Shown: piece after piece, positions 1 to 63,325 of the stretch | Layout: each line of letters begins with the position of its first letter | Numbering within the stretch: position 1 is the stretch's first letter | Origin: an uncultured Eubacteriales bacterium | Lineage (GTDB): Bacteria; Bacillota_I; Bacilli_A; RFN20; CAG-288 | Direction: 5' to 3' | Length of the DNA stretch: 63,325 nt | Assembly (NCBI GenBank): GCA_900316035.1 | Contig: ONBI01000016.1 | Coordinates: forward strand, 1 to 63,325 | Notes under the pieces: model-generated | Database searches by the model: none | What the model saw: the letters and a program-made list of their open reading frames with translations, nothing else | Told to the model about the DNA's origin: nothing | Program-made: the position numbers and the translations under genes

Positions 1-1
1 C

Positions 2-847
2 TCCGATACCGGTAAGACCGTTCAGGCTTTAACCTCCGTCAAGAACAAGGATCAGGTCCGCCGTTCCATCAATAAGATCAAGTCCGAAGGCGGCACCGAG
101 ATCATCCCTGGTCTGAAAGCGGCCAGCAACCAGATTGCCGATTCGAAATGCGACTATAAGTCCATCATCATCCTCTCCGATGGTGATCCTTTCGAACAGG
201 AAAACACCATCATGCGTCAGGTCCGCAACATCGTCAAAAAGGATGTTTCGATCTCCTGCATCAACATCTCCAATAACTCTTCTACCGCTATCGCTCTTCT
301 GAAGAACATTTCCAGAGAAGGAGAAGGCTCTTATATCTATTGCAGTTCGGCAGCTACCCTTGTTGTGGCGATGCAATCCCTCGTCAAAGAGAATCTTAAA
401 TTCTCAAATGGTTCTGTCGTAGAAGGGGATAACGATGGTTATTTGGTTTCCCTTACCGATAGTAGTGATGATTCCTTACAGGGAATCACTACTCTTCCTC
501 CTTTTCTTTATGGATTTGATTATGCGTTTAAGAAAGAAGGAGCAAAAGAAGTTCTTTCTACTTCTTTCTCCTTACCTAAGCTCTATAGTGAAGACTATCC
601 TACCAAGAAAGTGACGACTTCGAAAACAAAGAACTCTTCTCTCTTTGCTACCTGGAAATTCGGTAACGGATTTGTTTCTTCCTTTGCTTCCTCTTTAGGA
701 AGAAAGGTAGGAGATCTACAAGATACTTCCTCTAGCGAAGAACCTGCTACCGAAGGGAAAAGTTGGTCTAGAAATTTCTTCTCCACGAGCGAAGGAGCCT
801 TATTCTTAAAACAGGCTCTGAAAGCGAACCGGAAGCAGGTTGCTTAA
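2..847 (+). CDS. von Willebrand factor type A (vWA) domain protein, 5' end cut by window edge
   Basis: Frame 2 is open from nt 2. The translation ...KSEGGTEIIPGLKAA...YKSIIILSDGDP... matches vWA/MIDAS-type segments. The listed ORF 212-847 is only the part after an internal Met. Confidence 0.65.
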   Translation, partial: SDTGKTVQALTSVKNKDQVRRSINKIKSEGGTEIIPGLKAASNQIADSKCDYKSIIILSDGDPFEQENTIMRQVRNIVKKDVSISCINISNNSSTAIALLKNISREGEGSYIYCSSAATLVVAMQSLVKENLKFSNGSVVEGDNDGYLVSLTDSSDDSLQGITTLPPFLYGFDYAFKKEGAKEVLSTSFSLPKLYSEDYPTKKVTTSKTKNSSLFATWKFGNGFVSSFASSLGRKVGDLQDTSSSEEPATEGKSWSRNFFSTSEGALFLKQALKANRKQVA

Positions 848-866
848 TAGAGATTGAAACAAAAAC

Positions 867-914
867 AAGGCTATCCGAGAATCCCTTTATTAAGGTACTC
901 GAGTAGCCTTTTTC
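867..914. terminator. bidirectional rho-independent terminator between convergent genes
   Basis: aaggctatccgag (867-879) pairs with ctcgagtagcctt (898-910). There is a T-run after the hairpin on the + strand and gtttttgttt after it on the - strand. Confidence 0.6.
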
Positions 915-917
915 TTC

Positions 918-2336
918 TTACGCTTTTTTAACCGCTTCCTGTTGCTTTGCGGAAGTTGTTACTTCTTTTTTATCCATTTTCTTAAAAGTATTCCGAAAGA
1001 GGATAATCATAGAAATAATATGAGCAATCCATGTTATCCCCCAACTCAGAGGATAAGAAAGATAAAGACCGAAGATCGTATGGAACTGATCCAAAGGGAA
1101 AAGAGTATAAATATAAAGAATACGAAGAACACAGATACCCACTAAAGAAATAATCATAGGAGTAATAGAATAACCTAACCCTCTTACCGCTGAAGATATC
1201 GTACAGAGTAAACCATAGATGGTATAAGTAGCTCCGATGATCTTTATCTTCTCCAATCCATAGGAGATAGCCTCCGGATCCGAGATATAGATTCTCAGCA
1301 ACGGTTCTCCAAAGAAATATACAAAGAGACCACCGGACAAAGAGAAAAGAAAACCATAAAGAGAAGTATAGAAAGTAGAAGTGAGAATCCTCTTTTTATC
1401 CTTTGCTCCATAGTTCGCACCGACAAAAGCGACCGCCGTCTGGGCAAAAGCATCGACACCGGTAGAAAGGAAAGACTCAATCGAACTCTCGGCTCCGGTA
1501 CCGCTGACCGCAGCGGAACCGAAGGAGTTGATCGAACTCTGTAAGACAACATTGCTTAACGAGAACAGAGCCGATTGAATACCGGCCGGTAAACCGATTC
1601 GAAGGATATTGATCATCTCTACCTTATAGAACCGGATCTTTTTCCAGTGAAGAGAAGCAAAAGAGTTTTTGCTTCTTAATAAGGTATAAGTAACAAGAAA
1701 TGCCGAGATACCCTGAGAAATCAAAGTCGTAAGAGCAACCCCAGCAACATCGAGCTTGAAAGTGATGACAAAAAGAAAATTGAGACCCACATTGATCAGT
1801 CCCGAGAAGAAAAGATATAAGAAAGGTCTAAGAGTATCTCCCATACCGCGGAGTAATGCTGCTCCGAAGTTATAGATAATGATAAAGGGAATACCGATAA
1901 AGTAGATCGTCATATAGACGTTGCTTAAATCGATGATATCGGAAGGAGTACCCATGGCTAATAAAAAGTATTTGCTGCAGGTTACTCCGATCACCAATAG
2001 GAGGATACTGGAGAGGATTCCGATAAGATAGGTAGCTCCGATGATACGTTCCGCTTTCTCTTTATCTTTTTCGCCATAAGCCTGAGCAATCAAGACATTG
2101 GCTCCTACGGAGAAACCTAAGAAAAGAGAAACAATCAGACTGATCAGAGAGGTAGTAGCGGAAATTGCTCCGACCGAATTCTTCGAACCGAAGTTACCGC
2201 AGGTGATTAAATCCGCTGCGGAATAAAGGAGCTGTAACCATCCGGATAGCAGTACCGGAAAAGCAAAAAGCAGACTCTTTTTGGCAATCGAGCCTGTCGT
2301 CATATTCATCTGCAGAGAATGTCTTTTTTCTTCCAC
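918..2336 (-). CDS. MATE family efflux transporter
   Basis: 472-aa polytopic membrane protein with a MATE-like N-terminus (SIAKKSLLFAFPVLLSGWLQLLYSAADL) and a 12-TM-like layout. The annotated start at 2336 is GTG; ATG alternatives lie at 2309 and 2303. Confidence 0.85.
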   Translation of the reverse strand: MEEKRHSLQMNMTTGSIAKKSLLFAFPVLLSGWLQLLYSAADLITCGNFGSKNSVGAISATTSLISLIVSLFLGFSVGANVLIAQAYGEKDKEKAERIIGATYLIGILSSILLLVIGVTCSKYFLLAMGTPSDIIDLSNVYMTIYFIGIPFIIIYNFGAALLRGMGDTLRPFLYLFFSGLINVGLNFLFVITFKLDVAGVALTTLISQGISAFLVTYTLLRSKNSFASLHWKKIRFYKVEMINILRIGLPAGIQSALFSLSNVVLQSSINSFGSAAVSGTGAESSIESFLSTGVDAFAQTAVAFVGANYGAKDKKRILTSTFYTSLYGFLFSLSGGLFVYFFGEPLLRIYISDPEAISYGLEKIKIIGATYTIYGLLCTISSAVRGLGYSITPMIISLVGICVLRILYIYTLFPLDQFHTIFGLYLSYPLSWGITWIAHIISMIILFRNTFKKMDKKEVTTSAKQQEAVKKA

Positions 2337-2418
2337 AGAAAAAGATTCTAGTGCTTTTCTAAGAAGATAAAAGGAATTCGCCTATGAAACGGGTTTCTAA
2401 GGAAGAAAAAGCGGAAAT

Positions 2419-2673
2419 TTACTTCTGGTCGATAGCCTTTCCTCTCTCTACTTCCTTGATTTTTCTTTTTCGTTCTGCTGCTTCCTCTGCTGTAAAACCG
2501 TTCTCATCCCGAAGAGAAATATGGATTCCTTGGTTACGGACAGCTTGCTTAATTAAGGCAAGGGTAGCTGCCGACATCGTTAATCCAAGAGAATCACAAA
2601 GCTTACGATATTCTTCCCTGGTTTCACGATTCATCTTGAAAGTAAAATTCGTCATTGTGTTCTTACTTGCCAT
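2419..2673 (-). CDS. RelB/DinJ family antitoxin-like protein (no toxin partner)
   Basis: MASKNTMTNFTFKMNRETREEYRKLCDSLGLTMSAATLALIKQAV matches the ribbon-helix-helix DinJ N-terminus. ATG at 2671-2673 is preceded by AGAGG. Confidence 0.7.
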   Translation of the reverse strand: MASKNTMTNFTFKMNRETREEYRKLCDSLGLTMSAATLALIKQAVRNQGIHISLRDENGFTAEEAAERKRKIKEVERGKAIDQK

Positions 2674-2802
2674 AACCTCTACCAACGGGATACGACAAAA
2701 CACGTATAGAATATGTGCTTTTTAGGTGCAAGAGAAATTCTACTTCAACCAAAAATAGCAACCGGAATCAAAGAGGATTCCCGCTGCTATGGATTGTCTT
2801 CT

Positions 2803-4059
2803 TTATTCTGTTTCGATCCAGAGAGGAGAAGAAAGAAGAACTTCTTCTTTTACTTCTTTCCCGCTTAAGAGATCCTTTCCTTTACAGGGTAAAGTATAAG
2901 GAAGCTCATGCTTCTTAGAAAGATTGAAGACACCGTATTCTACTTTATTGTTCTCAAAGGAGTTCTTTACTAAGAGAACATTCTCCTTGGTAGAGAGGAT
3001 CTCCGAATAACGGAGAGAAGTATTCTTCTCTCTATGTTTCAGAGAAACCAGTTTCTGATAGAAATCATAATAGTCTTTATCTAGGACTTCCTGAGGAATC
3101 GTTTCTTTTTCAAAGATATCCGGATGATGAGTCGCTTTTCTTTCTTCTCCGTTATAGACAAAAGCAGGACCTTTCGTGAAGAAAGAGAAAGCTAACAGAG
3201 ATCTTGTGAAAGATTCCTCTTTGGAATAGGAAGCGATTCTTTTCCGATCATGGTTTTCAATCGCTCTCGTCACAAGACAATCATAAGGAAGAGAAGCTTC
3301 TTCTAAAGAGAATGCAGCTTCATAAGGAGCTAAAGAATCGCTTCTTCCTTCTAAATAATCCTGTAACCATCCCCAGGAAGCATAAGGATAAAAGAGTTCC
3401 ATACCACTAGCCGCATATTCGCCATTCGAATAACTCGGGATACCTATGGCTCTTAGATAATTGAGGAACTTCGTATCCACGACTTCCCCTAAGAAAAGAC
3501 AGTCTTTTCCTAAGGCCTCTTTGGCTTTCTTGAAAAACGATGGCGGAATCAAAGAAGTCACATCAAAACGGAAACCATCGATCCCTAAAGAGACATATTT
3601 CTTCAAGACTTTGTCGATGAGATATTCATCGACCCCTTTGACACTGTGATTCAGATCGGCTACATCGCTCCAATCTTTGATACGGTTAACGGGTTTCCCG
3701 TCTTTCTGATAGAACCAATCTGGATGTTCTTTACTAAGTTTGGAATCTCTCGAGGTATGGTTAAACACCATATCGAGGATCACTTTCTTTCCCTTATAAT
3801 GAAGAAGAGAAGTGAATTCCTTGAGATCTTCCTCGTTACCATTCAGAGGATCGATCTTTTCATAATCCTGGATACTATAAGGAGAACCATAGGTTCCTTT
3901 TCTACCTATCTTTCCGAGGGGTTGAATCGGCATCAGATAAAAGATATCGCCACCGGTCGAAAGAAGCGTATCTAAGTTCTTAATCAATCCCTGAAGATTC
4001 CCTTCTTCACTATAGTCTCTTACAAAAATCTGATAGATGATCTTATCTCTGAGTTCCAT
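2803..4059 (-). CDS. alpha-amylase family (GH13) glycoside hydrolase
   Basis: GH13 conserved regions are present: VILDMVFNHTS, GIDGFRFDV, FLGEVV and IENHD. ATG at 4057-4059 has AAAGGAG upstream. Confidence 0.85.
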   Translation of the reverse strand: MELRDKIIYQIFVRDYSEEGNLQGLIKNLDTLLSTGGDIFYLMPIQPLGKIGRKGTYGSPYSIQDYEKIDPLNGNEEDLKEFTSLLHYKGKKVILDMVFNHTSRDSKLSKEHPDWFYQKDGKPVNRIKDWSDVADLNHSVKGVDEYLIDKVLKKYVSLGIDGFRFDVTSLIPPSFFKKAKEALGKDCLFLGEVVDTKFLNYLRAIGIPSYSNGEYAASGMELFYPYASWGWLQDYLEGRSDSLAPYEAAFSLEEASLPYDCLVTRAIENHDRKRIASYSKEESFTRSLLAFSFFTKGPAFVYNGEERKATHHPDIFEKETIPQEVLDKDYYDFYQKLVSLKHREKNTSLRYSEILSTKENVLLVKNSFENNKVEYGVFNLSKKHELPYTLPCKGKDLLSGKEVKEEVLLSSPLWIETE

Positions 4060-4161
4060 TGGTTTTCGGACTCCTTTCTCTTCAATAAGATAGCAGAAAA
4101 AACAGAGCCAGAAGCAAAAACACTTTCTATAATGTTTCCTTAGTCAAAGAGGAAAAAGACC

Positions 4162-5160
4162 TTGTTCCAAGCTAGATTCACTGTTCCTTCTTACTACGAA
4201 GGCTTTGCCTGCAAAGGCAAAGAATGCCGTAACTGCTGTTGTCAGGGATGGAAAATCACCCTGAATCAGAAAGAATACTTCTCTCTCCATTCTCTTGAGG
4301 TACCAGAAGAGATCAATGAAAAAATAGAAGCCTATGTCGGTATCGAAGAACATCCTAGCGTAGAAGACTATGGAAGAATCAATCTCACCTACGAAGGAAA
4401 ATGCCCCTTTCGACGGAAGAAAGACGGATACTGCGCTTTACAGGTTCTTTTAGGAGAAGAAAAAATACCATCGGTATGCCGCTATTATCCAAGAGCACCA
4501 AGACTCTATCCGGTTCCCGAATGCTCCATCTCCAACTCCTGTGAATGGGTCATCGAAGAACTGATCCATTCCAAAGAGAAACTCACCTTCCATAAGAAGA
4601 CCCTCTCCTTTGCTTTCGAGGATGACGAAAGAAAAGAGTATCCGAAAGACTTCATCACCAAGAGAAACCACTGCTTCTCTTTGATCGGGAACAGAAGATA
4701 TACGATACCGGAAAGACTTTCCCATATCGCTACCTATCTCGGAGTGACACCTTTACCGAGAAAAGAAATTCCTCTTTATCTAACCTATCTGAAACAAGCT
4801 ACTCATCATTCCTATAGCCTAGGAGAAGAAGTAAGTAAGATGGATCCGGATAGAGATCCTCTTACAAGAGAAACTCTCCTTTCCAACAAGATTCCTTACT
4901 ACGAGATAAGAGCCGAAAAGATCTTTGCCAATCATCTTCTTTTTGTCACCTTCCCTTATGTCGGGGAAGAAGAGAATTTCTTCAAGGCGGCAAGAGGACT
5001 AGAAGTCCTCTATTCCTTCTATGAAGAAATCCTTCTATCCTGCTTACCAAGATATAACCGGGAAAAGTTTGTTGACCTCACCGCTTCTTTCTTCCGACTT
5101 GCGGAACACTCGAATCTTTATTCTTTGATTTCTTCTATCACCCCATTGATAGAAAAATAA
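4162..5160 (+). CDS. FliB-like cysteine-cluster protein (flagellin lysine-N-methylase / YkgJ-type CxxxxCxxCCC family)
   Basis: The N-terminus PSYYEGFACKGKECRNCCCQGWKITLNQKEY resembles the FliB family signature, recalled from memory. TTG start with AAGAGGAAAAA upstream. Confidence 0.55.
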   Translation: MFQARFTVPSYYEGFACKGKECRNCCCQGWKITLNQKEYFSLHSLEVPEEINEKIEAYVGIEEHPSVEDYGRINLTYEGKCPFRRKKDGYCALQVLLGEEKIPSVCRYYPRAPRLYPVPECSISNSCEWVIEELIHSKEKLTFHKKTLSFAFEDDERKEYPKDFITKRNHCFSLIGNRRYTIPERLSHIATYLGVTPLPRKEIPLYLTYLKQATHHSYSLGEEVSKMDPDRDPLTRETLLSNKIPYYEIRAEKIFANHLLFVTFPYVGEEENFFKAARGLEVLYSFYEEILLSCLPRYNREKFVDLTASFFRLAEHSNLYSLISSITPLIEK

Positions 5161-5190
5161 GTTGTTTCTTTTTTCTTTAGATTTGATTAG

Positions 5191-5218
5191 AGAAAAAGCC
5201 GATAGGCACAGGCTTTCT
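5191..5218. terminator. bidirectional terminator (FliB-like gene / DinJ-like gene)
   Basis: aaagcc-gataggcaca-ggcttt hairpin, with an A-run before it and TTCTT after it. It sits between convergent 3' ends. Confidence 0.45.
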
Positions 5219-5307
5219 TAAGAAAATACGGATTTGCACATCAGATCGGATTGACCCGCCCTGAATTACCATTCAGGTCTTTCTTGAATGGATCGGTAAC
5301 TTTCCGT

Positions 5308-5604
5308 TCAAGCATGATCTTTATCCTCTCCGAGAACATCGTGGATCATCTCCTCGGCAGAGGAATATTTCTTTGCAGGGATTTTTCCGGCAGAAATCGA
5401 ACGAGCTTCCTCCATCGCTGCTTCCGTTTCGGCATTATACCGTGGCTGACGCACTTCAAAGGGAAGACCACCTTCCATCAAGGATACATGAAGGAAGATG
5501 TTGATGGCATCCGTAACGGACATACCAAACTTACTGTATAGGCTCTCAACCTCAGTCTTGAACTTAGGATCCACTCGAACATTGATGTTTGCAGACTTAG
5601 ACAT
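5308..5604 (-). CDS. RelB/DinJ family antitoxin-like protein (no toxin partner)
   Basis: MSKSANINVRVDPKFKTEVESLYSKFGMSVTDAINIFL is a DinJ-type RHH N-terminus. ATG at 5602-5604 has GGAGGTG upstream. The longer listed ORF (to 5712) adds an implausible N-terminal extension. Confidence 0.8.
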   Translation of the reverse strand: MSKSANINVRVDPKFKTEVESLYSKFGMSVTDAINIFLHVSLMEGGLPFEVRQPRYNAETEAAMEEARSISAGKIPAKKYSSAEEMIHDVLGEDKDHA

Positions 5605-6200
5605 AAGAGTCACCTCCTGATTGAATTGTATAGCGAAAGTGAAACAAATGCAATAAAACGTTTTACATTTTACAAATCGTTCAAGACAAATACCGAAAAT
5701 CGGAGATTCCAATACTATTAGCCAAAGTTTGTTGAGGAGAAGAACATGTGGAATGACTTCTGTAGATAAACCATCCCATTTTGATGCTCACGTCACAAGA
5801 TTCAGACCGATCCGTATTCTTTTTAAGAAAAAATATTTTCGAAAAATATTGACAGCACTTTTCCTCTGTTGCTATCATTTTGCCGTTCTGGGAAATTTTC
5901 CTAGGACTTGGATGAATCCTGCTGATACGTTTTCTGTTATGCACCTCTGCTTCCTCCGCATTATTGGTGGCCCCGAAAAGGGGAGAAAATTTTATGGGTT
6001 GGTTCGGGTATAGTAACTCCTCTTTCTTTTCTTCATACTTGCAACTTGTAAGACAAATCAATAGAGCAGTGAAAGTAAGTCCATGACAACATAGACTAAA
6101 TCCAAGTCTCTTTCTTTTTCGCAAACTTGTTTTACATTTCTGCAAGGCCTTTACGGGTCTTTTTTTAGTGTTCCATGTGCGAAAAAGAAAGGAGAACAAC

Positions 6201-7460
6201 ATGGCTAAAGTAGTGATTATCGGGACGGGAGCCGTGGCGAAAGTCGGGGCGGTCAAATGTGCGGAGCATCCGGAGATCTTCTCTACCATTATCATCGCTT
6301 CGCATCATCTTCCGAAATGCGAAGCTTTGGTAAAAGAAGTCCAGCCGAAAACCAGTGCCGAGATGATCCCCTATGAAGTCGATGCCGGTAACTTAGAAGA
6401 GATGAAGACACTTCTCTCGAAATATCATCCGGATCTTGTTCTTCATCTTGGGCTTCCTTATCACAACCTCACCATCATGGAAGCCTGTGTTCAGGAAAAA
6501 GTCCACTATATCGATACCGCTGCCGCAGAACCGGAAGATGTCAACGAACCGGAATTTAGGAAATACTACGAAAAACGTTGCAAAGAGAAAGGCTTCTACG
6601 CTTACTTCGATTATCCTTTCCAGTGGGCTTATAAAAAACGTTTCGAAGAAGCAGGAGTAACGGCAATTTTAGGCTGTGGCTTTGATCCCGGTGCCACCCA
6701 AGCTTATGTCGCCTATGCCAAGAAACATGAATTCGATACCATCGATACCATCGATATCTTAGACTGTAACGGCGGCAGTAACGGCTATCCTTTCGCCACC
6801 AATTTCAACCCCGAGATCAACCTGAGAGAAGTATCCTCTCCTGCTGCCTATTGGGAGAACCACACGTTCCATAGAGTCGAACCGATGACCATCCAAAGAG
6901 AATACGATTTCGATGGCGTCGGAAAGAAAGACATCTATCTTCTCTACCATGAAGAGATGGAATCCTTAGGAAAGAACTATCCCGAAATCAAGAGAATGCG
7001 TTTCTGGATGACTTTCTCAAAGTCTTATCTTGACCATATGCGCTGCTTAGAAGATGTCGGACTGCTTTCTCCCAAAGCCATCGACTACGAAGGCCATAAG
7101 ATCGTTCCGATCCAGTTCCTCAAAGCTCTTTTACCCGATCCGGCTACCTTAGGAAGCAAGACCGTCGGGAAAACCAATATCGGCTGTATCTTCACCGGAA
7201 AAAAAGACGGCAAAGAGAAGCACTACTATATCTACAATATCTCCGACCATCAGGAAGCCTATAAAGAAACCGGTACCCAGGGTGTTTCCTATACCGCCGG
7301 TGTTCCGGCAGTATGCGGAGCCATGATGCTTTTAACCAAGAAGTGGAATAAACCCGGTGTCTACAATGTCGAAGAGATGGACCCCGATCCCTTCATCGAT
7401 TCCATGAACCATAACGGCTTACCGATCAAGGAATCCTATACTCCGGAGATGGTGGAATGA
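6201..7460 (+). CDS. carboxy(nor)spermidine dehydrogenase/synthase (saccharopine dehydrogenase family)
   Basis: MAKVVIIGTGAVAKVGAVKCAEHP is a Rossmann N-terminus, the protein is about 420 aa, and its stop overlaps the start of the decarboxylase gene by ATGA. ATG at 6201 follows AAAGGAG. Confidence 0.8.
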   Translation: MAKVVIIGTGAVAKVGAVKCAEHPEIFSTIIIASHHLPKCEALVKEVQPKTSAEMIPYEVDAGNLEEMKTLLSKYHPDLVLHLGLPYHNLTIMEACVQEKVHYIDTAAAEPEDVNEPEFRKYYEKRCKEKGFYAYFDYPFQWAYKKRFEEAGVTAILGCGFDPGATQAYVAYAKKHEFDTIDTIDILDCNGGSNGYPFATNFNPEINLREVSSPAAYWENHTFHRVEPMTIQREYDFDGVGKKDIYLLYHEEMESLGKNYPEIKRMRFWMTFSKSYLDHMRCLEDVGLLSPKAIDYEGHKIVPIQFLKALLPDPATLGSKTVGKTNIGCIFTGKKDGKEKHYYIYNISDHQEAYKETGTQGVSYTAGVPAVCGAMMLLTKKWNKPGVYNVEEMDPDPFIDSMNHNGLPIKESYTPEMVE

Positions 7461-8665
7461 AAGACCTCACTCCTCCTTTCCGCTCTTTAAAAGGAAAAGA
7501 CCCCTTTGCTCTTTTTAAGAACGTCGAGACTCCTTCCTTTATCCTCGATGAGAAAGCCTTGGAGTATGACGGAAAGATTCTAAAAGACGTCGAAGAGAAA
7601 TCCGGTGCCAGAATCCTCTTAGCCCAGAAAGCTTTCTCTAACTACGATCTCTATCCTCTTCTATCGAACTATGTCTATGGAACCGAAGCTTCGGGACTTT
7701 ACGAAGCAAGGTTAGGAAAAGAAGAGATGCCGGATAAAGAAGTCCATGTCTTCTCGGCTGCTTATCGGGAAGAAGAATTTGAGGAAATACTCAAGGTTGC
7801 CGATCACATCGTCTTCAATTCGATTTCACAGCTGAAAAAATACGGAGAGAAAGCAAAAGGAAAAGGAAAATCCATAGGGTTAAGAGTTAACCCCGAATTT
7901 TCTACGCAGGTCGGACACGATATCTATAACCCCTGTGCTCCAGGCTCTCGATTAGGGGTAACGGAGAAGAATTTCGTAGAAGGGATGACTCCGGAACTTC
8001 TTTCTCTTTTAGACGGCCTTCATTTCCATACCCTCTGCCAACAGAACTCGGATGATTTAGAAAAGACTTTTGATGTCGTAGAGAAGAAATTCTCCCCCTA
8101 TTTCTCCTCTTTGAAATGGATCAACTTCGGAGGAGGACACCATATCACAAGAGACGATTATGATCGGGAAAGACTGATCTCCTTAGTCAAAAGAGTAAGA
8201 AACACCTATGGTTTAGAAGTCTATCTCGAACCGGGGGAAGCGGTGGTTCTGAATGCCGGGTATCTTCTTACCAAGGTCTTGGATACCTTTGATAACGGAA
8301 ATACCCATATCGCCATACTGGATACCTCCGCTGCCTGCCATATGCCGGATGTTTTAGAGATGCCGTATCGTCCTCCTCTTTACGGAGCGGATCTAGAGGG
8401 GAATGAAGTTACAATCCGTTTAGGTTCTCAGACCTGTTTAAGCGGAGATGTGATCGGGGATTACCGGTTTAAAGAGCCTTTGAAAGAAGGAGACTATCTT
8501 CTTTTCGGGGACATGGCTCTTTACACCACCTGTAAAACCAATACTTTCAACGGGATGCCTTTACCGAGTCTTTATCTTCTCCATAAGGATGATACGTTAG
8601 AGAAACTGGCTTCTTTCGGCTATGAGGATTTTAAATACCGTTTAGGCCGAAGCAAAAAGGAATAA
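7457..8665 (+). CDS. nspC: carboxy(nor)spermidine decarboxylase
   Basis: About 400-aa group IV PLP decarboxylase-like protein (ETPSFILDEKAL..., INFGGGHH, EPGEAVV), translationally coupled to the dehydrogenase. Confidence 0.8.
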   Translation: MKDLTPPFRSLKGKDPFALFKNVETPSFILDEKALEYDGKILKDVEEKSGARILLAQKAFSNYDLYPLLSNYVYGTEASGLYEARLGKEEMPDKEVHVFSAAYREEEFEEILKVADHIVFNSISQLKKYGEKAKGKGKSIGLRVNPEFSTQVGHDIYNPCAPGSRLGVTEKNFVEGMTPELLSLLDGLHFHTLCQQNSDDLEKTFDVVEKKFSPYFSSLKWINFGGGHHITRDDYDRERLISLVKRVRNTYGLEVYLEPGEAVVLNAGYLLTKVLDTFDNGNTHIAILDTSAACHMPDVLEMPYRPPLYGADLEGNEVTIRLGSQTCLSGDVIGDYRFKEPLKEGDYLLFGDMALYTTCKTNTFNGMPLPSLYLLHKDDTLEKLASFGYEDFKYRLGRSKKE

Positions 8666-8673
8666 AAAAGAAA

Positions 8674-9678
8674 ATGAAATCTTATCGTTTTGCGATTGTC
8701 GGTGCGACAGGTCTTGTCGGCCGGACCTTTTTGAAGGTGCTGGAAGAAGAGAAAATAAACGTAAGGGAAATCCGTCTTTTTGCCAGTCCGAAAAGCAAAG
8801 GAAAGAAGCTTCTTTTCCACGGAAAAGAAGTCGAAGTAGATATTCTTCAAAAAGGTTGCTTTCAAGGCTGTGACTTCGCTTTATTCTCTGCCGGTGCTTC
8901 GGTAAGTAAAGAATGGGCTCCTGTTGCTGCAAAAGAAGGAGCTCTTGTTGTCGATAACTCCTCTCAGTGGAGAATGGATTCAAACTGTGCTTTGATTGTT
9001 CCGGAAATCAATATCGAAGACTATAAAAATGCTTCTAGAATCATTGCTAACCCCAACTGCTCTACCATTCAGTCCGTTCTTCCTTTGAAACCTCTGGAGG
9101 ATGCTTTCTCTTTAACAAGAGTCACCTACACCACTTTCCAGGCGGTCTCCGGTTCCGGAGAAAAAGGAATCGACGATTATCACCGTTGCTTAGAAGGAAA
9201 AGAACCTCAGTTCTATCCTTATAACATCGCGAAAACCTGTATCCCGGAGATCGATATTCCTATGGAAGAGGGTTACACCAAAGAAGAGATAAAGATGGTG
9301 AATGAAACAAGAAAGATTCTTCATCATCCTTCTTTGAAGGTTTCCGCTACCTGTGTAAGAGTACCGGTAGAAGTAGGACATGGGGTATCGATACAGGCAG
9401 AGTTTTTAAAACCTTTTACGATTGAGAAAGTAAAAGAACTCCTTTCTTCTTTTGAAGGAATCAAAGTTGTCGATGATCTTCCTCATCATATCTATCCGGT
9501 ATCTACCTTAGCCTTAGATAACAATTACGTCTATGTCGGAAGAATTAGGAAAGATCTAGCACGGGAGAACTCTCTTCTTTTCTACTGTGTCGCTAATAAC
9601 GTAAGAAAAGGAGCTGCTGCAAACGCGGTACAGATTGTAGAGAAGATTATTCATGAGGAGGAGACGCTTCATGTATAA
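8674..9678 (+). CDS. asd: aspartate-semialdehyde dehydrogenase
   Basis: FAIVGATGLVGR NAD(P)-binding motif and active-site IANPNCSTIQ. Confidence 0.9.
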   Translation: MKSYRFAIVGATGLVGRTFLKVLEEEKINVREIRLFASPKSKGKKLLFHGKEVEVDILQKGCFQGCDFALFSAGASVSKEWAPVAAKEGALVVDNSSQWRMDSNCALIVPEINIEDYKNASRIIANPNCSTIQSVLPLKPLEDAFSLTRVTYTTFQAVSGSGEKGIDDYHRCLEGKEPQFYPYNIAKTCIPEIDIPMEEGYTKEEIKMVNETRKILHHPSLKVSATCVRVPVEVGHGVSIQAEFLKPFTIEKVKELLSSFEGIKVVDDLPHHIYPVSTLALDNNYVYVGRIRKDLARENSLLFYCVANNVRKGAAANAVQIVEKIIHEEETLHV

Positions 9679-11002
9679 AGTAGCCAAATTCGGCGGTTCC
9701 TCCTTAGCCAATGCCGAACAGTGGAAGAAAGTCAAAGCCATCATCGATAGCGATGAGGATCGGCATATCGTGGTCGTCTCTGCGGTCGGAAAATCCAACC
9801 CCAAAGACCATAAAGTCACCGATCTCCTCTACCTCATCTATCAGCATCATAAATACCATATCGAAGCCGATGATCTCTTCAAGGAGGTGGAAGAAAAATA
9901 TCTCTCCATCAAAAGAGAACTCGGACTCAAGGTCGATATCGAATCCGATTTTGCCGAGATCAAAGAAAGACTTGAAAAGAACCAGATCTCCGAAGAAGAA
10001 TTGGTCTCAAGAGGCGAATACTTCTCGGCTAAGATGATGGCGGATTACCTGGGTTTTGATTTTGTCGATGCCAAAGAACTCATCAACTTCGATTACGAAG
10101 GACAGGTTGTCGAAGAAGAGACCATCGACTGTATTGAAAGAGCGGTATCTGTCCACGATTATTTCGTGGTTCCCGGTTTCTATGGCTCCTATCCGAACTA
10201 TAAGATCTGTCTGTTTTCCAGAGGCGGAAGCGATGTCACCGGTTCCTATATGGCAAAAGGAGCCAAAGCCGATCTCTACGAGAATTTCACCGATGTTCCT
10301 GGTTTCTATATGGCAGATCCAAGAATCCTAAAGAGTCCTCGCCATATCTCTCAGATCTCTTACGATGAACTGAGAGAACTCAGCGATATGGGAGCCTGTG
10401 TTCTTCATGAAGAGACCGTTCTTCCTCTTTTAGAAGAAGATATTCCGATCCTTGTTCTTTCGACCGATCATCCGGAACTCGAAGGAACCTGGGTAAAGAA
10501 ACAGGTAACAGGTAGAAAACATCTGGTTACCGGAATCTCCGGAAAGAAAGGATTTTTGGCTCTTACGTTCCAGAAAAAGAGATCGGTCGGAAAACTCGAT
10601 ATTCTTTTAGAAGTACTCTCTGTCTTCAATCAGTATCATGTTCCGGTAGAACATCTCCCTACTTCGATTGATACTTTCTCTGTCGTCGTCGAGAAGAGCA
10701 ACATCGAAGAAAAATACTATGACATCATCGCGGACTTAAAGAAGAACCCCGGTATCCTCAGTATCAACGAAGACGAAGACTTAGCTTTGATAGCAGTCGT
10801 AGGAAGTAACCTTGTCCATCGGATAGGGGCAAGCGGAGAAATATTATCCGTCTTCGGAAAAGAAGGAATCAATATCAAATTCCTCGATCAGGGATTAGAA
10901 GAATACCAGATACTGGCAGGAGTCTCCGAGAAGGATTTTGAAACTTCCATCCAAGCTCTCTATACCCGTTTTGCCCATGAGAAGATAACGGCAGAAGCGT
11001 AA
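9671..11002 (+). CDS. aspartate kinase
   Basis: MYKVAKFGGSSLANAEQW is a kinase N-terminus, and there are C-terminal ACT-like repeats. ATG at 9671 overlaps the asd stop. Confidence 0.9.
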   Translation: MYKVAKFGGSSLANAEQWKKVKAIIDSDEDRHIVVVSAVGKSNPKDHKVTDLLYLIYQHHKYHIEADDLFKEVEEKYLSIKRELGLKVDIESDFAEIKERLEKNQISEEELVSRGEYFSAKMMADYLGFDFVDAKELINFDYEGQVVEEETIDCIERAVSVHDYFVVPGFYGSYPNYKICLFSRGGSDVTGSYMAKGAKADLYENFTDVPGFYMADPRILKSPRHISQISYDELRELSDMGACVLHEETVLPLLEEDIPILVLSTDHPELEGTWVKKQVTGRKHLVTGISGKKGFLALTFQKKRSVGKLDILLEVLSVFNQYHVPVEHLPTSIDTFSVVVEKSNIEEKYYDIIADLKKNPGILSINEDEDLALIAVVGSNLVHRIGASGEILSVFGKEGINIKFLDQGLEEYQILAGVSEKDFETSIQALYTRFAHEKITAEA

Positions 11003-11080
11003 AGAAAAAAGACGGCAGGAAGAAAGGAGAAGTTGCTTCTTCTGTTTCAAAGTAACTACGTTCTTCCTTGAAAACGAAAA

Positions 11081-11100
11081 GGCAGGCCGCAAGACCTGCC
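11081..11100. terminator. terminator hairpin shared by convergent genes
   Basis: ggcaggcc-gcaa-gacctgcc hairpin. On the - strand it is followed by TTTTCGTTTTC. Confidence 0.55.
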
Positions 11101-11120
11101 TCTTTAGATTCTAGATAATA

Positions 11121-11747
11121 TTACGGAAGCTCTTCGATGAAGTACGCTACCCCGGCAAGAGCGAAGACGATACCGCCGAAGATGAAGTAGCTTTCGGAAG
11201 TGAGGAAGAAAGCGAAGAGCAGGAAAGCAACAAAAGTAAGAACCATACCGAAGTAATAAAGAACCGGGAATCGGTTACCGGTCGCTTTATGAAGAATCGT
11301 CTCTAAGAGAATCAGGATCGCTCCGATACCGAAGAAAGCGAGTACCGGCCAGGAGATAGAGAAAGCGATGATACCGGATTCTCCATCGATCCTCAGATAA
11401 CTGAAGACATAGAGTGTCCAGAAGACAACACCTAAGAGAGAGACGATCAGAGATAAGAGTGGTCTTACTTTATTGCGGTCCTGTTTTCTTGTGAGGATCG
11501 TAAAGAGCAATACCGCAATTCCACCTACTGCCATCGGAATGGAACAAAGCAAAGACCAATAATATTTCTCTGCTCCGAAAAAACAGGCAGCGAAGATATC
11601 GTAGCCGGAAGCAACAAGAATAAGACCGGTAAAAATATAACGGAAAACAAGACTCCGTTTATTTTTACTTAGCTCTTCGGGTTCGATTTCTTCCATTTTG
11701 TCCTGCTTTGCTTCCTTTTGGATTCTTGTATTAGATTCATTAATCAA
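11121..11747 (-). CDS. hypothetical polytopic membrane protein
   Basis: The ORF has about 6 predicted hydrophobic helices and I recognise no family. The start is uncertain (TTG at 11747 or ATG at 11696). Confidence 0.5.
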   Translation of the reverse strand: MINESNTRIQKEAKQDKMEEIEPEELSKNKRSLVFRYIFTGLILVASGYDIFAACFFGAEKYYWSLLCSIPMAVGGIAVLLFTILTRKQDRNKVRPLLSLIVSLLGVVFWTLYVFSYLRIDGESGIIAFSISWPVLAFFGIGAILILLETILHKATGNRFPVLYYFGMVLTFVAFLLFAFFLTSESYFIFGGIVFALAGVAYFIEELP

Positions 11748-11967
11748 ATTTTAGTTAGTAACTATCCGTTTTGTCAAGCAATATCAAAAAGGAATCTCTC
11801 TCTTTTTTAAGAGAAAACTATCCATAAATTCTAATTTCTCTAAAAATTGAAGACGGCTGAAAGAATAAGGAAAGATCATTTTCTCTTTTTTTCTCTGGAA
11901 ATTTTCTTTCCCGTTGGAAAAAATCCCCTCTCCCAGGGAATATCTATAGTGAAAAGGGAGTGTTTTT

Positions 11968-13325
11968 ATGTACCAAGAAAGTTCAAACAGCGAATTGAAG
12001 GCCACCCTCATTGAGGAAGTGAAGCAGGAGATTGTCGCCTTTCTCAATAGTGATGGTGGCACAATTTATATTGGTGTGAACGATGACGGAAGTCTCGCAC
12101 CAAAGCTTTCCGAAAAGGCAAAAGACGAAGAGGATCTCAAGGTTTCCAATTGGATTCAGGAGGCGTTTTTCCCTAGCCCCGCCCATTACATAAAGCATTT
12201 CTTCAATGAGGACGGAGTACTTGTGATTGTCATTGAGAAAGGAGCGCAAAAGCCTTATTTCATACGTGACAAAGGACCAAAGCCGAGCGGTGTCTGGAAA
12301 AGAGAGGGACGGAGCAAGAGAAAAGCGACGGAGCAAGAAATCCTGGACATGATTCTCGAGTCTAGAAAATACAGCTTTGAAAAAGACATATCTGAGAACC
12401 AAGAGCTGACTTTCCACTACCTTTTTGAACGTCTGGAAAACTTGAAGATTCCCCATGAGAAGAGGAATCAGGTTTCTTTGGGACTGATTTCAAATAATGA
12501 CAGATACACCAATCTTGCTTTGATTCTGTCTGATCAATCCCCTATCGTGGTCAAGTTTGCAAAATACGATGCGCAGATGAATTTCTTAGCAAAAGCAGAA
12601 TACAAAGGGTCCATCCTAAAAAGTTTGGAAAATGTGCTTGATCGAGTAAAAAGCTTTGACGATGTCGTTGCCACTATCGATAACCGTTCGCTTCGACGAA
12701 TCGAACGGGAGTCCTACCCTTTCATCGCCTTGAGAGAAGGAGTTCTGAATGCCTTTGCCCATGCAGATTATCTGATTCGTTCAAACATCAAGATTGAGTT
12801 TTTCCCTGACCGGCTAAAGATCACAAACCCTGGGGGGGTATTTTCGATGCTTCCTTAGAAGATATTATGAACGGGGTTCAGACATATCGGAATCCGATGT
12901 TAGTGAATCTTCTCAGCAAAATCGGTTACCTTGAGAATTTCGGCACAGGTATACCAAGAATACAAAAGGCTTACGAGTCTAGCAAAAGGAAGCCAGAGTT
13001 CAATCCTACGGAAAATTTTTTCACCTTGTCGTTACCAAACTTAAATTTTGACCATGACCAAGTAAATGACCAAGTGACTGACCAAATAACTGACCAAATA
13101 ACTGAACCGATAAGCGATTTTGATTTAGCCGTTCTGCGATTTATCCGTGCTAATCCAGGAGAACACGCCACAACCATCGCAAAAGGAATCTTGCGAGATT
13201 ATCCGACAGCAACAATAGATAAAGTGAAAAACTCCCTTAAAAGAAAGCTTCGTAATTATGTTGAATTCGACGGGGCGAATAAAAACGGCGGATATCGCGA
13301 GAAAAAGCAAAAGGAAATCAAGTAG
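11968..13325 (+). pseudogene. AlbA_2 (Schlafen-type) + HATPase_c_4 + C-terminal wHTH putative regulator, split by a -1 frameshift in a G7 tract
   Basis: ORFs 11968-12858 and 12867-13325 are two halves of one family member. The N-terminal half has the AlbA_2 motif FLNSDGGTIYIGVNDDGS and ends ...LKITNPGG. Adding one G at 12832-12838 reads through as GGGIFDASLEDIMNGVQTYRNPMLVNLLSKIGYLENFGTGIPRI. Confidence 0.75.
13050..13115 (+). repeat. in-frame 12-nt tandem repeat (gaccaaRtaaMt) encoding (D-Q-V/I-N/T)n linker
   Basis: gaccaagtaaat / gaccaagtgact / gaccaaataact / gaccaaataact / gaaccgataagc, read directly from the sequence. Confidence 0.85.
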
Positions 13326-13506
13326 ACAAAGAGCCACAGATAAAAACAGGGAGAAATTTTCAGTGCTTTTTCCTATTAAATACGGGAGTTCTAGTGTGTC
13401 AAAGAGAGGTTTCCGAAAGAAACCGAAGAAGAGCTGAAACTCAGTTTTACTATGTAAATTCCGTTATCGTGGAAAGAAGATAGACAGTTACCTCTATCAA
13501 CTCTGT

Positions 13507-13809
13507 ATGGATCTACAGAAAATACAGAGAGGAAAAGAAGAAAAGCTGGAAACGAAGATCCTACGGACCGTAGTAAGATATTTAAAGGAGGGAGGCAAGA
13601 AAAACATTATGAAAGACTATGACAGAGTGATGTTATCTCAACGCCAAAAGGGAAAAGTGGAGGGAAAAAACGAGGAAAGAGAAGAAGTCGTTCTCACCAT
13701 GTGCAAAGATCCTAGCTTCACCGATGCTCAGATTGACAAAATCGGAAAGATTCCTGTCTCCCAGGTTCTAGCTCTTCGAAAAAGACTTGCCGAAGCGAAG
13801 CAGAACTGA
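13507..13809 (+). CDS. hypothetical protein; possibly a C-terminal remnant of an Rpn/YhgA-like (PD-(D/E)XK putative transposase) protein
   Basis: The tail QKGKVEGKNEEREEVVLTMCKDPSFTDAQIDKIGKIPVSQVLALRKRL resembles the repeated (E/K)G... plus HTH tail of Rpn-family proteins. This is a weak call, made from memory. Confidence 0.3.
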   Translation: MDLQKIQRGKEEKLETKILRTVVRYLKEGGKKNIMKDYDRVMLSQRQKGKVEGKNEEREEVVLTMCKDPSFTDAQIDKIGKIPVSQVLALRKRLAEAKQN

Positions 13810-13965
13810 TCTTTCTAGAACGGAACATAGCCTTCGGTGGATTTTTTTCCTCTGGAGGTTTTTTCATTCCTGCTTTTTTCCTTTTTGGTTTCTATAGGAT
13901 GCCAAGAGAATTTTGTGGCAAGAACAGAATACTAGGAGGCTACCCTAATAATATCTGGACCTTTA

Positions 13966-14100
13966 TCCGATAAATTATCCATTAAATTGTCCATTAACTG
14001 AACTGACCCGATAACTGACCCGATAAATGACCCGATAAATGACCCGATAAATGACCCGATAAATGACCCAGTAACTGACCAAATAAATGACCGCTTAAAC
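13966..14100 (+). repeat. intergenic 12-nt tandem array (gacccgataaat x4 perfect, plus degenerate flanking copies)
   Basis: Units lie at 14005, 14017, 14029, 14041, 14053, 14065, 14077 and 14089, with weaker 12-nt periodicity from about 13966. It would encode TDPITDPINDPINDPINDPINDPVTDQIND, the same linker type as 13050-13115. Confidence 0.85.
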
Positions 14101-14310
14101 GATTCCGATTTTTGCGATTCTTCCTTCCCACTTTTAAAGCGACCATCTCATGATACCGGGGAGTTTTTCTTTTCTTCTTTTCCTTGATCCATAAAGGAAC
14201 AACCTCTTTTTAGAGTAGGTAGCCTTATTCTAGAAAAGGGAAGTTCTCAAAAGAATCTTCTACAGGAAAAAGTCTATGAAAGAATCCTAAAGTCGTACCA
14301 AAGGTTATTC

Positions 14311-15966
14311 TTAAATCTTCTCTTCTTTCGGTTTCCCTTGTCCGATTTCCTTTAAGTAGGATCGACCTAATATGGAAGAGAGACGGGCTTTGGAACAGGC
14401 AACGTCAATCGGAGAGTCTTTCTTTAAATAGTAGACACCGACTCGGAAGGTCTGTTTCTCTTTGGTTAGGAGTTCCACTTCATCGATCAGAGGATTGACG
14501 GTTTTAAGGAAGGTCTTTTCTTCTATGAAGGCATAGAAATGGCTTCCCGAGGAATGACAGAGCAAAGCGTTAGGATAAACGGCCTCTAAGGAAGAAGCGA
14601 CATTCTTTAAGAGCGCTTCTCCTTTCTCTTTTCCGTTTTCGTCGATGTAATCGGCATAATCGGAAAGAGAATAGAAGACGATCAGCGGTTTCTTTTCTTC
14701 TTCAAAGGAAGTGTGAAGCATCTCCGCGCCCTTTTCCCGGAAGTAGATCGGAGTCAATAATTTTGTTACCGGATCTACTAAGGCTTTATCGGTAGGATGG
14801 GTGAACGTATTGAGAACACCGGTGCGCTTCTTGTCAGGATCATAAGGAGCACCGGCATAACCGTTTCTTCCTTTATCCTTCGCTTCATAAAGATAAGAAT
14901 CGGCTTGGGAATTCATCTTCTCAAACGAAGCGGGATCCTTGGCTATGCCATAGACATACCCGCAGGAGAAAGTGATATCGACTTTATGTTCTCCGTCTTG
15001 GAATTCGATTCCGTCGTTAAAAAGAGCATTCAGTCTCTCCTTTATCTCTTCTTCGCTCTTCAGTTCCGGAGTAGCGATCAGGAACTCATCGCCACCATAG
15101 GAGTAAGCATGATTCTCTCCAAAGTAACTCTTCAGCTTCTCTCCCATCTGCTCGAGGACTTTATCTCCTAAAGGATGTCCGTAGATATCGTTGAAGGATT
15201 TGAAATGATCGATATCAAACATCAAGACGGCAACAGGACGGTTGAGATAAAAAGGGGTATCTTCCAGTAAGGCGGTACGATTGAGAAGAGCGGACACCTG
15301 ATGGATTCTGGCAACCTGCTTTGTTCTTTCGAAACTCTCGATCCCCAGAATATTGAGATAAGCCATCAGATACTGAAGGATATAGGAAGCCGAGAGGAAT
15401 TCCAACTGATGAGCCATATCGATGACGAAGATGCTGTAATACGTTCTATCCCCCGGTAAACCCATACCATAGAAATCACAGAAAGAAAAAGCGGTAGCAA
15501 AAACAAAAAGGAACAGGAATTTCCTCCAAGGGACATCCACTAAGAAAATCGGATAGACGATCGAAACCAATAAGAAAGAGAAACTCTCTCTGTCCGGAGA
15601 AAGATAGTAAGTGCCGGAGAGAATCGTCGTGACGAAATTGATAGCCACAAAAAGATACCCGATCCAAAGATAATGCTTCGCTGGAATCCTGTTCTTGAAA
15701 GGAGGATAAAGGCAGAGCGCAAGAAGCGTCAGTCCGAGCTGAGAACCGGAAAGAATCCATTTTGCCACCGAGTTTTCTCTTCCCGGAATCCAGATACGGG
15801 AAACGAGAATAGCGCTATTGAGCACTAACGCCGTCAGAAGCAAAAGAAAATAATCACGTTTATTGGCTTCCGCTACCTGTTCCCGATAACGGGGAATCAA
15901 AACAAACTGCGAGCGAGTCTTGAATAAGGAAACGATCTTATGCCATACCGAAGATTTCTCAGCCAT
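14311..15966 (-). CDS. membrane-anchored diguanylate cyclase (GGDEF) with a second, degenerate GGDEF-like C-terminal domain
   Basis: N-terminal multi-TM region, then FDIDHFKSFNDIYGHPLGDKVL...YSYGGDEFLIA. The C-terminal about 165 aa repeat the fold pattern, but with SGSHF in place of GGDEF. Confidence 0.85.
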   Translation of the reverse strand: MAEKSSVWHKIVSLFKTRSQFVLIPRYREQVAEANKRDYFLLLLTALVLNSAILVSRIWIPGRENSVAKWILSGSQLGLTLLALCLYPPFKNRIPAKHYLWIGYLFVAINFVTTILSGTYYLSPDRESFSFLLVSIVYPIFLVDVPWRKFLFLFVFATAFSFCDFYGMGLPGDRTYYSIFVIDMAHQLEFLSASYILQYLMAYLNILGIESFERTKQVARIHQVSALLNRTALLEDTPFYLNRPVAVLMFDIDHFKSFNDIYGHPLGDKVLEQMGEKLKSYFGENHAYSYGGDEFLIATPELKSEEEIKERLNALFNDGIEFQDGEHKVDITFSCGYVYGIAKDPASFEKMNSQADSYLYEAKDKGRNGYAGAPYDPDKKRTGVLNTFTHPTDKALVDPVTKLLTPIYFREKGAEMLHTSFEEEKKPLIVFYSLSDYADYIDENGKEKGEALLKNVASSLEAVYPNALLCHSSGSHFYAFIEEKTFLKTVNPLIDEVELLTKEKQTFRVGVYYLKKDSPIDVACSKARLSSILGRSYLKEIGQGKPKEEKI

Positions 15967-16180
15967 TGCCTGTTTCGTACCTTCCTAGTTCTCTTTTCAG
16001 AAACGATGAAAAAAGGGAGATATTCAATAAGAACTTATGTTTTTATTGTATCAATAGAAAAGAAGGTTGCAAGTTACAAGGGCGAACAAAGTCCGAAACG
16101 CGTCAGTTTTTCGCATCCAAAAGCTTTTTTCCAGGTGACAATACTAGTCAATTGACATCTTGTATACGTTACTTGTTTTA

Positions 16181-18424
16181 TCAGGCAACAAAATCAAACG
16201 TTGTATTCAACGTAGAGATAAGAGAGTTATATTCCGTTTCACGGAGAAGACTCATACCCGAAACAGCAGCGGAAAGAGCTCCGTCTCCGGTATTTCCATA
16301 CTCGGAGAAAGAAGCATCCGTCGGTTTATTTCCGGACATGCTTTCATAACGGGCGTTCTTCTTATCACTGGTATCTCCATACGCTTTCTTGGAGACGACA
16401 TTGCTCATCGAGCAGTTGAGATAATGGACGATGGCACTCTTTGCCCAAGGTCTTGCTAAAGAGACCATACCTTCGACAACACTTTCTTCTCCCTGAATCG
16501 TGCAGGAATCAAAGACAAAGCCGACGGTAGTCGAAGATCCGCCTTTCGGAGCACAGACATAACCGCCGTTGGTATCGCTGTTACGATAAAGCGAAGTAAG
16601 TGTGCAACGTCTTAAAAGAATATCGGCATCCTCTCCGAAAACATAATCCGTCATACCTTCAATTTTGCAATCGAGATAGGCCTGATGATGAAGCCTTGCA
16701 TAAAGGGTATCCTGATAACCTTTGAAGGAGCAGTTCTTGAAAAGAGACTTATCGGCTTCACAGAGAAGAGCAACGGCCTGCTTGTTGCTATCATTGCTTC
16801 TGTTATATTCCGCCATCGAGGTGAATTTGCTGTTGGAGAAAACAATGTTCTCGGCATGGAAAGCATCGGCAGACTCCTTGACGGAGACAGAAGCCGAACC
16901 ATAAGTAGAGAACGGATTTCCTAACGCATCCTTGCTATCGGCATCATAAGCGGCTTTCAAAGTGACCGAAGGTGTTCCGTCCTCTCCTTTTTCACCGTTC
17001 AGAGTGAGATTCTTGATTTCGATATAGACCTTCTCTTCATAGGTACCGGCTTTGATTGCAATCTTCTTTTTATCGTCATCACTGGTAGCCGTCTTTAAGA
17101 AGTCATGGGCTTTCTGTAACGAGGAGAAAGTAAGAACGTTATTCGAAAGGGTTCCTTCCTCAGTAATCGAAGAATCCACCGCAACAACATAGACTCCATC
17201 ACTATCGGCAGTAAGGAAAGAAGAATCTAAGACAGTAATCGAGATCTTATCTTCATAAGTCTTGCTATCGTTGATGAAGGAAATTCCGACATCCTTCTTT
17301 CCTGCTTCGGAAGTGGTAGGAAGCGTAATCGTCGCTTTCGAAGTGACATTCACTTCGACATCATCGTCTCTTGTAGCTTTGACAACGATTGCTGTCTTAT
17401 CTAATGTATCGTTCTTCTTATAGACGGTCGGGAAACGGGAAACCGTCTTCGAACCGGTGCCGTTCTGAAGGACTTCATAGTAAGCTTTGATGCTCTTTAC
17501 CGCATGGACTTTGACATTGAAAGACTGCTCCGGATAGTTCTTATACTTCACCTTGATCGGATAGGTTCCGGCCTTGGCTTTATCAAACGCCGAAGTATCG
17601 ACTGTATAGTCTTTGCTCTCGAGTTCTAAGGTAGCTCCGGAAGAATAAGTGGCATTGACTCTTAAACCGGTGAGAGAGATATCTTCTCCGATCAGAGTAT
17701 CGGTATCTAATGCCGAAGTATCCAAAGCAAAACCGGTCTCATCTCCTAATTCCACTTTCTGGGTGAAATCGAAGTAGTAGAAATTGATACCATTGACCTT
17801 CGAATAGAGGTAATAGGTACCTGCCTCCGGAATCTCATAGGTATAGAAATCCGGCGTAGAGGAACTGGCGGTAGAGACGCCTTTCGGAGAAGTATAAAGT
17901 TCCGTTCCGTCTTCCTTGCTGATGGTATAGGTACGGGAAGTATCGCTTCCGTTAGCTCCTAGACAGGCAAAACGGAAAGTACCTTTGCCGGTCGTCGTAA
18001 TCTTTAACGACTTCTGATTGAGATGATCGCTATCGCTCTTGCCGTTGAACTTGAATCTACCTCCGGAAGCAAGGTCGATTCCATCGACAGAAACGGTCTT
18101 ACCGCTAGCGAAATCGATAGTGACTCCGCTGGATAGCGTGAAGACCGAATTCAATTTATAACCATCACTTCCGACAGAGACGGTACCTTGGGAAGAATCT
18201 AAGAGAGCAGGATAGGCTTTATAGACTAAGGTGACTTCTTTATCCTTCGTCTCCGTAGAAGTAGAAATCGGAGAAGAAGAGGAAGAAGGTGGTAAAGGTT
18301 CACTAGAGACAGAGGGAGTTGAATTGGAAGGTTGAAGAGGAGAAGAGGAAGAAGTTTCCCCAGGCTGACAGGAGACTAAGAAAAGCAACGAAAGCAGAGA
18401 CAGAAGGCCGATCTTTTGTTTCAT
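16181..18424 (-). CDS. lipoprotein pectinesterase (CE8 pectin methylesterase) with N-terminal Ig-like/unknown domains
   Basis: Lipobox LLFLVSC followed by a Ser/Pro linker. The C-terminal CE8 motifs are QAVALL, GYQDTLY, DYVFG and LARPW. Confidence 0.85.
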   Translation of the reverse strand: MKQKIGLLSLLSLLFLVSCQPGETSSSSPLQPSNSTPSVSSEPLPPSSSSSPISTSTETKDKEVTLVYKAYPALLDSSQGTVSVGSDGYKLNSVFTLSSGVTIDFASGKTVSVDGIDLASGGRFKFNGKSDSDHLNQKSLKITTTGKGTFRFACLGANGSDTSRTYTISKEDGTELYTSPKGVSTASSSTPDFYTYEIPEAGTYYLYSKVNGINFYYFDFTQKVELGDETGFALDTSALDTDTLIGEDISLTGLRVNATYSSGATLELESKDYTVDTSAFDKAKAGTYPIKVKYKNYPEQSFNVKVHAVKSIKAYYEVLQNGTGSKTVSRFPTVYKKNDTLDKTAIVVKATRDDDVEVNVTSKATITLPTTSEAGKKDVGISFINDSKTYEDKISITVLDSSFLTADSDGVYVVAVDSSITEEGTLSNNVLTFSSLQKAHDFLKTATSDDDKKKIAIKAGTYEEKVYIEIKNLTLNGEKGEDGTPSVTLKAAYDADSKDALGNPFSTYGSASVSVKESADAFHAENIVFSNSKFTSMAEYNRSNDSNKQAVALLCEADKSLFKNCSFKGYQDTLYARLHHQAYLDCKIEGMTDYVFGEDADILLRRCTLTSLYRNSDTNGGYVCAPKGGSSTTVGFVFDSCTIQGEESVVEGMVSLARPWAKSAIVHYLNCSMSNVVSKKAYGDTSDKKNARYESMSGNKPTDASFSEYGNTGDGALSAAVSGMSLLRETEYNSLISTLNTTFDFVA

Positions 18425-18499
18425 AAAAATACCCCTTTTGTATTCTTGGATATCAGTATACCCCAGAAAGCCCTTACTTTCTTAGGCTGTCAGAACAAA

Positions 18500-18511
18500 C
18501 TTGTATACAAG
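18500..18511. promoter_or_regulatory. perfect 12-bp palindrome CTTGTATACAAG in the divergent pectinase promoter region (candidate operator)
   Basis: Read directly from the sequence. It has T-GT-N-AC-A symmetry of the kind used by GntR-type regulators. A half-related copy, cttgtatacg, lies at about 16160. Confidence 0.3.
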
Positions 18512-18713
18512 AATTTTAGAAAGAATTATCTACAAAATTAGAAGTTGGTTCTTACTTTAATATTAAGAATAATAATGGTTCTTCACATATAAACTCTTTA
18601 CGACATTACTTTCAATCTTTTCAATAACTCCCTTTTTCGCCTTTAAAATCTCCTTTCTGATCTTCGGAAATCTTCTACAATAATAGCCGTAATTTCTAAG
18701 GGGTTTCATCGCT

Positions 18714-20453
18714 ATGGATAAACGTGCACTGTTCTTTTCTCTGCTTTGCTTCTCTTTGATTTCCTGTACGAGTAAAAAGGATTCTTCCTCTTCTCTACCT
18801 GCTAGTGACAATAAAGAATCCTCGGTTTTTTCTTCGGAACCGGATAAAGTTTCTTCTTCGGAAAAAGAGAACACTTCCCGTGTCTCTTCTTCCTCTCCGA
18901 TTTCGGATTCTTCCTCTTCCTCTTCTTCTCTTCCTACTTCGGGAGATGGTGTTACCTTTGAAGGAAAAGAAGAACAGATTGCTCTTTCTTGGTCTAAGGA
19001 AGAAGGAGTCACCTATGAGGTTTCCTATAAAGAATCTTCGGCTTCTTCCTATACTTTCTTAGATACGGAAGCAATTCAGGAAGAAGGAGCAAGGATCCTT
19101 GGACTAAAGAAAGGAACCTATGAAGTAAAAGTAATAAGAAAGAAAAACGGAACCGAAGAAAAGAACATTACCAAAGAAGTAGAAGTCTCTTCCTTGGATC
19201 GTTCCGGTTATGCTTTCTTTCAAAGGAACGAAGGCGTCGGCGCCTATAACTTGGATGGTACCTTGAAACAAGAAGCCATTGTTCTTTATGTCACCGAAGA
19301 AAACAAGAACACGATTTCCTATGGCTCCTATAAAGGACTTGTTCCGATTATCCAGGCTTCCAAGAAACTGAAGAAACCTCTTGATATCCGTCTTACTTCT
19401 TCGATACAGACAAATCAATTCAAAGCGAAAAACTCTTCCTCTTATTCGACTTCCCATACGGTTTATGACTATGGAGGAGAAGCTTACTTCACCAACGAAA
19501 AAGAGACGACCTATACGGAACTTGACGGTTTAACGAGCTGGGTCAAAGGCCCATCTTCTTTGAATATCCAAGGAAACGGCTATACCTACAAAGGAGTCTC
19601 TAAAGCTTCCGATACCGATTCCTATTTCAATATGGCCGATATCGATAGTGCCAAAGATGTCACGATCGAAGGGGTCGGAAAAGGAATACAGATCCATAAC
19701 TGGGGCTTCACCTGGAAGAAATGCTCTTCGATTGAAGTAAGAAACCTCACCTTCGCCGATTATCCGGAAGATGCCTGTTCCTTCCAAGGAGGAAGCAATA
19801 CGGACATGGATTACTCCTATTACTTCGTCCACCACTGCACCTTCGAAAAAGGAAAGAACAACTGGGACTGCACCGAAGAACAGGATAAACACGATGGCGA
19901 TGGAGCGATGGATCTGAAGTATCTTTCCGGATTCACGGCATCCTATAACCATTACCATAACGACCATAAGACGGGTCTTATCGGAGGAAGCGATAGCGCC
20001 TACACGAAAAACGTCACCTTCCACCATAACTACTATCAGTCCTGCTCTTCCCGACTTCCCTTAGGAAGAAGAGTCAATCTCCATGCCTACAATAACTACT
20101 ATCTTTCCTGTGGAACCTGTCAGGATATGAGAGCTTCTTCTTATACCTTATCCGAAAAGAATCTCTTTGAATCCTGCTCCTATCCGCAGAAAGTATCTTC
20201 CGGAGCCGTCATCAAATCCGTAGGAGATTCCTTTGTCTCCTGTAAGAAAGCAAGTCAAGCTACTACTTCCACTAGAGAAGAGAAACTTACCAATACCTGT
20301 AAACCGGATGGAACAAGCGACTACTCTTCCTTTGATACCGATGCTTCTCTTTTCTATTACGATACCGTCAATAAAAAGAGCGATGTCACTCTCTTAGAAG
20401 ATCCTTCTACCTTAAAAACAACTCTTCCTTCTCTTGCCGGAGCGGAAGAATAG
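18714..20453 (+). CDS. lipoprotein pectate lyase (PL1 family)
   Basis: Lipobox FSLISC followed by a long Ser-rich linker. The catalytic region reads HDGDGAMDLKY...KTGLIGGSD...FHHNYYQSCSSRLPLGRRVNLHAYNNYY (the PL1 R-x-P-x-x-R region). Confidence 0.85.
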   Translation: MDKRALFFSLLCFSLISCTSKKDSSSSLPASDNKESSVFSSEPDKVSSSEKENTSRVSSSSPISDSSSSSSSLPTSGDGVTFEGKEEQIALSWSKEEGVTYEVSYKESSASSYTFLDTEAIQEEGARILGLKKGTYEVKVIRKKNGTEEKNITKEVEVSSLDRSGYAFFQRNEGVGAYNLDGTLKQEAIVLYVTEENKNTISYGSYKGLVPIIQASKKLKKPLDIRLTSSIQTNQFKAKNSSSYSTSHTVYDYGGEAYFTNEKETTYTELDGLTSWVKGPSSLNIQGNGYTYKGVSKASDTDSYFNMADIDSAKDVTIEGVGKGIQIHNWGFTWKKCSSIEVRNLTFADYPEDACSFQGGSNTDMDYSYYFVHHCTFEKGKNNWDCTEEQDKHDGDGAMDLKYLSGFTASYNHYHNDHKTGLIGGSDSAYTKNVTFHHNYYQSCSSRLPLGRRVNLHAYNNYYLSCGTCQDMRASSYTLSEKNLFESCSYPQKVSSGAVIKSVGDSFVSCKKASQATTSTREEKLTNTCKPDGTSDYSSFDTDASLFYYDTVNKKSDVTLLEDPSTLKTTLPSLAGAEE

Positions 20454-20459
20454 AAAAGA

Positions 20460-20693
20460 TCACTTTCTTCCGTTATAGGAGAAAGCACGATAGGCAATAA
20501 AACACCAAAGAAAAGGAAGAAAAAGAACAAAGGCCAAAACAAAAAGAACGATTGCCCAGACAAGATGAGCGACATAGGTGCCTTCCGTAGCCGTGAAATA
20601 GACAAGCAGTCCTAACCCTAGACTTCCTAGCGTACCGGCTAGAAATCCTAAGAGCATTCCTTTCGGTACCCAGTTCTTATAATTCGGTTTCAT
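20460..20693 (-). CDS. small two-TM membrane protein (possibly a truncated N-terminal module)
   Basis: MKPNYKNWVPKGMLLGF... with two hydrophobic helices. It resembles the N-terminal membrane module that I recall preceding some methyltransferase domains, but here it ends right after AFSYNGRK. Confidence 0.35.
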   Translation of the reverse strand: MKPNYKNWVPKGMLLGFLAGTLGSLGLGLLVYFTATEGTYVAHLVWAIVLFVLAFVLFLPFLWCFIAYRAFSYNGRK

Positions 20694-20712
20694 GAGTTCT
20701 CTTCTTTCTCTT

Positions 20713-21537
20713 TTAGGCAAGTACGACTTCCAAAACCATCATCAGAGAAAAACCGATGAGGAAGCTCCACATCGCAAAATGGGTGCAGCCGTCTTCCCTT
20801 GCTTCCGGAAGAACCTCATCGAGAGTGACATAGATCATGGCACCGGCCGCAAAAGAAAGAAGCCAAGGGGTGATCACTTCTAACTGTGCGAGGAAGAGAG
20901 CGGCTACTCCAAAAAGAGGTTCTACCGCTCCCGATCCGGTTCCGAATAAGAAAGCCTTGTTCTTTTTCATCCCATCGGAGAACATCGGGATAGAAACGGC
21001 TGCTCCTTCCGGTACATTCTGTATCGCAATACCGAGAGCAAGAGAAAAAGCCGAGTAGCATAAAGCGGCAACACCCGTTTCTCCTATATGACTTAAGGCT
21101 AAACCGCAGGCAAAACCGATAGCCAATCCTTCCGGGATGTTATGAAGAGTGACCGCTAAGAAGAAACGGAAGTTCTTTGATAAAGCGACATTCTTCGGAC
21201 CTTCTTCGACATTCTGAAGTTTATGGAAATGAGGGATGATCTTATCTAGACCATAAAGCAAGAAAGCACCGAGAAGAAAACCGACTAATGGGGGAAGAAA
21301 AGAAAAAGAAGCATAAACCGTAGAAGACTTGCTCTCTTCGATCGATGGCATCGATAGACCGAAGAAAGAAGCGGATATCATGATGCCACCGGCAAAACCT
21401 AGAATCAGTGCTTTCATCCTCGGACTTAAGGATTTCCGGAAAAAGAAGACGAAAGACGAACCTAGAGCCGTTGCGAAAAAGATCATCGAAAGAGAGATCA
21501 GAGATATAAAAGCAGGGTTATCCATGCGTGGTTCCAT
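20713..21537 (-). CDS. ZIP family metal (zinc) transporter
   Basis: HNIPEGLAIGFA and QNVPEGAAVS motifs and about 8 TM helices. ATG at 21535-21537 has GAGGAGG upstream. Confidence 0.85.
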   Translation of the reverse strand: MEPRMDNPAFISLISLSMIFFATALGSSFVFFFRKSLSPRMKALILGFAGGIMISASFFGLSMPSIEESKSSTVYASFSFLPPLVGFLLGAFLLYGLDKIIPHFHKLQNVEEGPKNVALSKNFRFFLAVTLHNIPEGLAIGFACGLALSHIGETGVAALCYSAFSLALGIAIQNVPEGAAVSIPMFSDGMKKNKAFLFGTGSGAVEPLFGVAALFLAQLEVITPWLLSFAAGAMIYVTLDEVLPEAREDGCTHFAMWSFLIGFSLMMVLEVVLA

Positions 21538-21730
21538 AAGAGGTTCCTCCTCGGGATATTATAGTTAGGCGAATCTAACTACGCAATCGGGATACACCTG
21601 AGAAAAGGAGACAATGTTCTTGCTTCCCCGATTATTAACTCGACACATTTCGGAAAAAGTGGTGTTCTTTCTACTTTTTTGAAAACCTACACTAAGGCTG
21701 CTCAAGAAAAGAAAGGAGGAACACAAAAGG

Positions 21731-22129
21731 ACTTTTCAAGAACAGATCAAGGATCGTTTAGAGACGGGATTCGGACACTGGAATCACGGGTATGAAGAAT
21801 GGCTTGAATGGAACAAGACTCTCTAGGAACCCGACGCCCATTACAACATCCCAATCCACGGGAAACAGACCCGCCTAACTCTCAAGCAGTATCAGGAAAT
21901 CTGCAAGGTCATGATGGATAACTTCGTGATCGATCTTCAGGGATTCGATAACATGCTGATTCAGAAGGACTGGGCTGCTATCCGCTACACCGTCAAAGTC
22001 ACTAACAGGAAAACCGGCGAATACTTCCTTCAGAAGACGATGGAATTCGTCCATTTCAAAGATAACGGTGGCACAATCGGTGCAAGAGTCATTGAAGGCT
22101 GGGCTTTATCCGATCAGACGTTAGCTTAA
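21731..22129 (+). pseudogene. NTF2/SnoaL-like protein gene with in-frame TAG and no recognisable start
   Basis: Frame 2 reads ...TFQEQIKDRLETGFGHWNHGYEEWLEWNKTL*EPDAHYNIPIHG...MMDNFVIDLQGF...IEGWALSDQTLA. The stop is at 21824-21826. A GGAGG lies at about 21716, but AGG stands where a start codon would be expected. Confidence 0.5.
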
Positions 22130-22268
22130 CTAAGCTAGATATCTTTTTACCGGGATCTTTCTGCTGAGGGAGGCCGGTATTTTTATTGGAACGTAAAAGG
22201 TGCAAGTAATGTGAACGGAAAACGTATTAAAAGGTGCAATTAATGAAGTAGAGTGACAACTTTTGTCG

Positions 22269-24962
22269 CTATGCTTTCAACAGGTCTTCACAGATTCCTG
22301 CTGAGATTTCATCGATATCGTTGATGGTGCTGATGTCGTTATTCCAACGGTCTAACCCGTAGCTTCCGAAGATGTAGTAATCCAATGCCGAAAGAAGAGA
22401 CGTCGTTCCATAGAAGGTATCGGTACTGTTCTCTTTAGAAGTATCTTCTACGACTTTGTTTACTGACGTTTTCTTATATCCGGCTTTGCTCATCCAGGTA
22501 TCAACTAGAGAGCTCTTTTCTTCTGCGGTGAGAGAAGTATTGTTAGCTCCTTCTTCTAAAGTAGCATAAGCTTTCAAAGCTTCTTCTTTTGTCGATTTCA
22601 TCAAAGTAGAACGCACCGAATCATAGGTCGATAAGAGAGCCGTAGAAGCCTCTTTCTGGAAAGAAGAGACCAAAGCTCCTTCGGAAAAACCATTCGATGT
22701 ATATCCACTTAAAAGGGATTCTAAGAAGGTGGAGTAATTCTCTTCGGTAAGTAAAGGAGCAAGCGAAGAGAACTTCTCTTTTTCACTTCCGCTTCCGTTT
22801 AATACCGAAAGGATGGCTTTTTCGATGAATTCGATTTGTTTCTTCTGAAGCGAAGCAATAGAGACTTCTTCGATGCTTGTTAAATCTGCAAAATTATCTA
22901 ACTCTTCTTTATAAGGAGAAAGAAGGATTCCTTCGTATTTCCCTTCTTTGCTTCCGAAGGCATTTTCACTTGGAAGATAGGAAGCAAAACTGAGAGAAGA
23001 GGACGAAGAAAGTAAGTCCCGGATCTCTTTTACACAGCTTAGATATTCTTCATAAGTCGTCGAAGATTCTCCTTCTAGTTTCTTTGCTTCCGCAAGGAGT
23101 TCTTTTGCTTTGGAAGTCAAAGAGTCGATATCTTTCTTCTCTAACGAAGAGACTTCGTCATAGAAAGTTTTTCCTTCCTTATCTTCTTCCAAGGCTTTCT
23201 CCCAGTTCTTATAGGAAACTAAAGAAGTAGAAGAGGAAGCTAAGATCTTTTTCGCATCGTCTAAAGAGAAAGCTTCTCCTTCTTTCAAAGAGCTCTTCTT
23301 GGTTTGGTAATCTTCGATTGCTTTACTAAGAACTTCTCTTCCTTTCTGATAAAGAGCAGGAATCTTCTCTTTATCGACATAGGAAGTAAGAAGAAACTTC
23401 GCATCGTCACTTAAGGAATCATAAGAAGCAACGGCATTATCCAAGGCTTCTTTTTCCGAAAGAGAAATATCCAAGAATCCGTTATAGGTATCTCCATCGT
23501 ATAAAGCGACATCCTTCTCAATCGGAGAAAGGAAAGAATAGGCTTCTTTACTGACTTTACTAAAACGGGAATTCTTCTCTTTTGCAGCATTTAAAGTAGC
23601 AGCACTATCTTCAACCGGATCTTCCGGAAGAGAGAAATTGATATGGATATACTGCTCACTTCCGGCTAAGGTGAACTCCGTATCGAAAGCGAATTTGCCG
23701 AAGTAGGAACCGGTCTCATCTTCGAAAGTAGTGAAGTGGATGGCAAACGAAGTGAAACTGAGATTCAGCAAAGAAATATACGTATTGAGAATCGGATAAT
23801 TTTCTACCAATGTATTCTGAATCAGGTTGCTGATCGAAAGAAGAGTCTCCTGATCTAAAGAATAAGTCAGATGCTGATACGTCTTATCGTCCTTTACTTC
23901 AGAACTTTTCGAAAGCTGGAAACCCTGTTCCAAGGCTTCTCCTAAGAGATAGATATAGGAAGCGTATTTTTCCTGATTCTCCTTAGGGATAAGATCTTCG
24001 TCATCGTCGATAAAGGATAAAGCGGAATTGACAAGAGTGAAGAAATCTTCCTTGGTTCCATTGGCGAGCAAAGAACTGAACGAAGTCGATAATCCGTTTC
24101 CGCTTCCGAAAGAAACGCTTCCTCTGGTTCTTGTTTTTTCGTCACTGACGTTATATTCGCTTAATCCGCGTCCTTCCCTATCCGAATAGAAAAGAAGAGA
24201 TTCTTCCTTTTCTTCTAACGCATTCTCTAACGCATCTCCGGTCAAGCCATCGACGGAAGTAGCAACATCCTTGAAGGAAGAACCTAATAACTTCCATCCG
24301 CTTGGAAGAGAAGCAAAAAGATTCCCAGGAAGAAAACTCTTGAACAGAGAAAAATCATCCGGAATATCGACTAGCTTCTTAAACCCGATCAGGTTATCTC
24401 TTCCCTGTTCGCTTTCACTTTTATTCTCGCTTGCGATTCCTTGATTCAAAGGAACTTCTATCGCTACTTGCTTATCTTTCCCTGAAGCCATCTCGCCTTG
24501 CTTTGTCTGATAGGTCAGAGATAGAGGAGCATGGATTGAGATCGAATCAAAACCCATCCCCAAGAAAGCAAGCTGGATATCGGCTTTGAGGGAACCTTCT
24601 CTTTTGACTACGCCGCTTCCTTTCTTATCTCTTACGGTTACTTTGATCTCTTTCTGTTTACTTCCGCTTGCTATGAAGATAGAGCATTCTCCTTCTTTTA
24701 CCCCTAAGACTCTTCCGTCTTTATCGACGGAAGCAATCAGAGGATTGCTGGAAAGATAAGAGATACTTTTATCACTGGCATTAGAAGGTAGAACACTTAC
24801 CTTCAGAAGCATCGTTTCTCCTACCCCAAGAGAAATCGAATCGTTACTTACTTCAATACTTTCTACCGGTGTATACGTAGAAGAACTATCTCCGTTACAT
24901 CCGCTCAAAGAGAAAAGAAGAAGTAGAGCAAGAGAGATTACTTTCCGTTTCTGCTTTTTCAT
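22269..24962 (-). CDS. large surface lipoprotein with N-terminal Big_2-like Ig domain and long helical region
   Basis: MKKQKRKVISLALLLLFSLSGC lipobox; ATG at 24960-24962 has AAGGAGGA upstream. The Big_2-like segment is ISLGVGETMLLKVSVLPSNASDKSISYLSSNPLIASVDKDGRVLGVKEGE. I do not recognise the rest. Confidence 0.7.
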   Translation of the reverse strand: MKKQKRKVISLALLLLFSLSGCNGDSSSTYTPVESIEVSNDSISLGVGETMLLKVSVLPSNASDKSISYLSSNPLIASVDKDGRVLGVKEGECSIFIASGSKQKEIKVTVRDKKGSGVVKREGSLKADIQLAFLGMGFDSISIHAPLSLTYQTKQGEMASGKDKQVAIEVPLNQGIASENKSESEQGRDNLIGFKKLVDIPDDFSLFKSFLPGNLFASLPSGWKLLGSSFKDVATSVDGLTGDALENALEEKEESLLFYSDREGRGLSEYNVSDEKTRTRGSVSFGSGNGLSTSFSSLLANGTKEDFFTLVNSALSFIDDDEDLIPKENQEKYASYIYLLGEALEQGFQLSKSSEVKDDKTYQHLTYSLDQETLLSISNLIQNTLVENYPILNTYISLLNLSFTSFAIHFTTFEDETGSYFGKFAFDTEFTLAGSEQYIHINFSLPEDPVEDSAATLNAAKEKNSRFSKVSKEAYSFLSPIEKDVALYDGDTYNGFLDISLSEKEALDNAVASYDSLSDDAKFLLTSYVDKEKIPALYQKGREVLSKAIEDYQTKKSSLKEGEAFSLDDAKKILASSSTSLVSYKNWEKALEEDKEGKTFYDEVSSLEKKDIDSLTSKAKELLAEAKKLEGESSTTYEEYLSCVKEIRDLLSSSSSLSFASYLPSENAFGSKEGKYEGILLSPYKEELDNFADLTSIEEVSIASLQKKQIEFIEKAILSVLNGSGSEKEKFSSLAPLLTEENYSTFLESLLSGYTSNGFSEGALVSSFQKEASTALLSTYDSVRSTLMKSTKEEALKAYATLEEGANNTSLTAEEKSSLVDTWMSKAGYKKTSVNKVVEDTSKENSTDTFYGTTSLLSALDYYIFGSYGLDRWNNDISTINDIDEISAGICEDLLKA

Positions 24963-24966
24963 GTTT

Positions 24967-26793
24967 TCAATCCTCCTTAGCAAGAGTGAAAGGAAGTTTC
25001 TTTCTTCCTTCCTTACTTTCAAACGACTCATCGACTAACGTCACTTCAAACGTAGGAGAATCCTTGGAAGAAAAGAAGAGATTCTTCTCTTCCGGAAGAT
25101 AAATCCGTCTTTCTCCGTAATAGATTCCATACGGGAAAGAAGAATTCCCCTTCTTCGGTAATCCGTTTTCAAAAGAAGCAAGAACAGTCTTCTTATCTCC
25201 ATCCTTCCAATAGAATTCCCCTGTGAAGGAATCCGAAGTAGAGACAAGATAATAACGGCTCTTATTCTCTTTAGACCCTCCGTAATTCGGATCTTCCTGT
25301 TTCAGAAGAAGATAAATCACTTCCGGAAAATGATTCTCTATCAGAGCAATTAGGTTATCCGAATTACCTTTTTCTAAGTCCTCCTTACTCTTCAAAGAAG
25401 AAACATTCAGGAGAGTCGGAAGAAGAGTAGGATCGGTTTGCTCAATCACATAAAGAGAAGAAAGAAGCATCTTCAGAGAACTCTTTTCTTCTTTCTCATC
25501 ACTCTCTGCTCCAATAACCTTCAATAACGAATCCAATAAAGGAGTAAGAACATTCACTAATCCCTCAATATCTCCGCTTTCATATGCAGAGAATAAAGAA
25601 GCAATTTCTATTATCTTGAAATAGGATGTAACAATCTCCTTACACTTTTCTAACGGGAAAACATACCCTTCATGGCAGAGTTTCGATAACACTTTGCTTT
25701 CTAAGGATTCTAAGTCAGTAACATAGTCGCCTCTCGATCCGACACCGAAAGAGAAAAGATCGAGAAGCTCTTCTTCATAAACGGAAAGAGAAGAGAGGGG
25801 ACGTAACGAAGAAACGTTCTTTCTCATCCCCTCGTAACTATCGGTTCCTTTTAAGGTGAAATCGTGAAGAGAAGAGGAAGAAAGTTCCGAATAGGATTTC
25901 TTCAGTTCGCTTACTGCGTCCTGATATTCCGGATCGGCTTTTTCCTCTTTCAGAATATGATCGACTCCAAAGCGTGTGAATCCTAAAGAAGCCATAGGGA
26001 GTTTCGGAACAATATCATCGGCATTGACGATATTGAAGATGTTGTTATAGTCCTCTCCTCGGTAGGTAGCTAATTCTTCTTCATTTTCTGCTTCTACGGT
26101 TCTCGGAGGTTCAAAACAATAGGCGTAGATATCATTCTTCGTCGCTGCGATCCTTCCTTTAAAAAGAGATTTCTTTTCGTTTGCCTCTTTATCAAAATCC
26201 GCCATCAGAAGATTAAGAACGCCACCGGCTCTTGAATAACCTGCTCCCCAGAGAAGCACATCTCCGGCGATATTATGGATCGAAAGATAATTCGCCATTC
26301 CTTCTTTTACTTTATCGGCGGCAATCCTGAAACCGAGATGCTCTTTCTCTTCTTCTCCGACTTTGACATTTCCTCCCCATTCGGAACCATATCCGCTTCC
26401 CCGGATCAGGATTCCTAATAGGGTTCTTCCTTTTACTTCCTTTTCGGATAAGACATAAGCGATCGAATCGGTATCGGTTTCTTCTTCATACCCATAGGCT
26501 TTGACATTCTCAAAACCTAAGTCTTCCAATAAAGAGACCGCTTTCGGTTCTTCTTTTTCTTTCTGGAAGGCCGAAAGCGAAAGAAGCAGTGAGCAGGTAG
26601 CTAAAGAAGGCTGATAGTTGCTTGCTTCTTTATCAAAATAAGAATCGGAATAATAAAGAGAAGTCTCTGCTTCTTTCTTTACTCCGCTTAAAGGAAGCGA
26701 AAAAGAAGTCGCTAAAGGAGTCTCTCCTTCCCCAGAGCAGGAAGAGAGAAACAACAGGAAGCTAAGAGAAACAAGAAGGCTCTTCTTTTTCAT
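24967..26793 (-). CDS. lipoprotein with class-3 lipase-like alpha/beta-hydrolase domain
   Basis: Lipobox FLLFLSSC. There is a nucleophile-elbow-like LWGAGYSRAGGVLNLL (G-Y-S-R-A, not the canonical GxSxG) and a lipase_3-like NIVNADDIVPKLP. Confidence 0.55.
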   Translation of the reverse strand: MKKKSLLVSLSFLLFLSSCSGEGETPLATSFSLPLSGVKKEAETSLYYSDSYFDKEASNYQPSLATCSLLLSLSAFQKEKEEPKAVSLLEDLGFENVKAYGYEEETDTDSIAYVLSEKEVKGRTLLGILIRGSGYGSEWGGNVKVGEEEKEHLGFRIAADKVKEGMANYLSIHNIAGDVLLWGAGYSRAGGVLNLLMADFDKEANEKKSLFKGRIAATKNDIYAYCFEPPRTVEAENEEELATYRGEDYNNIFNIVNADDIVPKLPMASLGFTRFGVDHILKEEKADPEYQDAVSELKKSYSELSSSSLHDFTLKGTDSYEGMRKNVSSLRPLSSLSVYEEELLDLFSFGVGSRGDYVTDLESLESKVLSKLCHEGYVFPLEKCKEIVTSYFKIIEIASLFSAYESGDIEGLVNVLTPLLDSLLKVIGAESDEKEEKSSLKMLLSSLYVIEQTDPTLLPTLLNVSSLKSKEDLEKGNSDNLIALIENHFPEVIYLLLKQEDPNYGGSKENKSRYYLVSTSDSFTGEFYWKDGDKKTVLASFENGLPKKGNSSFPYGIYYGERRIYLPEEKNLFFSSKDSPTFEVTLVDESFESKEGRKKLPFTLAKED

Positions 26794-27318
26794 GTCCTAT
26801 CGAATTTCCTTCGGCTCTATGTTAACCCCAGAACCTAAGAAAAGCATACGATTTCCAGAAGAACCGTTTCTCTCCATGGTTATTTTCTTTCTTAACCATG
26901 GCAAAGAAGTCTTCCTCTATTTCTAAAAGACGGGTTAGGAACATAGATATTTCTTCGACATCAAAGCGGAAATCGATACCTCGCCGGATACGGATATCTG
27001 TGTCATAGGAAGAACGAAGGAAATCAATATTAACAAATAGATGAATCGAAATCTGTAATTTCTTTAAAATCTATTGTTTTTATCGATAAAATTGAAAATA
27101 TCGGCTTAAAACTAAGAAAACAAGGGTTCTTTCTATGTTGGAAAAGTGCAAAAAACATAGCTTTTTCACGTTGGAAAACGGGACAATCTGAGCAAGAAAT
27201 CTTTACTTATGGAGCATTGATCGATTCTCCGATTTCGACATTTACCCCTCTCCGTGTTGTTCTTTCTTTTTCCTGGAAAAGCTTAAATAGAGCCGTAAAG
27301 AAAAAGAGGTTTCAACCA

Positions 27319-27470
27319 ATGAATACCGATAAAACGTATGCGGAGCAGATCGCCAGTGAGTATGCCCCGAAAAAGGAAAGCAAAGTCGTTGCTTTGAAAA
27401 AGCTCGATGCCAAAGCCAAAAGGCCGGCTTTGATCTTCGCCTATACTTTCGGAACGATCTCCGTTCTTTT
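27319..27470 (+). pseudogene. N-terminal fragment of a small conserved Firmicute membrane protein
   Basis: MNTDKTYAEQIASEYAPKKESKVVALKKLDAKAKRPALIFAYTFG matches a family N-terminus I recall. After about residue 50 the frame runs antisense to a better-looking minus-strand ORF. Confidence 0.3.
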
Positions 27471-27899
27471 CTCTTTCTTCTTCGGTATAGATCGGATAGA
27501 AAATCGTATGTTCTTTCTTCACTTCGTCATAGAACTGATTGAGAATCGAGGCGGTTCTTTCCGGATGGAGATTGGTATAGCAAGGAAAAACCTTTGAGGA
27601 AGAGACTTCTTCCAGGGTCATTTCCAAAGAGATTCAAAGCGTAATAAGTGGAAAAAGGAGGGAATAGTAATCTCCAAACAGAGGCTCGAAAAAAACATCC
27701 TGTACGGTGGAAGATAAAGAGAATCGTTCTTCTTTCCCTGGAACCATTTTCCTCATCCTTTCTAAGGACATCTTTTTCCTCCCAAATAGGATAGAAGAAA
27801 ACACCTAACATTTCATCCTCGGAAAGAAGATAGAAGCAAAACTTCCTCTTTTCTTTTCCATCTCTATCCCTTAAAGTAGTCCCATTGAGGAAAAAGGAA

Positions 27900-28847
27900 A
27901 TGATTCACTCTGGAAAAGTAGCCGTCATCGGTTGTGGCGCTGTCGGTTCTTCAATCGCTTTTGCTCTGATGCAGAATCCTTATGTCCATGAGCTTGTTCT
28001 TCTCGATTACAAACAGGAAAAAGCCGAGGGAGAAGCTCTTGATATTCTTCACGGAGTACCTTTTGCAAGACCGACAGATGTCTATGCCGGAAAATACGAA
28101 GACCTCAAAGATGCCGAAGTCATCGTCATCTCGGCCGGTGTCGGACCGAAACCCGGTCAGACCCGTTTCGATCAGATGAAAATCCATCTTTCGATTCTTC
28201 AGTCAATCCTGGATCAGCTAAATCAAGTCGAACCGGAAGGCTGTATTCTCTTAGTCTCGAATCCCGTCGATATCTTAACGGCCAAAACCCTGAAAGTAAC
28301 CGGTCTTCCCAAGAACCGTGTCTTCGGAAGCGGCACCTTACTCGATAGTGCCCGTTTCAAGACCATCTTAGCCTCGCATCTCCATGCGAATATCGACGAT
28401 ATCCATGGATACATTCTCGGGGAACACGGTGAAAGTGCCTTCCCTGCCTGGTCTTTGACCAATGTCGGAGGAATCCCAGTACAGGCCTTATTGAAAGCAA
28501 GCGGTGTAGAAAACCTAGAAAAAGAAGAAAAACAGATTCTCTCGGAAGTCGTCTCTTCCGGTTATGACATCGTCAAAAAGAAAGGGATGACCTGCTACGG
28601 CATTGCGATGTCGGTCAACCATATCGTTGAAAGTGTCCTGACCGATAGCAAAGCCATCCTTCCAATTTCGGTTTTACAGGAAGAAGAAGGAATCGAAGGA
28701 GTCGCACTCTCTTTACCCACCGTCGTCGGAAAAGGAGGCGCGGAGAAAGTTCTTCCGGTCTCTCTTTCCGCTACCGAAAAGGAAGAGCTTCTTGCTTCGG
28801 CAAAGAAACTCAGGGAAGTCCTTACATCTCTGGATATTGTTTTCTGA
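27900..28847 (+). CDS. ldh: L-lactate dehydrogenase
   Basis: KVAVIGCGAVGSSIAFAL NAD-binding motif, plus LVSNPVD and GEHGES. ATG at 27900 follows GAGG. Confidence 0.9.
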   Translation: MIHSGKVAVIGCGAVGSSIAFALMQNPYVHELVLLDYKQEKAEGEALDILHGVPFARPTDVYAGKYEDLKDAEVIVISAGVGPKPGQTRFDQMKIHLSILQSILDQLNQVEPEGCILLVSNPVDILTAKTLKVTGLPKNRVFGSGTLLDSARFKTILASHLHANIDDIHGYILGEHGESAFPAWSLTNVGGIPVQALLKASGVENLEKEEKQILSEVVSSGYDIVKKKGMTCYGIAMSVNHIVESVLTDSKAILPISVLQEEEGIEGVALSLPTVVGKGGAEKVLPVSLSATEKEELLASAKKLREVLTSLDIVF

Positions 28848-28883
28848 TTTCCGATCGAGTATTCAAAAGCCTTCTATCCATAA

Positions 28884-28918
28884 CCGCTTTCACAGAAACA
28901 GATGTGAGGGCGGTTTTT
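28884..28918 (+). terminator. ldh rho-independent terminator
   Basis: ccgctttcaca / tgtgagggcgg stem (9 of 11 bp) followed by TTTTT. Confidence 0.7.
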
Positions 28919-28919
28919 G

Positions 28920-28948
28920 TTTGCAACGAGATTGGCTCGTTGCAAATT
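28920..28948. repeat. 29-nt element tttgcaacgag-attgg-ctcgttgcaaa(tt), perfect 11-5-11 palindrome, copy 1
   Basis: Identical to 30261-30289. It lies 13 nt beyond the AlbA_2 gene stop. Confidence 0.9.
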
Positions 28949-28961
28949 CATGACGGACCGC

Positions 28962-30218
28962 TTAATCGGCTTTCCTGTAGGTTGTCGCGGAACTGCGCCC
29001 TTCCTTTATCAGTACTCCTTTGCGGACCAAAGAATTCAGAAGGCGGATAAGAGTTGCTTTGCCCAAGTGAGAGACTTCTTCGATTTCGGAGCGTGTATAA
29101 GCGACATTATTTTCCAATAGTTTAATTAAATTCGATTCCGGTTTTGTCAGAATCGCTTTTTCTTTGAGAACTGGTAAAAGGATAGTGACACTGGTATCGA
29201 AAATCCGGAACTGAGGCTTCTGATAACTCTTCTCATAACTCTGACGGATTCTTTTGATTCCGGTGGCAAAGACTTCGACGATATTCAGACGATGGAAAAC
29301 ATTGGCCAGAATCGGATTTCTTAAAGAAGAGAAGCTTCCCTGAAGGTACTGCTCTTCGGAAAGGTTAGAGGGTAATCCGCCTGGGGAAGTGATTTCGATG
29401 TGATCCGCATAGAAGGAAACCTTCGTTTTTATCCGGACATCCCATGTCCGATGAATCAAAGCGTTGGCAAGGGCTTCGCGGAAAGCTTCGTAAGGAATCT
29501 TTTCGATTTTCTGACGGGTGGCACCTAGGATTCTTTCTTCGACATAGTTTCTTTCGAAAACAGCCATCGCATCATAGAACTGCTTCAATACGGATTCTCC
29601 GCTCAGATCGATACGCTCTTTGAAGGTGTTTTCATCTTCTCCGAAAACAGCGATGTCCAAACCGTAAAAATCGTTGCTATCCGCTAATAGGCAGGCAGCT
29701 ACGTTATAACCCTCTTTGTCGGAATAGAGGCCTAAAGTCTTCAGATTATCCAAATCAAAGCTTTCCACATTGAGTGTTTCTTTGAATTGATCCGCAAGAT
29801 AATGGAAAGAGAGATTTTGATTCCGGGAAGGAAGTTGTTCGAAATCCAGATTCTTTCCTCTGAGAATCAGTCTCTTCAGTTCATCGTTATCCACTTCGAT
29901 GGTTGCCGTATCGTTGCGGCGGTAGGCTTTTCCGTTATAAAGATAAGGTGTGTTCTCTCCCTGGTAGACTAAAAGAACAATTGTCTTATCCTTCTGAATC
30001 GTCAAAGAAAAATGCGGAACAGGCTTCAGAGAATCGTTGATCTGATTCTCAATCGATTCACAGAAGGATTTACTATCTTCGATGGGAACAATCCGATAAT
30101 CATCACGGACACCGAAAATGATCTTCCCAGTTCCATAATTAGCGAAAGCGGAGACAGTCTTCAGATAGCTCTTCGTCATATCGCTTTTGTATTCTAAGGC
30201 CTGATTTTCTTTTTCCAT
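28962..30218 (-). CDS. AlbA_2 (Schlafen-type) + HATPase_c_4 + wHTH putative ATP-dependent DNA-binding regulator
   Basis: LEYKSDMTKSYLKTVSAFANYGTGKIIFGVRDD (AlbA_2), REALANALIHRTWDVRIKTKVSFYADHIEITSPGGLP (HATPase_c_4-like), and a C-terminal wHTH, LGKATLIRLLNSLVRKGVLIKEG. Confidence 0.8.
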   Translation of the reverse strand: MEKENQALEYKSDMTKSYLKTVSAFANYGTGKIIFGVRDDYRIVPIEDSKSFCESIENQINDSLKPVPHFSLTIQKDKTIVLLVYQGENTPYLYNGKAYRRNDTATIEVDNDELKRLILRGKNLDFEQLPSRNQNLSFHYLADQFKETLNVESFDLDNLKTLGLYSDKEGYNVAACLLADSNDFYGLDIAVFGEDENTFKERIDLSGESVLKQFYDAMAVFERNYVEERILGATRQKIEKIPYEAFREALANALIHRTWDVRIKTKVSFYADHIEITSPGGLPSNLSEEQYLQGSFSSLRNPILANVFHRLNIVEVFATGIKRIRQSYEKSYQKPQFRIFDTSVTILLPVLKEKAILTKPESNLIKLLENNVAYTRSEIEEVSHLGKATLIRLLNSLVRKGVLIKEGRSSATTYRKAD

Positions 30219-30248
30219 AGCATTCTTTTCTACCCGATAGTATATCGT

Positions 30249-30467
30249 ATGTGTAACGAGTTTGCAACGAGATTGGCTCGTTGCAAATTTGCTTATTTAT
30301 ACAAAACCAAAAACGAATATGTGAGAGAAAAACTCGGTGTCTCACGCAATACGGCCGGGAAATATCTCAACGAACTTGAGAAGATTGGAATCTTGACTTC
30401 CGAACAGGTCGGAAAAGAGAAAATCTATAAGAACAATTATCTTTACGATTTGATGAAAGACTGGTAA
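30249..30467 (+). pseudogene. 3' stump of a Fic family gene (C-terminal wHTH only)
   Basis: ...YLYKTKNEYVREKLGVSRNTAGKYLNELEKIGILTSEQVGKEKIYKNNYLYDLM matches the C-terminal DNA-binding tail of long Fic proteins. No Fic core (HxFxxGNGR) lies upstream, and the reading frame begins inside palindrome copy 2. Confidence 0.55.
30261..30289. repeat. 29-nt palindromic element, copy 2
   Basis: Identical to 28920-28948. It lies 43 nt upstream of the AlbA_2 start codon. Confidence 0.9.
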
Positions 30468-30489
30468 GAAAAGTAAGAACAAAAGTTTA

Positions 30490-30529
30490 CTTCATAAGCT
30501 TGTGGATCCCCACAACTTTATGAAATAAG
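30490..30529. repeat. 40-nt imperfect palindrome cttcataagcttgtgg-atcc-ccacaactttatgaaataag, copy A
   Basis: 15-4-15 arms with 13 of 15 complementary. About 80 percent identical to 31850-31889 in the same orientation. It ends 3 nt before the AAA gene stop. Confidence 0.85.
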
Positions 30530-30532
30530 ATG

Positions 30533-31834
30533 CTAGATATCCAGCGAATCGGGGTCTTTGAGGAAGCGGAAAAGATTGAGATGGAGGATGCCGTTTTCGT
30601 CATAAAGCCCGGTTCCGGAAATCTTTGTAATCAGAATCTTTTTGAAAGAGTCCCTAATCAAAAGCAGAGGGTGGATTTCTTGTTTCCGTTTCTCTTCATC
30701 TGGAATATAGAGAGCCGATTGAATGTAATATCTTTTTCCATGTCTTTCCGCGACAAAATCGACTTCGTAGTTCTTTCTTTCCGTCTTCCCGGATTTGCCT
30801 TCGGAATATTCGCTCACTCCTCCGATGGAGACCTGATATCCGCGGAGAATCAGTTCGTTATAGATGACGTTCTCCATATAATGAGGCTCCTGGTTCTGGT
30901 CGGTGAAATCACAGGCGGCATTCCGCAAACCGAGATCTTCAAAGTAATATTTTTTCTGGGAACCGATATGTTCTTTTCCTTTGATGTCAAAGCGACTTGC
31001 TCCATGAAGAAGGAAAGCATCTTCCAGATAGGTGAGATAACGTGCGATAGTCGCCGGGGATACTTTGTTTCCTTCTTTGCTCACGAAGGTGCTCGAAAGT
31101 CGGTTCGGATTGACAAAGGAACCGACGGTTGAGGCAAGAACCTTCACGGTTTCGTCTAAGCTTCTTTCGCCCCGAAGAGAAAAACGCTCAACGATATCTC
31201 TCAGATAAGTGGTAAGGTAGACATCACGGAGATAATCTCTTTCCTGTTCCTCATCTTCCGTTCTTGCAATCGCCGGTAAACCACCGTAGAGGTAATAGCG
31301 ATTCCAAAGGGAAAAATCATCTCCTCTCCCTTCGTTTGCACTAGAAAATTCCGCAAAGCTTAGAGGATGCATAGGAATCTGCCAACCTCTTCCGCGGAAT
31401 TCGGTAGCGATATCGCTCGAAAGCAAGTGGGAATTGCTTCCGGTCACGAAAATCTCTGTATTTTTGTAACTTAGGAACTGATTCAGGACATCATAGAAAG
31501 TGATTTTCTGTCCTTTTACCCACGGATTCTCTTTCGGATAGGAAAGCTGTATTTCGTCGATGAGGAAAAACTGCGTTTTCCCATCGCTGGTTTTTCTCTC
31601 GTTGAAGTATTTCTGGAGTTCATCGAGATCGCGGTATCTTTCCTTGTCCCGCTTATCTAACTGCAAAGCGAGGATATGGTCTTCCTTTACTCCTTGTTCC
31701 TTGAGATATTTGGGGAACATCTCGAAAAGAAGATAGGATTTTCCGCATCTTCTTGGTCCCGTGATGATTTTCACCATCCCGTTACCGATAGAAGATTCCA
31801 GTTTCTTCAGATAAAGGTCTCTTTTGATTTCCAT
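30533..31834 (-). CDS. AAA+ ATPase with DUF4143-type C-terminal domain
   Basis: Walker A ITGPRRCGKS and Walker B FFLIDEIQ. The C-terminal KNYEVDFVAERHGKRYYIQSA block resembles a PD-(D/E)XK-like E-x-D...K core. Confidence 0.85.
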   Translation of the reverse strand: MEIKRDLYLKKLESSIGNGMVKIITGPRRCGKSYLLFEMFPKYLKEQGVKEDHILALQLDKRDKERYRDLDELQKYFNERKTSDGKTQFFLIDEIQLSYPKENPWVKGQKITFYDVLNQFLSYKNTEIFVTGSNSHLLSSDIATEFRGRGWQIPMHPLSFAEFSSANEGRGDDFSLWNRYYLYGGLPAIARTEDEEQERDYLRDVYLTTYLRDIVERFSLRGERSLDETVKVLASTVGSFVNPNRLSSTFVSKEGNKVSPATIARYLTYLEDAFLLHGASRFDIKGKEHIGSQKKYYFEDLGLRNAACDFTDQNQEPHYMENVIYNELILRGYQVSIGGVSEYSEGKSGKTERKNYEVDFVAERHGKRYYIQSALYIPDEEKRKQEIHPLLLIRDSFKKILITKISGTGLYDENGILHLNLFRFLKDPDSLDI

Positions 31835-31849
31835 GCTTTCTCCTTTCTA

Positions 31850-31889
31850 CTTCATAAAATTGTGGAAAACCACAGATTTGTGAAATAAG
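31850..31889. repeat. 40-nt imperfect palindrome cttcataaaattgtgg-aaaa-ccacagatttgtgaaataag, copy B
   Basis: Same architecture as 30490-30529. It begins 15 nt upstream of the AAA gene start. Confidence 0.85.
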
Positions 31890-32031
31890 TATACCATGAA
31901 GGGAAGATAATGTATCTCTGAAACGGAATTTCTAAGTGAACCTTCTGAAAATCTTTCTTTTGGATCTTTCCACCGCACATGATAATGGCTGGATTTTCTT
32001 CCCTCTTCTTTTCCTCGCTTTCTATTTTCCG

Positions 32032-32060
32032 TTGACGAACCCCCTCTAGGCGAGTATCAT
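32032..32060 (+). promoter_or_regulatory. sigma-70-type promoter of the pyr operon
   Basis: TTGACG (32032-32037), a 17-nt spacer, then TATCAT (32055-32060). Confidence 0.55.
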
Positions 32061-32075
32061 CTTGTCAGTCGGAAA

Positions 32076-32205
32076 TCTTTAAAACGATACAGAGAGATCG
32101 TTAAGACATATCCCGAAAAAATATCCTTGCCCTTATTCTATCTACGAACATCTTCTTATCACGGAACCATGTCCTATCTCCCTTTATCGGAGATAGGATT
32201 TTTTT
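32076..32205 (+). promoter_or_regulatory. PyrR-dependent transcription attenuator (binding loop plus terminator)
   Basis: tctttaaaacgatacagagagatcgtt carries a CAGAGAG loop on a 6-bp stem (32083-32102), like the PyrR binding-loop consensus. Downstream is a perfect 10-bp hairpin, tcctatctcc/ggagatagga (32172-32198), plus T7, immediately before pyrR. Confidence 0.75.
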
Positions 32206-32223
32206 CTGACAGGGAGGTAACGC

Positions 32224-32781
32224 ATGAAGAAAGAAGGATATGTCCGTAAATCCGAGCTGATGGATGAAGCCAGCATCAACCGCTCCATCCTCCGTATGAC
32301 CCATGAGATCATCGAGAAGAACGAAGGTGCTTTGAACCTCGTCTTCTTAGGAATAAAAACCAGAGGTATCCCGCTTGCCAAAAGACTTGCGGACAATATC
32401 TTCTCTTTCACCGGGCGCAAAGTTCCTTTCGCTCCTTTGGATGTCACCGCCTTCCGCGATGATATCCCGCATGAAAAGGAAGTCTTACCGAAGGATTCTC
32501 TTCCTTTCTCGGTCGAAGGAAAGATCGTCGTTTTAGTCGACGATGTCTTCTATACCGGAAGAACCGCAAGAGCGGCGATGGAAACGGTCTTCTATGAAGG
32601 TAGACCGAAGAAGATCCAGTTAGCGGTCTTAGTCGATCGCGGACATAGAGAACTTCCTATCCGTGCCGACTATGTCGGAAAGAATGTTCCTACTTCCCAT
32701 AACGAATCGGTCGAGGTCTGTCTGAAGGAGATCGATGGAGTCGATGCCGTCTATATCGGCGAAAAGGAAGAGAAGGAATAA
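32224..32781 (+). CDS. pyrR: bifunctional pyrimidine operon regulator / uracil phosphoribosyltransferase
   Basis: SINRSILRMTHEIIEKN and the PRPP motif VVLVDDVFYTGRTARAAM. Confidence 0.9.
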   Translation: MKKEGYVRKSELMDEASINRSILRMTHEIIEKNEGALNLVFLGIKTRGIPLAKRLADNIFSFTGRKVPFAPLDVTAFRDDIPHEKEVLPKDSLPFSVEGKIVVLVDDVFYTGRTARAAMETVFYEGRPKKIQLAVLVDRGHRELPIRADYVGKNVPTSHNESVEVCLKEIDGVDAVYIGEKEEKE

Positions 32782-33953
32782 TGAGTATCCTTATTCCGGT
32801 CTCTTTTCCGAAAGCCGAAGAGATCGCTAAGAAGCTTCCTTATTCTGCCGGAATCCTTTTACCAGGACTCTGTGATCCGCATGTCCATTTCCGTGAACCG
32901 GGTCAATCCTATAAAGAGACCATCGAAAGTGGAAGTAAAGCCGCCTTGCACGGCGGATATACTTCCGTCTTCACGATGCCTAACCTCCATCCGGTTCCGG
33001 ATAGTCTCGAACATCTTGAAGAGGAAACCGAACTCATCAAGAAAGAAGCAAAATGCCCCGTTTACCCTTATGGCTCTTTGACCGTAGGCGAAAAAGGAAA
33101 AGAATTAGCCGACTTAGATGCTTTAGCTCCGCATGTGATCGCCTTCTCCGATGATGGCAAAGGCGTTCAGGATAAAGAGATGATGAAGAAAGCGATGATA
33201 GAAGCAAAAAAGCTTAACAAAGTCGTTGCTCTCCATTGTGAAGTCGATGCTCTTACGAAGAATGGTGTTATCCATGAAAGCGAGTTTGCTCTTTCCCATA
33301 ACCTTCCTGCTATCCCTTCTTCCTCGGAATACGAAGAAGTCTATCGGGATATCCTCCTAGCCAAAGATACCGGAGTAAAACTTCATATCTGTCATATCTC
33401 TACGAAGGAATCCTGCGAAGCCGTAAGACAGGCAAAGAAAGAGGGAATCGATGTCACCTGTGAGACCGCTCCTCATTATCTTCTTCTCGATGACACAATG
33501 TTAAAAGACGATGGCTCTTTCAAAATGAAACCGCCACTTGCCGATCCTAGTGACAGAATCGCTCTCTTAGAAGGCCTTAAAGATGGCACCATCGATATGA
33601 TTGCTACCGATCATGCGCCGCATTCGAAAGAAGAAAAGAGCAAAGGACTGCTCTCCTCTTCCTTCGGTATCGTCGGTTTAGAAACAGCCTTCCCTCTTCT
33701 CTATACCTACTTAGTCAAAGAAGGAGTCATCTCCATAGAGAAACTCATCGACTTGATGTCTTTTGCGCCAAGAAGAAGATTCTCGCTTCCTTATCAAGAA
33801 GGAGACTGCACTCTCTTCGATATCTCTTCTTCTTACAAAATTGATTGGGAAGATTTCTTTTCGCTCGGTCGTTCTACTCCTTTTAATGGAAGGGAAGTCT
33901 ACGGGGCGTGTCTACTTACCATGGTACAAGGAGAAGTCAAATGGAAAAAGTAA
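32781..33953 (+). CDS. pyrC: dihydroorotase
   Basis: GLCDPHVHFREPG metal-binding motif and ATDHAPH. Confidence 0.9.
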   Translation: MSILIPVSFPKAEEIAKKLPYSAGILLPGLCDPHVHFREPGQSYKETIESGSKAALHGGYTSVFTMPNLHPVPDSLEHLEEETELIKKEAKCPVYPYGSLTVGEKGKELADLDALAPHVIAFSDDGKGVQDKEMMKKAMIEAKKLNKVVALHCEVDALTKNGVIHESEFALSHNLPAIPSSSEYEEVYRDILLAKDTGVKLHICHISTKESCEAVRQAKKEGIDVTCETAPHYLLLDDTMLKDDGSFKMKPPLADPSDRIALLEGLKDGTIDMIATDHAPHSKEEKSKGLLSSSFGIVGLETAFPLLYTYLVKEGVISIEKLIDLMSFAPRRRFSLPYQEGDCTLFDISSSYKIDWEDFFSLGRSTPFNGREVYGACLLTMVQGEVKWKK

Positions 33954-35003
33954 AGAACCGTAAGCTGACCTTAGAGAATGGGTCGATCTATTACGGCGTC
34001 GGTTTCGGTGCCGAAGAAGATAAGCTTCTCGAGATTGATCCTATCGGATCCTTCCTATACCGATCAGGCCGTTGTCCTAACTTATCCCATCATCGGAAAC
34101 TACGGTATCAACGACGATGACTATGAAACCAAGAATCCTTCCTTAGGTGCTTTTATTGTAAGAGACTACTGCGATTCTCCTTCGAACTACCGTTCTACCA
34201 GAACCTTAAGCGAGATCATGCTCGATAACCATATCGATGGTATCAGCGAACTCGATACGAGAAAACTCACCCGCGAGATCCGTAACTTCGGCTCCATGAA
34301 AGCGTATCTCTCTTCTGCCGATATGCCGGATGAGGAAATCGCAAAGATCCTGAAAGAGACTTCTCTGAGACACGATCAGGTAGCCCGTGTTTCCACCAAG
34401 AAAAGATGGTATTCCAAGACCCCGGATCACAGATACCATGTGGTCTGTGTCGACTGCGGAATCAAATACGGCATTTTAAGAGACCTGAAAGCGAGAGGCT
34501 GCAATCTCACGATCGTCCCCTATAACACGACTCCCGAAGAAGTCATGGCACTCCATCCGGATGGCCTCTTCCTTTCCAATGGCCCGGGAGACCCGACCGA
34601 TTGCAAAGAGACGATCGCCTTAGTCAAAGCTCTGAAAGGAAAACTTCCGATCTTCGGTATCTGCTTAGGCCATCAGATCATCGCACTTGCCTATGGTGCT
34701 AAGACCTATAAACTCAAGTTCGGTCATCGAGGAGGGAACCATCCGGTCTTGAATCTTCTTACCAACAAAGTCGCCATCACTTCCCAGAACCATTCCTATG
34801 CGGTCGATGCCGGATCCTTGATGGGAACGGGACTAGAAGTCACCCATATCAATCTCCTAGATAAGACCGTCGAAGGTATGCGCTGCGAAAAAGATAACCT
34901 CTTCTCCGTCCAGTATCATCCGGAAGCTTGCCCGGGGCCTGAAGATTCTTCGTATCTTTTCGATGAGTTCATCAAGCGGATGGAGGAAACGAAAAATGCC
35001 TAA
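33941..35003 (+). pseudogene. carA: carbamoyl-phosphate synthase small (glutaminase) subunit, 5' region disrupted (deletion plus frameshift at about 34037)
   Basis: ATG at 33941 with AAGGAG upstream reads MEKVKNRKLTLENGSIYYGVGFGAEEDKLLEI and then goes out of frame. The other frame continues ILSDPSYTDQAVVLTYPIIGNYG...GICLGHQ...HPE. The conserved VFNTxMTGYQE segment between the two parts is missing. Confidence 0.8.
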
Positions 35004-38000
35004 ACGCACGGATATCCATAAGATTCTCGTCATCGGTTCCGGCCCGATCGTCATCGGTCAGGCAGCCGAGTTCGACTATGCGGGAACCCAGGCCTGTCTT
35101 GCCCTCAAGGAAGAAGGCTATGAAGTCGTTTTGGTAAACTCCAATCCTGCCACCATCATGACCGATGAAGCAATCGCTGACCGCATCTATATGGAACCTT
35201 TAACCGAAGAATATCTTTCCCGTATCATCCGTAGGGAAAGACCGGATGCGATCATCCCCTCTCTCGGTGGTCAGACCGGCCTTAACCTAGCGATTGAGCT
35301 TTATCGGAAAGGTGTTTTGAAAGAGTGCGAATGCGAACTATTAGGAACCTCTCCGGATTCGATTGAAAAAGCCGAAGATAGAGAGAAATTCAAGGAGCTC
35401 TGCCTTTCGATCGGAGAACCTGTCTGCCCAAGCCATGTTGCTACGACTCTTCCGGAAGGTTTTGATGCCGTAAGAAAACTCGGTTATCCGGTTGTCTTAC
35501 GTCCGGCTTTCACCTTAGGGGGAACCGGAGGTGGTTTTGCTAACGACGATGAAGAATTCGAAGAGATGATGAAGACAGCCTTAGAGCTTTCTCCGGTCCA
35601 TCAGGTCTTGGTCGAGAAATCCGTTAAAGGCTATAAGGAAATCGAATATGAAGTCATGCGGGATGCTAACGATACGGCTATCACCATCTGCAACATGGAA
35701 AACGTCGACCCCGTCGGTGTCCATACCGGTGACTCGGTCGTCGTCTGCCCTTCTCAGACTCTCACCAATCACGAATATCAGCTTCTGAGAAACGCTTCTC
35801 TGAAGATCATCCGCGCTCTGAAAATCGAAGGTGGCTGCAACGTCCAGTTCGCTTTGGATCCCTATTCCTTTAAATATTATGTCATTGAAGTCAATCCGCG
35901 TGTCTCCCGTTCTTCGGCCTTAGCTTCGAAAGCAAGCGGTTATCCGATTGCCAGAGTCTCTGCAAAGATTGCAGTCGGCTTAAGACTCGATGAGATTCCG
36001 TTAAAGAACACGCCGGCTTCTTTTGAACCTGCCTTAGATTATGTTGTCTGCAAGATGCCTCGCTTCCCGTTTGATAAGTTTGTCTCCGCCTCCAATAAAC
36101 TCTCTACCCAGATGAAGGCGACTGGCGAAGTGATGGCGATCGGCAGAACCATGGAAGAAGCTTTCCTCAAAGCGGTGAGAAGCTTAGAGACCGGCTTTGA
36201 TTCCTTTATCGACAGTAAATTCCAGCCTTATGAAACTAACGAACTTCTCGACTATATCGAAGAAGGAAGAGACGATAGACTCTTCGCTATCTATGAGTTG
36301 CTGAGAAGACGAGTTGATGAAGGAAGAATCCTCGATAAATCGAGAATCGATATCCTCTTCCTCGATGTCCTGAAGACGATTCTCAAAGAAGAGTTAGCCT
36401 TAAGAGAAAAGAAAGACGATGTCGAGGAACTCAAGTGCGCCAAACGCATGGGCTTCTCCGATAAGACGATTGCTAAACTCTGGGGTGAAAAAGAAATCGA
36501 TATCTTTGACTTACGTAAGAGGATTGCTCTCTTCCCGGTCTACAAGATGATCGATTCCTGCGCCAGTGAATTCTCTTCCTATATCCCTTACTTCTATTCG
36601 ACCTATGAAACGGAAAACGAATCCATCGTATCGGACAAAAAGAAGATTGTTGTTCTTGGTTCCGGACCGATCCGTATCGGTCAGGGAATCGAGTTCGATT
36701 ACTCGACCGTCCATGCCGTCATGACAATCCGAAAGAAAGGCTATGAAGCCATCATCATCAACAATAACCCCGAAACCGTCTCGACCGATTACACCACGGC
36801 CGATAAGCTTTACTTCGAACCCCTCACGGTCGAAGATGTGATGAACATCTTAGAACATGAAAAACCATATGGCGTCATCGTCTCCTTAGGGGGACAGACC
36901 GCAATCAACCTTGCTAAACCTTTAGCCGAACGCGGTGTTCCGATCATCGGTACCGGTACCGAAGCCATCGATAAGAGTGAGGATCGGGATCTCTTTGAAA
37001 AACTGCTTCTGAAACTTGGTATCCCGGAACCCAAAGGAAAAGCCGTCTTCACGATCGAAGAAGGTATCAAGGTCGCTTCCTCAATCGGTTATCCGGTTCT
37101 GGTCCGTCCTTCCTTTGTCTTAGGCGGAAGAGCGATGCAGATCGTTTTAAACGAAGCGGAGCTCAAAGAGTACTTAGGTTCCGCTGTCAAGGTCTCGCCG
37201 GAAAGTCCCGTTCTCGTCGATAAATACATCCAGGGTAAGGAAGTCGAAGTCGATGCGATCGCCGATGGAAAAGACGTCTTCGTCCCCGGTATCATGGAGC
37301 TAGTGGAAAGAACCGGTATCCATTCCGGTGACTCGATCTCCGTCTATCCTCCTTTCTCTCTTTCCGATAAAGTCAAACAGGACATTCTCACCTATACCAA
37401 AGAACTTGGTTTAGCGATCGGCATCGTCGGTCTTTTCAATATCCAGTTCATCGTCGATAAGGAAGAGAAGGTCTCCATCATCGAGGTCAATCCGCGTTCT
37501 TCCCGTTCGGTCCCTTTCCTTTCGAAAGCGACCGGACTCCCTTTAGGCGATATCGCTACCGAAGTCATCTTAGGAAAGAGCCTGAAGGAGCAGGGTATCA
37601 AGGAACTCACGGTCAAAGAACCGCATCGCTACTATGTCAAAGTCCCTGTCTTCTCCTTCAACAAACTCAAAGGTATGGATACTTATCTTTCTCCGGAGAT
37701 GAAATCGACCGGGGAAGCTCTCGGTTATGATACTTCCTTAAAGAGAGCGCTCTATAAAGGTCTTGTCGCTTCCGGAATGAAGATAAGAAACGAAGGTACG
37801 GTCTTTGTCACGGTGGCCGATCGGGATAAGGAAGAGGCGTTACCTCTGATCCGACGCTTCTATTCCTTAGGCTTCAATATCGAAGCGACTGAAGGAACGG
37901 CCATCTATCTTAAGAAGAACGGCATCCACACCCGTATCCGGGAAAAGCTTTCTTCGGGCAGTGAAGATATTCTTTCTTCCTTACGTTCTGGCTTTGTCAC

Positions 38001-38181
38001 CTATGTCATTAACACCAGAGAAAACAGCGAAGAAGCGTATTCCGATGGAAGAATCATCCGTGACTGTGCGATTGAAAACGGTATTCCTCTCTTCACTTCT
38101 TTAGATACTGTCAACGCTTTGCTGGATGTTCTAGAAGAGATGACGATCAAGGTTTCCCTGATCAGTGAAAGAGGAGAATGA
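34996..38181 (+). CDS. carB: carbamoyl-phosphate synthase large subunit
   Basis: [33 protein letters not shown], a duplicated ATP-grasp halves architecture, and about 1060 aa. Confidence 0.95.
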   Translation: [1061 protein letters not shown]

Positions 38182-38184
38182 GAT

Positions 38185-38910
38185 ATGAAAGAAGAAACCT
38201 GCACGGTCTTAGAAAATAAGAAGATTGCTAAGAATACGCATCTTATGAAGTTATCCCAGAACGAGGAGAACTTTCCTCGTCCGGGGATGTTCTTCGATAT
38301 CGCTTTACCGGGTCATTTCTTAAGAAGACCTTTCTCGTTAGCCGACCATGATGCTTCTTCTTTCTCGTTTGTCTATAAAGCAATCGGCCATGGTACCGAA
38401 GAGATGACGAAGCTGGAAGAAGGAACGAAGCTGGATATCCTTCTTGGTTTAGGAAACGGATTTGACCTGACAAAAAGCGGAGACACTCCGCTTCTTGTCG
38501 GAGGAGGAAGCGGTATCGGTGTGATGCATTGCTTAGCCAAGGCCTTCATCAAAGAAAAGAAGCATCCGCTTGTTGCTTTAGGTTTCAATACGAAAGAAGA
38601 AGTCTTCTTCGAAAAGGAATTTGAAGAATTAGGAATCAAACCTCTGATCTACACGGTAGATGGAAGCTACGGAGAAAAAGGTTTCCCCACGCAATCCTTG
38701 AAAGAACCTCATTCCTATCTTTATTCCTGTGGACCGGAACCTCTCTTAAAAGCTTTAGCTGAAGATCAAGGCAAAGGAGAATTCTCCTTAGAAAGAAGAA
38801 TGGGCTGCGGGTATGGTTGCTGCATGGGCTGCACCATCGTCACTAAGAATGGCCCAAGACGTGTCTGCAAAGAAGGACCGGTCTTTGAAAAGGAGGATCT
38901 TGTATGGTAA
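38185..38910 (+). CDS. pyrK: dihydroorotate dehydrogenase B electron-transfer subunit
   Basis: FAD/NAD-binding fold plus the C-terminal 2Fe-2S motif CGYGCCMGCT...C. Confidence 0.85.
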   Translation: MKEETCTVLENKKIAKNTHLMKLSQNEENFPRPGMFFDIALPGHFLRRPFSLADHDASSFSFVYKAIGHGTEEMTKLEEGTKLDILLGLGNGFDLTKSGDTPLLVGGGSGIGVMHCLAKAFIKEKKHPLVALGFNTKEEVFFEKEFEELGIKPLIYTVDGSYGEKGFPTQSLKEPHSYLYSCGPEPLLKALAEDQGKGEFSLERRMGCGYGCCMGCTIVTKNGPRRVCKEGPVFEKEDLVW

Positions 38911-39809
38911 AGACAGAAGTGACGCTCTGCGGAGAGAAGCTTGATAACCCCATCATCGCTTCTTCCGGAACTTTCAATTACGGCTATGAGATGAATGATC
39001 TTTACGATATCAATATCCTCGGCTCTTTCTCCTGCAAAGGAACGACTTTAGAACCCCGCAACGGAAATCCGACTCCCCGCATCGCGGAAGTCAAAGATGG
39101 TCTCATCAATTCGATCGGCCTTCAGAACCCCGGCATCAAAGCCGTTATCGAAGAGGAGTTTCCGAAGCTTAGAAAAATCTATCACAAGAAGATCTTTGCC
39201 AATTGCTGTGGAAACACTCCCGAAGAGTTTGCTGAAGTCGCTTCCTATATGGATAAAGAAGATGTCGTCGGTTTCCTGGAGATCAACATCTCCTGCCCGA
39301 ACGTCAATGGCGGAACAAGCTGCTCGAGTGACCCTTCTTTAGCCTATGAAGTTACAAAGCTAGTAAAGGCAAGAACCCATAAACCGGTCTTCATCAAGCT
39401 TTCCCCGAATGTCACTGATATCGTCTCGATCGCTCTTGCCTGTGAAAGAGCAGGGGCCGACGGTGTCTCTCTGATCAACTGCGTCCAAGGTATGAGAATC
39501 GATCTGAAGACGAGAAAACCGATCATCGCCCGAAAGAAAGGCGGCATGTCGGGCCCGGCTATCTTCCCGATCGCTTTACGTATGGTCTACGATGTCGCTC
39601 ATGCGGTCCATATTCCGGTCATCGGTATCGGAGGAATCTCAACTCCCGAAGATGTCCTGGAGATGATGATGGCAGGAGCAAGTGCTGTCGAAGTCGGAGC
39701 GATGAATCTTGTGGATCCTTATATCTGTAAGAAGTTAGTCGAAGGATTACCAGCCGCGATGGAGAAATACGGTATCGAAGATATCAATTCGATTGTCGGT
39801 GTCGCTTAA
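38904..39809 (+). CDS. pyrD: dihydroorotate dehydrogenase B catalytic subunit
   Basis: NPIIASSGTF, GLQNPG, EINISCPN and IGIGGI motifs. Confidence 0.9.
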   Translation: MVKTEVTLCGEKLDNPIIASSGTFNYGYEMNDLYDINILGSFSCKGTTLEPRNGNPTPRIAEVKDGLINSIGLQNPGIKAVIEEEFPKLRKIYHKKIFANCCGNTPEEFAEVASYMDKEDVVGFLEINISCPNVNGGTSCSSDPSLAYEVTKLVKARTHKPVFIKLSPNVTDIVSIALACERAGADGVSLINCVQGMRIDLKTRKPIIARKKGGMSGPAIFPIALRMVYDVAHAVHIPVIGIGGISTPEDVLEMMMAGASAVEVGAMNLVDPYICKKLVEGLPAAMEKYGIEDINSIVGVA

Positions 39810-39829
39810 AAGAAAGGAAAAAGAAACGT

Positions 39830-40528
39830 ATGCCAAAAGATGTGATCCTTGCCTTAGACTTCCCGAATAAGAGCAAGACTTTAGACTTCCTCTCGCAGTT
39901 CAAAGAAGAGAAACCTTATGTCAAGATCGGTATGGAACTCTTCTATGCCGAAGGCCCTTCGATCGTAAGAGAAATCAAAGCAAGAGGTCATAAGATCTTC
40001 TTGGATCTCAAGCTTCACGATATTCCGAATACGGTCTATTCCGCGATGAAGGTTCTTTCTTCGCTTCAGGTCGATATGGTCAATATCCATGCCGCCGGGA
40101 CTAGGAGAATGATGGAAGCGGCAAAACAGGGCTTAGCCGATGGGAAAGGCAATACGCTTCTTATCGCGGTCACTCAGCTTACCTCGACCGATCAGGAAAC
40201 CATGAACAAAGAGCTTCTTATCCCTGGGAACTTAGGGGATGTCGTCTCTTCCTATGCAAAGAACGCCTACGAAGCAGGATGTGATGGTGTTGTCTGCTCT
40301 CCTTTAGAAGTTGAGAAAGTCCATCACGATATCGCCCCTACTTTCTTAACGGTCACTCCGGGTATCCGCTTTGCCGATAACACGACCGACGACCAGAAGA
40401 GAGTCACTACCCCTCAGAAAGCTAGAGCTTTAGGTTCCGATTATATCGTTGTCGGTAGAGCAATCACCAAAGCCAGTGATCCTGTTGCTTCTTATCGCCG
40501 TTGCGTAAAAGATTTCTTAGGAGAATAA
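39830..40528 (+). CDS. pyrF: orotidine 5'-phosphate decarboxylase
   Basis: ILALDF, IFLDLKLHDIPNT and VVGRAI motifs. Confidence 0.9.
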   Translation: MPKDVILALDFPNKSKTLDFLSQFKEEKPYVKIGMELFYAEGPSIVREIKARGHKIFLDLKLHDIPNTVYSAMKVLSSLQVDMVNIHAAGTRRMMEAAKQGLADGKGNTLLIAVTQLTSTDQETMNKELLIPGNLGDVVSSYAKNAYEAGCDGVVCSPLEVEKVHHDIAPTFLTVTPGIRFADNTTDDQKRVTTPQKARALGSDYIVVGRAITKASDPVASYRRCVKDFLGE

Positions 40529-40533
40529 CGAAA

Positions 40534-41190
40534 ATGAATAAAGAAGAGATCAAGACTTTAATTGCTAAAGACCTCCTTTCCATCAAAGCCGTCTTTTTAC
40601 GTCCGGAAGAACCTTTCACCTGGGCAAGCGGCATCCACTCCCCAATCTACTGCGATAACCGCCTTACCTTAAGCGATGTCAAAGTCCGTAACGATGTCGA
40701 GAATGCTCTTGCCGAAACCGTCAAAAGAGAATTCCCGGAAGCGGAGATATTGATGGGAACCTCGACTGCCGGTATTGCCCATGCCGCTATCTCGGCTCAT
40801 CTTCTTTCTCTTCCGATGGGTTATGTCCGCTCCTCTTCGAAAGACCACGGCCGAAAGAATCAGATCGAAGGAAGTATTCATTCAGGCGAAAAAGCCGTCG
40901 TCATCGAAGATCTGATCTCTACCGGTAAAAGTGTTCTTGAAGTCGTCGATGTCTTAAGAGAAGCCGGTGTCGAAGTTTTAGGTATCGTCTCTATCTATAC
41001 CTACGGCATGAAAAAAGGATTAGAAGCCTTAGAAGCTGATCATGTCAAAAATGTTTCCTTGACCGATTTTGATACCACCATCACCATTGCTGCCGAAGAA
41101 GGAAGAATCAACAAGGATTCCTTAGAAGCTCTCTTTGCTTTCCGTGATAACCCCAGTGATGAAAGCTGGATTGAAAGGTATAAGAAATGA
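40534..41190 (+). CDS. pyrE: orotate phosphoribosyltransferase
   Basis: FTWASGIHSPIYCDNR and the PRPP motif AVVIEDLISTGKS. ATG at 40534. Confidence 0.9.
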   Translation: MNKEEIKTLIAKDLLSIKAVFLRPEEPFTWASGIHSPIYCDNRLTLSDVKVRNDVENALAETVKREFPEAEILMGTSTAGIAHAAISAHLLSLPMGYVRSSSKDHGRKNQIEGSIHSGEKAVVIEDLISTGKSVLEVVDVLREAGVEVLGIVSIYTYGMKKGLEALEADHVKNVSLTDFDTTITIAAEEGRINKDSLEALFAFRDNPSDESWIERYKK

Positions 41191-42281
41191 GAAGCATCAA
41201 TAACATTCTCGATCTCAGCAAAGAGGAACTCATCGCTCTGATCGAAAAAGGCGAAGACATCCTAGAGCATCCTTCCATCTATGCCCATGCCTGTGAAGGA
41301 AAGAAGCTCGCTACCCTTTTCTATGAACCTTCGACAAGAACCCGCCTTTCCTTCACTTCGGCCATGATGGAACTGGGCGGACAGGTATTAGGATTCTCTT
41401 CGGCTTCCACTTCCTCTGTCTCCAAAGGCGAAACCATCCATGACACCATGAAGGTCGTCTCCAATTTCGTCGATATCATCGCTACCCGTAACCCTTTAGA
41501 AGGAGCCGCCTTAGTATCGATGGAAGCGGCCGATGTTCCGGTCATCAATGCCGGAGACGGTGGACATTTCCATCCCACTCAGACCTTAGGAGATCTTCTC
41601 TGCATCTATAAAGAAAGGCATTCTTTAGATAATCTCACGTTAGGTATCTGCGGCGATCTTCTCTATGGAAGAACCGTCCATTCTCTTCTTTCGGCTTTCT
41701 CCTATTTCAAAAATATCAAAGTGGTTCTGATCTCTCCGAAAGAGCTTGCTCTTCCTTCCTTTGTCAAAGAGAATATCTTAGAAAAGGACCATATGCCTTA
41801 TGAAGAAGTTTCTTCCTTAGAAGAAGCTATCCCTTCTCTGGATATTCTTTATATGACCAGAGTTCAGAAAGAGAGATTTGCTTCTCTTGAGACCTATGAA
41901 CGGCTCAAGGATAGCTATATTCTCGATGCGAAGAAGATGGAAAGAGGAAAGAAAGACCTCATGGTCTTACATCCTCTTCCCAGAGTCAACGAGATTTCCG
42001 AAGAAGTCGATGACGATCCCAGAGCTTTCTATTTCAAGGAAGTCTTAGCCGGTAAATTCATGAGAGAAGCTTTGATTCTGACTCTCTTAGAAGATGCGAA
42101 AAAGAACCCGGTCAAAGAAAACCGTAGAAAAGGTCTTATCTTCCTAAAAGACCATGCTCCCTGCACCAACCCCAAATGTGTCTCCTTAGCGGAAAGAGAC
42201 TTACATCCTACCTTCGTTGTGGATAGCGAAGAAAAACACACCTGCCACTGCTACTATTGCGATAAAGAGAGTACGTTCTAG
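41187..42281 (+). CDS. pyrB: aspartate carbamoyltransferase catalytic chain fused to a PyrI-like C-terminal zinc domain
   Basis: STRTR, HPTQ and HPLPR motifs. An extra C-terminal about 60 aa, CTNPKCVSLAE...CHCYYCDKE, resembles the 4-Cys zinc domain of the ATCase regulatory chain. Confidence 0.85.
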   Translation: MRSINNILDLSKEELIALIEKGEDILEHPSIYAHACEGKKLATLFYEPSTRTRLSFTSAMMELGGQVLGFSSASTSSVSKGETIHDTMKVVSNFVDIIATRNPLEGAALVSMEAADVPVINAGDGGHFHPTQTLGDLLCIYKERHSLDNLTLGICGDLLYGRTVHSLLSAFSYFKNIKVVLISPKELALPSFVKENILEKDHMPYEEVSSLEEAIPSLDILYMTRVQKERFASLETYERLKDSYILDAKKMERGKKDLMVLHPLPRVNEISEEVDDDPRAFYFKEVLAGKFMREALILTLLEDAKKNPVKENRRKGLIFLKDHAPCTNPKCVSLAERDLHPTFVVDSEEKHTCHCYYCDKESTF

Positions 42282-42326
42282 TTTTCCATTAGAAACAACT
42301 TCTTAAGATTTAGAAAACGTTTAACG

Positions 42327-42366
42327 AAAAAAGCCAACTGCTTTGGAAAAATTAGTTGGCTTTTTA
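42327..42366. terminator. bidirectional terminator after the pyr operon
   Basis: AAAAAA-aagccaact...agttggctt-TTTTT. Confidence 0.75.
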
Positions 42367-42429
42367 ATTCTTTCCAGTAATTGTGGGATGTAATATAGTT
42401 GTAGAAAAAAGAAAGTTTGTTACTAGATA

Positions 42430-43521
42430 TTAAAGCAATTTGAATAAACAAACAGAACCGACGAAGCCGAACCCTAGATCGACTTCGGCTGTATCACTAT
42501 CGTATCCATAATTGACGATATAGTAACCACCCCACCAAGTCTTTTCGACACCATAAGCAACGACAGCATGATTTCCCAAACCACTGTTACCATTTTTCTG
42601 TGGAAGAGCACCGAATATGATTGCCGGTCTATCAGCAATTAATTCGTCTTCAAGCCCAATCTTTAAGAAATAGTAAGTAGCACTTGCACTGACATTTACT
42701 TCGGAAGAATAGTCAAACATTGCATCTCTAACGCTTTTACCCCAGGAAGCGGGATTGCCACCAGCAAGATCTACTAATTTGTCTTTCAAATTATGTTCAA
42801 CATCTTTTGTGGCTCCAGTGTCATTCAATTCACCATTTGCATCTAAATATTGTGAACCAATTAAACGATCATTTGCCGTCTTTTTCCGAAAATAAAGTAT
42901 TATTGTTGCCGCAACATAGCCACAAGAGCCATCATAGTTTGAAGGATGCTTGCAATCTCTTATGATTTTATAGTTGTTAATATAGGTTTTATCTCCAACA
43001 ACGACGGAATATCGAACTTTCGAATTGGCTCTCTTTCCAAGGTATGCTTTATATGCTTCCTTACTTTGCGCTTCTCTAAATGTTTTTAGCTGTGAATCGA
43101 ATATCTTTTGCAAAGAATAGGCATAATCTAAATCAATAAACTTCTTATCAGTTAACGAATAGAATTTATCATCTATTCGCTCATAATAGTTCATAGGGCC
43201 AAAATAGTAATAATCATGCGCTTCACTAAAATTATATGGTGAAACGAGCTTCCTGGATTTCTCAATAAAGCTTTTGACTACCGGATCATAAACCATAAAC
43301 CCATCTTTTTCGCCAACTTGAGTATAGAAAGTATTTTTTGATAGATCTTTTAATTTGTAAATATTATCAACAGGGTTGGAAATGCCTTCTAACTTTGCCG
43401 TTTCCCTGCATATCGTCTTGCTTTCTGCAAATTCATTGGCTTTCGGCAACTCAGCACTACTTAATGGTGCCAGAGTAGCCAGACCGAAAAGACAACTTGC
43501 CAGCAAACCTTTTAGAAACAA
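42430..43521 (-). CDS. secreted papain-fold cysteine peptidase-like protein
   Basis: Signal peptide MFLKGLLASCLFGLATLAPLSSA. Candidate catalytic Cys in DGSCGYVAATIILY and His in LGNHAVVAYGV. TTG start 7 nt after AAGGAGG. The family assignment (C10/C39/C47-like) is tentative. Confidence 0.45.
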   Translation of the reverse strand: MFLKGLLASCLFGLATLAPLSSAELPKANEFAESKTICRETAKLEGISNPVDNIYKLKDLSKNTFYTQVGEKDGFMVYDPVVKSFIEKSRKLVSPYNFSEAHDYYYFGPMNYYERIDDKFYSLTDKKFIDLDYAYSLQKIFDSQLKTFREAQSKEAYKAYLGKRANSKVRYSVVVGDKTYINNYKIIRDCKHPSNYDGSCGYVAATIILYFRKKTANDRLIGSQYLDANGELNDTGATKDVEHNLKDKLVDLAGGNPASWGKSVRDAMFDYSSEVNVSASATYYFLKIGLEDELIADRPAIIFGALPQKNGNSGLGNHAVVAYGVEKTWWGGYYIVNYGYDSDTAEVDLGFGFVGSVCLFKLL

Positions 43522-43533
43522 TACATTACCTCC

Positions 43534-43998
43534 TTATTTTATAACAGTAAAATATTCTGCGTTGTCATTTATGGTTTTTAAAAACACACTTTTAAAATCG
43601 GCTGGAAATAATCGAATCTCATCGCTATAAACGAAATAAGTATCTTGGCCACAAATATAGGCTTTGAAATCATACATATCATTGTTATTTAAACTGAAAT
43701 AGATACTGACCTTTTGCACATACTCCTGGAGATCTTTGGTCGAGGATTTCTCTTTTGGATCGACATGTGTGACTTCGAGCAGATTATAGATGCTATCAAT
43801 GCCTTCCTTTTCTTCCGAATAGTATCTCCGAGTTTGGTCGGTGTTTTTTTTATCGAGATAATCGATGTGGATGTTTTCCACTTCAGCGGAATTAAAACTC
43901 AATTCGATATAAGGCCATTCTCGCATATCGGTTCCACAGGAAACCAACAACGGAAGGAAAAGAAGAGTAATCCAAGCTTTGCGTTTTACAAGTCCCAT
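43534..43998 (-). CDS. small lipoprotein of unknown function
   Basis: MGLVKRKAWITLLFLPLLVSCG lipobox; ATG at 43996-43998. Its stop is 12 nt upstream of the peptidase start. Confidence 0.5.
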   Translation of the reverse strand: MGLVKRKAWITLLFLPLLVSCGTDMREWPYIELSFNSAEVENIHIDYLDKKNTDQTRRYYSEEKEGIDSIYNLLEVTHVDPKEKSSTKDLQEYVQKVSIYFSLNNNDMYDFKAYICGQDTYFVYSDEIRLFPADFKSVFLKTINDNAEYFTVIK

Positions 43999-44211
43999 AA
44001 CATTGCCCTCTATCTCTATGCTACTATTCGCCTTCTTAAAAAGCAATTACCAATTTAGATTAAAATTCAGCAATAGTTTTCTAATTTTAAAAATACGCAG
44101 CGATTTTTCTTCAGGACATTAACAATTGGCTTGTATTTTCATAAACTCAAAGAATCCTCTCATATTTAAAAATGCACCTGATTTGAATTTAGCAATCCGA
44201 TATTTGCCAAC

Positions 44212-44255
44212 AAAAAACTTCGCCCCTCCGGAAGGCTAGTTCCGGAAGAGCGAAG
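44212..44255 (-). terminator. terminator of the alcohol dehydrogenase gene
   Basis: cttcgctcttccgga...tccggaggggcgaag followed by TTTTTT on the - strand. Confidence 0.75.
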
Positions 44256-44262
44256 AATCTCA

Positions 44263-45411
44263 TTACATCAGCGAACGATAGAGTGCGATGACTTCCGCTT
44301 TCGAGGTCTCTCTCGGGTTACCAGGGAAGCAAGCATCGTCGACGGCAGACTGAGCAAGGAAGTCAAGATCCTTTTCTTTGACGATTCCCTTTAAGTCTTT
44401 CGGGATACCGACGGTGATCGAAAGCTGCTGAACGGCATCGACGGCAGCTTTACGATATTCTTCCTGGCTCATCTTATCGACATCTTTGACACCCATGACT
44501 CTGGCGATTTCACGGTACTTCTCACCGGTAGCCGGAGCATTCCAAGCCATGACGGTCGGAAGAAGAATGGAGCAAGCGACACCATGAGGAGTGTCATAGA
44601 AAGCGGACAGCGGATGGGCCATCGCATGGACAAGACCTAAACCGACATTGGAGAAGCCCATACCGGCGACATACTGCCCTAAAGCCATCTCTTCTCTTCC
44701 TTTCTGTTCGCCTTTATAGGAAGAGACGATGTTGTGGGAGATGATGCGGATTGCTTCAAGATGGAACATATCCGATAATTCCCAGGCACCTTTGGTGATA
44801 TAGCCTTCGATCGCATGGGTCAAAGCATCCATACCGGTCGCGGCGACTAAGGATTTCGGCATGGTCATCATCATCTTCGGATCGATGACGGCGATGATCG
44901 GCATATCGTGAGGATCGACGCAGACGAACTTTCTATGCTTCTCGACATCGGTGATGACGTAGTTGATCGTGACTTCGGCAGCCGTACCGGCAGTCGTCGG
45001 AACCGCGATGATCGGAGTGCACGGATTCTTGGTCGGAGCAACACCTTCCAAAGAACGGACATCAGCAAATTCGGGGTTGGTGTTGATGATACCGATGGCT
45101 TTCGAGGTATCCATACTAGAACCGCCACCGATAGCGATGATGTAATCGGCACCCATTCTCTTGAAGGCTTTGACACCATCCTGAACGTTCTGGATGGTCG
45201 GATTCGGTTTGATTTCGGAATAGACTTCATAGGCTAAACCGGCTTCGTCGAGTAAATCGGTGACAAGTTTCGTGACACCGAATTTGACAAGTCCCGGGTC
45301 CGAGGCGACCATCGCCTTTTTGAAACCGTGGGATTTGACTTCCGGTACGATATTCTCAATCGCACCAAAGCCGTGATAAGAGACCGGATTCAGACAGAAA
45401 CGATACGGCAT
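44263..45411 (-). CDS. iron-containing alcohol dehydrogenase (FucO/lactaldehyde reductase-like)
   Basis: GGGSSMDTSK, PTTAGTAAE and HAMAHPL motifs of group III ADHs. Confidence 0.9.
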   Translation of the reverse strand: MPYRFCLNPVSYHGFGAIENIVPEVKSHGFKKAMVASDPGLVKFGVTKLVTDLLDEAGLAYEVYSEIKPNPTIQNVQDGVKAFKRMGADYIIAIGGGSSMDTSKAIGIINTNPEFADVRSLEGVAPTKNPCTPIIAVPTTAGTAAEVTINYVITDVEKHRKFVCVDPHDMPIIAVIDPKMMMTMPKSLVAATGMDALTHAIEGYITKGAWELSDMFHLEAIRIISHNIVSSYKGEQKGREEMALGQYVAGMGFSNVGLGLVHAMAHPLSAFYDTPHGVACSILLPTVMAWNAPATGEKYREIARVMGVKDVDKMSQEEYRKAAVDAVQQLSITVGIPKDLKGIVKEKDLDFLAQSAVDDACFPGNPRETSKAEVIALYRSLM

Positions 45412-45568
45412 GCTGTTACCTCCTGTTGAGTTCTTTAATCAGTATAGTTTAATAGACGCCCATATGTAACCCCTTTCGCGAGATTGCAAAACGCACATGC
45501 TTTTCTGTTCCTTTGAGCAGGTTTGCTCAGGAAAAGTCCGATTGCAAAGAGAAGGAGAGAAAGCCATA

Positions 45569-46213
45569 ATGAAGGCAATGGCAAAATACGCGATTTTCAA
45601 GCATCTCCATACGGTCAACCGACATCGTTTCCTCGTCTTTCTCTATTGCACTAGGTGCGGACTTTTTTGGCGAGGACTTGTCCATGATCTATCGAAGTAT
45701 TCGCCTTCGGAATTCTTTATCAGTGCGAGGAACTATACCGGTACCAAATCCCCTATCGCCAACGAAAGAAAAGAAGAACACGGCTATTCGAAAGTCTTCA
45801 TCCATCATACGAGGAAGAACAAACATCATTTTGAATATTGGGTGGATGTGACAACCGGGGATATTCTTCTTGCGCCGATGCCTTTTGTGTATGCTTTGGA
45901 ATCCTGTTGTGACATGATTGCGGCTTCGAAAGTCTATAACGGAAAGAAGTTCAACCGCTCTTTACCGCTTGCTTTCTTCACTCTTTCTTCTCCCCGTTCT
46001 CTGATGCATCCGGCGACAAAGGAGTTCATCAGGACGGTATTGACTCGCTATGAGAATTCCGGCTTTCAAGGAATCCATAGAAGAGAGATGAAGAAGCTTT
46101 ATTTTTCTATCCTTGCAAAGTATCCACCTACTATCTTTATTCCGGTCTATTCAAGAGACCATCCAAACGAAAAGAATCCTTTCTTCCCACAGGGAAATCC
46201 ACAGGAAAAGTAG
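45569..46213 (+). CDS. DUF5662-like protein (HD-like, often mis-annotated as catalase)
   Basis: HLHTVNRHRF...VHDLSKYSPSEF...HHTRKNKHHFEYW pattern, recalled from memory. ATG at 45569 follows GAAGGAGAG. Confidence 0.5.
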   Translation: MKAMAKYAIFKHLHTVNRHRFLVFLYCTRCGLFWRGLVHDLSKYSPSEFFISARNYTGTKSPIANERKEEHGYSKVFIHHTRKNKHHFEYWVDVTTGDILLAPMPFVYALESCCDMIAASKVYNGKKFNRSLPLAFFTLSSPRSLMHPATKEFIRTVLTRYENSGFQGIHRREMKKLYFSILAKYPPTIFIPVYSRDHPNEKNPFFPQGNPQEK

Positions 46214-46277
46214 ATTGCTTAAAATAAACTTTTTCTATTTTAAGAAAGATTGTTTTCAATAGGAAACAACAGATTTT

Positions 46278-47297
46278 CTAATTCTGCGTTTCTTTTAACG
46301 TATAAAGATCCGCGATCGTCTGGAAGAGGAAGAGCTCATCCTCGATGAAGACGCGGTCTCTTCTTGAATCAATGCGGTAGAAGCCTTCTCCTTCTTTTCC
46401 TTTGACACGGAAAAGAAGAGAAGTATGGACGCCGTTCTTAGTCATATCCGAAGAATAAGGCTTATGTTCTTTTTCTCCGACAGACTGATAGAAGACACCA
46501 TAAGGTTCTTCCTTAGAGAAGGAGAAATCTTCTTTGGGATAAGGACTATAAGGAGCCGAAACCATCTTCGGATCCTGATAAAGCAGATGAGAGGCTTTAT
46601 CGGTCTGAAGAGAGATGCGGGCAATCGCAAAGTCCTTTCCGATTCTTTCGGAGGCAGAAGTTAAATCCTCTACGATATCTTTTCCGCTGAAATCCTGATA
46701 GATTCCGTTAAGCAGAGTGAGGAGAAAATCCTTTCCTTTCTCCTGATGGACGGCAATATCGTTATGGATATCTTTCCGATAGATGATAAAGCAGTTCTTT
46801 CCTTTCTCTTTTCCGCGGTAGAGGACCCGATCGACTAAAGAGAGAAGATCTCCTTGGTTATCGGCATCGAGAGGATATCTGGCTATACCGGAAGTCAGGG
46901 TTGCTCTTCCACCGGGGAAGACATCGCTAAGATAGTCGTAGTGTTTCTTACGCACAGCTTCGGAATAGTTTCTTGCGATTTCCCAGACTTTCTGATACGC
47001 GATGGCATCCGGAACAATAAGAGAAAACTCATCTCCTCCGAACCGGAAAAGCATTCCCTCTTCGGGAATATTCTCTCGGACGGTCGTAGCGATATCGGTC
47101 AAGGCTCTATCACCGATCAGATGCCCTTTGGTATCGTTCACTTCCTTGAAGTTATCAAAGTCGAGGAAGTAAACGGAAAAAGGATGCTTCTCTTGGATGA
47201 GTTTGGCAATTACCTGTAGAAAAATTTCCTTACGAAAAGCTTTCGTCATCGTATCATAGAGCTGATCAACAGGGTACTTCTCTAATAACGGATTCAT
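46278..47297 (-). CDS. diguanylate cyclase (N-terminal GGDEF) with C-terminal GAF-like domain
   Basis: FLDFDNFKEVNDTKGHLIGDRAL...FRFGGDEFSLIV. The C-terminal about 165 aa end with ...DRVFIEDELFLFQTIADL, which looks GAF-like. Confidence 0.8.
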   Translation of the reverse strand: MNPLLEKYPVDQLYDTMTKAFRKEIFLQVIAKLIQEKHPFSVYFLDFDNFKEVNDTKGHLIGDRALTDIATTVRENIPEEGMLFRFGGDEFSLIVPDAIAYQKVWEIARNYSEAVRKKHYDYLSDVFPGGRATLTSGIARYPLDADNQGDLLSLVDRVLYRGKEKGKNCFIIYRKDIHNDIAVHQEKGKDFLLTLLNGIYQDFSGKDIVEDLTSASERIGKDFAIARISLQTDKASHLLYQDPKMVSAPYSPYPKEDFSFSKEEPYGVFYQSVGEKEHKPYSSDMTKNGVHTSLLFRVKGKEGEGFYRIDSRRDRVFIEDELFLFQTIADLYTLKETQN

Positions 47298-47474
47298 TTG
47301 TAACCTCTTACGGTTATTAGTTTACTTCTTTTCCCTCTGGATAAGAGCGAATTTGATTTCTTCAAAGAAATCCTCCCGACGAAAAGGAAAGACTGTGAAA
47401 TAGCCTAGGTCTTTTTTCAAATCGGCTCCTTTTTCTTTTCTGTGCTATCCTATCTTCAAGTGAGGGAAAAGAAT

Positions 47475-48614
47475 ATGTCGAATGTATCAGATATCTCAAG
47501 AGACCAATATATGCTGAAAGGTGCTTTAGCCAAGAGAGGATACGATTGGTGGTGGCACTCTTTCAGTGGAAGAAGTGAAACAACAGGAAAAGAGAGAACC
47601 TTTTTCCTCGAGTTCTATGTAACCAATCCGGAACTTGGAAAAGAGGAGCCCGTCTTTGCCGATCCGAAGAACGGAGTCTATCCTTCTTATCTGATGATCA
47701 AAGCCGGATCCTGGGGAGAAGGAAAAGCGCAGCTTCACCGTTTCTTCGGCATCAAGAAAGTGAAGATAGAAGAAGGAGTACCTTTTGCCCTTCTTGCTTC
47801 CGATTGTTATCTCGATGAGAAAAGAAGCTACGGAAAAATCGATGTGACGGATGCTTCTTCCCATCCGGAATGGCTCTGTGATAACGGAAGCATGAGCTGG
47901 GATTTACAAATCGAAAAGAAAGTCGCTTTCAATGTCGGTTACGGAGCTTCTGCTTTCTTCCGTTCCCTCAACGCTTTTGAAATGTATTGGCATGCGGAAG
48001 GAATGAAGACCCTTTATTCCGGTACCGTGATCTATAACGGAGAAAAATATATCATCTCTCCGGAGACTTCCTATGGTTATGCGGATAAGAACTGGGGAAG
48101 TGACTACACTTCGCCTTGGCTCTGGCTCTCTTCCGATAACTTGACCAGCAAGAAGACCGGGAAAAAACTGGAGAACTCCGTCTTCGATATCGGCGGAGGT
48201 AGACCGAAGGCTTTCGGTATCTCCTTAGATCGGAAGCTCCTCGGTGACTTCTATTACGAAGGAAAAGAATACGAATTCAATTTCTCGAAGTTCACCAGCG
48301 GAACCCATACGGAGTTCGCTATCAAGGAAGATGAGAAAGCCCTCTTTTGGCATGTGGTGCAGTATAACCACGAAGCCAAGATGGAAAGTGATATCTCCTG
48401 TCTCAAGAAGGATATGCTCTTTGTCAATTATGTAGCTCCGGATGGTGTACAGAGACATAAGAGACTGTTCAACGGCGGGACCGGAGAAGGGGAAGTGAAA
48501 CTTTATAAGAAGAGACACGGCACCTGGGTCCTCATCGATGATATCGAAGCTAGGAACGTCGGTTGCGAGTACGGCGAATACGGAAAAGAAGAAAAGACAG
48601 AAGCTACGAAATAA
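47475..48614 (+). CDS. conserved hypothetical protein, tocopherol cyclase-like
   Basis: GYDWWWHSF near the N-terminus and GYADKNWGSDYTSPWLWLSSDN, which resembles the (E/D)KNWG...W.W motif of the tocopherol cyclase family. Tentative, from memory. Confidence 0.45.
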   Translation: MSNVSDISRDQYMLKGALAKRGYDWWWHSFSGRSETTGKERTFFLEFYVTNPELGKEEPVFADPKNGVYPSYLMIKAGSWGEGKAQLHRFFGIKKVKIEEGVPFALLASDCYLDEKRSYGKIDVTDASSHPEWLCDNGSMSWDLQIEKKVAFNVGYGASAFFRSLNAFEMYWHAEGMKTLYSGTVIYNGEKYIISPETSYGYADKNWGSDYTSPWLWLSSDNLTSKKTGKKLENSVFDIGGGRPKAFGISLDRKLLGDFYYEGKEYEFNFSKFTSGTHTEFAIKEDEKALFWHVVQYNHEAKMESDISCLKKDMLFVNYVAPDGVQRHKRLFNGGTGEGEVKLYKKRHGTWVLIDDIEARNVGCEYGEYGKEEKTEATK

Positions 48615-48840
48615 AGAAAATATCCTATTTTTTCCAGAGGAAAAAATATGCACACTCCATTAAAGCAATAAAAATTGTTTCTTCCTTTTGCCGTGGAAGC
48701 GCTTCCTTTTCTCTATTCCTTGTTTGACTTATTTTTATCTAGTACAATAGAACCAACAGTCGGAGAACAGGCGGTCGCAACCGCACATGTTGATAAGACC
48801 CTGAGTGCGCTCAGTAATCCTCAGGAGGTTTTTTAGTTTT

Positions 48841-50196
48841 ATGTCACAAGTACGCTTAGAGGATCACTTCACGGCAGGAGAGATTTTCCGTGCCGTCATC
48901 GGGCCGATCGGTATGGTCCTCTTTTCCTCGTTCTATACCATTGCCGATGGTATCTTCCTCTCTCAGAAAGGCGGGCAAGGTGCTTTCAGCGGAGCAAACC
49001 TCATCTTTCCTCTGCTGATGATTTTCGGTAGTTTCGGTTTCATGTTCGGAAGCGGTGGGAATGCACTGGTTTCGAAGACCCTTGGCGAAAAAGACCCGAA
49101 GAAAGCGAATCGTTACTTCTCCCTTGTTGTTTATTCCGCCTTTGTCTTCGGTATCCTGCTTGCGATAATTTCCTATTTCGTTGTGGAACCGGTGGCAAAC
49201 TTCTTTGCTTCGATTGAGAAAGATGCAGCTTCCTCTTCGGATGCGATGATCCAAAGCGCCATCACGTATGGTCATATTCTTTCTTTAGGTCTTCCTCTTT
49301 TCCTGCTTCAGAATATGTTCACATCTTTTTTCTCTACCGCGCAGAAGCCAGGGCTTGGTTTCTTTGTCACTTTCTTGGCTGGTATCACGAACATCATCTT
49401 TGATGCGATCTTCATCCTGGGTTGCAATAGGAGTGTCACCGGTGCCGCTATCGCCTCCGTCATGGGCCAAGCTTTAGGTGCTTTGATTCCGCTCTTCTAT
49501 TTCTTTTTCTCGAAGAAGTCCCTAATCCATTTAGGAACCACCAAATTTGAAGGAAAACCACTGCTCAAAGTCATGAGCAACGGAAGCTCCGAATTCGTCT
49601 CCAATACCGCTTCCGCTATCGTCGGCTTAACCTATAACATCCAGCTTCTCCGTTATATCGGGGAGGACGGTGTTGCCAGCTACGCGATTCTTCAATATAT
49701 CGGTTATCTCTTTATGGCTATCTATCTTGGCTATTCCTTAGGCTTATCTCCGGTGGTCGGCTATCACTATGGTGCAAAGAACCATAAGGAACTTCATAAT
49801 CTTCTTTGCCGTTCTCTTATCTTCTTAGCGATGGCAGGCCTTTTGATGTTCGGTCTATCGGAAGCTCTTGCAACGGTTCTTGCTTCCTTATTCTCTGGAA
49901 GCAACGAGTCGTTAAAAGCACTCTCGGAAAGAGCAATCCGCATCTATTGCACTATCTTCCTCACTTCCGGCTTCTCTATTTTCGCTTCCGGTTATTTCAC
50001 AGCTCTGAGCAACGGACTTGTTTCTGCTATCATCTCGTTTGTGAGAACCTTCGTCTTTGAACTCGTCTTTGTCTTCACGCTTCCTCTTCTTTGGGGAGCA
50101 GACGGTATCTGGGCAGCAGCTCCTTTTGCGGAGATCGGCTCCTCTGCTGTCACTCTCTTCTTCTTCCTCAGAGAGAGAAAGAAATACGGCTATTGA
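48841..50196 (+). CDS. MATE family efflux transporter
   Basis: 463-aa (450 from ATG 48841) polytopic protein with a MATE-like organisation, IGPIGMVLFSSFYTIADGIFLS. Confidence 0.85.
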   Translation: MSQVRLEDHFTAGEIFRAVIGPIGMVLFSSFYTIADGIFLSQKGGQGAFSGANLIFPLLMIFGSFGFMFGSGGNALVSKTLGEKDPKKANRYFSLVVYSAFVFGILLAIISYFVVEPVANFFASIEKDAASSSDAMIQSAITYGHILSLGLPLFLLQNMFTSFFSTAQKPGLGFFVTFLAGITNIIFDAIFILGCNRSVTGAAIASVMGQALGALIPLFYFFFSKKSLIHLGTTKFEGKPLLKVMSNGSSEFVSNTASAIVGLTYNIQLLRYIGEDGVASYAILQYIGYLFMAIYLGYSLGLSPVVGYHYGAKNHKELHNLLCRSLIFLAMAGLLMFGLSEALATVLASLFSGSNESLKALSERAIRIYCTIFLTSGFSIFASGYFTALSNGLVSAIISFVRTFVFELVFVFTLPLLWGADGIWAAAPFAEIGSSAVTLFFFLRERKKYGY

Positions 50197-50488
50197 TCTC
50201 TTATTCGGCTTCTTTCAGATTCTCGACATAATGTCCCCAGAAATAGTCGGTGGAGTAATTGGCTAAGCTTCCTTTCAGAACCAGGATCTCACAGTCTTCT
50301 ACAGAGAAATACATGGACCTCATGAAAAGGGATATGGCGTTGATACTGTGAAAAGTCATTTGATAATAATCCTATTTTAGGAATGAACTTCATTCTACCC
50401 TGTGTCGGATAAAGAAGGACTGAAGGAATATTCAGGCAGCAGATTGAAGAAATTCCTAGGCAAAACTATATACTAAAAATATGTAGAA

Positions 50489-50520
50489 CTTGCAACGAAT
50501 TTGCTATAAGATTTGCATAA
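50489..50520. repeat. element cttgcaacgaatttgctataagatttgcataa (degenerate copy)
   Basis: About 85 percent identical to 50611-50643 over about 30 nt, in the same orientation, 122 nt upstream of it. Confidence 0.75.
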
Positions 50521-50610
50521 AAATAAATGAATTTTGTTGCTCTGTTTTCAAATCCTTTTGATTTCTTTCTCCCCTTGCAAATTATGGCTTTCAATGAAAT
50601 AATATATAAA

Positions 50611-50643
50611 AGCAACAACGAATTCGTTGTAAGATTTACATAA
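50611..50643. repeat. element agcaacaacgaattcgttgtaagatttacataa containing the perfect 16-bp palindrome acaacgaattcgttgt
   Basis: Read directly from the sequence. It ends 4 nt before the ATG of the second AAA-DUF4143 gene. Confidence 0.8.
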
Positions 50644-50647
50644 TCAT

Positions 50648-51922
50648 ATGGTAAATAGAGATACTTATCTGAATCAGCTTATCCATAATATGTGGAACGG
50701 AGAAGTTAAAGTCATCACAGGAATCCGTCGCTGTGGAAAATCCGTTCTTCTTTTTGATCTGTTCCATGATTACCTCCTTTCTCAAGGGGTCAAGGAAGAT
50801 CATATTCTTACCATCAAGCTGGATCAGCGAAAGTATTTAGTCTATCGGGACCCTGTTGTTCTCTGCGATTATGTAGAAGGATTGATTTCAGCAAAAAAAG
50901 AAGAAAAGTTCTATCTTTTCATCGATGAGGTCCAGATGGCGAATACCAAAGCCGATACACGGAATCCGAACAGCAAAGTTACTATTTACGATATGCTTAA
51001 CGAGCTTAGAGATTATCCTAATCTCGATGTTTATGTCACGGGAAGCAACTCAAAAGGATTAGCCAAAGATATCGCAACGGAATTCCGTGGCCGCGCCACT
51101 CAGATTCCTGTTTACCCCCTTTCTTTCTCTGAGTTTTATTCGGCCTTCGGGGGCGAAGAAGAAAAGGCTTTAAATACGTATGTTCTCTTTGGTGGAATGC
51201 CTCGTTTACTTTCCATGAGCGATGAGAGGGAGAAGAAAAGCTATCTATCGGACCTTTTCCGGCTTGTCTATCTGAAAGACATTGAAGAAAGAAATCGTGT
51301 GGAACGGGAAGATGTTCTTGGTGAAATCCTGGATTATCTTGCTTCCCAGATTGGTACTTTGACTAATCCCAACAGTATCGCTAGATACCTCAATTCCATC
51401 GGGAAAGAAAAAATCAATGCCAATCTCATCACCCGTTACCTCCAGATCATCGAAGATTCTTTTCTATTAGCGGAAGCAAAGCGGTTCGATGTCAAAGGGA
51501 AGAGGTATTTTGATTATCCAAGCAAATATTACTTCACCGATCTTGGTTTACGTAACGCCCGTCTGAATTTCCGTCAGTTTGATTCCGGTCAACTGATGGA
51601 AAACTTGATTTACAATGAACTTGTCCGCCGCGGATATTCGGTCGATGTTGGCGTTGTCCTCGATAGGAGAGACTACAAGGACAAGCAGAAAGAAATCGAT
51701 TTTGTGATCAATGACGCAGATAGGAGAGTCTACATTCAGTCGGCTCTTGCAATGAATAGCAAAGAAAAAGAGGAGGCGGAACTATCCCCGTTTTTCCTCA
51801 CGGGAGACTTTTTTACTAAGATCATAATTCAGAAGGATATTCCGACCAGCTACTATGACGAGAAGGGAATTTTCCATATGAAGCTGATGGATTTCCTGCT
51901 CAACCGCATCAAGTTGTTCTAA
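50648..51922 (+). CDS. AAA+ ATPase with DUF4143-type C-terminal domain (paralog of 30533-31834)
   Basis: ITGIRRCGKS, LFIDEVQ and KQKEIDFVINDADRRVYIQSA. By eye roughly half of the residues are identical to the other copy. Confidence 0.85.
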   Translation: MVNRDTYLNQLIHNMWNGEVKVITGIRRCGKSVLLFDLFHDYLLSQGVKEDHILTIKLDQRKYLVYRDPVVLCDYVEGLISAKKEEKFYLFIDEVQMANTKADTRNPNSKVTIYDMLNELRDYPNLDVYVTGSNSKGLAKDIATEFRGRATQIPVYPLSFSEFYSAFGGEEEKALNTYVLFGGMPRLLSMSDEREKKSYLSDLFRLVYLKDIEERNRVEREDVLGEILDYLASQIGTLTNPNSIARYLNSIGKEKINANLITRYLQIIEDSFLLAEAKRFDVKGKRYFDYPSKYYFTDLGLRNARLNFRQFDSGQLMENLIYNELVRRGYSVDVGVVLDRRDYKDKQKEIDFVINDADRRVYIQSALAMNSKEKEEAELSPFFLTGDFFTKIIIQKDIPTSYYDEKGIFHMKLMDFLLNRIKLF

Positions 51923-52376
51923 AAACAGCTTTGAACCGATAGAAAAAACGGAGGTTAACCTCATTTGGCTACCTCCGTAATGATATAGGTAGGGCCTAAT
52001 CTGCAGTGGATATAGTACTTAATAAAATAATCAAGTGGGCTCATAACGGAAGTATTCTAGCATAGGGAGAACGCAAGCGCTTCCGGAAGGTATTCGGAAT
52101 TTGTCAATCTCTTAGAGAAAAGAACTTTCGGACTCGAAACGGGATGTCGGTATCGAAGAAGAAATTTCAAAAAAATATCACTGGAAACTCTGACTAGGGA
52201 ACCAGTTCCTGTTTCATAGTGTCCGGCCTTTGAAAGCGCCGAGAGAAAGGCACTTTTGGAAGGTAGCGTTTTCCTGTGGATGGAAACTTGCCTAAATTCT
52301 TGAAAAAAGCAGGAAAATTTGAGCTTTTCAATAGAAAAAGAAACTGCTAAGATACTTCCCTGAAAGCGATTACAGA

Positions 52377-53294
52377 ATGGCTTGGTATCTTATTCTTCTG
52401 ATTGTCATCGTGTCTCTTCTCCTGTTCCTGTTCCTATCATCCACAGGTGTCTGTTCCTACTTCGTTCATCTTCTTACCCATCCGATCCGGTATGAAAGAG
52501 ACTTCTGCCTCAAGACGGATCTGGATAAGAAGGTGATTGACGAAGAGGTTCTCACCTGGAAGAAAGAGGATTGCCCTATCTCCTTAAAAGATGGGTATAC
52601 CCTTCAAGGGGATTACTATCCCGGAACAGGAAAAGGAATGGTGATTTTCGCCCATGGCTATACCTGGACGAGAGAAGGAAGCCTCAAATATGCAAAGCTC
52701 TTCCATGCGCTTGGGTATTCCCTTTATCTCTACGATGAAAGGGGACACGGAGATAACAAAAGGACAAAAGTTACACTGGGTTATAAAGAAAGCGAAGACT
52801 TACATCAGGTTGTTCAATACTTCCGAAAGAAATATGGAAAGGATTGGAAAATCGGTTTACACGGAGAGAGCATGGGAGGAGCAACGGTGCTCCTTGAGAT
52901 GAAGCATCAAGAGGATGATTTATCCTTCGTCGTCGCCGATTCGCCGTTTGCTTCGATGAAGGAACTGATGCGGTATCAGATCACGAAGTATCATCTTCCT
53001 TCTTTCTTAGCCGACTCTTGCTCGCCACTGCTTAAACTTACCTGTGGATTCTCTTATAAAGATGTAGAGCCGATCGAAAGTGTAAGACAAAGCAAGGTTC
53101 CTCTCCTTCTGATCCAAGGAGATAAAGATACCTTCATCCCTCCGAATCACACGAAAGAGATCTACGAAGCCAGAAAAGAGAGAACCACTCTACATTGCTT
53201 CCCTAACGTCGACCATACGGATTCTTATCATTCTTATCCGAAAGAATATGAAGAGACGGAGAAGAGTTTCTTAGAAGAAAACGGATTGTTCTAA
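52377..53294 (+). CDS. membrane-anchored alpha/beta hydrolase
   Basis: N-terminal TM helix, GESMGGA nucleophile elbow, and a conserved D...H near the C-terminus (QGDKDTFIP, VDHTDS). Confidence 0.8.
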   Translation: MAWYLILLIVIVSLLLFLFLSSTGVCSYFVHLLTHPIRYERDFCLKTDLDKKVIDEEVLTWKKEDCPISLKDGYTLQGDYYPGTGKGMVIFAHGYTWTREGSLKYAKLFHALGYSLYLYDERGHGDNKRTKVTLGYKESEDLHQVVQYFRKKYGKDWKIGLHGESMGGATVLLEMKHQEDDLSFVVADSPFASMKELMRYQITKYHLPSFLADSCSPLLKLTCGFSYKDVEPIESVRQSKVPLLLIQGDKDTFIPPNHTKEIYEARKERTTLHCFPNVDHTDSYHSYPKEYEETEKSFLEENGLF

Positions 53295-53311
53295 AGGAGA
53301 AATACATCATT

Positions 53312-54823
53312 ATGGAAGAAAAAACAGAACAGGTAACAGAGACGAATACGGTACTGCAGGAAAAACCGGTTAAGACAAGCTCGGCGGTATGGCTTGGTGC
53401 TGCTAATGCGGCTACCGGTCTGCTCTGCGCCTTTGCCGAAGGCTCAGCTTTCCAGTATCTTTTTGTCAATAAGCTTGGGCTTGATACCGGCTTAAACAAC
53501 ATCATCTGGATTCTTTTCGGTATCTGGAATGCTGTCAACGATCCTATTTACGGATTCTTAGCCGACCGCACGCATTCGAAACTAGGACGCCGCCGTCCTT
53601 GGATCCGCTATGGTGCACCGTTCATGGCTTTGATCTACGCTCTCATGTGGTTATCCTTCCCGAACATGCAGGGCGTTCAGTGGTTCCTATTCATCCAGGA
53701 ATTCTTAGGTCTTTTCCTCTACGATATCTTCTATACCGCTATCGCTTCGGCTATCTACGTCATGCCTTATGAAATGGCAGTCACCAACAAAGCCAGAAAC
53801 AAGATCTTCCTTATCAATATTGCTTTCTCCGTCATCAACTACGGCGCTCCGATGGTCCTTAACTCCATGCTCGACGATATGATCAAAGGAAACTATGAGA
53901 TGTTCTGTATCGCGATGGCTATCGGGGGTATTGTCTGCTCGGCGGTTGTCTTCGCTTCGACTTTCTTCTATAAGGAGAATGGCTACGTTCAGGAAGAGAA
54001 ACAGCCGAAATTCTGGGAAGGCCTTAAGATGTGCCTGAAGAACAAGTCCTTCCTTCTCTTCGAAGTTGTCTCTTGGACCGTCATCTTTGCACAGAGTGCC
54101 TTGATGGTCGGCTTAACCTATCTTACCGGTATGTGGGCTAACGAAAATGTCACTGCGGATGGCTGGTTAGGCGGCACTTCCATCTATGTTCTCTATGGCG
54201 CTATCGCTTTAGGTCTTATCCTCTTCATCGTCCTCTTTGTCAAAATGACCCCGAAGTGGGGAACACGTACGAGCATTCTTATCGCACTAGGTACTATGGC
54301 TATCGGTTGTCTTTTAGGTTCCTTCTTAGGAAGATACTTCTATATCACGGTTCTTACTTTCTTCTGCTGTGGAGCCGGTTTAGCCGGTGGTATCTATCTC
54401 ATCCCTCTGATCAACGGCGATGTCATGGATAAAGATGAGATGGATAACGGTCACAGAAGAGAAGGAGTCTATGCCGGTATCAACTCCCTGATCACCAAAC
54501 CGGCTATGTCGATTGCTACCTCTATCTTCCCACCTCTTATCGGTGCCTTCGGATTCCAGTTCAACCTCAATAACGAAGACGGGACCACCAACTTCTTAGC
54601 GCAGAGTACGACTGCGAAGGATTGGTTCTTCTTCTGCTGGTTATTTATCACCGGTATTCTTCTTGTTCTCTCCTTTGTCGCTATGTGGTTCTATCCGCTA
54701 CACGGCAAAGAATGGGATAAAGCCAAAGCCGACCTTGCTCAGGAACACGCGAAGAAAGAAGCTGCCTATGAGCAGGAGATGCTCAGGAAAATTCAGGCTT
54801 CTTCTACTAACGAACAGAAGTAA
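53312..54823 (+). CDS. MFS transporter, glycoside-pentoside-hexuronide (GPH) cation symporter family
   Basis: NAVNDPIYGFLADRTHSKLGRRRPWI GPH signature and about 12 TM helices. Confidence 0.85.
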   Translation: MEEKTEQVTETNTVLQEKPVKTSSAVWLGAANAATGLLCAFAEGSAFQYLFVNKLGLDTGLNNIIWILFGIWNAVNDPIYGFLADRTHSKLGRRRPWIRYGAPFMALIYALMWLSFPNMQGVQWFLFIQEFLGLFLYDIFYTAIASAIYVMPYEMAVTNKARNKIFLINIAFSVINYGAPMVLNSMLDDMIKGNYEMFCIAMAIGGIVCSAVVFASTFFYKENGYVQEEKQPKFWEGLKMCLKNKSFLLFEVVSWTVIFAQSALMVGLTYLTGMWANENVTADGWLGGTSIYVLYGAIALGLILFIVLFVKMTPKWGTRTSILIALGTMAIGCLLGSFLGRYFYITVLTFFCCGAGLAGGIYLIPLINGDVMDKDEMDNGHRREGVYAGINSLITKPAMSIATSIFPPLIGAFGFQFNLNNEDGTTNFLAQSTTAKDWFFFCWLFITGILLVLSFVAMWFYPLHGKEWDKAKADLAQEHAKKEAAYEQEMLRKIQASSTNEQK

Positions 54824-54845
54824 TCCTTTTTTCGGCAAAAGATCT

Positions 54846-54872
54846 GCGGCAGAGAGATCTGCCGCTTTTTTT
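54846..54872 (+). terminator. rho-independent terminator
   Basis: gcggcaga-gaga-tctgccgc followed by T7. Confidence 0.85.
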
Positions 54873-55144
54873 CTGTTCCCACTTCACCGTTTCATAGACA
54901 TTCGTTTTTCTTGCTGCCAGGCTCTCAGCGATTTTCCATGGACAATTCTGCTCTTTCCCTCCTGAACTTGAGAAGAATCGCGGGGAATGTTTTTCTTTTT
55001 TTAGGCAGGAAGGAAAAGCTGTATGATGGATTTACTTTTGCGGTTAGCTTAGCTTCTTCTTCGGCTCTTTCTTTGGTAGAATGAAGCAAAGAGATCCACT
55101 TTCGGATAATTCGTTTGAAACCAGTTCAAGAAAGGAGCCTTCTT

Positions 55145-56101
55145 ATGAAAAAGATTTATTCTTTGTCCCTTCTTCTTCTCTCTTTGCTCGCTTTTACTTC
55201 CTGTGGAGAAAAGGAATCTTCTGCTTCTTCCGGTATTCCATCTTCTCCTGTTGCTTCCGATTCGGAAAATAATAATAGCCCTGTCGTTTCCACATCCGAT
55301 TCCTCCATAACAGAATTGAGCGAAGTCTTAGAAAACGGAAATCTTGCCTGGGATAAAAAAGGAGAGACCAAGGTCGCTAAAGGTAGGGAGGAAGATTTTT
55401 CCTTTGTAGCGGTAGATGGGATATCTTTCTCTTTGAAGAACGCATTCGGTGTTACGGATGCTAAGGTCACTGTCACATCTTCGAAGGAATCCGTGATTCC
55501 TTCGGGTGCTATCACCTACAATCTGAAAACAAGCGGAACGAGCAATGTTCTTTTGGGTGGCAATGTTCAGTTCGACCTGAAGGCAGTCTCTTTAGGAACT
55601 ACTTATATCACCCTGAATTTTGTAAGTACGACAGGTTCTTCTGCAAAAGGAACGATTGTGAAAAAAGTAGAAGTCGTTTCCTTCGGAGAAGTATCGACAA
55701 TCCATTACTCCCAGACGGTGAAGTTCGATTATTCCTCTGTTTCCGGTTCCCTGTGGACCAGTTTCTCTAAGGGAAAAGTCCAGTATTCTTTCGATGCTCC
55801 CTATGGAAGTGATATCTACGAAGAAGCAACGAAACAATATGCGGTGGATACCGAAAATAGGACGATGAGTGTTACTTTCAGCGCAATTCCGGAGGTCCCT
55901 GTCTATCTTTCGGCTTCCTATACCAAGGATGAAGAAGGACATATTCAGCATCTTGCCATAGAGCAACCGGGTGGTTCTACTTTGAAGAAAACAGGATACA
56001 CGATAACAAAAGACACGTATAACCAGGCAGCTATCCTCACCTTCGGTTCGGCAACCGTAACCAGTGCAATAACGGTGAAGATACTGAATAAAACAGCGTA
56101 A
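55145..56101 (+). CDS. lipoprotein of unknown function
   Basis: MKKIYSLSLLLLSLLAFTSC lipobox followed by a Ser-rich linker. ATG at 55145 follows AAAGGAG. Confidence 0.6.
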   Translation: MKKIYSLSLLLLSLLAFTSCGEKESSASSGIPSSPVASDSENNNSPVVSTSDSSITELSEVLENGNLAWDKKGETKVAKGREEDFSFVAVDGISFSLKNAFGVTDAKVTVTSSKESVIPSGAITYNLKTSGTSNVLLGGNVQFDLKAVSLGTTYITLNFVSTTGSSAKGTIVKKVEVVSFGEVSTIHYSQTVKFDYSSVSGSLWTSFSKGKVQYSFDAPYGSDIYEEATKQYAVDTENRTMSVTFSAIPEVPVYLSASYTKDEEGHIQHLAIEQPGGSTLKKTGYTITKDTYNQAAILTFGSATVTSAITVKILNKTA

Positions 56102-56185
56102 CTGGCTGTCAATGGGAAAAGAGCATCTTAGACGACATCCGATTCCGCATTCGGTATAATGAAAATAATGAAGGAGGAAGAAACA

Positions 56186-56491
56186 ATGATCAAAGTCTAT
56201 GGTATGCCGTCTTGTCCTTATTGCGCCTATGTGAAAAAACAAATCGAAGGAAACAAGAACTTCGTCTATTACGATATCGGTAGCGATGTTCATCTTCTCC
56301 ATGAATTCTTGGAATTCAGAGACCATGATCCGGCTTTTGTTCCCTATAAAGAAGAAGGCGATGTCGGTATTCCGGCCTTTGTCTTAGAAAACGGCAAGGT
56401 CACTTTGGAACCGAGTGAAGTCGGACTTCACTCCTATTCCGAAGTGCTGAAAGCGAAGAAATCCTGCCGTCTAGACGGAAAAGGCTGCTAG
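56186..56491 (+). CDS. glutaredoxin-like (NrdH/Grx-type) thioredoxin-fold protein
   Basis: MIKVYGMPSCPYCAYVKK contains a CPYC redox motif. ATG at 56186 follows GAAGGAGGA. Confidence 0.7.
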   Translation: MIKVYGMPSCPYCAYVKKQIEGNKNFVYYDIGSDVHLLHEFLEFRDHDPAFVPYKEEGDVGIPAFVLENGKVTLEPSEVGLHSYSEVLKAKKSCRLDGKGC

Positions 56492-56581
56492 TCTAAGTTA
56501 TGTCCTTGGGGTATTTCATCCATACCCCTTTTTCAATGAAATCGCCTTTTTCGGAGTAAGATAATAGCGGAGAAAAAGAAG

Positions 56582-56974
56582 ATGATTCTAGAGACTCTGA
56601 AACTGGAAGAAGGAAAAATCACTGCTACTTTCAAGCAAGGTAAAGAGGAAATCTCTTTTTCTCTGGAAGAGGACGAAACGATTCCCTGTGACTCTCTTGG
56701 AGAAGAGGATAGAAAAGTCTATTGTTTTCTATCGGCACTTCAGGAATACGCGCTAGCTTCCGAAGTAGACGCAGAAGAACTCTCCTCTTTCTTCAACGAA
56801 CACTTCGCAGGTCGCTCTCTGGACGAATACGAAGATCCACGAGGTTTCCTAAAAGAACTGGAAGAAACTTCTTCTCCTTCTAGGATTAGCGACGATGACG
56901 ATACTTGGGAGGATAGCTGGGAAAACTCGGCCCCTCATTATGCTTCTTCCGATATGGCCGAGAAGAAAGGATAA
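56582..56974 (+). CDS. acidic hypothetical protein
   Basis: 130-aa ORF rich in Glu and Asp. I recognise no family. Confidence 0.4.
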   Translation: MILETLKLEEGKITATFKQGKEEISFSLEEDETIPCDSLGEEDRKVYCFLSALQEYALASEVDAEELSSFFNEHFAGRSLDEYEDPRGFLKELEETSSPSRISDDDDTWEDSWENSAPHYASSDMAEKKG

Positions 56975-56982
56975 AGAAAAAT

Positions 56983-57498
56983 ATGGAGTTTCTCGATTTA
57001 GCAAAAAGCCGTTATTCGACTAGAAAATTCAGCGAGAGAAAAGTCTCTAAGGACGACTTAGAGAAGATACTCGAAGCCGGAAGAGTAGCACCGACGGCGA
57101 AGAATCTTCAGCCTTTCAAGGTCTATGTGATTCAATCCGAAGAAGGACTTTCGAAAGTTGATCAGATCACGGTCTGCCGTTATCAGGCAAAGACGGTTTT
57201 ACTGATCGGCTACTATGTTTCGAAAGCCTATGTCTATCCGGAAGAGAGAAAACGTTTCGATTCCGGTGTGGAAGACTGCACGATTGTTCTCACCCATATG
57301 ATGTTAGAAGCAGCATCCTTAGGAATTCAGTCCTGTTATCTCAATCGCTTCTCGCCTCTCAAAGCAAAAGAAGTCTTCTCTTTCGAAGAAGACTTCATGC
57401 CGGTAGCGATGCTGGATTTAGGGTACGAAGTTGAGCATCGTATCGCTCCTCTTCATGAAGCGAAGAAGAGCAAAGAAGAATTGTTTGAAGAAATCTGA
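56983..57498 (+). CDS. nitroreductase family protein
   Basis: AKSRYSTRKFSERKVSKDDLEKILEAGRVAPTAKNLQPF is a typical nitroreductase N-terminus. Confidence 0.8.
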   Translation: MEFLDLAKSRYSTRKFSERKVSKDDLEKILEAGRVAPTAKNLQPFKVYVIQSEEGLSKVDQITVCRYQAKTVLLIGYYVSKAYVYPEERKRFDSGVEDCTIVLTHMMLEAASLGIQSCYLNRFSPLKAKEVFSFEEDFMPVAMLDLGYEVEHRIAPLHEAKKSKEELFEEI

Positions 57499-58005
57499 TT
57501 GAGAAACAAATTCTTTAAAAGAGAGAAAAGTGGAAGCTATTTTTACTTTGCAAACTCTGCGTGAACCACGAAGAACTTATCTCACTTAGAACGGATATAC
57601 ATCTTCGTAAAGAGACTATAGGGAACTCCTTCTTCCGGATATCCTTCGAGATAGCTTTTCTGTGTGATGTTGATGAGCTTATCGCAATAGGTCGGAAGTT
57701 CTTTTCACTCTTACCGTTTTCCATGTATTTCTCTCTACAGGCGAAAACATCTGGAAGATCGAGATTGTTCCACGGATTGGTTTCCTTCTTCCTCTCTCTT
57801 CTTAGACAGGATAAGCCTGCACCTATCTCTACGGCTAAGGCATTGCACAAAAGAGGAATACGGGAGGTCTTACACCGCCCTTCCTTTGCTGGACAAAAGA
57901 GTTCCTGAAAAGTTTTTGCTTCGATTTTCGTGAAGAAGAAGGAAAACAGGGGACTTTGTGCAGTATAGTATTTTCAGAAGAGAGACGACAACGAGGAGAA
58001 CAACT

Positions 58006-58869
58006 ATGAAAATTGCGATATCTGCCGAATCCACTATCGATTTACCGAAAAACCTTCTAGCCGAATTCGATATCCATACGGTTCCTTTTACGATTCTTTT
58101 AGGAGACCAGGTAGAAAAAGACGGTGAAGTCACTCCGGAGACGATGTTTGCTTATACCGATAAAACCGGAGTCTTACCGAAGACCAGCGCGGTCAACACC
58201 TATCAGTATGAAGAGCATTTCAAGAAGCTTTTCGAAGAAGGCTATGAAGCTATTATCCATTTTTCTTTGAGTTCCGGTATTTCCTCCGCTTATGCCAATG
58301 CCTGTTCGGTCGCTTCGAAGTTGAAGAATGTCTATGTCATCGATACGAAATCTTTATCGACGGGTATCGCTTTACAGGCTATCTATGGAAGAAGACTTGC
58401 CGATGCAGGTAAAGATCCGGAGACGATTGATAAACTCTGCGAAGAAAGAAAGAAAAACTGTCAGGCTTCTTTCTCCTTAGAGTCGGTTAACTATCTCTAT
58501 AAGGGTGGAAGATGCTCGGCTTTAGCGATGATCGGCGCGAATCTTCTCCATCTGAAACCGGAGATCTATGTCCATTCCGACGATGGCAAGATGTACCCGG
58601 GAAGAAAACTCCGCGGTCCGATGCTCAAGGTCATCAACACCTATATCGATGATGTCTTTGCAAAGTATCCTGCTTTTGATCCTTATATTGCTTTCACAAC
58701 CTTCTCTTCGGCTCCCGAGGAAGTTGTCGAAGCCGTCAAGAAGAGACTCTATGACAAGGGTTTCAAGAGAGTCGAAGCTACCTTTGCCGGTGGAACGATT
58801 TCTTCGCACTGCGGTCCGCACTGCCTCGGTATTCTCTATTATGCCGATGGTGAGCAGAAGTTAGATTAG
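58006..58869 (+). CDS. DegV family fatty-acid-binding protein
   Basis: MKIAISAESTIDLP..., LSSGISSAY and GPHCLGILY. ATG at 58006 follows AGGAG. Confidence 0.85.
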   Translation: MKIAISAESTIDLPKNLLAEFDIHTVPFTILLGDQVEKDGEVTPETMFAYTDKTGVLPKTSAVNTYQYEEHFKKLFEEGYEAIIHFSLSSGISSAYANACSVASKLKNVYVIDTKSLSTGIALQAIYGRRLADAGKDPETIDKLCEERKKNCQASFSLESVNYLYKGGRCSALAMIGANLLHLKPEIYVHSDDGKMYPGRKLRGPMLKVINTYIDDVFAKYPAFDPYIAFTTFSSAPEEVVEAVKKRLYDKGFKRVEATFAGGTISSHCGPHCLGILYYADGEQKLD

Positions 58870-58892
58870 TTTCTTGTTGCAGAAACGAAAAA

Positions 58893-58928
58893 GAAGAAGA
58901 TAGCGCTAGAGCCGTCTTCTTCTTTTTT
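58893..58928 (+). terminator. rho-independent terminator after the DegV gene
   Basis: gaagaaga...tcttcttc followed by TTTTTT. Confidence 0.7.
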
Positions 58929-58954
58929 CTTGAGTTTGTTTCTTTAAGAAGCGA

Positions 58955-59169
58955 TTAAGCTTCTACGAATTTACCTTCGTTAGTTACCTTATAGACACGG
59001 TCAGCAATCCTCCTCGTGGAAGAACGGTGGGAGATAAGAAGGATAGAGCCATCTTCTCAGCTTTCTTCCAGCGCTTCGAGGAGGATTCCTTCGCTGATGC
59101 ATCGATGTTATCAACCCCTTCCTTAGGAAGCTGTGTGAAAGAAGCGACATCGGTGCGGATTCCTTTCAA
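58955..59169 (-). pseudogene. C-terminal remnant of an ABC transporter ATP-binding/exporter gene
   Basis: One - frame reads EDGSILLISHRSSTRRIADRVYKVTNEGKFVEA*, the H-loop and end of an ABC ATPase. Upstream pieces (LPKEGVDNIDASAKE, GILLEALEES*) lie in other frames and contain a stop. The Walker and signature motifs are absent. Confidence 0.5.
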
Positions 59170-59175
59170 GAAAAA

Positions 59176-59607
59176 CTATTCTTCTTTTCTCTGTTTCTCC
59201 AGTTGAGAATTGAGTTTCTCGGCTTCCGCTTTTCCTAAAAGATACTCGCCAAAGCAGATAGCAAAGAAGATGAATAGGATTCCTCCTTCAATAAAGAGAA
59301 TAGCTAAAGGATTTTGAAAATCAAACCAGGAGAAAAGATAACCGAAAAGAAGCACGATACCGTCGATATAGATAAAGTGGAAGATTCTTCTTAGGATGAG
59401 ACCGAGAGGAGAAGGTTCTTTCTTAGAAAGATAGAAGAAGTTACCGAGTGTTGCTAAGAAAGAAACAAGGAGGAACTCCCAGACGATCACGATAGAAACG
59501 GCCGTATCCCAGGAATGGAAGATGGTGATATATAAAGCCGCACAGATGGAAGTCCCTAAGAAAATCAGAGCGAAGACACGGAGACAATCTAAGATAAACC
59601 ATTTCAT
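59176..59607 (-). CDS. four-TM membrane protein (DUF3021-like), partner of the LytTR protein
   Basis: 143 aa with 4 hydrophobic helices and a charged tail. It overlaps the LytTR gene stop by 4 nt. Confidence 0.6.
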   Translation of the reverse strand: MKWFILDCLRVFALIFLGTSICAALYITIFHSWDTAVSIVIVWEFLLVSFLATLGNFFYLSKKEPSPLGLILRRIFHFIYIDGIVLLFGYLFSWFDFQNPLAILFIEGGILFIFFAICFGEYLLGKAEAEKLNSQLEKQRKEE

Positions 59608-60059
59608 TTTTCTTCCTCCTTACTAAGACCTAATTTCTTCTTCAGCTCCGGAACGTATTGCCTTGAGATGATAATCTTCTCTCCGTTATCCAGCCACGCC
59701 TGAAAACGTCCGGAGAAAGCAGGAGCAAAACGTTCGATCTTATCGAGATTGACGATCTGTGCTTTCGAAGAGCGGAGAAAGGAAGAAGGGAGTTCTTCTT
59801 CCAGTTCATAGAGTTTCTTTTTGACGGAGTAGACTTCCTTTTTGGCATAGAGAAAGACTTTGTCATCCACGCTATCGAAATAATAGATATCCTCCTTCTT
59901 CAACCAGAGGAAACGGTTATCCTTGGAAGAAGCCAGTATCTGATAGTCTTTACTTTGTATCTTTTCTAAGAATGCAGCGATCTGAGGTGTAATCTGATGA
60001 AGACGGAGAAGAATCTCCTCTTCTTGAGAGTACGGTATCTCTTCTTTGGTTATTTTCAT
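59604..60059 (-). CDS. stand-alone LytTR family DNA-binding protein
   Basis: YYFDSVDDKVFLYAKKEVYSVKKKLYELEEELPSSFLRSSKAQIVNLDKI is a LytTR domain. There is no receiver domain. Confidence 0.8.
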   Translation of the reverse strand: MKITKEEIPYSQEEEILLRLHQITPQIAAFLEKIQSKDYQILASSKDNRFLWLKKEDIYYFDSVDDKVFLYAKKEVYSVKKKLYELEEELPSSFLRSSKAQIVNLDKIERFAPAFSGRFQAWLDNGEKIIISRQYVPELKKKLGLSKEEEK

Positions 60060-60973
60060 TCCGGTTTTCCTTCTTTCTTTATTTTAAAGGAGTGGGAGGC
60101 TTTTAAATAGGTAAAGAGAAGATAAAGAAGAAGCAGAACCAAACAGGTGAGAAGAACCATCAGTACCATTACCCAAGTCGAGATTTCTTTTCCGTTAAAA
60201 GAGAAAGAAGCGTCCAAGCTTTCCGCTGTTGTCTTAGCGACTTCTTCTCCGAATTCTTCCTTCACTTCCTCTAACGGCAGAGAAAGCATGGTTTTTCTAA
60301 GTAAAGAAGTCATGTGGGTGCTAGGAAGAAAAAGAAGAACGTTCTGTAATCCTTCTGAGAAAGAATGAATCGGAACATAACTGCCGATCAAAAAGCCATA
60401 GGCGGAAGAGACTAAGGCAGAGATAGCGGAAAGAGCACTTTCGCTTTTGACAAAGACATTGACAAAAGAAGAAAGGGAAGTACCGAAAAGAGAAAGGAGT
60501 GCAATCTCTAGCAATAGTAGAAACATCATCTTTGCATCTAGATATCCGCCTTGAAAGAAAAGATAAAGGATTCCGAAAAAGGCAGTGGCAAGACAAAGAA
60601 GGAAACTCGCTAAGAAACTGGCGACAAAGTAGGAGAGGAAAAGAGTCGGCTTTCTTACAGGCGTAAGAAGGAAATCATCCATCGCTCCGGAGAGTTCATC
60701 CCGAATCATTCGCATATTGGAAGTAAAGGAAATCGTGACGCCGCTTACCGCGAGTAAAGAAGAAACAAGCTCACCTCCAGTTAAGGAGTTGGCTAATTTG
60801 GTAGATATAGTTCCTTCCGGAAAATACGAAAGCAAAGAATCGGTTGTCATCTTCCCTAAGAAGGTGAGATAGAGAACCAGAAGAACAAGAGGGGAAATCA
60901 AAGAAGTGAAGAAGGCCATCTTATCGGAAAAGTACATCTTCATGTTGCGTCTTACTAAGATCCAAAAATTCAT
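60056..60973 (-). CDS. ABC-2 type transporter permease
   Basis: 305 aa with about 6 TM helices, translationally coupled on both sides. Confidence 0.75.
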   Translation of the reverse strand: MNFWILVRRNMKMYFSDKMAFFTSLISPLVLLVLYLTFLGKMTTDSLLSYFPEGTISTKLANSLTGGELVSSLLAVSGVTISFTSNMRMIRDELSGAMDDFLLTPVRKPTLFLSYFVASFLASFLLCLATAFFGILYLFFQGGYLDAKMMFLLLLEIALLSLFGTSLSSFVNVFVKSESALSAISALVSSAYGFLIGSYVPIHSFSEGLQNVLLFLPSTHMTSLLRKTMLSLPLEEVKEEFGEEVAKTTAESLDASFSFNGKEISTWVMVLMVLLTCLVLLLLYLLFTYLKASHSFKIKKEGKPE

Positions 60974-61887
60974 TCTGTTCTCTCCTTGTTCTGGATGACC
61001 TGAAGAAAGACTTCATCCATTCCACCTTCTTTGACTTCAAACCGGCTAAGCCATTCGGGATGCATCGAAAGAAGTGAGTAAGCTTCTTCACTGCCTCTGC
61101 AGGTGATCCTCACTCCCGAAGAAGTCTTCTCTATCGGATTCGGAAGTGTGAGTTCTTCTTTCTTTACTCCATAAAGATGAAGATAGGTTTTCGTGTATTT
61201 CTTCCGCAGTTCTTCGGCACTCCCTTTGGCTGCAATCTCTCCTTTTTCAAGGATGATAACATCATCGGCATCTTCGGCCTCTTCCATATAGTGAGTCGTT
61301 AGGAAAAGAGTGAGATTCTCTTCTTTCCTCAGTCTTTCGAGTTCTCCCCACAAAGCTTTTCTGGTTTCCGGGTCTAGACCGGTTGTCGGTTCATCGAGAA
61401 TCAGAAGTTTAGGCTTTAAGAGAAGTGCTCTTGCAATATCGATTCTTCTTCTCTCTCCACCCGAGAATGGTTTCAGAGGTCTTTTCAATAAAGAAGTAAA
61501 AGAAAGTTCGTTTGCCAGTTCTTCGATTCTTCTCTCGGCATCCTCTTTCTTCATTCCGTAGAGTCTTGCTCTTGTAAGAAGATTCTCTTTTACCGAAAGA
61601 GGACTATCGAGAACCGAATTCTGGAAGACAAGACCGAATTTCTTCTGCTCTTCGATTCTTTCTTTTTCGGAGAACCTGGAAATATCTTTCCCATCTCTTA
61701 ATATCACTCCGGAATCCGGAGGAAGAATCCCGGCAATCATCTTGATCGTAGTGGATTTTCCAGCTCCGTTCTCTCCTAAGAAAGCGAAGAAGGAACCTCT
61801 CTTCACTTCAAAAGAAAGATCCTTTACGGCCGTAATATTCTTAAACGTTTTCTTTAAGTGCTTTACTTCTAAGATGGCATCACCCAT
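60970..61887 (-). CDS. ABC transporter ATP-binding protein
   Basis: Walker A GENGAGKST, signature FSGGERRR and Walker B LLILDEPT. Confidence 0.9.
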   Translation of the reverse strand: MGDAILEVKHLKKTFKNITAVKDLSFEVKRGSFFAFLGENGAGKSTTIKMIAGILPPDSGVILRDGKDISRFSEKERIEEQKKFGLVFQNSVLDSPLSVKENLLTRARLYGMKKEDAERRIEELANELSFTSLLKRPLKPFSGGERRRIDIARALLLKPKLLILDEPTTGLDPETRKALWGELERLRKEENLTLFLTTHYMEEAEDADDVIILEKGEIAAKGSAEELRKKYTKTYLHLYGVKKEELTLPNPIEKTSSGVRITCRGSEEAYSLLSMHPEWLSRFEVKEGGMDEVFLQVIQNKERTE

Positions 61888-62038
61888 AGCTTTTTCTCCT
61901 TGGACGCCTCTGTTATAAGGAGAAAAAGAAAAGGAAAAAAGGTTCCTTTCGGTAAGTTGCTAAAGGGAGGGGGTAAGTTGCATGAGAGACATGAAAAAGG
62001 AGAGAACCCTATCGCAAGGAATCCTCTCCTTTCTCTAT

Positions 62039-62455
62039 CTATTGATGATTATGCTGCTTCTTCTGACAGTCCGGACAAAGCCCGTAAATCTCGGTGTTAT
62101 GGTCTAAAATCTGATAACCGGTCTCTTGGGTGAGTTTTTCGTTGGCTTCCTGATACGGACAATCGGGAAGCGGAATCTTCCTATGACAGGAAACACAGAC
62201 TAAGACATGTTCGTCTTCCTTTTTCTCTAAGGAGAAAACATATTCTCCTTGGCTGTTGATCTCTTTCTTGACGACTTTATGTTCCACTAAAGTGTTCAGA
62301 GTCCGATAAACCGTTGAAAGAGCCATCTCCTTATTAGGAAGACGGGAATAGAGAGTTTCCGCGGTCAAAGGATATTTTTCTTTTTCTAAAGCTTCATAGA
62401 CAAGCTTTCTCTCTTTGGTCTTCTTCAGACCGTTTTCTTTGAATGGATCGTTCAT
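62039..62455 (-). CDS. Fur family transcriptional repressor (Zur-like by context)
   Basis: Winged-helix N-terminus (RKLVYEALEKEKYPLTAETLYSRL) and two CxxC pairs (CVSCHRK, CPDCQKK). It is divergent from a zinc-type SBP gene. Confidence 0.8.
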   Translation of the reverse strand: MNDPFKENGLKKTKERKLVYEALEKEKYPLTAETLYSRLPNKEMALSTVYRTLNTLVEHKVVKKEINSQGEYVFSLEKKEDEHVLVCVSCHRKIPLPDCPYQEANEKLTQETGYQILDHNTEIYGLCPDCQKKQHNHQ

Positions 62456-62462
62456 TTTTTGC

Positions 62463-62491
62463 TTGACTTCTTTTCTTGAGACTTCTATATT
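62463..62491 (+). promoter_or_regulatory. sigma-70-type promoter of the metal uptake gene
   Basis: TTGACT (62463-62468), a 17-nt spacer, then TATATT (62486-62491). Confidence 0.6.
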
Positions 62492-62496
62492 CTAAC

Positions 62497-62511
62497 TGCA
62501 AATCATTTGCA
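62497..62511. promoter_or_regulatory. 7-1-7 inverted repeat TGCAAAT-c-ATTTGCA, candidate Fur-family (Zur) box
   Basis: Perfect 7-1-7 palindrome just downstream of the -10 element, extendable to 9 of 10 per arm (aaCTGCAAATcATTTGCAAtt). Confidence 0.6.
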
Positions 62512-62543
62512 ATTCAACATTTCTCTCAAGGAGATTCTATAGA

Positions 62544-63325
62544 ATGCGTACAAAAATCTGTTTCTTTCCGTTTGTTCTTCTGAGTTTTCTTCCTTCCTGC
62601 TCTCCGGTAAAGGAAGAAAGAGTTCTTTATACTTCCTTTGCTCCGATTGCCGAATTTGCGGAAGATATTGCCGGCTCCCATTATGAAGTAAAATGCTTAA
62701 CCCCTAAGGGAGGAGAACCGCATGACTATGAAATCACCCCGAGACAGCTTCAGGGGGTCGAAAGCTCTACCCTTCTTTTTGTCAATGGCCTAGGGATAGA
62801 ATCCTATCTTTCTTCTCTTCCTGAGAGCATCTCTAAGAAGACGGTCGTTCTCTCGGATGGTTTGAAAACCCGTAAAGTCGATGGTGTCGAGGATCCCCAT
62901 ATCTGGCTCTCTCCCCGTCTTGCCTATCAGGAATGTGAGACGATTGCCAATAAACTGATCGAAGTCGATCCAGATAACAAGGCAGATTATGAAAGCAACC
63001 TTGCTTCCCTGAAAACTAAGTTCGATACCTTAGATACTTCTTATAAAGAAGCAACGGCGACTTTCACTCAGAAATATGTCCTGGTTGCCCATGCCGCCTT
63101 CGGTTACCTCTGTGATGATTATGGACTTACTCAGCTTTATGTCTCCGGTCTTTCTCCGGAAGCCGAACCGAGTGCCAAACAGCTTCAGACCTTATTAGAA
63201 GATGTGAAGAAATATTCTTTGACCACTATCTTCTATGAAGAGAATGTCTCTGGCGATGTCTCAAAGAAAATCGCGGACGCTACGGACTTAAAGACGGAAA
63301 CTCTTGCTACTATGGAAAGCGACGA
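62544..63325 (+). CDS. metal (zinc/manganese) ABC transporter substrate-binding lipoprotein, ZnuA/TroA family, 3' end beyond window
   Basis: Lipobox LSFLPSC, then GGEPHDYEITPRQL, EDPHIWLSP and AHAAFGYL motifs. The frame is open to the window edge. Confidence 0.85.
   Translation, partial: MRTKICFFPFVLLSFLPSCSPVKEERVLYTSFAPIAEFAEDIAGSHYEVKCLTPKGGEPHDYEITPRQLQGVESSTLLFVNGLGIESYLSSLPESISKKTVVLSDGLKTRKVDGVEDPHIWLSPRLAYQECETIANKLIEVDPDNKADYESNLASLKTKFDTLDTSYKEATATFTQKYVLVAHAAFGYLCDDYGLTQLYVSGLSPEAEPSAKQLQTLLEDVKKYSLTTIFYEENVSGDVSKKIADATDLKTETLATMESD

What the first reader, a model, noticed from the sequence alone, without database searches (positions are those of the whole stretch)
28919..31890. 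Accessory islet between the ldh terminator and the pyr promoter: modular units of AlbA_2 regulator, Fic stump and AAA-DUF4143 ATPase
ldh terminates at 28918 and the pyr promoter starts at 32032. The 3.1 kb in between carries only families that are typically multi-copy and patchily distributed: an AlbA_2/HATPase_c_4 plus wHTH protein, a Fic C-terminal stump, and an AAA+ ATPase. The ATPase C-terminus (YEVDFVAERHGKRYYIQSA) looks like a PD-(D/E)XK nuclease core, so it would be an ATPase-nuclease. Each intact gene is bracketed by its own pair of palindromic elements. No integrase or transposase is present in the window. One hypothesis is that these are exchangeable cassettes moved by site-specific recombination at the palindromes, by analogy with Xer-dependent dif modules or integron attC sites, with a possible role in phage or plasmid defence. 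Alternatively, the palindromes are operators for the wHTH domains of the encoded proteins.
Basis: partly seen in the sequence, partly recalled or inferred. Interest (0 to 1): 0.7.

Follow-up and report, generated by a model that had tools for sequence, protein, structure and literature searches.

The report
Defence-type genes flanked by own operators
Between ldh and the pyr operon of an uncultured rumen bacterium sit two intact candidate phage-defence genes and a dead Fic remnant; each intact gene carries the same palindrome at its promoter and just after its stop codon. These palindromes look like binding sites for the gene's own protein, not like integron- or Xer-type recombination sites.

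Summary
Palindrome A (30 nt, 100% identical copies) brackets an AlbA_2/GHKL/wHTH gene. Palindrome B (42 nt, 81%) brackets an AAA_14-DUF4143 (PADLOC PDC-S01) gene. A 72-aa SoFic C-terminal stump lies between them. These are the only copies in 63 kb.

The islet is identical in about 30 contigs of the species, and no recombinase is present.

Relatives at unrelated loci show the same design. Five or six AlbA_2 relatives (57-78% aa) and seven of the ten closest AAA loci (the window included), plus one outlier, have matching palindromes upstream and just after the stop. Homology to the window ends at the outer palindrome edges.

Across about 85 AAA homologues, a 14-bp TG...CA palindrome sits right after the promoter box in both Firmicutes-type and Bacteroidota-type promoters. 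It is often duplicated about 75 bp upstream. In the AlbA_2 clade the palindrome arm is the -35 box, and lone half-sites occur. Both proteins model with winged-helix domains.

Best reading (about 0.5): portable, autoregulated single-gene modules whose palindromes are operators, with a 3' auxiliary site. Xer/integron-like exchange is not supported but not excluded.

The DUF4143 nuclease fold is present, but the canonical ExK motif reads QSA.

The parts
28882..28921 (+). ldh intrinsic terminator (13-bp stem plus T-run). Palindrome A starts directly at its T-run.
28919..28948 (.). Palindrome A, 3' copy, 13 nt after the AlbA_2 stop codon (11-12-bp arms, 5-nt loop).
   Evidence: A 3' copy is present in L027, L029, L121, L117 and L131, and decayed in L119.
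28962..30218 (-). AlbA_2 (Schlafen-like) / GHKL-type HATPase_c_4 / C-terminal winged-helix protein, 418 aa.
   Evidence: Pfam. AF2 model pLDDT 89.3. Foldseek hits to DIP2311, PDK-type GHKL domains, and SLFN13/SAMD9 N-domains.
30239..30267 (-). Promoter-like site TTGCAA-17-TATACT of the AlbA_2 gene. The -35 box is the gene-proximal arm of palindrome A.
   Evidence: The same design occurs in L029, L121, L117 and L131 and in L119.
30253..30260 (+). Isolated half-site GTAACGAG, lying inside the promoter spacer.
   Evidence: (I1). Lone half-sites also occur in L029, L119, L121, L117 and L131.
30260..30289 (.). Palindrome A, promoter copy.
30249..30467 (+). Stump of a SoFic-type Fic gene. Only the C-terminal wHTH domain remains. 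Fic homology starts at about residue 14, which is the outer edge of palindrome A.
30488..30529 (.). Palindrome B, 3' copy, 3 nt after the AAA stop (core TGTGGATCCCCACA at 30501-30514). It folds as a stable hairpin and is followed by a U-rich tail on the gene strand.
30533..31834 (-). AAA_14-DUF4143 protein (PADLOC PDC-S01), 433 aa. Domains: AAA+ (Walker A GPRRCGKS, Walker B DE93-94), wHTH at about 223-300, and a PD-(D/E)XK-like C-terminal domain with motif D359...Q372-S-A.
31848..31889 (.). Palindrome B, promoter/leader copy (core TGTGGAAAACCACA at 31861-31874). It ends 13 nt before the ATG, just upstream of the GAAAGGAG ribosome-binding site.
31888..31896 (-). Extended -10 element TGgTATACT, abutting and overlapping the start of palindrome B.
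   Evidence: Read from the sequence. The same arrangement occurs in homologues.
32032..32206 (+). pyr promoter-like site (32032-32060) and PyrR-binding leader (32072-32206). This marks the right border of the islet.

Best explanation
The ldh-pyr interval holds two independent, self-contained single-gene modules of candidate defence families, plus the dead end of a third (Fic). In each module the palindromes are binding sites for the winged-helix domain of the protein the module encodes.

The promoter copy would give negative autoregulation. Palindrome A supplies the -35 box and has an extra half-site in the spacer. Palindrome B covers the region from the -10 box to the ribosome-binding site.

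The copy placed immediately after the stop codon would act as an auxiliary operator. It could cooperate with the promoter copy by looping, act as a protein roadblock or insulator against the convergent neighbour, or both. B1 may also terminate transcription.

Because these sites are the outermost constrained parts of genes that move horizontally as units, homology between loci ends at them. That gives a cassette-like look without the palindromes being crossover sites.

Shown here: the anatomy, its recurrence in relatives, the position of the palindromes on promoters, and the wHTH folds. Inferred: protein binding, repression, and the role of the 3' copy.
For: (1) Position. TTGCAA-17-TATACT uses an arm of A as the -35 box. 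The same holds in L029, L121, L117 and L131 and in L119.

(2) Isolated GCAACGAG-type half-sites, which cannot form hairpins, accompany A in six lineages.

(3) AAA family survey. 44 of 84 homologue loci have a TG...CA palindrome 15-30 nt before the ATG, against 10% in shuffles. 30 of the 44 are exactly 14 bp however the arm and loop are partitioned, and some are perfect with no loop. That is the geometry of a dimer site on duplex DNA.

(4) In 36 of 46 loci with the core palindrome (the 44 above plus two from loci added later), the palindrome follows a TATAAT-like box or a Bacteroidota TAnnTTTG box within 32 nt. The promoter type changes with the host, but the palindrome stays at the transcription start.

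(5) Second copies recur independently. Fifteen loci have one 72-85 bp upstream, and one locus has 7 tandem units. Others have one directly after the stop: window, L033, L034, L037, L055, L119, L128 and L130. This is scattered on the protein tree.

(6) In L121 the flanking A sites are 84-88% identical while the sequence between them is 62%.

(7) Both proteins model with wHTH domains. The AAA protein resembles Orc1/Cdc6 bound to DNA.

(8) Each palindrome type is found only next to its own gene family.

(9) No recombinase is present, and the islet is invariant in about 30 contigs.
Against: - No binding or expression data exist.
- A 1.3-kb operator pair with one site abutting the stop codon is unusual for bacterial autoregulation.
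- The 3' copy begins only 0-10 nt after the stop in six AAA loci. A repeated unit boundary (operator-ORF-operator), as left by circle integration or tandem duplication, would predict the same spacing.
- Homology blocks ending exactly at the outer palindrome edges, and the Fic gene truncated exactly at A, also fit breakage or joining at the palindromes.
- The L119 3' copy of A is decaying, so it is not always maintained.
- Three of the ten closest AAA loci lack a 3' copy.
Confidence: 0.5

Rival explanations
1. Exchangeable cassettes. The palindromes are crossover sites for a site-specific or hairpin-specific recombinase encoded elsewhere, or possibly the encoded protein itself. A unit of palindrome plus ORF excises as a circle and integrates at another palindrome.
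For: - The units recur at unrelated loci, and homology ends at the outer palindrome edges: L033 2015-3406 matches window 31889-30501, L121 1782-3148 matches 30285-28920, and L029 2071-3438 matches 30287-28922.
- The 3' copy abuts the stop codon.
- The Fic gene is truncated at the edge of A.
- The window keeps only the gene-proximal A on each side, whereas L029 and L121 have two per side.
- Other AAA modules are flanked by 52-90-bp direct repeats.
- A contig (L033) breaks inside a palindrome.
Against: - No integrase, Xer, transposase or Y1 gene is present in 63 kb.
- The islet is identical in all roughly 30 conspecific contigs, and the ldh-A-AlbA_2 junction is shared with the only related species.
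- No solo palindromes were found in the window, in the fetched loci, or in JGI metagenomes.
- Each palindrome flanks only its own gene family, whereas attC and dif sites flank diverse cargo.
- Neither palindrome has GTTRRRY/RYYYAAC ends or an 11-6-11 dif layout.
- The promoter-locked position and the 75-bp tandem copies are unexplained by recombination.
Confidence: 0.15
2. The 3' copies have no function. Palindromes stimulate slippage, template switching or unequal crossing-over, so promoter-operator units are repeatedly duplicated. Some duplicates end up downstream of the gene and survive for a while.
For: - Tandem 74-76-bp duplications of the promoter-operator unit are common, and they are polymorphic between samples: L035 has two copies and L036 one, while L097 has seven.
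- The L119 3' copy of A is degenerate.
- B1 and B2 differ at 8 of 42 positions.
Against: - The 3' copies keep their palindromic cores while neighbouring sequence drifts.
- The A copies are 100% identical, and the A stems are unchanged between genes that are only about 69-71% identical at the nucleotide level.
- The arrangement persists across a clade spanning 56-82% aa identity, and it arose again in L055.
- The position right after the stop codon is too regular for random duplicates.
Confidence: 0.15
3. RNA-level elements (applies to B only). The palindrome acts as a 5'-leader hairpin that stabilises the mRNA or gates translation, and the 3' copy acts as a terminator or 3' stabiliser.
For: - B lies between the -10 box and the ribosome-binding site, so its inner stem is transcribed.
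- B1 folds at -19 kcal/mol (z -4.95) and is followed by AACUUUUGUUCUU. B2 folds at -13.9 kcal/mol (z -2.4).
- The stem sequence varies widely between homologues while pairing is kept.
Against: - The total length is fixed at 14 bp with conserved TG/CA ends and A-tract flanks.
- Several sites are perfect palindromes with no loop, which are poor hairpins.
- The outer left arm of B2 overlaps the -10 box and transcription start, so it would not be in the RNA.
- Most 3' copies lack a U-run (L034).
- This cannot apply to A, whose promoter copy is the -35 box.
- No Rfam family matches.
Confidence: 0.1

Closest known systems
PADLOC phage-defence candidate PDC-S01 (COG1373; Pfam AAA_14 + DUF4143)
   Same: The full-length HMM match is 1e-109, with the same architecture of an ATPase fused to a PD-(D/E)XK-superfamily domain (PMC12988326, PMC3424549). 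It is the most frequent single defence-candidate locus in rumen genomes (PMC13356809), which matches the rumen origin of this window.
   Different: Defence activity of PDC-S01 is untested (PMC12988326). This clade has Q-S-A in place of the E-x-K motif. In the papers I searched, I found no description of the conserved 14-bp palindrome at the promoter or of its second copy.
COG2865-type AlbA_2/HATPase_c_4 'transcriptional regulators'; DIP2311 structure (PDB 3lmm)
   Same: The same Pfam domains and the same overall fold: Foldseek E 1e-23 to 3lmm, a Schlafen/SAMD9-like N-domain, and a GHKL-like middle domain.
   Different: No member has a defined function or operator as far as my searches showed. 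Here a specific cis-site (TTGCAACGAG-N5-CTCGTTGCAA plus half-sites) can be assigned to one clade.
SoFic (Fic-domain defence protein)
   Same: The stump matches the last ~60 residues of SoFic models, at positions 297-359 of 361.
   Different: The Fic catalytic domain is absent. It is a gene remnant, not a system.
Genes flanked by binding sites for their own product: iteron plasmids (P1 incC-repA-incA) and auxiliary-operator looping (lac, gal, deo). This comparison is from my own knowledge.
   Same: A promoter-overlapping site gives autoregulation, and further copies of the same site lie beyond the 3' end of the gene or at phased distances upstream.
   Different: No replication function is implied here. 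The proteins are unrelated to Rep or LacI, and binding is not shown.
Integron cassettes (attC) and Xer-dependent pdif modules
   Same: These are compact units of an ORF plus an imperfect palindrome. The units are found in different contexts, and boundaries fall at the palindromes.
   Different: There is no IntI or Xer gene nearby, and no attC or dif sequence anatomy. The palindrome is specific to one gene family and locked to its promoter. No arrays, solo sites or presence/absence variation were seen.
'Insertion with long target duplication' described for restriction-modification genes (Nobusato/Kobayashi; from memory, not checked in the library)
   Same: Some AAA_14-DUF4143 modules (L081, L092) are flanked by 90-bp and 52-bp direct repeats of local sequence that contain a terminator.
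   Different: In the window the repeats are element-derived palindromes shared between loci, not target-derived sequence.

Membership tests
PADLOC PDC-S01 / Pfam AAA_14 + DUF4143 | Full-length match to the family HMMs | tested here: met
   PDLC04787 1.1e-109 over 3-427. AAA_14 4e-27 and DUF4143 6e-16, both above the gathering cut-offs.
PADLOC PDC-S01 / Pfam AAA_14 + DUF4143 | Intact P-loop ATPase motifs | tested here: met
   Walker A G26-x4-G31-K32-S33 and Walker B D93-E94 are invariant in 41 sequences.
PADLOC PDC-S01 / Pfam AAA_14 + DUF4143 | Anti-phage activity | not testable with these tools
   The family is only a candidate, with validation pending (PMC12988326).
PD-(D/E)XK nucleases | Alpha-beta-beta-beta-alpha core fold | tested here: met
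   The AF2 model has H316-330, E334-345, E351-364, E367-374 and H380-391. Foldseek hits VC1899 and Cdn1. DUF4143 is listed in the superfamily (PMC3424549).
PD-(D/E)XK nucleases | Catalytic D...(D/E)-x-K motif | tested here: not met
   The motif is E-V-D359-F...Y-I-Q372-S-A in the window and nearly all of about 85 clade members. A paralogue from a sister strain (L015) has the canonical E-V-K. A conserved E/D-K382...Q-E386 in the next helix might compensate.
COG2865-type AlbA_2/HATPase_c_4 proteins | N-terminal AlbA_2 (Schlafen-like) domain plus HATPase_c_4, with a C-terminal HTH | tested here: met
   Pfam 2.4e-15 and 6.8e-19. wHTH at 359-416 in the model. Some homologues carry a TrmB HTH hit.
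SoFic / Fic proteins | Fic domain with the HPFx[D/E]GNGR motif | tested here: not met
   The 72-aa ORF matches only SoFic-like_C. No Fic domain is present.
Integron gene cassette | attC site (57-141 bp, RYYYAAC...GTTRRRY ends, extrahelical bases) and an IntI/attI platform | tested here: not met
   A is 30 nt and B is 42 nt, and neither has the R''/R' consensus (read). No integrase is present in the window. There is no cassette array.
Xer-dependent dif/pdif module | 28-bp site: two 11-bp arms around a 6-8-bp spacer. The same site flanks diverse cargo. | tested here: not met
   B has CATAA/TTATG-like outer arms, but they are separated by 20 bp that form their own palindrome. A has no resemblance. 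Each site is restricted to one gene family.
REP/BIME or MITE-type repeats | Many dispersed copies per genome | tested here: not met
   Only the two gene-flanking copies of each occur in 63 kb and in about 10 kb of flanks in more than 20 related contigs. The B pattern is absent from 185,579 species genomes and from IMG/VR.
IS200/IS605-type element / PATE | Subterminal hairpins recognised by a Y1 (HUH) TnpA; insertion 3' of a short target motif | tested here: inconclusive
   Directly oriented imperfect palindromes at both ends resemble left-end and right-end hairpins. However, no tnpA is present in the window, no empty site is available, and the left hairpin is locked to the promoter in homologues.
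Autoregulated gene with palindromic operator | Palindrome overlapping the core promoter or transcription start; the encoded protein has a DNA-binding domain | tested here: met
Autoregulated gene with palindromic operator | Specific binding of the protein to the site, and repression | not testable with these tools
   Needs EMSA, footprinting or reporter assays.

The most novel reading that the evidence does not exclude
The palindrome-ORF-palindrome units are autonomous mobile cassettes. The encoded DNA-binding ATPase (an ORC/Cdc6-like AAA+ domain, a wHTH and a modified PD-(D/E)XK domain) or the AlbA_2/GHKL/wHTH protein recognises its own flanking palindromes and promotes excision, integration or copying of its gene. 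That would make PDC-S01, one of the most abundant defence candidates in prokaryotes, a new class of selfish single-gene element, and it would explain the family's patchy, multi-copy, cross-phylum distribution.
Probability: 0.1. Interest if true: 0.85.

Novelty: new variant of a known kind. Interest (0 to 1): 0.45.

Why it matters
PDC-S01 (AAA_14-DUF4143) is reported as the most frequent single defence-candidate locus in rumen genomes and the fourth most common across prokaryotes, yet nothing is known about how it works. The same is true of AlbA_2/HATPase_c_4 proteins.

This work assigns each family a concrete, testable DNA site. For the AAA family it is a 14-bp TG...CA palindrome at the transcription start. 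For an AlbA_2 clade it is TTGCAACGAG-N5-CTCGTTGCAA plus half-sites.

That gives experimenters defined ligands for EMSA, footprinting and structural work. It predicts autoregulation, and it suggests these proteins are sequence-specific DNA binders. The paired-site design (a promoter copy plus a copy at the stop codon, or one 75 bp upstream) is a regulatory architecture that can be tested directly. If the minority reading is right, it would instead reveal a mobility mechanism.

Tried and rejected
- A degenerate B pattern was scanned in genome contigs and viral contigs, and the A pattern in viral contigs. All gave 0 hits. The species is therefore absent from the GTDB representative set, and B is not a widespread repeat.
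- I tested whether the 418-aa ORF at 2803-4059 is a paralogue of the AlbA_2 gene. It is not; it is an alpha-amylase-family protein.
- I looked for presence/absence variation of the islet among strains. There is none. The only variation lies left of ldh, and it is a deletion remnant, not an empty site.
- I tried to compare the ldh-pyrR interval in related species. ldh homologues drop from 98% and 83% straight to 53% identity, so only one relative (L027) exists in the databases, and its contig ends inside AlbA_2.
- An Rfam search of the islet found only a sub-threshold PyrR leader.
- A PDB sequence search with the AAA profile gave no hit.
- A viral-contig search for AlbA_2 relatives gave only three useful loci.
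- I rejected a conserved AlbA_2/AAA/Fic trio as one system. The L119 Fic belongs to a different subfamily from the stump.
- I looked for target-site duplications outside the palindromes and saw none in the sequence.
- I looked for a half-specific chimeric pattern between B1 and B2, as a crossover inside the site would leave. The differences are spread over both halves.

Full report
**1. What is there**

The interval between ldh and the pyr promoter-like site holds three features.
- ldh: the ORF is 27900-28847 and its terminator hairpin is 28882-28915.
- The pyr promoter-like site is 32032-32060, with a sub-threshold PyrR leader at 32072-32206.
- Gene 1, 28962-30218(-), encodes a 418-aa SLFN_AlbA_2 + HATPase_c_4 protein.
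- ORF 2, 30249-30467(+), is 72 aa and matches only the C-terminal wHTH domain of SoFic-type Fic proteins.
- Gene 3, 30533-31834(-), encodes a 433-aa AAA_14 + DUF4143 protein. It matches the PADLOC candidate PDC-S01 at 1e-109.

- A (30 nt): 28919-28948 and 30260-30289, identical copies.
- B (42 nt): 30488-30529 and 31848-31889, 81% identical.

Both pairs are in direct orientation. Neither occurs elsewhere in the window, and shuffles give zero matches. A lies 41 nt upstream of its gene's ATG and 13 nt past its stop. B lies 13 nt upstream of the ATG and 3 nt past the stop.

**2. Source and population**

Proteins identical to ldh, AlbA_2 and AAA occur on about 30 contigs. These come from rumen and gut metagenomes and from one NCBI MAG (GCA_002481535.1). 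One ldh relative is labelled 'Eubacteriales bacterium'.

All of these contigs carry the same islet at 97.8-98.6% nucleotide identity. The palindromes are conserved apart from one loop change and one stem change.

Strain variation exists only on the other side of ldh. Some strains there carry a TetR gene and a third AAA_14-DUF4143 gene. The window keeps a remnant of that gene's promoter repeats, so this is a deletion and not an empty site.

No integrase or transposase domain was found in the window.

**3. Palindrome A elsewhere**

A scan of JGI metagenomes found A only next to AlbA_2 genes, apart from two unrelated single hits, which is the number expected by chance.
- L027, a relative with 80% nt identity in ldh, has ldh-A-AlbA_2.
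- L029/L030/L032 come from another organism. Its AlbA_2 gene (69% nt) sits at a different locus, upstream of a glutaredoxin-like gene whose homologue in the window lies at 56186-56491 with no A nearby. There the gene is flanked on both sides by a unit of about 170 bp, consisting of A, 112 nt, a half-site and A.

Further homologues show the same thing. L121 (76% aa), L117 (58%) and L131 (58%) have the promoter-operator block upstream and a copy downstream. L119 (57%) has a decaying downstream copy. More distant relatives (48%, L122-124) have a different palindrome, upstream only.

In every lineage the gene-proximal arm of A is the -35 box of a TTGCA(A/T)-17/18-TAnnnT promoter, and a lone half-site lies in or beside the spacer. 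Lone half-sites cannot form hairpins, so they point to recognition of duplex DNA by a protein.

In L121 the flanking site blocks are 84-88% identical, while the sequence between them is 62% identical.

**4. Palindrome B elsewhere**

The closest AAA homologues lie at unrelated loci. Most again have matching palindromes before the ribosome-binding site and directly after the stop.

| Locus | aa identity | 3' copy after stop |
|---|---|---|
| L033 | 82% | yes, +10 |
| L034 | 62% | yes, +7 |
| L128 | 59% | yes, +1 |
| L130 | 60% | yes, +1 |
| L119 | 56% | yes, +95 |
| L037 | 53% | yes |
| L035/36, L038, L039 | 53-60% | no |

Nucleotide homology between the window and L033 or L034 stops at the outer edges of B.

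I then surveyed 80 homologue loci from species genomes across at least six phyla.
- Nine of 81 loci with both flanks, the window included, have upstream/downstream similarity above every control pair.
- 44 of 84 loci have a TG...CA palindrome 15-30 nt before the ATG, against 10% of shuffles. 30 of these 44 are exactly 14 bp, with A-tract flanks.
- In 36 of 46 loci with the core palindrome (the 44 above plus two from loci added later), the palindrome follows a TATAAT-like box or the Bacteroidota TAnnTTTG box within 32 nt.
- Fifteen loci have a second copy 72-85 bp upstream. Succinivibrio dextrinosolvens has seven tandem units.

On a protein tree, the '3' copy' state fills most of the window's clade and also appears once outside it, in L055. 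The 'second upstream copy' state is scattered.

**5. The proteins**

The AAA model (pLDDT 88.7) has three parts: an AAA+ domain, a winged helix at about 223-300, and a PD-(D/E)XK-like C-terminal domain. Foldseek finds the archaeal ATPase SSO1545, Apaf-1, Orc1/Cdc6-DNA complexes, VC1899 and Cdn1.

DUF4143 is already listed in the PD-(D/E)XK superfamily (PMC3424549). In this clade, however, the canonical E-x-K reads Q372-S-A. This residue pattern is invariant or nearly so, whereas a paralogue (L015) keeps E-V-K. The Walker motifs are intact.

The AlbA_2 model (pLDDT 89.3) ends in a winged helix at 359-416. It resembles DIP2311, GHKL ATPases, and Schlafen/SAMD9 N-domains.

**6. Interpretation**

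The palindromes are best read as operators.
- They sit on the core promoter or transcription start regardless of host promoter type.
- They have fixed duplex-type geometry.
- They come with isolated half-sites.
- Their auxiliary copies fall at regular distances.
- They are specific to one gene family.
- The encoded proteins have wHTH domains.

The copy at the stop codon would be an auxiliary operator, roadblock or insulator. This would make the gene a portable, self-contained module. That in turn explains why homology ends at the palindromes, and why deletions such as the Fic truncation stop there. All of this is inference, because binding is untested.

The Xer/integron analogy is not supported. 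There is no recombinase, no solo or empty site, no population variation, and no attC or dif anatomy.

It cannot be excluded, though. The regular stop-codon spacing, the exact homology boundaries, and the direct repeats around other modules would also fit excision and integration at the sites.

**7. Context in the literature**

PDC-S01 is reported as the most frequent defence-candidate locus in 6,530 rumen genomes (PMC13356809). It is also reported as the fourth most common defence system in prokaryotes and as experimentally unvalidated (PMC12988326). I found no paper describing its cis-elements.

**8. Verdict**

The gene content is ordinary for a rumen defence islet. The paired family-specific palindromes are a real, recurrent and apparently undescribed regulatory architecture. 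The recombination-cassette reading remains a minority possibility.

Noticed in passing
window 50648-51922 (+); upstream sites 50490-50520 and 50611-50643: There is a second AAA_14-DUF4143 gene (424 aa) in the window. It has its own, different palindrome (ACAACGAATTCGTTGT, 50615-50630) just before the ATG, and a degenerate second copy about 120 nt upstream. It has no 3' copy; a conventional terminator hairpin follows the stop.
   Followed up: partly
window 11968-13325 (+); G7 tract 12832-12838: A second AlbA_2/HATPase_c_4 gene is split into two ORFs (296 aa and 152 aa) in different frames. The break is next to a run of seven G. This could be a pseudogene, a sequencing error or a slippage-prone tract. 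The linker is a DQ(V/I)(N/T)-type repeat.
   Followed up: no
window 27157-27228 and 27469-27680 vs L015/L017: Sister strains carry a TetR gene and a 123-aa gene left of ldh. One strain (L015) also carries a third AAA_14-DUF4143 gene (450 aa, canonical E-V-K nuclease motif), preceded by three direct repeats TTGGAAAAnTGCAAAAAA. The window keeps only the first repeat and a fragment, so this is a decayed locus.
   Followed up: partly
L119 (GCA_963649685.1) 1187-5512; L131 4001-8688; L130 67-5308; L117 6001-11763: AlbA_2/HATPase_c_4 genes and AAA_14(-DUF4143) genes are neighbours in four further unrelated loci, besides the window. In L119 they are followed by a full-length Fic gene. This may reflect a functional pair, or simply defence-island clustering.
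   Followed up: partly
L097 (Succinivibrio dextrinosolvens DSM 3072), 47-490 nt upstream of the AAA gene: Seven tandem repeats of about 74 bp precede the gene, each containing the palindrome TGCGGTTATCCGCA. This is an iteron-like array in front of an ORC/Cdc6-like ATPase gene.
   Followed up: no
L081 (-175..-85 and +8..+97) and L092 (-177..-125 and +28..+79) relative to the AAA gene: Direct repeats of local sequence, 90 bp (98% identical) and 52 bp, each containing an intrinsic terminator, flank the whole promoter-gene module. This looks like insertion with a long target duplication.
   Followed up: partly
L035 vs L036 (same species, two samples), about 100 nt upstream of the AAA gene: The 74-bp unit of -10 box plus palindrome is present twice in L035 and once in L036. 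This is a live copy-number polymorphism of the operator unit.
   Followed up: no
window 32072-32206 (+): The PyrR-binding leader scores 35 bits, below Rfam's gathering score of 54, although it sits exactly where a pyr attenuator is expected. It is a divergent member.
   Followed up: no
L128 3826-5860: One AAA homologue sits beside an NgoBV-type restriction enzyme and a DNA methylase, in line with a defence-island setting.
   Followed up: no
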